Below, piece by piece: positions 1-31,011 of a DNA stretch of 31,011 nucleotides. Every line of letters begins with the position of its first letter. Within the stretch, counting starts at the first letter, position 1. The translations under genes were made by a program, and so were the position numbers. The notes under the pieces were generated by a model. The model did no database searches. It worked only from the letters and a program-made list of their open reading frames with translations, and was not told the DNA's origin. Source of the DNA: a virus (taxonomy: Duplodnaviria; Caudoviricetes); the IMG/VR virus record IMGVR_UViG_3300022923_001986, positions 1 through 31,011 of that record; one strand, given 5' to 3'.

Positions 1-552
1 ATCCGAGACTACAAGACTAGTAAGAAAATGTTTGAAGGGAAAGAAAAAGAAGACAACCTCCAAGACTATATGTATTGTTTGGCGGTAAAACATTTATTTC
101 CAGAATATGTCAACAGAACTTCGGAATTCTTATTTTTAAAATTTGATTTAAATAAAAACGGGTTAATGAAGATGGACCCTATCGAGGAAGATGACTTGGA
201 GGGCTTTGAACTTCAACTGGCATCTGTCCAAGATTATTTAGAAAATTTCAACGAAAATGACGCAGTAGCAAACTTTGCAGCAGATAAAGGGTTTCCATCA
301 GACGGCTCTTTCGGCGGTAAACTTCAATGCGGCTTTGCTAAAGAGAAGGGTCAACTCAAAAAAGATGGAACTGTAATGTGGCATTGCCCATATAAGTTTG
401 ATTTCTTTTATGCTGAAATAAAAAACAAGGATGGTGAATTTGTTTCGTCCTGCTTTCAAGAAGATTTTAATGCAGAAATGGTTCCAGAAGAAGGTAGCCA
501 TGAAATAAAATATTACGAAGGTTGTCCAAAACACTTGACAAAACGAGGTTAG
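1..552 (+). CDS. PD-(D/E)XK (RecB/Cas4-like) nuclease, 5'-truncated by window edge
   Basis: Frame 1 is open from base 1: IRDYKTSKK...NLQDYMY gives the D-Y-K and QxxxY motifs of RecB-family nucleases. Several C-terminal Cys (LQCG, WHCP, EGCP). Confidence 0.75.
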   Translation: MRDYKTSKKMFEGKEKEDNLQDYMYCLAVKHLFPEYVNRTSEFLFLKFDLNKNGLMKMDPIEEDDLEGFELQLASVQDYLENFNENDAVANFAADKGFPSDGSFGGKLQCGFAKEKGQLKKDGTVMWHCPYKFDFFYAEIKNKDGEFVSSCFQEDFNAEMVPEEGSHEIKYYEGCPKHLTKRG

Positions 553-563
553 TATTGTTTAAT
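535..563 (+). promoter_or_regulatory. sigma70-type promoter, probably leaderless
   Basis: TTGACA(535-540)-17 nt-TTTAAT(558-563), 6 nt before ATG 570. Confidence 0.55.
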
Positions 564-569
564 ACCTGA

Positions 570-1250
570 ATGATTCCTTTATTTAAAACTCACTTCTCAA
601 TCGGTAACAGTATACTCCGACTCGACGACGTAGATAGAATAGCTACAGACAATAATCTCGAAGAGGTTTATTTTGTAGAAGACTCTATGACTGGTTTTCC
701 AGCAGCTTTCAGGCTTTTTGGGGATAGAATGCGCTTCGGTTTGCGTCTACCCATCTTTAACAAAGACGAAAACCCCGAATCAGAAAGCAAAATTATAGCC
801 TTCGCAGATGGGGACGAGGGCTGCAAAGAGTTATATAGTCTATGTACTCAGAGTTCTGGCGAAAAATTAAAGACACCTTGGGAAAGTTTTAAAAACTTAA
901 AGTTCGTTGTCCCCTTTTATGATTCATTTTTACATAAAAACCTTACAACGTTTGCTAATTGTATGCCATCACTGCCAGACGAAATGAGTTTTATTGTCGA
1001 AAACAATAACCTTCCCTTTGATTTCCTACTTAAACAAAAGATTGAGCAGTATATTGCAAACGAACCGAACAAAAAAATGATAAAAGCTAAATCCATATAT
1101 TATGAAAACAAAGAAGATGTTGAGGCATTCCAAACATATAAGTGTATTTGTAATCGCCAGCCTGGGCGACAAGCGAGTATAAGTAATCCTCGTTTAGATC
1201 ATTTCGGGTCTGATAGTTTTTGTGTTGAATCTTGGAAGGAGGAAAAATAA
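570..1250 (+). CDS. Stand-alone PHP-like domain of DNA polymerase III alpha (degenerate metal ligands)
   Basis: N-terminus IPLFKTHFSIGNSILRLDD...VYFVEDSMTGFPAAF resembles the DnaE PHP start (HLHxHSxYSxLDG...A.TD...G). The downstream DnaE lacks this domain. Confidence 0.65.
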   Translation: MIPLFKTHFSIGNSILRLDDVDRIATDNNLEEVYFVEDSMTGFPAAFRLFGDRMRFGLRLPIFNKDENPESESKIIAFADGDEGCKELYSLCTQSSGEKLKTPWESFKNLKFVVPFYDSFLHKNLTTFANCMPSLPDEMSFIVENNNLPFDFLLKQKIEQYIANEPNKKMIKAKSIYYENKEDVEAFQTYKCICNRQPGRQASISNPRLDHFGSDSFCVESWKEEK

Positions 1251-1882
1251 TGGAAGATCTATTAAGATTTAAATTCGATCAAAAATATATTATCTTTGAT
1301 ACCGAGACCGAAGGCTTAAACCTTGTATCATCAAAACCTTGGCAATTAGCTTGGATTGAAGCTAAGGGTAAAAAAATAGTAAAAAAGCAAAACCGCTTTC
1401 TTAAGTGGGATGACTTAAACGTATCGGATGATGCGGCTAGAATTACAGGGTTTAATAAAAAAGAATATTTAAGCAAGGCAGAAGACCCTGAAAAGGTTTA
1501 TAAAGAGTTTATTGACCTAATTATGGATGAGGATGTTATAATCGTTGGCCAAAATTTGTTAGGATATGATATATATATGCTAGGAGTTATCGCCCGAAAT
1601 CTTGGTATTGAGATTGATTACTCTTTCATTAGCCGCATTCTCGACACCAAGGTCATTGCCACAGCTCTCGCTAAGGGCAATAAGACTCCAGACAAGGACG
1701 ATATGTTAACTTGGCAGCTTAGGTATCTAAACTACAGAGAAAGAGGCTTAAAGACTAACCAGAAGTTCTTATTGCAGCATTATGAGATTCCTTTTGATGA
1801 GAATCAGTTGCATGATGCTTTATATGACATCGAAAAGAATTTTGAAATATTCCAAAAACAGCTGTGGGAATTGGACGTATAA
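1250..1882 (+). CDS. DEDDh 3'-5' exonuclease (DnaQ/epsilon-like)
   Basis: ExoI FDTETEG, ExoII GQNLLGYD, ExoIII HDALYD. ATG 1250 overlaps the upstream stop (TAATG). Confidence 0.9.
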   Translation: MEDLLRFKFDQKYIIFDTETEGLNLVSSKPWQLAWIEAKGKKIVKKQNRFLKWDDLNVSDDAARITGFNKKEYLSKAEDPEKVYKEFIDLIMDEDVIIVGQNLLGYDIYMLGVIARNLGIEIDYSFISRILDTKVIATALAKGNKTPDKDDMLTWQLRYLNYRERGLKTNQKFLLQHYEIPFDENQLHDALYDIEKNFEIFQKQLWELDV

Positions 1883-1884
1883 AC

Positions 1885-1890
1885 GTGTAA
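1885..1890 (+). promoter_or_regulatory. GTGTAA motif 8 nt before ATG (putative phage-specific promoter)
   Basis: GTGTAA-CATAGTTT-ATG; the same geometry occurs at four other gene starts. Confidence 0.5.
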
Positions 1891-1898
1891 CATAGTTT

Positions 1899-2537
1899 AT
1901 GGATATGTCCGACACAGTTTTATTCGAAAGCGTAGAAAAATTTATTCAAAACATTGATTGGGGCAAAACAGAAGTCCCCAATGAAGTTATTTGCTTAATA
2001 AAAACAAATAATAGCTTTAGGACTAGGGATCTTGATAGCTCTGCGAGCGATTATATGGTGTCTTTTGAGGGCAGTCTTAAGTCTCAATACTTTGAGGAGT
2101 ATGAGTACGTGTGCGATAACGATAAACCAATGAGGAGCGCCATAAAAACAAAGGGTGAGTACTGGATTGATGAATGCTTTTCTGGTAAAATTAATATTTT
2201 TTCAGACACTTATATAGATTTTTCAAATAAAGATTGGTATGTTCTGTTTGAGCTTTCGTTTATTAATGGATTTTTAATTAAATCTAAATGCGTTAAGTCC
2301 AGCCAATTAGATAACACAAAAAGAAAAGCCGACCCAAACAACGTTAAAGAGGCTTTTATTAATAAATATAAAAACAGAAAATGTTTCTTATGCAATAAAT
2401 TTATTATAATTTATATAAATTATTATGTGCGACCAATAATGTGGTTGGTATCCAAAATACCCAATAAGAATACAAAATTAAAAAAAGTGACAAAAGTGTT
2501 GTTGAATATTTTTGTTCCATTTAATTACCTTTTTTAA
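1899..2537 (+). CDS. Hypothetical protein, with a hydrophobic/basic C-terminus
   Basis: 212-aa ORF filling the gap between the exonuclease and DnaE genes; no motif recognised. Confidence 0.65.
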   Translation: MDMSDTVLFESVEKFIQNIDWGKTEVPNEVICLIKTNNSFRTRDLDSSASDYMVSFEGSLKSQYFEEYEYVCDNDKPMRSAIKTKGEYWIDECFSGKINIFSDTYIDFSNKDWYVLFELSFINGFLIKSKCVKSSQLDNTKRKADPNNVKEAFINKYKNRKCFLCNKFIIIYINYYVRPIMWLVSKIPNKNTKLKKVTKVLLNIFVPFNYLF

Positions 2538-2538
2538 C

Positions 2539-2566
2539 TTGCTATTTGCAAAACTATACCTATAAT
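2539..2566 (+). promoter_or_regulatory. sigma70-type promoter, leaderless
   Basis: TTGCTA-16 nt-TATAAT, 7 nt before ATG 2574. Confidence 0.55.
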
Positions 2567-2573
2567 ACGGTAT

Positions 2574-5144
2574 ATGTTACAATTAAAACCATACAAGCAA
2601 CCTATGCCAGTTGGGGTAAGACTCCCCGAGATTGAAGTAGATGACAAGCACTATAAAGAGTTAGGCATCCCAAAAGGAACATCTAACTTTGACTTGTTGA
2701 GAAAGCTATGCTTGAAAGGCGTAAAAGATAGAGGTATTGACTTATTAGATAATAAGCAAAAATACTATGATCGAGTGAAAATGGAGCTTTCTGTTTTAGA
2801 GGAGCTTGGTTTTGTTGAATATATATTATTGAATTGGGACGTTCTCAATTATTGTCACGAAAATGGAATACCCACGGGTCCAGGACGAGGATCTGCCGCA
2901 GGATCTTTGGTATTATACTTGTTAAGAGTTACAAATGTTGACTCAATCAAATATGATCTTTTCTTTGAAAGATTTGTTTCGAAGAGCCGAGCCAAACAAA
3001 CAATTGTTGATGGTATTACCTATCTTGATGGTTCGCTCCTAGCTGATGTTGATAATGATATTTCTTATGATCGCCGCCAAGAAGTGATTAAATATATTGA
3101 AACAAAACACAAAGGAAGAACTTGTAAAATTTTAACACTAAATACTTTAAGTAGTAAGCTATGCGTTAAAGAGTGCGGTAAAATTGTTGGAGAATTATCT
3201 GAAGATGATGTAAATAGTGTTAGCTCTATTATACCTAAACAGTTTGGCAAGGTAGCTAAACTAGATGTAGCCTACGAAGAGAGTGAAAAGTTTAAAGAAT
3301 TTGCGGATAAAAACGCAAAAGTATACAGAATAGCTAAAAAATTAGAAGGTCTAAATAAAAATACAGGAGTCCACCCATCTGGCATTGCAATCAGCTTTTA
3401 TAATGTTGAAGAAATTATGCCTATGCAGAGAACTGGTGACGGCGATCTTATTTCAGCTTATGATATGAATGATGTTGCAGCTTTGATGGTTAAGTTCGAT
3501 ATTTTGGGCTTGCGCACTCTTTCTGTTGTGCATGAAACGTGCAAACAGCTTGGCATCAAAATGGAAGATATTGATGTAGAGCTTCCAGAGATTTATGAAA
3601 ACTTCAAGAATATTGAAGCCCCTAAAGGGTTATTCCAAATCGAAGCTAATACCAATTTCAAAGTCTGCAAGAAAGTTTCACCAAGAAATTTAGAAGAACT
3701 ATCTGCGGTTGTGGCTATTGCTCGTCCTGGTGCGCTTGATTATTTGGATGTATACAGCGAATACGTTAGCACAGGAGAGTTTCAATCAGTAAACGAATAC
3801 TTTGATGAGATTCTTTCCTATACTGGAGGTATTCCACTATACCAAGAGCAGCTAATGAAGATGGCTGTTAAGGTTGGCTTCACCTTAGATGAGTCTGAGC
3901 AGCTGAGACGAATAGTTGGTAAGAAGAAGGTGGAACAAATGTCTAAATGGAAAGATAAGATTGCGGCCAAGATTCAGGAAAACAATTTAGATGAACAGGT
4001 AGGCGAAGTCTTGTGGAAGGTTGCAGAAGACTCAGCTAATTACTCGTTCAATAAATCCCACTCAATTAGTTATGCTATTTTGGCGGCAATCACAACTCAC
4101 CTTAAATTCAAACACCCACAGGAGTTTTTCTTGAGTTTGTTAAGGATGACAAAACATGAACCAGATTCTCATGCTGAAATTTCATTAATTAATCAAGAGC
4201 TATGTCTTTTTAATATGAAACTCTTGCCACCTGATTTATCTAAATCCGACATCATGTTTGAGATCGAGGGTCGCGACATCAGGTTCGGTGTCAACAGCAT
4301 CAAGGGAGTTTCTGAAAAAACCCTAGAAAGCTTAGTCGAATTTCGTAAGTCTCAAGACACCAGTCAGAATAAGTACGACGTATTCCTCACAGCTAAGCAG
4401 TCTGGTTTAAATATTGGTGTGCTATCTGGATTAGTCCAAGGGGGAATGATGGATTCTTTTTGCGACTCAAAGGCGGCCATCCCAAACCGTTGTCGCTTAG
4501 TGCTAGAAGCTCAGGCGTTTAATATTCTTACGGATAGAGAAAAGCGTAATTTTGTAGAATTAGGAAAGAGGTTTGATTACGATGTATTGAAATCCATCCA
4601 TTCTGTCGTGAAAGACTCCCTAGTAGCCGACGATGGCAAACCGTTAATGAAAGATTCTAGATTTAACACATTTAAAAAGAAATACGACGGATACAAAAAG
4701 ATTTACGAAAAGAATAAAGATCACTTAAAGTTTGCGAATTGGTTTTTTGAACGTAAGTATCTTGGCTATAGCCATTCAACACAGATTAAAGATGTCTTTG
4801 AAAATTCTGGTGATCTATGTGATACTATTCAATTAAAGTCTATCAATAACAACGACAGGGTAAAACTGGTAGGGGTTGTAACCGACTGTATCTCCAGAAC
4901 AAGTGCGGCAGGAAATAAATATATGAGAGTAGAAATACAAGATGACTTTGGTACAATTGATTTTATGCTTATGAATAATAGACGCTCCGCCACGTTAGAT
5001 AATTATTTAAACAATGGAGGCAAAAAACCCAAAGAAGAACAAATTGTGTTTATTTATGGCAGCAAAGGGGAAGATATTATATTCGGTGATAGCATTACCA
5101 TTCTCGATGAAAAAATTTATACAAAACTATCTGAAATCAAATAA
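2574..5144 (+). CDS. dnaE: DNA polymerase III alpha subunit core (family C), lacking the PHP domain
   Basis: GPGRGSAAGSLV, LFFERF, catalytic ADVDND, HPSG, KFDILGL, YQEQLM, YSFNKSH and a C-terminal OB fold (VKLVGVV...GNKYMRVEIQDDFG). Confidence 0.95.
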   Translation: MLQLKPYKQPMPVGVRLPEIEVDDKHYKELGIPKGTSNFDLLRKLCLKGVKDRGIDLLDNKQKYYDRVKMELSVLEELGFVEYILLNWDVLNYCHENGIPTGPGRGSAAGSLVLYLLRVTNVDSIKYDLFFERFVSKSRAKQTIVDGITYLDGSLLADVDNDISYDRRQEVIKYIETKHKGRTCKILTLNTLSSKLCVKECGKIVGELSEDDVNSVSSIIPKQFGKVAKLDVAYEESEKFKEFADKNAKVYRIAKKLEGLNKNTGVHPSGIAISFYNVEEIMPMQRTGDGDLISAYDMNDVAALMVKFDILGLRTLSVVHETCKQLGIKMEDIDVELPEIYENFKNIEAPKGLFQIEANTNFKVCKKVSPRNLEELSAVVAIARPGALDYLDVYSEYVSTGEFQSVNEYFDEILSYTGGIPLYQEQLMKMAVKVGFTLDESEQLRRIVGKKKVEQMSKWKDKIAAKIQENNLDEQVGEVLWKVAEDSANYSFNKSHSISYAILAAITTHLKFKHPQEFFLSLLRMTKHEPDSHAEISLINQELCLFNMKLLPPDLSKSDIMFEIEGRDIRFGVNSIKGVSEKTLESLVEFRKSQDTSQNKYDVFLTAKQSGLNIGVLSGLVQGGMMDSFCDSKAAIPNRCRLVLEAQAFNILTDREKRNFVELGKRFDYDVLKSIHSVVKDSLVADDGKPLMKDSRFNTFKKKYDGYKKIYEKNKDHLKFANWFFERKYLGYSHSTQIKDVFENSGDLCDTIQLKSINNNDRVKLVGVVTDCISRTSAAGNKYMRVEIQDDFGTIDFMLMNNRRSATLDNYLNNGGKKPKEEQIVFIYGSKGEDIIFGDSITILDEKIYTKLSEIK

Positions 5145-6640
5145 TGGATCTATCTAACTTTAACTTCACACCTTCCGCTCAAAAAGCGATCAAAGACTCA
5201 ATATCTGTCGCTGAAGAATTTGGGCATCTAAAAGTTGTTGATTTGCATCTTATGCTATCTATACTTAGGTTAGATCATACCAGTATAGATTTTGCTATAG
5301 TTTCTAACGACCTGATTAAAGATGGTATTATTGAAGGTATAGAATATGCTATAATAAATTACAAAGAACCCAAAAGAAAGAAAAAAATATATGCACCAGA
5401 AATATACGAAATCTTACAAAACTCTAGTTTATTAGCATCTCGTTCTAAGGATGAATTTATTGGGATAGATCATATTTTAATTTCCATTCTCAGCACAAGA
5501 GAAGAAATCGCTGATTTTTTAATTCACTTAAACATAGATTTAACTAAATTAATTAATGACTTAAAAAAAATAATAAAAGATGGCATACCCAAAGAAAAAG
5601 TTCCATTAAGTATTGGTTCAAATGCAACTCAACAAGAAACTACTTCATCTGAAATGGATGGGTGGTGCGAAAATCTAAATGAAAAAATAGCACAAAAAGG
5701 AGAGTTTGAAATTTTTGGAAGAGATGCCGAGATTGAAAGAATTTTTGAAATATTATTACGTAAAAATAAAAGCAATGTTATATTAGTTGGAGAAGCTGGA
5801 GTTGGAAAAACTGCTATTGTCGAAGGCATGGCTGAAAAAATCCTAAAAAGAGAATGCCCAGATCTTTTGTTACATAAAAATATACTTTCGTTAGACTTAA
5901 CCTCTGTAATGTCTGGAACTATTTATAGGGGACAGATGGAAGAAAAACTTAAAAAAATATTAGAACATCTATCCGCAGAAGATCATTATATTTTGTTTAT
6001 CGACGAAATCCATACCATAGTTGGGGCTGGCAGTTCAGAAGGTAGTCTAGATTTTGCCAACATACTTAAACCAGCTTTATCAAGAGGGAATATATCATGT
6101 GTTGGCGCTACAACCAAAGATGAGTATGATCGTTTTTTTAAAAACGACTCTGCGTTGAATCGTAGGTTTGAATTAATCAATGTAAATGAACCCACCAAAG
6201 AAGAAACCTTTGAGCTTTTAAAGGTGGCTAAGAAATCTTATGAAAAATTTCACCAAGTAGAATATAGCGAAGAACTGTTAGCAAAAATTGTAGAGCTATG
6301 TGATATTTATTTAAGTAATAAAAAATTCCCAGATAAAGCTTTTGACATTATAGATGAATCAGGAGCTAAAACAAAAAAAGTAAACATGGTTCGCCCACAA
6401 AAAGCAAAAGACATGGAAGAACAACTCGTAGACTTAGATTTTCAAAAAAACACTGACTATGATAAATTCCACGGGAAGTATGTAAAAATCTTAGAAAAAT
6501 GGGGAGAAAGTTTGAAAAATAAAACTTTTAATGTTGACATGGATACAATATATGATATATTTGCTCATAAGTTAAATACTTCGAAGGAAAACATCAAAGA
6601 AAATAAAAATGTGCCATCTTCTGGCAGAATAGGATTTTAA
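5144..6640 (+). CDS. ClpA/ClpB/ClpC-family ATPase: Clp-N domain plus first AAA+ module only
   Basis: NFTPSAQKAI...HL.L repeats (Clp-N), GRDAEI, Walker A GEAGVGKT, Walker B ILFIDEIH, DSALNRRF, FPDKAFDIIDE. No second AAA+ module; ends in GRIGF. Confidence 0.9.
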   Translation: MDLSNFNFTPSAQKAIKDSISVAEEFGHLKVVDLHLMLSILRLDHTSIDFAIVSNDLIKDGIIEGIEYAIINYKEPKRKKKIYAPEIYEILQNSSLLASRSKDEFIGIDHILISILSTREEIADFLIHLNIDLTKLINDLKKIIKDGIPKEKVPLSIGSNATQQETTSSEMDGWCENLNEKIAQKGEFEIFGRDAEIERIFEILLRKNKSNVILVGEAGVGKTAIVEGMAEKILKRECPDLLLHKNILSLDLTSVMSGTIYRGQMEEKLKKILEHLSAEDHYILFIDEIHTIVGAGSSEGSLDFANILKPALSRGNISCVGATTKDEYDRFFKNDSALNRRFELINVNEPTKEETFELLKVAKKSYEKFHQVEYSEELLAKIVELCDIYLSNKKFPDKAFDIIDESGAKTKKVNMVRPQKAKDMEEQLVDLDFQKNTDYDKFHGKYVKILEKWGESLKNKTFNVDMDTIYDIFAHKLNTSKENIKENKNVPSSGRIGF

Positions 6641-6652
6641 CAAATAAATAAA

Positions 6653-6871
6653 ATGAACAAAATGAATAAGACAAACCGTATTGTAAAAGCAATTAGCGCT
6701 AGTGGTGGCCGTTTTTTCGGCCTCACTACTCAACAAGGCGAAACGCTCAACGCACAATTTGTGCGTGAGACCCCAAAATATGTGGTGGTTCGAGATCGAA
6801 ATGCTAAGGAGATTCGAAAGTTTGCCAAGACGAGCCTTAAAACGCTCTCAATGGGCAAGACTAAGATCTAA
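6653..6871 (+). CDS. Small basic hypothetical protein
   Basis: 72-aa ORF directly followed by a terminator. Confidence 0.7.
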   Translation: MNKMNKTNRIVKAISASGGRFFGLTTQQGETLNAQFVRETPKYVVVRDRNAKEIRKFAKTSLKTLSMGKTKI

Positions 6872-6877
6872 CATCTC

Positions 6878-6902
6878 AGGCGGTAGAAATACCGCCTTTT
6901 TT
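6878..6902 (+). terminator. Rho-independent terminator
   Basis: AGGCGGTA-GAAA-TACCGCCT 8-bp stem with GAAA tetraloop, followed by a T run. Confidence 0.9.
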
Positions 6903-6908
6903 GTGTAA
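6903..6908 (+). promoter_or_regulatory. GTGTAA motif 10 nt before ATG 6919
   Basis: Lies immediately after the terminator, where a new promoter is needed. Confidence 0.5.
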
Positions 6909-6918
6909 TATAATGTAT

Positions 6919-8085
6919 ATGGCACAGGAAAAAGAAATTCAGTTAAATAACTACATAATGGTTGATTCCAACCCAACTGGAAGAGATGAGGAAATTTCTG
7001 AATTTGAAAAAGATTTCATAATTAAATATCTCAAAGAGGTTTTCCCAGAGATATCTAAAGATGTAATTGATATTGAGTTAATCAATTCTACCTTTTTTTA
7101 CGAAAGCTATTCTTTTATTTTCGAAAAGAAAAAGTTTCTATTTAAGGTCAGTTTGGATGCCCTTAATAAAAAACTAGAAACAGAACACGAAGCATTAAAA
7201 AGCATTACTGATATGTTCGCTCCATCAATCGTGTTTTATAAAATAGATGAAGTTAATAACATAAATATGCTTTTGACAACATGGGAAAATGGCAACAGCT
7301 TTCTTGATTATGGGGTCGGTGATCTTGTATATAATATGGGGACATTTTCAGCAGTTCTAGACGCTGTTCATGAATCAAACAACACAAAGATGCAAAGTTT
7401 TAAAGATAGGTTTTCACAAAACGAATCCATATTATCAGCAATCCAAAATGAAGACCCCAAAGAATTAAAAATATTTGCGAAATTGATAGATTTAAATCTT
7501 TCAGGCATTTCTGATGTTTTTGCAAAGATCAAAGAAGAATTTTTAACTGAGTACGAAGAAGATGTATCTGTGTTGTGTCATTCTAATTTAAAAAAATCTA
7601 ATATTTTATACAAAAATGGTTTCATAAAATTCATTAATTTTGAAAACTCTCACACTTCTGATATTTATTATAGCCTTTTAAAAGTTGTAAATAATTTAGA
7701 ATTATACATGGACTCCAAAGACACGCTGCTATTTTTAACCAAATACCATGAGTTTTCTAGAATATTAGGGGATTTAACATTAGAAGATTTTATATCTAAG
7801 TACGAAGAAAAAAAAGAAACAAACCGAATGTTAATATTTCAAGACTTATTGCACAAAACAGTATTTCATTTTTTTACTTACGGTGCTTTTTATAGATGTG
7901 AAAATTTATGTCATTACATGGGTGTATATCTGAATATTAGACCCACGTTAGAAAAATTCTTGCCAGAGTATATAAAATCTTTTGATAAATTATTTTTCAC
8001 GCCAATGCCAACAGTTAAAACTTATGATGAGGAAGAGTTAAAAATTCTAGCATCAATGGCTGAAGAGATTGAAGAAGCAGAATAA
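6919..8085 (+). CDS. APH/choline-kinase-fold protein, probably a pseudokinase
   Basis: FLFKV...EHEALK and VLCHSNLKKSNIL...FINFENS align with Brenner HGDL..NI and IDFE motifs, but with D-to-N at both positions. Confidence 0.7.
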   Translation: MAQEKEIQLNNYIMVDSNPTGRDEEISEFEKDFIIKYLKEVFPEISKDVIDIELINSTFFYESYSFIFEKKKFLFKVSLDALNKKLETEHEALKSITDMFAPSIVFYKIDEVNNINMLLTTWENGNSFLDYGVGDLVYNMGTFSAVLDAVHESNNTKMQSFKDRFSQNESILSAIQNEDPKELKIFAKLIDLNLSGISDVFAKIKEEFLTEYEEDVSVLCHSNLKKSNILYKNGFIKFINFENSHTSDIYYSLLKVVNNLELYMDSKDTLLFLTKYHEFSRILGDLTLEDFISKYEEKKETNRMLIFQDLLHKTVFHFFTYGAFYRCENLCHYMGVYLNIRPTLEKFLPEYIKSFDKLFFTPMPTVKTYDEEELKILASMAEEIEEAE

Positions 8086-8098
8086 TTTAAAATTTATA

Positions 8099-8126
8099 TT
8101 GAATATAAAAGTTTTTCATTTAGAAT
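8099..8126 (+). promoter_or_regulatory. sigma70-type promoter, leaderless
   Basis: TTGAAT-16 nt-TAGAAT, 7 nt before ATG 8134. Confidence 0.5.
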
Positions 8127-8133
8127 CACCTAA

Positions 8134-8595
8134 ATGAAACAACACGATATTTACAAACCAAACTCCTTCAATACGGGGTGCGCTTTTTCCTTCAAAATTG
8201 TAGAGCAAGACAAAGAAGGTAATAAAACAAAACCTACCATACTTGTCCAATCAATCAAACAAGCTTCATGGAATGAAAAAACTAGGAATGGATCTTTTAG
8301 TGCCAATGCGAAAGACCCAGAAAAAAATATTTATTTTAAACTGAACGAAAATGAGGTAGGCGGAATGCTCCACGCCATCGAAAACTATACAGAGTTTTCT
8401 GCGTTTCACAGCTATAACGACGATAAAACAACAATTTCGTTCAAACCTTATGTTAAAAAGAATGGCCAAAAAGCTTTCTCTTTCAGTGTAGTTAAAAACT
8501 CCACAATGAAGTTCGGCATGGGTATAGAGCTTGGCGAAGCTAGAACCATTAAAGGTTTGTTTGATTTGTTTCTTTTTAAATTTTTCAATTATTAA
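8134..8595 (+). CDS. Putative Whirly/PC4-fold single-stranded nucleic acid binding protein
   Basis: Ordered motif similarity by eye to plant Whirly: DIYK, KLNENEVGGML, FSAFH, ISFKP, FSFSVV, IELGEARTIKGLF. Confidence 0.5.
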   Translation: MKQHDIYKPNSFNTGCAFSFKIVEQDKEGNKTKPTILVQSIKQASWNEKTRNGSFSANAKDPEKNIYFKLNENEVGGMLHAIENYTEFSAFHSYNDDKTTISFKPYVKKNGQKAFSFSVVKNSTMKFGMGIELGEARTIKGLFDLFLFKFFNY

Positions 8596-10286
8596 TGAAA
8601 AAGAAAATCTTATTTCATTCAAACTCTGCTAAAGCGTTTACTGGATTTGGTAAAAACGCAAAAAATATTCTTTTATACCTACAAAAAACAGGTAAATACG
8701 AAATCATTGAATTCGCAAACGGAATTCAGTGGGGAGACCCATCTTTAAAACTTAGACCTTGGAAAGCTCAAGGGTCTTTACCAAATAACCCAGAAATTTT
8801 AAGACGATTACAATCAGACCCACAAAAAGGGCGCGATGCTGGCTATGGTGGAGCAACGATAGACCAAGCTATTCAAGAATATAAACCAGATATTTATGTT
8901 GGAGTAGAGGATATTTGGGCATTTGAAGGTTATTGGAATAAACCTTGGTGGAATAAAATCAACCATATGATTTGGACCACATTAGATAGTCAGCCAATTT
9001 TACCACAAGCTGTCGAAGCTATAAAAAAAACAAAAAACTTCTATACTTGGGCTTCTTTTGCGGAGAGGGATCTCAAAAAGATGGGGCATGAAAACGCCGC
9101 TACGTTACACGGATCTGTTAGCACCGAAGATTTTTATCGTTTTAATAGAGTAGACAAAGAGCATTTAAGAAATAAATTTAATCTATCGGACAGTTTTGTT
9201 GTAGGATTCGTTTTTAGAAATCAATTACGAAAAAGTGTTCCAAATTTATTGGAGGGATTTAAAATATTCAAAAGAGATTGCCCCAAAGCGAAGTTGTTAC
9301 TCCATACTCATTGGTCGGAGGGTTGGGACATACCAAGATTGATAAAAGAAAAAGATATTGACCCAAAAGATATTCTAACAACCTATTTTTGCTCAGCTTG
9401 TGGGGAATATGAGGTCCGCCCCTTCACTGGGCAGGAACAAAAATGTAGATTTTGCGGTACAGAAAAATCATTAAACACCACAAATGTTAAAGCTGGTGTT
9501 AACGAAAAGCAACTTAATGAAATATATAACTTGATGGATGTTTATTGTCACCCATTTACAAGTGGTGGCATGGAAATACCTATTTTTGAAGCTAAGTTAA
9601 CAGAGCTGGTGACACTAGTAACAAACTATTCGTGTGGGGAGGATTCTTCTACTCTAGAGAGCGGTAGTTTGCCGCTTGATTGGTCCGAGTATAGAGAGCC
9701 AGGGACTCAGTTTATTAAAGCTTCCACTTACCCATCTAGCATAGCCAAACAATTAAAAAAGGTTTGGAAGATGGATGCTAATAAAATCTATCAAATTGGA
9801 GTGAAAGCGAGACAGTGGACTATTGACAATTATTCTATACCCGTAATTGGCAAAAAACTAGAAAAGATATTCGATTCTATGCCTTGTGCAAATTATGACT
9901 TTGATCTAGAGCAAAAAGATACAGAAAAAAATGATCTAATTAATTTTTTAGATGATGGAGATAGATTGGCTATAGTTATGCCTAGATCTGCTGGAGATGT
10001 ACTTTGGATTAATTCTTTAATAGATAATGTTAAAAGTTTGTATCCAACACATGATATTTATGTATTCTCGGAACCTCAATTTTTTGACTACATAGAAGAC
10101 CACCCAGACGTTCATAAAGTTCTTCAATATTGTCAGGAAATAGATGATTTGCATTTTCTAGAGGGTAGAGGTACTCATGCTGGTTTTTTCGACCTAGCCT
10201 TCTTACCTCATTGTGGCACACAAAAATTTCACAACTACCACCACAATGGCAAAGACAAAACACAATTAAAGTTATATGAAAATTAA
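8595..10286 (+). CDS. GT4-family glycosyltransferase with CxxC..CxxC insert and a C-terminal GT9 N-terminal-like domain
   Basis: TGFG near the N-terminus, FRNQLRKSVPNLLEGF, LNEIYNLMDVYCHPFTSGGMEIPIFEA (GT-B). C-terminal LAIVMPRSAGDVL...LYPTHDIYVF...HPDVHKV. Confidence 0.85.
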   Translation: MKKKILFHSNSAKAFTGFGKNAKNILLYLQKTGKYEIIEFANGIQWGDPSLKLRPWKAQGSLPNNPEILRRLQSDPQKGRDAGYGGATIDQAIQEYKPDIYVGVEDIWAFEGYWNKPWWNKINHMIWTTLDSQPILPQAVEAIKKTKNFYTWASFAERDLKKMGHENAATLHGSVSTEDFYRFNRVDKEHLRNKFNLSDSFVVGFVFRNQLRKSVPNLLEGFKIFKRDCPKAKLLLHTHWSEGWDIPRLIKEKDIDPKDILTTYFCSACGEYEVRPFTGQEQKCRFCGTEKSLNTTNVKAGVNEKQLNEIYNLMDVYCHPFTSGGMEIPIFEAKLTELVTLVTNYSCGEDSSTLESGSLPLDWSEYREPGTQFIKASTYPSSIAKQLKKVWKMDANKIYQIGVKARQWTIDNYSIPVIGKKLEKIFDSMPCANYDFDLEQKDTEKNDLINFLDDGDRLAIVMPRSAGDVLWINSLIDNVKSLYPTHDIYVFSEPQFFDYIEDHPDVHKVLQYCQEIDDLHFLEGRGTHAGFFDLAFLPHCGTQKFHNYHHNGKDKTQLKLYEN

Positions 10287-10683
10287 AATACCCATATCAA
10301 TTGGAGAACTTATTGATAAGTTAACTATTCTTGAAATTAAAAAACAGAAAATCTCTGATCCAAAAAAGTTAAAAAATATTAAAACCGAGTACAATGAATT
10401 AAAAAAATTCTATGAAGAAGTTTCTTTAAACAACGAGGTGGTTGATAATTTGTTAGAGTTGATAGCTCTCAAAGCCGACCTCTTTGAAATAAACAGATCT
10501 TTATGGGTTATAGAGGATAACATCAGAGAAAAGGAAAGACTTAAAGACTTTGGCCCAGATTTCATTAGATTAGCTAGAGATGTTTATCATGCGAATGATA
10601 TTAGGTTTTCATGCAAAAACGAAATAAATATTTTATTTAATTCACACATTAGAGAAGAAAAATCATATGAGTCATATAGCTGA
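10276..10683 (+). CDS. DUF6165-like helical protein
   Basis: IPISIGELIDKLTILEIK...INRSLWVIEDNIREKE...FIRLARDVYHANDIR...K..IN...EEKSY pattern. Confidence 0.75.
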   Translation: MKIKIPISIGELIDKLTILEIKKQKISDPKKLKNIKTEYNELKKFYEEVSLNNEVVDNLLELIALKADLFEINRSLWVIEDNIREKERLKDFGPDFIRLARDVYHANDIRFSCKNEINILFNSHIREEKSYESYS

Positions 10684-11809
10684 AGTTTACGCAAAAGATC
10701 TGGGGGTCAAAATTGGCCGCCCACATATCACAGAACATTTTATACCAGGAGTTCCTGATAAATATATTACTATACAGTCCTCTAATAAAGTACCCTCCGC
10801 TGAATATAAATACTGGGACATTGTTTTGCAGCTTGTCAAACCATATTTAGAAAAACAAAAAATCAAAATCCTACAAATAGGAGGGCCTAAAGAAAAAAAA
10901 GTAAAAGGAGCAGATGAATATTTTTTAGGTTCAAGCTTTAAACAGATGAATTATATCATCAAAAAAGCATCAGCGCATATAGGTTGTGATAGTTTGCCTG
11001 GGCATGTATCTAGTGTTTACGACATACCTTCTGTTATTTTGCACTTTAACTTGTATTCGGAAAATTCAAAACCCATCTGGCACAAAAAAAGCAAATGCAT
11101 TAGCCTTTCTCCAGATTTTTCCAAAGTAAAACCATCTTTTTCGGCCACATGTAATAGAATAAATGAAATAAAACCAGAATTAATTGCCCAATCTCTTTTG
11201 GACCAATTAGATATCAAATCTAAAATAAATTTTAATACACTTCGCATAGGGGATCTGTTTGAAAATAATACAATAGAAATTGTCCCGAACTTTTTTATAG
11301 AACATCAAGATTTTATCGGTAAAGCTATTAACGTTAAAGCTGATATTCATTTTGATATGAATAATATTTTTAATTGGAGTAGAACATCCAAAGTTAATCT
11401 ATGGTTGGATAGGTCTTTAACAAAACAAGAGATTAATAATTGCGCCAACATTAAACAAGTAACTTTCGAATATTCGAGTAAGAATGAAGAGGAAGACCTC
11501 AATGAGTTTTTCAAAAATCTCAAAAACAGAAAAATAAATTTAATTGTTGTAGTTAGAGACGAAAAAATTCTATCTGGAGTTAGATCAAAATATTTTGATT
11601 ACAATGTTATTTTTGAAGATAAAAGAAATTACCCCAACAAAGAAATACCAAAAAACTGCAAATTCTTGTCTAAAAAAATGTTTATAACTAATGGTAAATG
11701 TTACCCTTCTCGTTTTTCTGCAAAAAAACTTGACACTTCTAATGATTTTGTTTATGATGAGGACTCATCTAAAGAATTAGAAAATTTATATCTATATGAA
11801 GAAAAATAA
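10667..11809 (+). CDS. GT9 (heptosyltransferase-like) C-terminal domain protein with an extra C-terminal domain
   Basis: KYITIQ...KYWDIV...LQIGG...IIKKASAHIGCDSLPGHVSSVYDIPSVIL matches the GT9 DSGxxHxA motif region. Confidence 0.75.
   Translation: MSHIAEVYAKDLGVKIGRPHITEHFIPGVPDKYITIQSSNKVPSAEYKYWDIVLQLVKPYLEKQKIKILQIGGPKEKKVKGADEYFLGSSFKQMNYIIKKASAHIGCDSLPGHVSSVYDIPSVILHFNLYSENSKPIWHKKSKCISLSPDFSKVKPSFSATCNRINEIKPELIAQSLLDQLDIKSKINFNTLRIGDLFENNTIEIVPNFFIEHQDFIGKAINVKADIHFDMNNIFNWSRTSKVNLWLDRSLTKQEINNCANIKQVTFEYSSKNEEEDLNEFFKNLKNRKINLIVVVRDEKILSGVRSKYFDYNVIFEDKRNYPNKEIPKNCKFLSKKMFITNGKCYPSRFSAKKLDTSNDFVYDEDSSKELENLYLYEEK
11730..11758 (+). promoter_or_regulatory. Internal sigma70-type promoter for the next gene
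   Basis: TTGACA-17 nt-TATGAT upstream of ATG 11796. Confidence 0.5.
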
Positions 11810-12545
11810 AATATACGGCCCAGATCTATGGAAGCGCAACGAACACGGACTACTAGAGTCTGTTGAATACACATTTAACGAGGATGGTTCGGTGAATTGG
11901 CGAGCTATGATTAGCCCAGAACACCTATACCCAAACAAAGATCATTTTGAGATGCGTAAGATGCCTCTCCCAGAATCTATTGAGGGGTTAGAGGACAACC
12001 AGCTTCTAATTAAGCTCGGTGGAATTAAAGAGTTAGCTAAACTTCGAGGTATTAAAAGCGTAGGGTACAATGTAGAAGAAAGTTCTGATGAACGATCAGT
12101 GGTTCGTTGTATCGTGGAATTTATTGCTAATTATGAAAACCCAGATTCAGAAGGTCTTGGTCTTAGTTTTTCCTCCATCGCTAACGCTACAGTCCACAAC
12201 ACAAACGGGTTTGCCGCAAAGTTCCTAGAATGTATTGCTGAGAATCGTGCTTTTGTCCGCACTGTTCGTAATTTCTTGGGTATTCATATTGTTGGGGCAG
12301 ATGAAATCGATACCTCAAGAAACAAAGCCCCAATTGTTGTCGCACCTAGTTCTGGAGCGAAGGATATTAGCCCACAGGGGATTTTAAAAGACAAGGCGGG
12401 TGTTAGCTTCGAATCCTTTATTAAGAAGCTTCGTGGCCTTTATACGGACAAGGCCTATGAAAACGACCCAGAAGTAATTAAAACTTGGAAAAATTACAAA
12501 GATATCCCAGCGAAAGAATGTCGGAAACTGCTAAAGTTGATTTAA
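11796..12545 (+). CDS. Hypothetical protein, possibly a Rad52/Sak/Erf-like single-strand annealing protein
   Basis: GGIKELA...ANAT...IAENRAFVRTVRNFLGI...DEI resembles the SSAP helix motif; flexible linker and small C-terminal domain. Confidence 0.45.
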   Translation: MKKNKIYGPDLWKRNEHGLLESVEYTFNEDGSVNWRAMISPEHLYPNKDHFEMRKMPLPESIEGLEDNQLLIKLGGIKELAKLRGIKSVGYNVEESSDERSVVRCIVEFIANYENPDSEGLGLSFSSIANATVHNTNGFAAKFLECIAENRAFVRTVRNFLGIHIVGADEIDTSRNKAPIVVAPSSGAKDISPQGILKDKAGVSFESFIKKLRGLYTDKAYENDPEVIKTWKNYKDIPAKECRKLLKLI

Positions 12546-12991
12546 AAAACGGCATATGTAAAATAGAGTTAATTGAAGATTTAGTTTTATTTACAAAAGA
12601 AATGTATGTTAAAATTGGCAAGCATACTCATTTCGGATGTGAATTGAACGTGTCTTCTTTTAACTCTTATTTTTCCAACCCGCAAAGATTTAAAGATTGT
12701 TTTTGTTTTGGATACTTTATTAACGGCGAATTAGTTAGTTATATAGTATGGATGAAAACTTATGACGCTAGAGTTAATAAAAAAATTATACAAGAATATA
12801 TGTGGGTATCTGACCCCAACACAAAAGGTTATGGCATTAAATTATTTAAAAAAAGTTTAGAATATATAAAAAATATATATAAATTTGATATAGTTTTAGT
12901 AGGAAATAGCGAGAAAAACTCTAAGTTAGAAAAATTCTACATAAGAAATGGTTTTAAACTAGAGAGCAAAGCGTTTTACAAAGTTAATTAA
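12518..12991 (+). CDS. GNAT-family acetyltransferase
   Basis: WVSDPNTKGYGIKLF (motif A) and NSKLEKFYIRNGFK (motif B). Start codon uncertain. Confidence 0.7.
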   Translation: MSETAKVDLKNGICKIELIEDLVLFTKEMYVKIGKHTHFGCELNVSSFNSYFSNPQRFKDCFCFGYFINGELVSYIVWMKTYDARVNKKIIQEYMWVSDPNTKGYGIKLFKKSLEYIKNIYKFDIVLVGNSEKNSKLEKFYIRNGFKLESKAFYKVN

Positions 12992-12993
12992 AA

Positions 12994-15900
12994 TTAACCT
13001 ATAAGAAAAGCTTCTCTTTGCCCATTTGCGTTTAACAGACAACTTATTTCAAATTCGGTTAAATCAGAATTCTCTGGAAATTGTAACTTGTTAGCGTTTA
13101 CTTGGTTAAGTTCGCTACTTGAAGTTCTCATTGGTATAGAACTCTCTACACTAACAATACCATTAGTTCTTATCATAAATTCAGCTCTCCAATCTAAAGG
13201 TATATCATTCACTATATATATATTAACAGGATCAGCAAATATACTAACAGGTTCATCTGATTGTGCATATGCAAGATCTAATGCGTTAGATCTTTCAATG
13301 GTAGTTTGGCCCGATCCTGTAATAGTTAAACTAGTAGGAAATCCATAAAACATTTGAGCGGCGACTGATTGTGAAACCTGGCCAGTTTTGATATAATCTT
13401 TTGGCAAGGCTTTGTAATATATAAAGTCCGTGTTTTCAAGTCCTGGTACAACCTCTATATCTTCAGCTAATACAGACACTTGTAAAACTTCACCCACCCC
13501 AGTAACTGAGACATCATTTGTTGCGACTAAATTGGTACTCTCCAAATAATCAACCGAGAAATCTGGTGTTTCTCCAGTGTATATAGCTACTTGTTTTATG
13601 TTTATAGCTCCACTGCCACCCAAATCAGCTTCAAGATCAATTTCAAAAAGAACTTGCTTTTCAACTATATCAAAATCAACTATATATTGTAGACCTGAGC
13701 CAGTTGGTGCGTAAATTGAATTAGCTCCGAAACTTCTTATATCGCTGATTCCATAATCAGGGAACGTCACGGAAAAAGAAGCTTCCCCACTACTAAATTC
13801 TGGACTAAAACCACCCACGAAAAAATCAAGTTTATAGCCTTCTGTTAGTGGGTGAGAACCTATACTTACTTCATCTAACCTGTTTACGCTACCAGATGTA
13901 CCTATTTGTAAAAAATTAAAATCAACGTTTGTCCCTGTGTAATTCCTAACATCTCGATTAATACTGCCAATTACATCGATATCGCCGTCTAATATGTTAT
14001 TAGAAGAATCAATCAAATTTGGAAATTCTTTAAAACCTATAACAAATTCAGCTTCAGGATTGCCTGAGAGATCTGAAAAACCTCCATCTGCAGAATTGTA
14101 ATAATTATTCTCTACTTTTTCCTTAATTATCGCTGCATACTTACCCATACGCCCTTGGTGAAGAGGTCCTACTCCAAATAAACTGGTTGGTTCGTTTAAT
14201 AATTGACAGACATTGGTTGGGTGATTTAAAGATCTAGGGAGATATGGATATAAACCTGAAAAATCTGGTTCAGTACTCTCTGAAGATGTCCCTGGGTATT
14301 TCTCCCAAATATAATTTGGCTGGTGTTCATCCCAGGGGTATGTCGGATACCCTTGCAAGAGCCAACCTGTTTTATAATAAGATGGGCTACTAGGATCATC
14401 ATCCGTCAATACCCAAGAATATCTAGTGTTAGTAGGTTGGTAACTTACTTTTACTTTTAAACCAGTCGTGGTTAAATTTTCAAAAACATTAGTTTTACCG
14501 ACAGAGGCATATGTATCAGCCTTATAATATCCACTATAATATCCATCAAAAGTATTTAAATTTCTTGGCGCTTGGATAGAGTAATAGTCTATATCGGGCG
14601 TACCAAATGTAGCGTCCTCCAGATACCAAGAATCACTGCTCTGCCAAGGGTATGGCCAATAAAATGAAGCAATAAAACCTGTTTTATTGTAAGATGGGCT
14701 ACCTGGATCTCTATCTACCATTGTCCACCGATTCAAATTCCCAGATACGTTTTGGCTAAATTCAAACCTGAAACCGCTGAAATTTACGTTTTCATATATT
14801 CCGCCAAGGCCACCCGCAGTGACAAACCCTGTATAATCTCCACTCAAAGCGTTCGTATTACCAAAAGTATTAAACGCATCACCTATACCTGATAAATAAA
14901 AACCAGTGACATCATCATTATTATAATACCCACTCAACGCTACACCAACACCAGTCAAGTAAAACCCTGTTACGACTTCACCATCTCTGAGGTCTGATAT
15001 ATCTACGCTGATATTTTCCACGCCATTCAAATAAGTAGTCATTACCGCTTGCTCTCTATCCATAGAAACCTGAAGCATTTTTGGAGTTTCATCGTTTAGC
15101 GTTGTCTCCCCCGTAATAGCTAAATACTTAAAAGTTTCGTTGATGAAACTAATATAATTTTTTCCGTCACCAGACTGAAACCAAGAAAACTTACCAGGGA
15201 AGTTTATAAGAGACTGTTTATCCTCAAGATCCGATTGAAATGTACCCCAAGTTAACATAGAGAAATTACCAGTGCCTACTTCAGCTTCAAATTGAATTCT
15301 ATCACTGTTAAAATCGTCTGCTACACTTAACCCAGCTATATCGTCTAATCCAGTTTGTAAAGCATTTTGCCTTACAGTGTTTTTTGTGCCATGCCTTTCT
15401 ACAGTAAAAAATATATCATCATATCCGACATAGTCTTCAACTCTTTGGCACAAAACAGAATAATCGTTATAATCAAATCTATAAGATGGTCCACCGTAAC
15501 CGTTTAAAATTGGGGTACTATCAAATAATACATTATCATCTTGGATGGTATTGTAATTGATGCTTTTGACACCTGGATAGCTAGAAGACAAAACATTAAA
15601 AGTTTCTTCCGCTGCTGCTATGTAAGCTAATATACCAGTTCCACTAGCTATCTCTAAATCAGCTTGGAAAGCTTTATAGAAAAACCCACTTGTACTAATT
15701 CCAGTTATGCATGTTTCAGAAAATAAATCTTCTATATCTTGGTCAGGTTCTTGGGACTGCAAAAATACAATAGGGGGAGCGTCAAAATATTCTACAAATT
15801 CGACAAATTTATAATCATCTTGATAAGAATTTGTTACGTAATTAATTTCTATTCTTTTTAGCGCATTTTCAAGAAGAAATATGCCTGTTTTGGAAGCTAT

Positions 15901-18900
15901 ATAAGTATGATTGCTATCTCTATCAGAAACACCAGTTACCACAAAACCATTCGCTTGGCCAGAAACTCGACCTATTTTATTTAAATAATTTGTTTGCCCA
16001 TCTGACTGGAAATTCGTTTCTTGCGTGGTAAATACTACAGGCGGTTCACTGAAAGATCTTTCAAATGGTATGAGTTGTTGTGTCGATAAACCGCCAGTCA
16101 GTGTGAAGCTATTAACTTCAAAGTCTATATTTGGAGGCACTTGATATCTTTTGACGCCAGTATACTGAACAGCATCGTTTAATTCTTCAACTGTTATATC
16201 AAACCTCTCTTCACTTCTAAGTGTTTTGAAGTTTTCTTTAACAAGGGTTCCGTCAATTTTTCTTAAATTTAATATCTGGCCAGATATTTCGTTTAATATT
16301 TCATAGCCGCTTCCACCAAAGATATCCTCAAAACTCGATTCAAAAGTAGAAATTTCACCCGTTCCCTCTGGATATTTATTTATACCTTGGCCAATTCTAG
16401 TGCTATCACTATAAGTAGAGGGGAAAAAACTAGATTCAAGAGAAATATTTTGATAATCGAAAAAAGAATCATTAGTTGTAAAATTAAAATCACTAAGTTG
16501 TGTGGTAAAAACTAAAGTTGTAGATAACAAACTTCTTGCAGCAACAGGTTTTGAGTTTTCAGAAAAAACTGTTACTTCGTATTCCCCCAATTGGTCTACG
16601 CTAGATTCGTCATCAAGAGTAACCGATGTACTCGAACCTTGGCTTTTAGACACTTCTGTTTGAATAGTTTTTCCACCAGGCTCTGTTAAAAATATAACGT
16701 ATTTTTGTGGAATTTTTGAAGTTGGGTCATTTATACTAATATTTAAATTCAATTTATTATTAGATTGTCTCGAAAAACTAACAAAATTTACAGCACTTGG
16801 CGCATTTGGCCTATTTATTTCTGTTATTTTTAAATCTGGCTGAAAAGTATCTGTATTTAAATCGTAATTTACGCCCTTTTCTACATAAGCGAATTTTCCA
16901 GTATGATGTATGGTTGCAGTTATGCCAATGCCGCCCTCAGCAACTTCGCTTGTTGATAATACTCTATAATATTTTTGATCTATACCACTTACGTCTATAG
17001 AATAAGCTGATCCATAATTAATATTGGCGCTATTTTCTGCAAACCACTGACTTGATCCAGATCCATTAAGGTAATCATTCAATCCGTCTATATGTATAGC
17101 TATACCACTATCACATGGGTCCCAACTAATGCCAGAACCGCCAGGTTTAATTTTTAAAGATATAATCTGAGGTCTATTGATATCTCTATAAAACTCATTA
17201 CCTGATGTCGGGTTTTCATAAAAATCATCAATGGATGTTTTGCCTAATGCATTATGAACATTTATAACCCCGCCGCTAATATAAGACATTTGATCACTCA
17301 TGATCGCTGGAGAAACAATAACACTCCTTGGGCCTACACCACTAGGCGGAGAATCCTTATAAATACCATCAGGATTCTTGTAATCCGCAGTTCCAGAAGT
17401 GCCTAAAACAATACCGAAATTTTTATGGAACGATCTAATCTCATCATCAACCCTAATTATATCTCCAGGCTCAGTTAATAAACCATCAAAACCAGCAGTA
17501 AAAGATACTGTTTCTGTGGTATGCATTGATTCAAATAATATATGCCTAGCCAACCTTCTTGCTTGTGACCTTGATGTGACTCCAATCCCGTCTATAGCTT
17601 TAAAATTTAACCCAACATATTTTATTGATTCTGCGTCCTCCACATATTCTGTTCTAGCTGCATAATTGAATCTTTTATCTAAGTACGTGACCTCTACAGC
17701 TGATAGTTTTGTAGATCTATCGACGTCAGCATATGCAAAAATCCCATCCTTTACGTTTAAATTATTAAAAATTAAAACAGGCGGGTATTTCAGGTGCTTA
17801 GGGGGAACCTCTGAAAATCCATTATCAATATCAAATTGGTCAGTTCTATTAAAATCCTCGAAAATATAAGGTCTGTCAACTTTCACACTTATGGATGAGT
17901 TATGATAATACATCATAGCTAAAAACGACCGAGCTAAATCCTCGATAGCACCCATAGCTGTTTTTTGATCTGATATCAAAAGGTTACAGCTAAATCTCGG
18001 CTCCAACCCTTGCGTTCCGTCGTCCAATCCCACAAAAAAACCAGCACCGCCAGCATCAACTGTAGCCTTGCTTCCGTCATTTAAGGTGACCGCGTCGCAA
18101 TACATACCTATCTCGTAAAGAGACCATTTGTCTATTATTTCTACGTTTCTTAGGTAAGATCCTAAGCCATACCTAGTGTTCATCAACAAATCATAATAAA
18201 TCCAAGCTGGATTATCAGACCACCCAAATTTAAAAGTACCATCCCAATTTCCTTGGTATATTTCGTTTCCTAAAGTACTACCATCGACCGAAAATCTCCT
18301 ATCAGAACCATCTGCGTTGGTTGGGGTGTAATTAGATGGTATTAGAATTTTTTTTCCTTTTACTCTGAAAGTTCTTGATGGAACACTGGGAAAATACTTT
18401 GAGTCTAGCGATGTAGCTATATAAGCTGTATGAGGGTAACTAAGTCTTAATGAATTTATTTTTGTTACAGTTGTTACAGCTACATCTCTTTTGACTATAT
18501 TAGAAAAAGTTTCATGCTCTATTTTAGAAATTTTTATAAAATTATATAAATCTAATTCGTCTAATTTTGGTAAAAGAATATTTTCCAAAGAAATGGCGTA
18601 TGAGCTGGTTATAACGCCAGTAACTTTTAATCGTCCACCCGACAGTATGCTTACTCCGCTACCAGCTTTTGTCTGAAAAGTAGAGTTTGAAATGGTCTCC
18701 ACTCCCTGTTTGTCTACTTTGCCGACCTGAACCTTGAAAGTCACAGTCAGTTTTAAAGGCTGACCCATTCTACTTTTACCTCGTTTATTTTCTGCTTTGC
18801 TCGCATATGATCTAGTGTCAGATAAAGCGTCTATTTGAAGAGTAATCAACATCTGATCTATGTTTCTGTCGTAATTTTGATATGTCCAAGGTTTTTCTCT

Positions 18901-19452
18901 TTGTTCTCTTGGTACAAATCTTTTCCACTCAACAAAATCTCGACCAGCTCTACCTTCATTTCTAATATCTCTACTACCATTACCTGTCCTCGCCCCATCA
19001 TTTCCACCACCAACCATATCGTATGGTCCCTTGATGGGTACTCCAACTTTTTCCATTTTAGATGGGAACTGCATTATTTGCGGAGGGTCTTGAAATTCAT
19101 TCCCAACTCTTAATTCCATATCGTATTTTGAATGAGTTGATGAGTTTGTTTCATCTCTAAGTGCGGTGTCGTTAAAATAACAACCTTTATCTATTCCGTT
19201 AGTCGAACTTCCACGGATGTTGCTATCACTGTTGAAATCTTTCGTAACCCTAGAAGTGTTTAAAATAACACCATTTTGATCACTAAGCCCAGCTATAGGC
19301 CCTTCGCAAAGTAAATCGGTAGCCTCGTAAGTTTGAAATCCTACTTTGTTCCAAGCGGCTTTGGGCGGCATTAAAAACGACGGTTTTGTTCCTTTAGATC
19401 CAACAGGAGAAATAGATTTTCTCCTTTGTATTATGTCTTTATAATAGTTCAT
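12994..19452 (-). CDS. Tail tip / host-specificity protein (lambda gpJ-like), 2152 aa, with long variable C-terminus
   Basis: LLCEGPIAGL, YPHTAY, WDGTFKFGWSDNPAWIYYDLL..RYGLG, IDKWSLY..G.YCD, EPRFSCN, GVTSRSQARR, PGDIIRVDD; sits after L, K and I. Confidence 0.92.
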   Translation of the reverse strand: MNYYKDIIQRRKSISPVGSKGTKPSFLMPPKAAWNKVGFQTYEATDLLCEGPIAGLSDQNGVILNTSRVTKDFNSDSNIRGSSTNGIDKGCYFNDTALRDETNSSTHSKYDMELRVGNEFQDPPQIMQFPSKMEKVGVPIKGPYDMVGGGNDGARTGNGSRDIRNEGRAGRDFVEWKRFVPREQREKPWTYQNYDRNIDQMLITLQIDALSDTRSYASKAENKRGKSRMGQPLKLTVTFKVQVGKVDKQGVETISNSTFQTKAGSGVSILSGGRLKVTGVITSSYAISLENILLPKLDELDLYNFIKISKIEHETFSNIVKRDVAVTTVTKINSLRLSYPHTAYIATSLDSKYFPSVPSRTFRVKGKKILIPSNYTPTNADGSDRRFSVDGSTLGNEIYQGNWDGTFKFGWSDNPAWIYYDLLMNTRYGLGSYLRNVEIIDKWSLYEIGMYCDAVTLNDGSKATVDAGGAGFFVGLDDGTQGLEPRFSCNLLISDQKTAMGAIEDLARSFLAMMYYHNSSISVKVDRPYIFEDFNRTDQFDIDNGFSEVPPKHLKYPPVLIFNNLNVKDGIFAYADVDRSTKLSAVEVTYLDKRFNYAARTEYVEDAESIKYVGLNFKAIDGIGVTSRSQARRLARHILFESMHTTETVSFTAGFDGLLTEPGDIIRVDDEIRSFHKNFGIVLGTSGTADYKNPDGIYKDSPPSGVGPRSVIVSPAIMSDQMSYISGGVINVHNALGKTSIDDFYENPTSGNEFYRDINRPQIISLKIKPGGSGISWDPCDSGIAIHIDGLNDYLNGSGSSQWFAENSANINYGSAYSIDVSGIDQKYYRVLSTSEVAEGGIGITATIHHTGKFAYVEKGVNYDLNTDTFQPDLKITEINRPNAPSAVNFVSFSRQSNNKLNLNISINDPTSKIPQKYVIFLTEPGGKTIQTEVSKSQGSSTSVTLDDESSVDQLGEYEVTVFSENSKPVAARSLLSTTLVFTTQLSDFNFTTNDSFFDYQNISLESSFFPSTYSDSTRIGQGINKYPEGTGEISTFESSFEDIFGGSGYEILNEISGQILNLRKIDGTLVKENFKTLRSEERFDITVEELNDAVQYTGVKRYQVPPNIDFEVNSFTLTGGLSTQQLIPFERSFSEPPVVFTTQETNFQSDGQTNYLNKIGRVSGQANGFVVTGVSDRDSNHTYIASKTGIFLLENALKRIEINYVTNSYQDDYKFVEFVEYFDAPPIVFLQSQEPDQDIEDLFSETCITGISTSGFFYKAFQADLEIASGTGILAYIAAAEETFNVLSSSYPGVKSINYNTIQDDNVLFDSTPILNGYGGPSYRFDYNDYSVLCQRVEDYVGYDDIFFTVERHGTKNTVRQNALQTGLDDIAGLSVADDFNSDRIQFEAEVGTGNFSMLTWGTFQSDLEDKQSLINFPGKFSWFQSGDGKNYISFINETFKYLAITGETTLNDETPKMLQVSMDREQAVMTTYLNGVENISVDISDLRDGEVVTGFYLTGVGVALSGYYNNDDVTGFYLSGIGDAFNTFGNTNALSGDYTGFVTAGGLGGIYENVNFSGFRFEFSQNVSGNLNRWTMVDRDPGSPSYNKTGFIASFYWPYPWQSSDSWYLEDATFGTPDIDYYSIQAPRNLNTFDGYYSGYYKADTYASVGKTNVFENLTTTGLKVKVSYQPTNTRYSWVLTDDDPSSPSYYKTGWLLQGYPTYPWDEHQPNYIWEKYPGTSSESTEPDFSGLYPYLPRSLNHPTNVCQLLNEPTSLFGVGPLHQGRMGKYAAIIKEKVENNYYNSADGGFSDLSGNPEAEFVIGFKEFPNLIDSSNNILDGDIDVIGSINRDVRNYTGTNVDFNFLQIGTSGSVNRLDEVSIGSHPLTEGYKLDFFVGGFSPEFSSGEASFSVTFPDYGISDIRSFGANSIYAPTGSGLQYIVDFDIVEKQVLFEIDLEADLGGSGAINIKQVAIYTGETPDFSVDYLESTNLVATNDVSVTGVGEVLQVSVLAEDIEVVPGLENTDFIYYKALPKDYIKTGQVSQSVAAQMFYGFPTSLTITGSGQTTIERSNALDLAYAQSDEPVSIFADPVNIYIVNDIPLDWRAEFMIRTNGIVSVESSIPMRTSSSELNQVNANKLQFPENSDLTEFEISCLLNANGQREAFLIG
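14364..14709. repeat. Internal ~104-aa duplication in the gpJ-like gene (34-bp near-identical cores at 14364-14397 and 14676-14709)
   Basis: aacctgttttat(aa/tg)taagatgggctac(ta/ct)ggatc, 312 bp apart, encoding DP(S/G)SPSY(Y/N)KTG. Confidence 0.85.
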
Positions 19453-19454
19453 TT

Positions 19455-20066
19455 TTATAAATCCTCACCACGGACATCAGTCGAAACAACATTAGAACCT
19501 ACCCTTAATTCGCCATACAATAAAGGTATTGGAAATCCTTGAGTTAAAGTATTCTTTAAATTAGAAAACAAATAACTAGCCGTATCTAATTTCGATTCAG
19601 ATGTCTGGGCGTCAGTTTTAGGTAATTCTACTGGGAATAGTAAAGCCATTATCCCTTGGAGTATAAGACCTACAGCCAAATTAGCTAACATACTTCCGCC
19701 AGCTAACCATGCTCCAGCTGCTGCAAGCACACCCCCAACCGCCGCTGCCGCCGCAGCAACAGTGGAGACAACCGCAGTTACAACAGCTGCAACAACACCA
19801 GAACCACAAATAGATGGGACTATATGGACTTCTTCTGGAGCCTCCTCTTCAAGAAGTTCTTCCGCTGTATTCCATTTTTTGTTTGGGTTTTTAGGGTCTA
19901 TATAAACGTAACTTATTCCATCTTGAAATTTAGAAATACAATAACGTTTAAAACCTCTATTTTGGGCAGTTAAAGCTCTAGCTACATCAAGAAGCTTGGT
20001 TATTTCAAATTTATGAAAATTACCAAAAACCTCACCCATTTCTCCATGTATAATTATATTAGTCAT
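19455..20066 (-). CDS. Tail assembly protein I (lambda gpI-like)
   Basis: IIIHGEMGEVFG, VHIVPSICGSG, Ala/Gly hydrophobic stretch, SYLFS...QGFPIPLLYGELRVGS. Confidence 0.9.
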   Translation of the reverse strand: MTNIIIHGEMGEVFGNFHKFEITKLLDVARALTAQNRGFKRYCISKFQDGISYVYIDPKNPNKKWNTAEELLEEEAPEEVHIVPSICGSGVVAAVVTAVVSTVAAAAAAVGGVLAAAGAWLAGGSMLANLAVGLILQGIMALLFPVELPKTDAQTSESKLDTASYLFSNLKNTLTQGFPIPLLYGELRVGSNVVSTDVRGEDL

Positions 20067-20451
20067 TCAAAATACCCCTTAACTTACTTACACCTTTTTC
20101 AGACCTTTCAAAATAAGGAACATCAAATAAATGAAACTTTTCTGTTTCTAAAGAATATATTAAAAACGGGAAGAGACAGTTTTTTGAACTTTTAATATCA
20201 TATTCAGATGGTTCTTCTGCGCAATCTACATGGGTATGAAATATAGCTAAAAGAGTTTTTCCTATCTTTTTTTGTAAAAAATCTATTGGATTTATAATGA
20301 AGAAACTATCATCCGTAGAAATATTTATAGCTTCCTCAAAAAATAACTCATCATTTTCATAACAAACAAATCCACAAACTTCCCTTAATGGGGAAGATTC
20401 TGCAAATTTAATTAATTGATCTTTTAAATTATCCTCTTGGTTGGTTTGCAT
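20059..20451 (-). CDS. Tail assembly protein K-like, JAB/MPN domain only
   Basis: REVCG, FHTH, EPSEYD (JAMM motif); lies between L and I. Confidence 0.85.
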   Translation of the reverse strand: MQTNQEDNLKDQLIKFAESSPLREVCGFVCYENDELFFEEAINISTDDSFFIINPIDFLQKKIGKTLLAIFHTHVDCAEEPSEYDIKSSKNCLFPFLIYSLETEKFHLFDVPYFERSEKGVSKLRGILND

Positions 20452-21409
20452 GTGTACCTGGGAATCCTCCAAACCTCAAAACGCGTTCATATCTTTTTCC
20501 ACAAGCATTTAAGGTTTTTGTGCATTCATCTTTCCGCCAACTCTTTGAAGTTGATGGATGTTTTTGGTTACCAATAACATTATCTTCAATACAAACATAA
20601 AATGTTCTCAATTTCTCGGTTTTTTTATTTAAATTTGTTTCGTCATCTTTTCTTAGTATAAAATTATCTATTTCCAAATAAACAGCGTCTCCTTTATTAT
20701 AGGTTACATCTTCAAACCATGAAGCTCCTCTAACGGCAGCGGTTTTTAAATTTATCTCAACCCCATCTGCGTCTCTAAAAACATCGTTTTCGCCTGTTGT
20801 TTTTACCTCCCCATCATACCTACAACCATGCCCACGGTAGATAAAAGTACAATATGTGGAATAAACGTTTCTATTAGGCAGGTAGACATTATCCAATTCA
20901 AAAACAGTAGACAACTCAAACTCTACAGCATGTTTGGTTTCAGTTATTCTCCTATTTATATAATAAGTTTGGTCAATTAAATGAGATGTAGGTGAAGCTA
21001 ACGTAGAACCCGTTTCTACATCGTAATAAGGGTTTTCTCCGTTTGGAAAATTTTCATCATCTAAAAATTTAGCAAAAGTTCTTTTTCTGATTACCTTTGC
21101 GCCTATAAGATTATTATGGGTTCTCAAATATTTAGATATAATTGAATCTTTATTAGAAACTCTTATTCTCGGTCTAGGTAAAGACTGATCGCCCTTCGAT
21201 TCAAACCCACTACCTTCTATCGGGAATGCGGCGTATGCTTGCCCCTGCCACAAGATTGTAGGGGCCGAACCATTAACAAACGGGCATATAGCAAGAGCGC
21301 TAAATGCATCTTTTGGCCAATCATAGTATATTAGATAAAACTCCAACAATTGACTGGGATCTAGAGACAGAGCCTCCCGTGCTACGTTTTGATTTATACC
21401 TTCTGCCAT
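20429..21409 (-). CDS. Minor tail protein L (lambda gpL-like)
   Basis: WQGQAYAAFPIEGSGFE, PRPRIRVSN, GAKVIRKRTFAKFLD..NF, C.F.YRG.GC.Y, DEC.K.LNAC..R...FGGFPG (Fe-S cysteines). Confidence 0.93.
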   Translation of the reverse strand: MAEGINQNVAREALSLDPSQLLEFYLIYYDWPKDAFSALAICPFVNGSAPTILWQGQAYAAFPIEGSGFESKGDQSLPRPRIRVSNKDSIISKYLRTHNNLIGAKVIRKRTFAKFLDDENFPNGENPYYDVETGSTLASPTSHLIDQTYYINRRITETKHAVEFELSTVFELDNVYLPNRNVYSTYCTFIYRGHGCRYDGEVKTTGENDVFRDADGVEINLKTAAVRGASWFEDVTYNKGDAVYLEIDNFILRKDDETNLNKKTEKLRTFYVCIEDNVIGNQKHPSTSKSWRKDECTKTLNACGKRYERVLRFGGFPGTHANQPRG

Positions 21410-21417
21410 AATTTACT

Positions 21418-21423
21418 TTACAC
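21418..21423 (-). promoter_or_regulatory. GTGTAA motif 8 nt before the gpL ATG
   Basis: Reverse complement reads GTGTAA-AGTAAATT-ATG at the head of the tail operon. Confidence 0.55.
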
Positions 21424-21449
21424 TTTTAAATATAATATTATAATAAAGA

Positions 21450-21992
21450 ATGTTGGAGGAAAATAAATATAAATTTTCAAATGAAGAAAATTTTGATGAT
21501 GTTCATAAAATAGCATCTATACAATTCGGAAAAATAATTAAAAATTTTAATCAATCCAGTTTTAATGCAGATTTGAGAGAACTTTTTTGTGGCAGCAATG
21601 ATTATTACAAACTATTTTTAAGAAAAAACAATTCAATATTGTGTGGTAATCTTTCTTACATATTTGGAGATTACGCCATAACAGATATATATTTTTGGAA
21701 TGACATTTTGTTTTCTAGAAATAACGAAGAGGTTAGACTTTTTCATGAGAAATTTTTCAAGGAAACTTCTTTATTAGGTATAAATAACACAATAATGCCC
21801 TTAGACAAGTTCAGGTTTAAACATAAGTCATTTAAAAAATACTGCCAAAAAATGTTTTTTTCAAACACTGAGTACAAGACAGATGACCCTTTAATCAACG
21901 AAGAATACAAAAATCATTATCTCTTGAAAGTAAATCATAAAAATTATTTTAAAAAAGCAGAAGAAGCCAACGTCAGGATTTTGTATGAATAA
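21450..21992 (+). CDS. Hypothetical protein
   Basis: 180-aa AT-rich ORF preceded by TTTACA-16 nt-TATAAT. Confidence 0.65.
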   Translation: MLEENKYKFSNEENFDDVHKIASIQFGKIIKNFNQSSFNADLRELFCGSNDYYKLFLRKNNSILCGNLSYIFGDYAITDIYFWNDILFSRNNEEVRLFHEKFFKETSLLGINNTIMPLDKFRFKHKSFKKYCQKMFFSNTEYKTDDPLINEEYKNHYLLKVNHKNYFKKAEEANVRILYE

Positions 21993-22632
21993 AAAAAAGT
22001 TTACCTTTGGGGCCAATAAGAAGGTCAATTTTATTCGCATCCCCAAAAATGCCAGCACATCTCTCTACAACTACTTCGGCGTAACAAATACAATTAGAGA
22101 TAACTACCTCAGTGTAGATAATGAGGTATATAAAAATACCTTTGCCCCATCTCACTGTCGCCTAGAATTTGCAATAAAAGAATTTGGTGAAAGAATTTTA
22201 TCGCTTCCGACTTTAGCCGTCATAAGAAATCCTTACGATAGAATGGTCTCTATGTACTTTTTCGCTCAAAAAACTAAACTAAACAGGGTTTATGATATGG
22301 ATTTCCAAAATTTTTTAGAATTCTGCGAGTATTCTCAACGGCTATCCTCTGATCCTAATTTTTTTCACGCATGGAGCCAAAAATCTTTTATAGAAGTCGA
22401 TAATGATATAAGAGTAGATTCTTTATTGAGTTTTGAAAATTTACAAGAAGATTTAGATAAATTCTTATACAAATTTAATTTAAAAGACTTTTATAAAAAA
22501 GCAGGGGCGACGCTTAAAAAAGAGAATAGCACAAAACATGAAAATTTCAAACAATACTATTGTTCAAAATCTAAAAAAATTGTAGAAAATATTTGGGGCG
22601 AAGATATTGATTATTTTTCGTACAACTTCTGA
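21985..22632 (+). CDS. Sulfotransferase (Sulfotransfer_2-like)
   Basis: 5'-PSB FIRIPKNASTS, 3'-PB VIRNPYDRMVSMY, FENLQED, C-terminal EDIDYFSY. Confidence 0.88.
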   Translation: MNKKKFTFGANKKVNFIRIPKNASTSLYNYFGVTNTIRDNYLSVDNEVYKNTFAPSHCRLEFAIKEFGERILSLPTLAVIRNPYDRMVSMYFFAQKTKLNRVYDMDFQNFLEFCEYSQRLSSDPNFFHAWSQKSFIEVDNDIRVDSLLSFENLQEDLDKFLYKFNLKDFYKKAGATLKKENSTKHENFKQYYCSKSKKIVENIWGEDIDYFSYNF

Positions 22633-22637
22633 TATAT

Positions 22638-22643
22638 GTGTAA
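22638..22643 (+). promoter_or_regulatory. GTGTAA motif 9 nt before ATG 22653
   Basis: GTGTAA-ATACATTAT-ATG. Confidence 0.55.
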
Positions 22644-22652
22644 ATACATTAT

Positions 22653-23015
22653 ATGCCTATTGAAAATATCCATTCTTTACGTCACGAAATACACTCTACT
22701 TTAGAAAGTGGTGAGTTTGCTTCTAAAAATTTCGATTTAAGGATAGCGGCACTGGCGGCATACATACCTACTGGCGACTCCCAAAACGCGCATATGTACG
22801 AACACGCAATCCAAGAGTTTAACAGAAAACTTTATGATTTTGAGCGTTCGCAAGATATTATTCAACCAATTGATGTTGGTTTTAGACCTTTGAATTTTGA
22901 TGACTTTTTTGGTGGCGTACCTACTCCATTAGTTCCTGATTTTTTAGAGCTAGAGAATGACTCTTTCCTTTTACAACAAAACTCTTTTAAATTAATTCTA
23001 GAACAAGACGTTTAG
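22653..23015 (+). CDS. Hypothetical, probably virion-associated protein
   Basis: C-terminal FLELENDSFLLQQNSFKLILE resembles L.LE.G..LL.E motifs of phage structural proteins. Confidence 0.55.
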   Translation: MPIENIHSLRHEIHSTLESGEFASKNFDLRIAALAAYIPTGDSQNAHMYEHAIQEFNRKLYDFERSQDIIQPIDVGFRPLNFDDFFGGVPTPLVPDFLELENDSFLLQQNSFKLILEQDV

Positions 23016-23020
23016 TGTAA
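23015..23020 (+). promoter_or_regulatory. GTGTAA motif 8 nt before ATG 23029
   Basis: GTGTAA-TAAATACT-ATG. Confidence 0.55.
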
Positions 23021-23028
23021 TAAATACT

Positions 23029-23721
23029 ATGGCGGACAAAAAAATATCAGAACTTACGGAACTAACTTCAGCTGACTCAGTAACTGACCTCTTACCTGTT
23101 GTAGATACCAGCGCAGATGAGACCAAAAAGATTAGATTTAGTAATTTGCCACTGAGTGATTCGGCTAAAAACTCTGTGTATACGTATACTACAGACTTTC
23201 ACGGTGCTGTGGAGCAAACACGGAATATTACTGCTCCGTTGATTTACAATCAGTATTACGGCGATGACACTACTTTAACTAGTATCTATATTGGGAGCAA
23301 TGTTCCCAGCATTGGCGTATCCGCATTCATTGGTTGCGATGCCCTGGCGGATGTAACCATCGCTAACGGTATCACAAGTATCGGTCAAAATGCATTTCGG
23401 CTCTGCTTTGCTATCCAAAGTATCAATATTCCAGACAGCGTTACCAGCATCGGGCTTAGCGCACTTCAAAACTGCAATGCCCTGAACAGCTTAACCATTC
23501 CCAGCAGTGTGACTAGTATTGGGGATAACGCTTTTCGTAGTTGCGTTAACTTAGCGACAATTAACTGCAATGTAGATTTTTCTATTATAAATGGCCTAGA
23601 TAATGTTTTCACTAACACACAGTCCCCTCTTACTATAAACGTACCAGCTGGACTGGGTTGGACAGCTGGATCTGGCCAAACAATTGGCGGAAACACAAAC
23701 GTAACCGTTAATATAATTTAA
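23029..23721 (+). CDS. BspA/LRR_5 leucine-rich repeat protein 1 (4 repeats)
   Basis: MADKKISELTELTSA N-terminal module followed by IPxSVTSIGxxAFxxCxxL repeats. Confidence 0.9.
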   Translation: MADKKISELTELTSADSVTDLLPVVDTSADETKKIRFSNLPLSDSAKNSVYTYTTDFHGAVEQTRNITAPLIYNQYYGDDTTLTSIYIGSNVPSIGVSAFIGCDALADVTIANGITSIGQNAFRLCFAIQSINIPDSVTSIGLSALQNCNALNSLTIPSSVTSIGDNAFRSCVNLATINCNVDFSIINGLDNVFTNTQSPLTINVPAGLGWTAGSGQTIGGNTNVTVNII

Positions 23722-23733
23722 TCTTCAAAAATC

Positions 23734-25404
23734 ATGGCAGACAAAAAGATATCAGAACTCACAGAACTAACTTCAGCAGACTCGGCAGTAGATTTTTTAC
23801 CAGTTGTAGACTCCAGCGAAAGTAAAACTAAAAAAATTAAATTAGCCAACTTTCCGCTTAGTGATGCCTCTAAAGATACCGCATACCCATACACGATAGA
23901 TATTCAGGCTGGCGTGGAGCAAACTCGGAATCTTGCAACTATTAGTAATTCAGATGGGTTCTACAATACAAATCAACCAGATAGTATTTATATTGGGACT
24001 AATGTAACCAGCATTGGGTCTGCCGCGTTTAGCAACAGCAATTTTGCAGGGGTTAATTTAGCAAATCAGAGCGTCACGATTCCCGACAGCGTCACCACCA
24101 TCGGGAGTTATGCATTCTATTACTCTGCGCTAACGAGTGTCAGGCTTCCAAATAATCCTGCGTTTACCTCGATTGAGCGAGATACATTCGGCGGTTGCGA
24201 ATCTCTTACAAGTGTCGTCATTCCCGATAGCGTCACCAGTATCGGGGATCAGGCATTCCGATACTGCATTAGCCTGACGAGCATCACCATTCCCGACAGC
24301 GTCAACAGCATCGGGAGTAGCGCATTCTATCAATGCTCTGATCTCGCGAGTGCTACCCTCCCAAATAATGTTGGCTTCACCAGAGTCGAAAATTTCTTAT
24401 TCCAGAACTGCACTAGCCTGGCGAGCATCACCATTCCCGACAGCGTCACCAGCATCGGGGATAGCGTATTCCAAGGCTGCAGCAGCCTGATAAGCATCTC
24501 CATTCCCGACAGCGTCACCAGCATGGGGTATTATTTGTTTAATAGCTGTGCTGTAACGAGCATTACCATCCCCTACGGACTCACCAGTATCCAGTTTGCT
24601 GTATTCGCTTACGCAGCAGCCCTAGAAAACGTAACTTTCTCAAATAACCCTAATTTCATCGGAATTGGACAAGAGGCATTCGTTGGTTGCACCAGCCTGA
24701 GGAGCATCACTATCCCCAACAGCGTCACCAGCATCGGGAATGAATCATTCGCTTACTCTGGCCTGACGAGCGTCACCATCCCCAACAGTGTTTCCACTGT
24801 CGGGATTGGTGTATTCTCACAATGTGCTGATCTCGCGAGTGCTACCCTCCCAAATAATGTTGGCTTCACCAGAGTCGAAAATTACTTATTCTATAACTGC
24901 ACTAACCTGGAGAGCGTCAACATTCCCGACAGCGTCACCTACATCGGGATTAGCGCATTCCAAGACTGCGACTTGACGAGCATCACCATCCCAGACAGCG
25001 TTTCCACCATCAAACAAAGAGCATTCCAAGGCTGTGACGGGGTAGAAAGTCTCACCCTCCCAACCAATGCTGGCTTTACTACCATTGAGCAATTCACATT
25101 CGCTGAACTTAGGGCTTTACTGAGTTTAACCATACCCAATACCGTAACGACTATAGGTCTTAAAGCATTCCGCAACCTCAATGTTTTGACAACTGTTGAA
25201 ATTCCCAGCAGTGTCTCCAGCATAGGACAGGAAGCCTTTCAGGCTTGTACACTACTAGGGACAATCAACTGCCTAGCTACAACTGCTCCTGCCTTGGGTT
25301 CTAATCCGTTTTCTGGTGTAGCGGCTACAGAGATTCACGTTCCAGCAGGAGCAATAGGATACGGAACTACATATGGAGGTTTGACGGTCGTCTCCGATTT
25401 ATAG
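23734..25404 (+). CDS. BspA/LRR_5 leucine-rich repeat protein 2 (about 18 repeats)
   Basis: Same N-terminal module; 22-25-aa repeats; C-cap TINCLATTAPALG...IHVP.GA...TYGGLTV. Confidence 0.92.
   Translation: MADKKISELTELTSADSAVDFLPVVDSSESKTKKIKLANFPLSDASKDTAYPYTIDIQAGVEQTRNLATISNSDGFYNTNQPDSIYIGTNVTSIGSAAFSNSNFAGVNLANQSVTIPDSVTTIGSYAFYYSALTSVRLPNNPAFTSIERDTFGGCESLTSVVIPDSVTSIGDQAFRYCISLTSITIPDSVNSIGSSAFYQCSDLASATLPNNVGFTRVENFLFQNCTSLASITIPDSVTSIGDSVFQGCSSLISISIPDSVTSMGYYLFNSCAVTSITIPYGLTSIQFAVFAYAAALENVTFSNNPNFIGIGQEAFVGCTSLRSITIPNSVTSIGNESFAYSGLTSVTIPNSVSTVGIGVFSQCADLASATLPNNVGFTRVENYLFYNCTNLESVNIPDSVTYIGISAFQDCDLTSITIPDSVSTIKQRAFQGCDGVESLTLPTNAGFTTIEQFTFAELRALLSLTIPNTVTTIGLKAFRNLNVLTTVEIPSSVSSIGQEAFQACTLLGTINCLATTAPALGSNPFSGVAATEIHVPAGAIGYGTTYGGLTVVSDL
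24338..24883 (+). repeat. Exact 57-bp direct repeat (24338-24394 and 24827-24883)
   Basis: ctgatctcgcgagtgctaccctcccaaataatgttggcttcaccagagtcgaaaatt occurs twice, 489 bp apart. Confidence 0.95.
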
Positions 25405-25437
25405 TTGACTGTTAATATAATTTAATCTTTAAAAATC

Positions 25438-26034
25438 ATGGCAGACAAAAAAATATCACAACTAACAGAATTAACTTCAGCTGATCCAGCAATCGATGTG
25501 CTACCAATAGTAGACAGCGATTTAAATCAGACCAAAAAGATTAAGTTGGCAGATCTTCCTCTGAGTGATGCGGAAAAGGGATCTCTTGTGCCATTCACTA
25601 CGGATATTCAGGCTGGCGTGGATCAAACTAGAAATCTTACAACTATTACTAATTTAGATGGTTATGATGGTAACACGACATTAAATAGCGTCTACATTGG
25701 AAGTAATGTCACCAGTATCGGGTCTTATGCATTTCAAAGCTGCAGCAGCCTGACGAGCATCACCATCGGCAACAGCGTCACCAGCATCGGGTCTGGCGCA
25801 TTCTATCAATGCACTAGCCTGACGAGCGTCACCATTCCCAACAGTGTCACCAGCATCGGGAATTACGCATTCGAGGGCTGCACCAGCCTGGCTACAATCA
25901 ACTGCCTAGCTACAACCGCTCCTGCCTTGGGTTCTAATGCGTTTTCTGGTGTAGCGGCTTCAACAATTCACGTTCCAGTAGGAGCAACTTACCCAGCTAC
26001 ATATGGAGGTTTGACAGTTTTCTTCGATTTATAG
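25438..26034 (+). CDS. BspA/LRR_5 leucine-rich repeat protein 3 (3 repeats)
   Basis: Same N-terminal module and nearly the same C-cap as protein 2. Confidence 0.92.
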   Translation: MADKKISQLTELTSADPAIDVLPIVDSDLNQTKKIKLADLPLSDAEKGSLVPFTTDIQAGVDQTRNLTTITNLDGYDGNTTLNSVYIGSNVTSIGSYAFQSCSSLTSITIGNSVTSIGSGAFYQCTSLTSVTIPNSVTSIGNYAFEGCTSLATINCLATTAPALGSNAFSGVAASTIHVPVGATYPATYGGLTVFFDL

Positions 26035-26068
26035 TTGACTTTTAAAGGATTAGATACACCATAATAAT

Positions 26069-26869
26069 ATGAGTAAAAAATTACACTTCGTATCTGGTCT
26101 TCCACGAGCTTGCTCCACACTGCTCTGCAATTTACTTGCACAGAACTCAAGAGTTCACGCTACGCCTACTAGTGCCTTGCACGAAATCGGGTATATAGCT
26201 CGCCAAGTCTTTCAAACAGAGGAAGCAAAAGCTGTAGATATGGAGAAGGTTCTTGAGCCTATGTATTTGGATTACGTTAAGGCTGGATGTGAGAACGCAT
26301 TTAATAGTATCACAGACCGCCCAGTAGTTGTAGACAAGTGTCGTTCTTGGATTGGTCACCTAGATCAACTTTTTAAGGTGTGGCCAGACGCAAAGGTTCT
26401 TGTGCCAGTCCGCGATATACGCGGCATTCTTTCCAGCATGGAAAAGAAACGCCAGCAGCATCCAGAAGTTTTTAACGGAGTGGAGCAACAGAACCCACAA
26501 AACTGGACAACTATCGATAAACGCGCTCAAGGTTGGCTACAAAGCCCCCCAATTGGTATTGCAATCGAGAGATTACATGAAGCTGCCGAAAGATTTGGTG
26601 ATAAATTAATGTTTGTTCATGCTGAAGACTTAACAGAAGACCCACAAAGTGTAATGAATAATGTATGGGAGTTTCTTGGAGAAGAGCCTTTCGTTCACAA
26701 CACTTCCAACGTAGAACAATACACCAAAGAAAATGATGTAGGTTTCCCATATGGGGATCATGTTATTCGCCAAGAAGTAAAACCACTAAAAAAAGATTGG
26801 CACGAAACACTTGGCCGCCAACTCTCAGAACAACTTAACCAAAAATTTAACTGGATCAACGAATTATGA
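26069..26869 (+). CDS. Sulfotransferase (Sulfotransfer_3-like)
   Basis: FVSGLPRACSTLL..LL.QN, VVDKCRSW, KVLVPVRDIRGILSS, HAEDLTEDPQSVM..VWEFLG. Confidence 0.88.
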   Translation: MSKKLHFVSGLPRACSTLLCNLLAQNSRVHATPTSALHEIGYIARQVFQTEEAKAVDMEKVLEPMYLDYVKAGCENAFNSITDRPVVVDKCRSWIGHLDQLFKVWPDAKVLVPVRDIRGILSSMEKKRQQHPEVFNGVEQQNPQNWTTIDKRAQGWLQSPPIGIAIERLHEAAERFGDKLMFVHAEDLTEDPQSVMNNVWEFLGEEPFVHNTSNVEQYTKENDVGFPYGDHVIRQEVKPLKKDWHETLGRQLSEQLNQKFNWINEL

Positions 26870-27444
26870 AAAACGCCCTAATTAACACCGAAACAAGACG
26901 AATCATCGAAGTGCAAGAAGATTCATATGAAGATGGTTATTATGATGTCAACTACCAAGAAGTAGTGCAAATCTCTAATGCAAAAGCTGCAACTTTTGAG
27001 GCTTCAGACGAACCACTTTTTCTGATTAACAATAATATTGTCACTTTTCAAGAAAAGATAGAGATCGAACGACTAGAGCGACGGGAAGAAAGATTTACTG
27101 AATATCCTGATATGTTTAAATCTAGAAAGTTTGCAGAGATTAAAAGAGCTAGAGATGCGGAATATAACTCTATTCTCACGACTAGTGATGGTTTTCAATT
27201 TAAAGCCGACCTAGAAACCATCATCGACACAAAAACAATTATCGAAATCCTGCCAGACGGCGGCTCTTTCCCAGATTATAAAAACGCCGATGGTTCGTAC
27301 AATACAATTTCAAAGGCTCAGTTTCAAACAGCAATTTCGGAAGGTATTCAAAGAAAGTCGGCAGCATTTTCTCGTGAAAAAGAACTTAACGAAGCAATCG
27401 CTAACGCCACTACTTTCGCAGAATTAAGTGCTATTATTTGGTAA
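26866..27444 (+). CDS. DUF4376-like tail-fibre-associated protein
   Basis: EIKRARD...DGFQFKAD...YKNADGS...AF.REKEL...I.NA.T..EL.AI.W C-terminus. Confidence 0.75.
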   Translation: MKNALINTETRRIIEVQEDSYEDGYYDVNYQEVVQISNAKAATFEASDEPLFLINNNIVTFQEKIEIERLERREERFTEYPDMFKSRKFAEIKRARDAEYNSILTTSDGFQFKADLETIIDTKTIIEILPDGGSFPDYKNADGSYNTISKAQFQTAISEGIQRKSAAFSREKELNEAIANATTFAELSAIIW

Positions 27445-27689
27445 TGAGAATAACTATAAAAGCTGACCCCTCAAAATCGAGAGGTAAGTCTTACTATTGG
27501 AATTTAGCCGAGGCTGTGTCGCAAGGACTAGCCTCGGTTTTTGGCTTAAATGCTAATCTAACTTTTTCTGCCTACTGTGGCTACTGGCAACAATTAAATT
27601 TACCAGTAAGAGGAAAATTTTATAAATTTATTAATTTTTTATTTAGAGATAAAAAGCATTGTGAAAATGCTTGGAAGAATTTAACTTGA
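27444..27689 (+). CDS. Small conserved phage protein of the type found after tail-fibre genes
   Basis: TFSAYCG...FINFLF.DKKHC.NAW pattern; ATG overlaps the upstream stop. Confidence 0.65.
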   Translation: MRITIKADPSKSRGKSYYWNLAEAVSQGLASVFGLNANLTFSAYCGYWQQLNLPVRGKFYKFINFLFRDKKHCENAWKNLT

Positions 27690-27713
27690 CAACGTTGTTT
27701 TGTGTGCTATAAT
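27686..27713 (+). promoter_or_regulatory. Strong sigma70-type promoter, leaderless
   Basis: TTGACA-16 nt-TATAAT with extended TGn, 7 nt before ATG 27721. Confidence 0.75.
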
Positions 27714-27720
27714 TAAGCAT

Positions 27721-27912
27721 ATGAATACTACATGGACTGACCAACAACGCGGCGCTTTCTGGAAGAAAGACGGAAAAAATGGCAAGTATCTCGCGGGATA
27801 CGTTGTTATTGATGGCAAGAAGATGCCAGTAACCGTCTTCCCGAATAAGTACAAATCCAAAGATAACCAACCAGAGTTTATCATCTACGAGACTTTTGGA
27901 CAAAATGGATAA
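27721..27912 (+). CDS. DUF736-like small beta protein (possible ssDNA binder)
   Basis: GAFWKK.GK.GKYLAG.V......VFPN..K...QPEFII pattern. Confidence 0.6.
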   Translation: MNTTWTDQQRGAFWKKDGKNGKYLAGYVVIDGKKMPVTVFPNKYKSKDNQPEFIIYETFGQNG

Positions 27913-28132
27913 AAATCTTCAATCAACCTACTGCATGCTTGATTCGTTCGTGCAATCTGGCGAAATAACAGATTTGCGCAAAACTTATTTTGAGAAGATA
28001 GCTCTTCCAGCAATGCGGGAAGTTAATCCAGAGTGGAAGCCCAAAACAATACAAGAGGCTTATTTAATTTTAAAAAATTATCTTAATAAAGAAAAAAGCA
28101 CCAAACCAAACTTTTTTGTTGACATTGATTAA
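27905..28132 (+). CDS. Hypothetical protein
   Basis: 75-aa ORF overlapping the previous stop region. Confidence 0.65.
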   Translation: MDKNLQSTYCMLDSFVQSGEITDLRKTYFEKIALPAMREVNPEWKPKTIQEAYLILKNYLNKEKSTKPNFFVDID

Positions 28133-28146
28133 ATTTTAGGCATTAT
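28119..28146 (+). promoter_or_regulatory. sigma70-type promoter, leaderless
   Basis: TTGACA-16 nt-CATTAT, 7 nt before ATG 28154. Confidence 0.55.
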
Positions 28147-28153
28147 ATGTTGT

Positions 28154-28318
28154 ATGTCTAAAAAAATAAAACCAGGTGCTGATTTAAGAGCGCCGAATGC
28201 AACAAAGAGAAAACTCATGGGACGCTCAAGCGGCGCACTTGTCCACAACGATCATGTCGGTCATTTGGTAACTCCAAAGATTGACAAGGCTATCAAAAAA
28301 AATCTGGATAAGAAATGA
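28154..28318 (+). CDS. Small basic protein, 54 aa (not in the ORF track)
   Basis: MSKKIKPGADLRAPNATKRKLMGRSSG...LDKK*, at the same promoter spacing as other genes. Confidence 0.65.
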   Translation: MSKKIKPGADLRAPNATKRKLMGRSSGALVHNDHVGHLVTPKIDKAIKKNLDKK

Positions 28319-28337
28319 CTGTAAATATAAAACAATT

Positions 28338-28598
28338 ATGATGAGATATAACGAGGTAGAATTTAGACCAGCAACCGTGGACAGGGAAGCCGAGATTGTT
28401 GCTTGGATTTACAATAAAGAATTAGATAAGGAAGCTTGTATCACTCTCTGTTGGATCAAGGAAGATCACGAAGGTTACTATATGAAAACTGTCGGGAATC
28501 GATATGTTGAGTATGACGATATGGAAGCATTGAATCACGTTGCTAAGTATGCAATGAGGTCTTTGAATGTACAATTTGAATTTAAGGAAAGATTATGA
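28338..28598 (+). CDS. Hypothetical protein
   Basis: aattATG start; tiles with its neighbours. Confidence 0.7.
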   Translation: MMRYNEVEFRPATVDREAEIVAWIYNKELDKEACITLCWIKEDHEGYYMKTVGNRYVEYDDMEALNHVAKYAMRSLNVQFEFKERL

Positions 28599-28696
28599 GT
28601 GAAGTAATATATATAATCACCGCAGCAGTTTCAGTTGCTGCATTCTGTAGATTTGTGTGGTGGGTAGTTAATGTTAATCCAGAGAAGAAGAAATAA
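28595..28696 (+). CDS. 33-aa single-TM peptide
   Basis: MSEVIYIITAAVSVAAFCRFVWWVVNVNPEKKK*; ATGA overlap with the upstream stop. Confidence 0.55.
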   Translation: MSEVIYIITAAVSVAAFCRFVWWVVNVNPEKKK

Positions 28697-28698
28697 TT

Positions 28699-28854
28699 AT
28701 GAAAGAAGCACTAAAACTAATCCTTGAAGCAATGGTGTATCGTATTCAACGACAGAAAGCATCTGAAGAAAAGTCTATTGATTCATTTGTATCTCATACT
28801 AAAGCAAAGAAAATCGCACGTGAGCGAATGATTAAAGCAATCGAAGAACTATAA
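28699..28854 (+). CDS. 51-aa hypothetical protein
   Basis: MKEALKLILEAMVYRIQRQK...IEEL*; tiles the gap exactly. Confidence 0.6.
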   Translation: MKEALKLILEAMVYRIQRQKASEEKSIDSFVSHTKAKKIARERMIKAIEEL

Positions 28855-28979
28855 TGAAAAAATCATTCAACGAACGAAAGAACGACAACGGACCACTTCA
28901 GCTACACGAAAAGGTGATCATTAGCTCATTTTCACTATGCATTTTTGTATGCCTCTGTATCTGGTTGAGTTGTCTATAA
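28854..28979 (+). CDS. 41-aa peptide with C-terminal TM segment
   Basis: MKKSFNERK...VIISSFSLCIFVCLCIWLSCL*; TAATG coupling. Confidence 0.55.
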   Translation: MKKSFNERKNDNGPLQLHEKVIISSFSLCIFVCLCIWLSCL

Positions 28980-28982
28980 ATT

Positions 28983-29528
28983 ATGAAAATTACAATAGAG
29001 CATTACGAAGAAATATTTACCTACGAAAGTACCCACGATTCAATGGGTCTGCCAGAACTAACTGATAAGTTTTACGGTCTGTGCATTGCCGCTGGGTATC
29101 ATCCAGATACTGTAGGCGAGTGCTTCTTTGAAAAAGGTCGAGAAATGACAGAGCATCTTTATCCAAATGATAAAGCCGAAGTTAATTTTGATTCTGCTGA
29201 AGATGTAGTGTCTTCGGGTGTCTCTGATCCAATTCAAGGCAGTTGGGCTGGATGGCCATATGTTGTAGTTAAAAGCCGATACAATGAGGATCGAAAATTC
29301 ACTATCATATCTAAGAATTGCGTTGAGTATTCTTTTAAAGATGATGGTCATGTTGGATGTTCTCGAAATGATGATGGGAGTCTAGAGTCAGTTGACCCAA
29401 GTGGTGGACCATATATTTGCTTAGGCACAAATCTCGGTGAAGTTCATAAGGAGTTAGAAGGCTTAACTGTCACGAAGATCAAACGTGATGATTCGAAAAC
29501 AGGGACTTACTATCTCACAGTAAAGTAA
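28983..29528 (+). CDS. Hypothetical protein, apparently two domains
   Basis: 181 aa; GYHPDTV in the N-terminal part, KSRY...VDPSGGPYI in the C-terminal part. Confidence 0.75.
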   Translation: MKITIEHYEEIFTYESTHDSMGLPELTDKFYGLCIAAGYHPDTVGECFFEKGREMTEHLYPNDKAEVNFDSAEDVVSSGVSDPIQGSWAGWPYVVVKSRYNEDRKFTIISKNCVEYSFKDDGHVGCSRNDDGSLESVDPSGGPYICLGTNLGEVHKELEGLTVTKIKRDDSKTGTYYLTVK

Positions 29529-29720
29529 TTCTAAATCTAGCCTTCCAGATGGATAAAAACAATAAGGATTGGGAGAACTCGGTCGAGGCACGCCAACAGA
29601 GCGCGGGAGGGATGCAGGCTACAACGTCCACTTACTCTGAGCAAAAAACCCGCACAATTTTAACTAACGGAAAAGCTATATTATGAACGAATACAAAGAA
29701 AAAATTATGAAATATATATC

Positions 29721-29807
29721 AGAGAACGTGGAGGATAGCCATGCGAAATAAAGACTCAAGCTCAACGCCAGCGCGTAACTCGCATTGGCTAGTCCGTCTG
29801 GTTATCT
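29721..29807 (-). other. attC-like integron recombination site (87 bp)
   Basis: Minus strand: R'' AGATAAC, 5-nt spacer, GGA[C]TAGCCA[A]TGCGA, 33-nt loop, TCGCATGGCTATCC, 5-nt spacer, R' GTTCTCT. 14-bp stem with two extrahelical bases. Confidence 0.8.
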
Positions 29808-29962
29808 ATCTTCTTCCCAAATGGGAGATACGCGAAGAGATGATGTGCGATCAGAAATACTGGATGATTTACCGAGTTTCTTTTCTTGGGTCGTATTTCT
29901 TTGAAAGGTGGAATACCTCCGAAACCGCAGAGATACGAATGCGCGAACTTCAATCAAGATAA
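29727..29962 (-). mobile_element. Integron-type gene cassette, 236 bp
   Basis: The far end (minus strand GTTATCT, 29957-29963) is the exact complement of the cassette's own R'' AGATAAC, and removal restores a reading frame. Confidence 0.75.
29741..29962 (+). CDS. Cassette-borne hypothetical protein, 73 aa
   Basis: ATG lies inside the attC stem and is preceded by GGAGG (29730-29734); the stop TAA lies within the boundary AGATAAC. Confidence 0.65.
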   Translation: MRNKDSSSTPARNSHWLVRLVIYLLPKWEIREEMMCDQKYWMIYRVSFLGSYFFERWNTSETAEIRMRELQSR

Positions 29963-30084
29963 CATTAAACCCTTAGCACTTATCGCGATATGCGGTTGCG
30001 TTGGATACTTTTTAGGTAGTCCCATGACTGGAATGGTAGTTGGAATTACTATCGTAGCAGCTGCTACACTATTACTATAAAATT

Positions 30085-30192
30085 ATGTCACGCTCATGGA
30101 TAGTAAAAAAGGTCGAATGGTGGAAACATCTGAAGTGGCGCAAACGTGACCAGAGCAAAAAAGAGCGCACACAGTCGAAAAAAGATATATAA
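30085..30192 (+). CDS. 35-aa basic Trp-rich peptide
   Basis: MSRSWIVKKVEWWKHLKWRKRDQSKKERTQSKKDI*; aattATG start. Confidence 0.6.
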   Translation: MSRSWIVKKVEWWKHLKWRKRDQSKKERTQSKKDI

Positions 30193-30200
30193 AAACAATT

Positions 30201-30467
30201 ATGAAAGTAAAAATCAAAGCAGAACTAGACGACGAAGCATTTAAGACTGGAGACTTTATTCAGGAATTGGGTAAGATTCAAGACGAGTATTTGGATAAGC
30301 TTGTAGCTAAAGTCAAAAAAGAGAAATGGATCGAAGGTATGGATGATGAAGAAATTCGTGATTGGCTATTTGATTACTGTTTTAATGGTTGGAATAATGA
30401 TAAAGACGGATTCGAAGATACATTCACGGAGTGTATCGATAAGTGTTCGAAATACGAAGTAGAGTAA
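30201..30467 (+). CDS. Acidic hypothetical protein
   Basis: 88-aa ORF, aattATG start, WLFDYCFN. Confidence 0.75.
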   Translation: MKVKIKAELDDEAFKTGDFIQELGKIQDEYLDKLVAKVKKEKWIEGMDDEEIRDWLFDYCFNGWNNDKDGFEDTFTECIDKCSKYEVE

Positions 30468-30482
30468 ATATCAAAAATTCGC

Positions 30483-30511
30483 TTGACAATTTTAAAAATT
30501 GCAAATAAAGT
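30483..30511 (+). promoter_or_regulatory. sigma70-type promoter
   Basis: TTGACA-17 nt-TAAAGT in the intergenic region before ATG 30521. Confidence 0.5.
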
Positions 30512-30520
30512 ATATAAATT

Positions 30521-30781
30521 ATGAAAAAAGTAAAAATAGTAAAACCCGCAGAATTAACATATCAGAAAACTGTTCACACTTTAGATGTAGAGGTTGATGG
30601 TGTAGTGTATAGGGCTTACAGAGTGGAAGATTGTAATGCCGCTGACACCGAGTTTGACGAGCGCGATAATGTTCCTCTCGAAATACAGCAAGTTATCAAC
30701 GCTTTGTTTTGGAATGATGAATATACGATGACTGACATCGTGGGCGGAGAAGTATTTGAAGTCGATCCAGATGAGTATTAA
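30521..30781 (+). CDS. Acidic hypothetical protein
   Basis: 86-aa ORF. Confidence 0.75.
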   Translation: MKKVKIVKPAELTYQKTVHTLDVEVDGVVYRAYRVEDCNAADTEFDERDNVPLEIQQVINALFWNDEYTMTDIVGGEVFEVDPDEY

Positions 30782-30935
30782 ATTTAAACATTTTGTTGGG
30801 GCGAACAACATCCTAATTAAATTTGAAGATGGACGCGTTAAGCTGTTGCCCAAAGAATACATCTCTGTGTACAACCAAATAAATCAATCACAAATAAAAG
30901 AAAAACATATTAAAAATTTTTTAAATAATAAATAA
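30771..30935 (+). CDS. 54-aa hypothetical protein
   Basis: MSIKFKHFVGANNILIKFEDGRVKLLPK...NNK*; fills the gap between neighbours. Confidence 0.55.
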   Translation: MSIKFKHFVGANNILIKFEDGRVKLLPKEYISVYNQINQSQIKEKHIKNFLNNK

Positions 30936-30940
30936 AAAAA

Positions 30941-31011
30941 ATGAAAAGAAAATTCAAAATTGTAGCTGCTGGTTATGGCGGCGAGTTTGCACTCTGCACT
31001 AAAGACGCAGA
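30941..31011 (+). CDS. Hypothetical protein, 3'-truncated by window edge
   Basis: MKRKFKIVAAGYGGEFALCTKDA..., open to the end of the window. Confidence 0.55.
   Translation, partial: MKRKFKIVAAGYGGEFALCTKDA

Follow-up and report, generated by a model that had tools for sequence, protein, structure and literature searches.

A bottom-strand integron-type cassette in a small membrane-protein gene of a tailed phage

Introduction

A short reading frame near the right end of a phage genome fragment raises the question of what has cut it in two. The fragment (IMG/VR record IMGVR_UViG_3300022923_001986, positions 1 to 31,011) was analysed over its whole length of 31,011 nt and is called the window here. 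The frame opens at 29683 and stops after 22 codons when an insert of 236 nt is present. AAC triplets lie at 29725–29727 and 29961–29963, and the right flank (29964–30080) is an open hydrophobic frame of 38 codons. In the original prediction, removal of the insert was taken to restore a native membrane protein of 53 amino acids, and the insert to be a knockout or a reversible switch. The nature of the insert, its mode of arrival and its permanence are considered here by comparing filled and empty forms of the locus.

The window covers part of the genome of a large tailed phage. PHROGs assignments include DNA polymerase III subunits, a Clp-type ATPase, and tail assembly and central fibre genes, the scan for PHROGs families and recombinases covering 36 of the 96 ORFs. 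The record of a relative, 105.8 kb long, is rated 62% complete. From 27.7 kb onward, small genes on the + strand form an array that is highly mosaic among related phages. The locus sits inside this array, and the contig ends 1.2 kb downstream of it. A candidate sigma-70 promoter with a perfect consensus (12/12 match with TG) is found at the head of the array (27686–27713, + strand); sigma-70 sites in total number 11 against 10.6 expected by chance, and the weight falls on this single site. The predicted promoter would drive transcription of the array through the insert. No Rfam match at E ≤ 1 was obtained across 27400–31011, and a distant blastn search of annotated phages returned four short matches, all due to chance.

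Results and Discussion

A conserved membrane-protein gene is interrupted at codon 7

A 16-nt probe from the right flank retrieved 16 viral loci, seven of which are the membrane gene; the other nine are chance matches in unrelated genes. With a 23-nt probe, 19 metagenome loci were found, 17 of them uninterrupted. Insertion into a real, conserved membrane-protein gene, as predicted, was borne out by this comparison, 24 of the 26 related loci (seven viral and 17 metagenomic) being uninterrupted at the exact insertion point. The two filled loci are the window's own contig (L032) and a near-identical strain (L034). The empty loci, some of which are one contig filed twice, collapse to nine distinct alleles in nine upstream contexts. 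Variant codons among the alleles are synonymous in 11 cases and non-synonymous in eight, where 24% synonymous is expected; this excess, together with the existence of nine alleles, indicates that the gene is real and under constraint.

The native protein has 45 residues rather than the 53 first proposed. In seven of eight protein homologues it starts at the second ATG (29707), the eighth having an unrelated leader, and none of the eight carries the eight-residue leader of the longer form. The extra eight codons (29683–29706, + strand) are a stub, the 5′ end of a neighbouring 69-aa gene fused in frame to the membrane gene through a lineage-specific 188-nt deletion. Positions 29501–29703 are 99% identical to L026, in which the 69-aa gene is intact. 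The distance between the ATG of this gene and that of the membrane gene is 212 nt in L026 versus 24 nt in the window. The 18-mer proposed as the mark of an uninterrupted junction is present in none of the 24 empty loci.

The 5′ part of the membrane gene, codons 1–7 left of the crossover (29707–29726, + strand), has the same 5′ end in the 24 empty loci and in the proteins P0001–P0008. The 3′ remnant, codons 8–45 (29963–30080, + strand), has no start, and its frame is still open. It differs from the closest empty allele (L021, L026, L028 and L036) by one mismatch in 117 nt. Knockout of the gene by the insert, which had also been predicted, agrees with this arrangement: the gene is cut off at codon 7 and its remnant is left without a start. 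In P0001, a 45-aa form, two helices are predicted (residues 2–24 and 27–44; mean pLDDT 82); an Atlas search with P0001 gave no match. A protease-like protein of 389 aa (P0078) was clustered with P0001 with no evident shared sequence, which looks like a clustering error.

The insert is a cassette with a single attC site

The comparison of empty and filled loci upheld the predicted limits of the insert at base resolution. A gene cassette of 236 bp would occupy 29727–29962 (+ strand) if cut at the integron crossover position, AA|C on the + strand and G|TT on the − strand (Bouvier 2009, PMC2727003). The earlier limits, 29728–29963, are equivalent and shifted by the shared C. The frame match offered in their support was indeed found, but it is weak evidence: of 162 pairs of 3-nt direct repeats in this region, 63 would leave the frame open as well. 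The AAC triplet had been regarded as a duplicated target. All 24 empty sites read AAT, and AAC is the recombination core.

An attC site is predicted from fold and box coordinates at 29721–29807. The + strand would be the recombining, bottom strand because both bulges lie on its 3′ arm. The R′ box (29721–29727) is followed by a 5-nt spacer (29728–29732), the L stem (29733–29745) and a variable loop. The 3′ arm comprises a stem (29781–29784), an extrahelical T at 29785, six base pairs, an extrahelical G at 29792 and three base pairs, and the site ends with a second 5-nt spacer (29796–29800) and the R″ box (29801–29807). AAC (29725–29727) and GTT (29801–29803) stand at the two ends within pairing R boxes, both spacers are unpaired, and the extrahelical G and T are on the R″–L″ arm. 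The AAC and GTT ends, the unpaired spacers, the G and T 7 nt apart, the G after AAC and the length of 87 nt, within the range 57–142, are all features described for attC sites (Bouvier 2009, PMC2727003). An architecture scanner found only one such site in the window (62 kb, both strands) and none in 10 shuffles, and a model of the attC family (R1, below) scores it at 56.7 bits. Judged by every structural feature tested, 29721–29807 is an integron attC site.

The cassette's own R′ box (29957–29963, + strand) pairs with R″ at 7/7 positions, and the R′ box now in place at only 6/7. Since R″ matches the far end of the cassette completely, an excised circle would close into a perfect attC, and the insert reads as a linearised circle; the chance of pairing at the four bases beyond AAC is 1 in 256. 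Other elements were considered and rejected. An insertion sequence or MITE does not fit a hairpin at one end only and an empty site without the triplet present at both ends. Group I and group II introns were set aside in view of the length of 236 nt, the attC fold and the protein-coding body. A cryptic attI at the target was also discarded, as two attI-like ends from bacterial arrays show no evident likeness to it.

The cassette gene lies on the bottom strand with a predicted start inside attC

A predicted ribosome-binding site, GGAGGA, and an ATG both lie in the L′ arm of attC (29730–29743, + strand), the ATG 16 nt downstream of the first A in AAC. Of the 22 phage sites left when L170 is excluded, sites retrieved with a pattern containing AGGA, 10 likewise have an ATG at +16. 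The cargo gene that starts here encodes 73 aa (29741–29962, + strand) and has its stop codon inside the cassette's own R′ box. Its product consists of about 22 residues coded by attC and a 48-residue domain predicted to form three strands and one helix (model pLDDT 85.6). One relative, P0010, is 72% identical over the cargo and has a different leader. A profile search gave 66 relatives at E ≤ 0.001. In 31 of the 53 aligned relatives, an alignment that left out P0009 and 12 long or partial matches, at most six residues precede the domain, which has its own start there.

The cargo gene is present at 14 viral loci, 11 of them distinct. At six it has no hairpin in front, and at five it stands behind attC-like hairpins of other families. 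R″ matches the cassette's own far end in all four of the other-family cargo cassettes checked. The domain is found behind at least three unrelated attC families (those of the window, of L210 and of the L211 type), always on the bottom strand. In L211, L214, L215 and L222, a homologue of the cargo lies around 1130–1370 in a short, AT-rich, attC-like cassette; R″ pairs 9/9 with the cassette's own far end in the three that were checked, and the neighbours differ in each phage.

No family was found for the cargo in Pfam or PHROGs, and fold searches of the pdb and viral libraries yielded nothing at E ≤ 0.001. The best Z score in a wide fold search was 6.2 and the best Atlas score 0.81. Escherichia coli YaiA (PDB 2kvt) has a topology like that of the cargo (Z 5.3, rmsd 2.4, 56 residues; Atlas feature score 0.79) at 5% identity. 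These scores lie within the range of common arrangements, and no function is carried over. The size, modelled fold and position of the cargo hint weakly at a small host-interacting early protein as its most likely role.

In a canonical cassette the top strand encodes the gene, which stops ahead of R″ or within it. The conserved gene of the window cassette is on the bottom strand; two top-strand frames of 51 and 54 aa, with TTG starts, lie opposite this gene with its 66 relatives. With thresholds chosen by the analyst (35 aa for the bottom strand, 80 aa for the top strand), phage sites carry a bottom-strand gene in 18 of 25 cases and a top-strand gene in one of 25. In Verrucomicrobiota integrons, a top-strand gene ends at R″ at 18 of 22 sites and a bottom-strand frame is found at two of 22. 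L170 was counted apart, two of its four sites having a top-strand gene of at least 80 aa. One long bottom-strand frame at a site of the Verrucomicrobiota genome G074 was set aside, as it lies opposite a top-strand gene.

The attC family occurs in Verrucomicrobiota integrons and in other phages

Model R1, built from 12 aligned sites, matches 10 of 151 genomes from the phylum to which G007 belongs; the G007 locus is titled Luteolibacter, a member of Verrucomicrobiota. Five of these 10 genomes hold 9–18 sites. In a planctomycete-centred sample the model matches one of 151 genomes. The IntI scan covered the five genomes with 9–18 sites; each encodes an IntI that scores above the TIGR02249 cut-off, and in four of them arrays adjoin intI. 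Integron genomes with the same attC family include G146, G149, G065 and G074, and the G146 sites have the first 12 nt from AAC in common with the window attC. A genome scan for the exact site returned 28 loci, all chance matches, and no genome match. The attC family by itself points to Verrucomicrobiota as the probable host, a group named among integron carriers (Cury 2016, PMC4889954).

The 12 aligned sites have 80.8% paired cells, and two-sided changes are seen in 12 of 18 pairs. Both results exceed all 500 shuffles (0/500) and all slid controls, the figures being biased in that members were chosen partly for pairing. A gapped pattern scan with the inner stem unspecified gave 48 loci and 32 distinct matches. 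The inner stem pairs at four or more of five positions in seven of the 32, two of these from the L001 record, compared with 0.6 in 2000 shuffles. Searches with exact-arm patterns returned three loci of which one was real (the L001 record), 10 loci of which one was a real family member, and 34 loci of which none but the L001 record passed the structure scan.

In L001, an unrelated phage, an attC 90% identical to that of the window stands in front of a different cargo. Four reversed attC sites lie there between terminase and portal genes (L001:1332–2247). The cassette behind the 90% identical site also appears as a stand-alone contig of 306 nt in run X11, as if its neighbours vary.

Other sites of this attC family were taken up by the same phage family as that of the window (L130, L133, L162/L168 and L170). 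L170, the record of L014, has four such sites at 12733–14036 with canonical top-strand genes (70–197 aa), immediately ahead of the same array of small genes. One of its cassettes has a GAT/ATC core, not GTT/AAC, on both matching boxes. The L170 sites resemble a segment captured from a host integron, and a single phage family would then hold both polarities. A sibling cassette with one cargo is found in two contexts of the phage family (L162:451–700/L168 and L133:1497–1560). The L162/L168 copy cuts short a gene of a repeat family at an AAC, which makes it a second case of insertion within a gene.

The cassette was probably inserted by a host integrase

The reading with the greatest weight, at a probability of roughly three in four, is that the attC cassette was inserted into codon 7 of the 45-aa gene, likely by a host IntI at a secondary G|TT site, and that the exchange is stable. 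A circular cassette would encounter phage DNA inside a Verrucomicrobiota cell that is infected and expresses IntI. The integrase would cleave the cassette at AA|C in its folded bottom strand and the double-stranded phage DNA at an R-box look-alike, and replication would resolve the product. The look-alike at the target is identical to the cassette's own R′ box at six of seven positions. The orientation that places the bottom strand on the phage message would be retained since the cargo is then expressed, the phage reading it from the ribosome site and start codon inside attC. The membrane gene would be dispensable, so that its knockout is tolerated. A block that includes this gene (29525–30196) is missing from other, co-occurring strains, salt-marsh ones among them: X6 joins 29524 to 30197, and X7 and X15 show much the same.

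The target would have been a synonymous AAC variant of codon 7. This codon is AAT in all 24 empty loci, whereas the filled site has C at both junctions; a 138-nt contig of run X11 from 29957, which resembles a T-type empty allele, was excluded from the counts. A crossover at AA|C keeps the base of the target at the right junction, and the target must therefore have read AAC if the cassette arrived by this route. AAC accounts for 44 of the 133 Asn codons in the window genes. The AAC allele, absent from the 24 empty loci (nine alleles), is plausible but assumed. The filled junctions imply G|TT, and the empty alleles all read A|TT (24/24) and hence are not GWT. Moreover, the target lacks the CRGM motif at +6 to +9 of the E. 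coli hotspots of Loot et al.

Copying of the cassette from the array of another phage by phage recombination, through the likeness of target and R box and with no integrase involved, would account for C at both junctions against T in all sampled empty alleles. The 6/7 likeness of the target to the R′ box and the heavily mosaic gene array would suit it as well, and illegitimate recombination at R-like motifs has been raised before (Qi et al. 2023, PMC9892861). Nevertheless, the insert is exactly one cassette with the canonical AA|C on both sides and no target loss beyond the T/C position. A single 6-nt target would have to serve microhomology exchange twice, and the other deletions of the region are not at AAC, which makes this route unlikely. 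That the insert was joined in by the assembler has a negligible probability. The filled state is limited to two of 26 loci, with the window's own contig among them, as a chimera might lead one to expect. This is contradicted by independent contigs that span both junctions in five runs, among them X15, from another study and year. Insertion of a circular cassette by a host IntI remains the preferred account.

The exchange is probably lasting rather than switched

Eight of 24 listed runs were examined, all as contigs, and an excised joint from 29727 to 29964 was seen in none. Contigs drop rare variants, and low-level excision could escape such data. In the salt-marsh runs X1, X3, X4 and X5, which are possibly one campaign and the source of the window, a single unbranched contig crosses both junctions in each; X6 and X7 cover one junction each. 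In the marine run X15 the filled allele has a depth of 47.8 and the end of the 69-aa gene upstream, and it carries three substitutions over 29703–30087, one of which matches P0009. That a second lineage has the filled allele beside a different neighbour upstream, and with substitutions of its own, indicates that the allele has been inherited for some time.

The toggling between cargo and membrane protein that was originally proposed runs counter to these observations. As a reversible switch, one phage lineage would alternate the two proteins by frequent excision and re-insertion. The attC in place still pairs at 6/7 in the R box, the reading frame would be regained by precise excision with a synonymous codon left behind, and the remnant is intact. 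A 24-clone assay showed notable excision in two clones, at the point of insertion or outside it (Loot et al., bioRxiv 10.1101/2022.09.11.507474), and a rare state could be missing from contigs. However, the AAC scar expected from precise excision is found at none of the 24 empty loci, and the excised joint is absent from all eight runs, with unbranched contigs in X1, X3, X4, X5 and X15. The filled allele was kept in two lineages with substitutions. The element of 236 bp encodes the cargo only, and no tyrosine recombinase was found among 36 window proteins or in 5 + 4 virus records (at most 62% complete). A circle once lost would have no targeting device for re-insertion at the same base, and a switch is highly improbable on these grounds. 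The knockout could also be leaky, a reading that is very unlikely: re-initiation at an ATT one base after the cargo stop would yield a product of 38 aa that keeps the two hydrophobic helices, and the cassette would then bring in a gene at no cost to the membrane gene. The remnant can still be read through, and the substitutions private to the lineage (29981 and 30023) are both synonymous, a weak hint of continued translation; about a quarter of random changes would be synonymous too. These two changes could also come from recombination with intact alleles, no strong ribosome site precedes the ATT, and other strains delete the gene entirely. ATT is a poor start codon. A lasting knockout with gain of the cargo, an accessory gene swap and not a switch, is the likely outcome. 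Excision of the cassette by a host integrase would still be mechanistically possible.

Relation to known cassette insertions

Insertion of single cassettes by IntI at GWT sites, with disruption of the gene, has been described in E. coli, where excision was notable in just two clones and sometimes imprecise (Loot et al., bioRxiv 10.1101/2022.09.11.507474). The SALIN formed there from attC × attG resembles the window locus: one cassette, a crossover at G|TT and a disrupted host gene. In both, expression would depend on a resident promoter, and excision would be possible but uncommon. The window likewise has a single attC in 31 kb and no integrase or attI nearby (36 of 96 ORFs scanned; contig end 1.2 kb downstream). 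The differences are several. Here the recipient is phage DNA from a natural population in which both empty and filled alleles occur, and the cargo is encoded on the bottom strand with its start codon within attC. None of the empty alleles sampled is a GWT site, and the target has no hotspot motif.

Phage-borne attC sites and CALINs share with the window the lack of a phage integrase and the small cargo genes (Qi et al. 2023, PMC9892861), and five of six phage attC sites tested in that study were recombined by IntI1. In what that report describes, the screen required at least two attC sites, the hosts are not Verrucomicrobiota and no empty site is mentioned; bottom-strand coding and a start inside attC do not appear in its main text. 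The chromosomal cassettes of Verrucomicrobiota (G146, G149, G065 and G074) have the same attC family and an R″ that matches their own R′. They differ in their top-strand gene (18/22) and the adjacent intI and array, the window cassette being reversed and alone inside a gene. intI, attI and Pc were not found beside the window cassette in the incomplete phage records, which separates it from a complete integron. A literature search in which subscription journals were thinly covered turned up no report of phage cassettes that are coded on the bottom strand and have their start inside attC.

Phage-borne attC sites and insertion of single cassettes at secondary sites have each been published. The locus combines the two in a natural population, where empty and filled alleles can be compared base by base. 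The comparison shows that a reversed phage cassette travels as one unit, and it places the cut. The AAT and AAC forms of the target offer a one-base contrast for integrase targeting.

A more far-reaching reading, which is possible but has the odds against it, is that phages run a mirror-image cassette system on host integrases and make new cassettes from ordinary phage genes. An attC would land just inside the start of a phage gene and take over its ribosome site and start codon. It would later be excised with the gene at a downstream AAC, and the window locus would represent the last step, insertion at a naked site. The cargo could be such a product because its domain is free-standing in six of 11 distinct viral contexts and stands behind at least three unrelated attC families, that of the window included. 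If this were so, integron cassettes would have one of their birthplaces in phages. The origin of cassettes has been called largely unknown (Loot 2017, PMC5371416), and a cargo family found both free and behind several attC families gives a handle on one route of cassette genesis.

Other features of the window

Upstream of the membrane gene, a GC-richer accessory segment (29530–29672) with a 45-codon ORF is common only to L026 and L036. A contig of run X11 enters this segment at 29593, coming from an attC-like 3′ arm. The segment may be the remnant of another cassette. At 23029–26034, beside the tail genes, three adjacent BspA-type leucine-rich-repeat genes share a common 5′ segment of 208 nt, and two sulfotransferase-like genes flank them. 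This module is likely receptor-binding or surface-modifying.

Follow-up and report, generated by a model that had tools for sequence, protein, structure and literature searches.

The question raised by this locus is how a 236-bp unit with the appearance of an integron gene cassette came to lie inside a gene of a coastal phage. The window, i.e. the whole stretch of 31,011 nucleotides analysed here, is a fragment of an uncultured coastal phage (36% GC) that encodes a DNA polymerase III alpha subunit, a Clp-type ATPase, lambda-type tail genes, sulfotransferases and BspA repeats. The cassette sits among a run of small genes on the + strand, which is headed by a putative sigma-70 promoter with TG (27686-27713, +) matching the consensus at 12/12 positions, a consensus match only, with promoter-like matches in the window as a whole at chance level (11 vs 10.6). 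The closest cultured relative of the polymerase is distant, at about 32% identity; comparison of the locus by blastn with phages in GenBank and plasmids in PLSDB delivered short chance matches only, and neither a tRNA nor an Rfam family was found in the window, including no Rfam match for the attC site. The locus is best represented in salt-marsh metagenome runs, the top run possibly being the window's own source; the nearest record (G001, 14 kb) does not span the cassette. With good confidence the unit is read here as an attC cassette of reversed polarity, which likely arrived as a circle from the array of another phage and was likely inserted by an integron integrase (IntI) acting in trans at an attG-type GTT.

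The attC site (29721-29807, 87 bp; + strand = bottom, recombinogenic strand) is recognized from its sequence, its fold, its scanner score and a family of related sites in 14 contexts. It consists of R' (AGAGAAC, 29721-29727), an L' box from 29733, an L'' box up to 29795 and R'' (GTTATCT, 29801-29807), all on the + strand. The initial annotation described an 87-bp palindrome with AAC/GTT ends, 5-nt unpaired spacers and a 14-bp stem; all of these coordinates are correct, the stem being composed of 3+6+5 pairs. Counted from the R'' end, the extrahelical bases of the + strand, G 29792 and T 29785, had likewise been placed correctly at positions 16 and 23, although the T may be either 29785 or 29786. 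Position 23 as the site of the second bulge is presumably the one known from attC aadA7. The label 'canonical' holds for the AAC/GTT triplets and the bulges but not for the boxes, which depart from RYYYAAC/GTTRRRY. L boxes and an unpaired spacer are present, and the bottom strand has an extrahelical G16 in its R''-L'' arm. In folding calculations the + strand pairs its R boxes, keeps the spacers open and carries two bulges on the 3' arm; on the - strand the R boxes are unpaired. Our own structural scorer, used as attC scanner, gives the site a score of 17, while the best of 19 matches in the background of 15 simulated 31-kb windows (both strands) reached 14.5. The fold energy by itself does not reach significance (z -1.5; matched by 16 of 200 shuffles), which counts against the attC reading. 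According to the accessible text of Bouvier et al. (2009, PMC2727003), the bottom strand carries its extrahelical G16 in the arm formed by R'' and L'', and crossover takes place between C and A of R'; by these rules the + strand is the bottom strand and the crossover is predicted at 29726|29727.

The inserted cassette (29727-29962, +) has a GC content of 45%, vs 35-37% in the neighboring flanks, is missing from related phages and is covered by contigs over both junctions. It interrupts codon 7 of a conserved 45-aa phage gene, an interruption absent from the initial annotation. The 5' piece of the split gene (29708-29751, +) comprises six codons and a hybrid Asn codon; its frame runs into the attC and ends at the TAA at 29749-29751, just past the cargo ATG. 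The 3' piece (29963-30080, +) has lost its start and is recognized by its identity to intact relatives (95-97% in loci L108, L109, L110 and L112; 85% in L113). The left end of the insert coincides with the predicted A|C crossover of the R' box, which supports the cassette reading. At the right end, the distal boundary AGATAAC (29957-29963, +) is made up of the cassette-derived AGATAA, containing the cargo stop, and one C that should be target-derived; as initially noted, it complements R'' at 7/7 positions and the adjacent AGAGAAC at only 6/7. Both ends thus lie exactly at the AAC boundaries of the cassette with no donor flank taken along, and the insert is a discrete, crossover-bounded unit of the kind that defines a gene cassette, with R'' complementary to the distal boundary.

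Empty-site relatives, sought as a check on the initial annotation, do exist. The survey covered 33 viral loci with the neighboring 181-aa gene. In L108, L109, L110 and L112 both flanks align and the insert is missing (L109 and L110 look alike), while L113 carries the 45-aa gene at another location. All five encode an intact 45-aa hydrophobic protein starting MKYI.ENIK; in the remaining loci the gene is missing or the contig stops short. Homologue clusters of the 45-aa gene are intact in 11/11 cases, one of them (P0009) with the window's own C-terminal allele. Contigs over the empty junction were also obtained from three of the four metagenome runs examined (X11, X12 and X19); X17 is without coverage there, and partial contigs of X6 and X17 over the site were not used. 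An assembly chimera or a chance palindrome might be suspected from a fold energy within the shuffled range and from the window being an assembled contig. This is very unlikely, to a degree that makes it negligible: an 804-nt contig of run X1 crosses the insert with zero differences, a contig of run X14 (2014, another study) crosses it with four differences and next to another upstream gene, a distinct strain (L157, 99.1% identical over 7,044 bp) carries the insert, and the site recurs in 14 contexts. L152, identical to the window, was left out of the counts. As the contigs of separate runs span both junctions and L157 has the insert, it is no assembly artefact; it is a real, well-bounded natural insertion.

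The letters at the target bear on the way of entry. On insertion by an integrase one C is contributed by the cassette and another by the target, and the recipient is therefore expected to read AAC. The five viral empty alleles all read AAT and give no GTT, which counts against the integrase reading; in the contigs of X11, X12 and X19 over the empty junction, with at most 24 aligned bases on the left, no letter other than AAT was seen, and an exact search of viral contigs for the predicted AAC junction gave 0 matches. Since every empty allele found reads AAT, a synonymous AAC recipient must be assumed, the simplest reading being a synonymous Asn variant that creates TGTT on the top strand. The filled junction reads TGTT on the top strand, which fits the GWT/TGWT consensus in the accessible text of Loot et al. 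(bioRxiv 10.1101/2022.09.11.507474), and the empty alleles read TATT there.

In the main rival the unit is a true attC cassette, but no integrase took part in its entry: it would have come from the array of a donor phage or from a cassette circle and recombined through short homology or illegitimately. This rival arises from the 5/6 bases that target and cassette ends have in common before the crossover, which leave room for such recombination; in addition, the region shuffles genes at short AATTATG-type joins, a GTT-bearing empty allele was not found, and the records of this lineage hold no integrase. Yet the ends lie exactly at the AAC boundaries of the cassette without donor flank, the crossover point is that of integrases as given in the accessible text of PMC2727003, and circle formation itself requires an integrase, so that entry of this kind is considered improbable. 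The back-joint of the circle was not present among the contigs of four runs, contigs being prone to drop rare forms. A contig of run X11 matching window positions 29732-29803 joins a window-type attC to a cargo of the type found in L141; the empty target allele is found in X11 as well, so that the cassette pool occurs together with the target phage.

The cargo gene (29741-29962, +) encodes 73 aa, of which about 21 N-terminal residues are attC-encoded and are followed by a small-protein domain of about 50 aa. The initial annotation was right that this reading frame runs opposite to normal cassette polarity, begins in the attC with GGAGG supplied by the site and stops (TAA) in the boundary. The Shine-Dalgarno-like GGAGGA (29730-29735, +) overlaps the L' box and lies 5 nt before the ATG, a position from which it may serve as the ribosome-binding site of the cargo; AGGA is invariant in 14/14 aligned attC sites, GGA itself being part of the search pattern. 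The HWLxRLV-type N-terminus, for which a search of phage proteins had been proposed, recurs. The unique part of the cargo belongs to an unnamed family with 66 cluster representatives at E<=0.001, and many homologues are free-standing proteins of 47-60 aa without the attC-encoded leader. No match to the cargo was found in Pfam, PHROG or NCBIfam, Pfam searches with 18 of 64 further homologues gave nothing over the cut-off, and the ESM Atlas provided leads under 0.9 only, to unnamed viral clusters; no other occurrence of the cargo was detected among viral contigs. It is likely one of many small early accessory proteins.

As the cargo is a real small-protein family encoded on the bottom strand, the polarity of the cassette is reversed, and the classical arrangement of a top-strand frame ending at the attC does not apply. 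An ordinary chromosomal cassette of the host with canonical polarity would instead use a 51-aa frame on the - strand (29802-29957), whose TTG start just inside the distal boundary and stop in R'' resemble those of canonical genes. This frame has no homologue, while the + strand frame has 66 clusters; the site family was not recovered by two exact patterns in 185,579 species genomes (0 and 12 matches, none passing the attC scanner), scans that do not prove the absence of the family; and the + strand frame is open in 14/14 family contexts. A canonical host cassette is therefore largely refuted and retains a slight probability.

Hairpins similar to the one in the window were found on other genes, with 11 distinct cargos in 14 phage-like contexts. 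A two-arm pattern recovered 18 metagenome loci and 2 viral loci, which correspond to the 14 contexts once each locus is counted a single time and with the window included. The sites are 81-100% identical to that of the window; the attC of L147 is 100% identical over 80 nt, yet it carries another cargo. In 13 sites the frame behind the ATG stays open for 62-102 aa, and in L146 the contig ends within it, the search pattern containing the ATG yet not the open frame after it. Three cargos each occur after differing upstream genes (L145/L151, L142/L149 and L144/L148). In the 13 complete sites, which are only partly independent because of shared cargos, the four variable R-box bases of R'' match the distal boundary at 42/52 positions vs 23/52 for the adjacent one (permutation expectation 23.5, p=2e-5); L144 and L153, two of the 13, do not fit this rule and count against it. 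The upstream frame stops inside the attC in 11 of the 14 contexts, two others end with the contig and L155 reads through. The contexts tested are phage-like, with terminase and portal genes, replication and Erf genes, rIIA and DNA methyltransferases. A 14-mer search gave 106 viral matches, two of them true family members. Because this hairpin heads various genes in phages that are not related to one another, an exchange of small genes among phages via a shared pool of mirror-image cassettes is likely. In L141, L145 and L155 cassette arrays lie just upstream of the head-tail and portal genes in phages resembling Verrucomicrobia phage P8625, a recurrent spot; the array of L141 is located between terminase and portal. 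An AT-rich, rIIA-bearing phage (L158, 5806-6197) carries two reversed cassettes, of which the first has a truncated attC; it is a second case of a large phage that took up cassettes yet shows no array.

Reversed polarity, as initially noted for this one cassette, is general in these phage arrays. A lenient scan of 14 loci detected 38 attC-like sites, all on the strand of the family and none on the opposite one, although the two sites in L150 are probably false. In a stricter scan 19 of 25 phage sites were reversed, one was canonical and five were unclear. The corresponding figures for 13 bacterial integron sites are 10 canonical, one reversed and two unclear (Fisher p 3e-6 by site and 5e-5 by locus). 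Calls in both sets follow a longest-ORF rule that is crude in GC-rich DNA, and the bacterial control comprises sites from 7 of 20 regions beside integrases in one phylum, sampled around a Planctomycetaceae genome and differing from the presumed host phylum.

As to the source of the integrase, none was found in the window, in agreement with the initial annotation, in a scan of 38 ORFs. The window, which ends 1 kb downstream, contains one convincing attC, fewer than the at least two clustered sites of a CALIN, and a single attC with no integrase nearby is a feature of SALINs and attG insertions. A complete integron with intI and attI beside the cassette is not seen, the window and its relatives G002-G005 being partial genomes. 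These relatives (20-64% complete; G002-G004 49-64%) yielded no tyrosine recombinase over the cut-off, which counts against the integrase reading, and G002-G004 contained no convincing attC. The attC family was not found beside any bacterial or viral integrase, which likewise counts against it.

For the portal protein of L141 the sole match is that of Verrucomicrobia phage P8625 (48.5%), and P8625 itself (L176) has two scanner-positive sites on the coding strand, one with an ATG in the loop. This suggests verrucomicrobial hosts for the attC family, a statement that applies to the family rather than to the window phage itself. The reversed attC-type sites of this cultured phage are located at 27760-28341, and the in-loop ATG at 28006 suggests that its gp44 starts 72 nt upstream of the annotated start. 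Integron integrases are common in viral contigs, with 560 of 601 scanned stretches confirmed, and 80 integrase-bearing viral loci were kept. Scanner sites occur in 34 of these 80, with 20 canonical, 14 reversed and 29 unclear calls; the excess of canonical over reversed sites beside viral integrases counts against the preferred reading, and six loci leaned reversed. In one locus (L292) an integrase with 353 bits on TIGR02249 (cut-off 265) lies beside a reversed array. Read base by base, each cassette gene of this array begins within an attC and stops within the following one, and all of these genes are encoded by the bottom strand. Reversed cassette runs are located at 345-991 and 4800-8933 of this locus, on both strands, and one run abuts the integrase, which reads in the same direction as the cassette genes. 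As the sites of L292 fall outside the sequence family of the window, this locus demonstrates that a phage-borne source exists and not that it was the donor. We infer a source that is at least as plausibly phage-borne as host-encoded.

Under the preferred reading of integrase-mediated entry, an IntI-type recombinase in a donor array would have joined two AAC boundaries into a circle, with R' and R'' pairing at 7/7 positions. In a recipient cell that was co-infected or lysogenic, probably a verrucomicrobium, the folded bottom strand would have been cleaved at the A|C point and linked to a TGTT site of the phage. With its gene on the bottom strand behind its attC, the cargo reads along the phage's small-gene operon, from which it would be expressed. 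The attC would provide both ribosome-binding site and start codon, and ribosomes that translate the broken gene may terminate at the stop codon within it (29749-29751), which would unfold the RNA hairpin and couple translation. The 45-aa target gene was probably inactivated, and the landing frame could be chance, at one in three.

The proposal that phages exchange accessory genes as attC cassettes has gained support from the empty alleles, the shared hairpin family and the reversed arrays. Its extension, to which a little better than an even chance is given, is that phages run a mirror-image integron economy of their own: the attC would act as translation leader and upstream stop, and phage-borne integrases would carry cassettes in trans from one phage to another, unrelated one within a host group, large phages without array or integrase among them, at nearly any in-frame Asn codon with GTT, the window recording one such event with empty alleles.

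Phage attC sites and off-site (attG) insertion are already published. Loot et al. defined SALINs and attG sites, with the insertion consensus GWT, or TGWT for IntI2, in the accessible text. The present case shares with theirs a lone attC cassette, no integrase or attI nearby, a presumed GWT/TGWT target and a dispensable coding sequence; it differs in that their work, as far as its accessible text extends, concerns bacterial chromosomes and laboratory selection, whereas here a wild phage gene received a reversed cassette and empty alleles are known. Clusters of phage attC sites, lacking an integrase as the window does, were described by Qi et al. (2023, PMC9892861), with recombination by IntI1 at 5 of 6 tested sites, but at least two sites were required and the accessible text gives no empty alleles, unlike here. 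On polarity, the same text offers 'divergent directions' in P12002L and no further account of reversed sites. When these phages were rescanned, the sites of TJE1 were canonical and ctTUS972 had no clear sites, while attC1 of P12002L (L162, about 29990-30040) is of the reversed type, as it lies 5' of the methyltransferase gene gp35 on the same strand. This site, the one in the set of Qi et al. that was found to be reversed, is, according to the accessible text, also the one that IntI1 failed to recombine, which counts against the reading. With the classical attC, as presented in the accessible text of Bouvier et al. (PMC2727003), the site shares R and L boxes, spacer, G16, bottom-strand fold and the C/A crossover in R'. 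The classical cassette gene of that text is, however, on the top strand before the attC and read from Pc, whereas here it follows the attC on the bottom strand and has its ribosome-binding site, start and N-terminus encoded by that site. The bottom-strand selectivity of recombination orients cassettes for Pc, according to the accessible text of a review (PMC8946536). A literature search, with limited coverage of subscription journals, found no paper on reversed phage cassettes.

The case bears on how phages acquire many small accessory genes at clean boundaries: it supplies exact crossover points, empty alleles and an attC family common to unrelated phages, and points to site-specific cassette traffic between phages. 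The cassette design is opposite to that of the textbook, where strand selectivity places genes under Pc. Odd N- and C-terminal peptides common to unrelated phage proteins are explained as attC-encoded. The reading can be tested, since a standard assay exists for attC x attI recombination and reversed sites also occur in a cultured phage, P8625.

Two further features of the window were noted. The stretch at 29530-29690, with a GC content above that of its flanks and a 45-aa ORF, is also missing from L108, L109, L112 and L113; it has no attC, tRNA or significant fold (z -0.05), matches only window-like loci, and is followed by the seven initial codons of a gene that relatives carry complete. At 23029-26034 three tandem BspA leucine-rich-repeat genes share a 208-nt 5' repeat and similar 3' ends at 45-50% GC. 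They adjoin two sulfotransferases and the tail genes, and are possibly a variable receptor-binding or decoration module.
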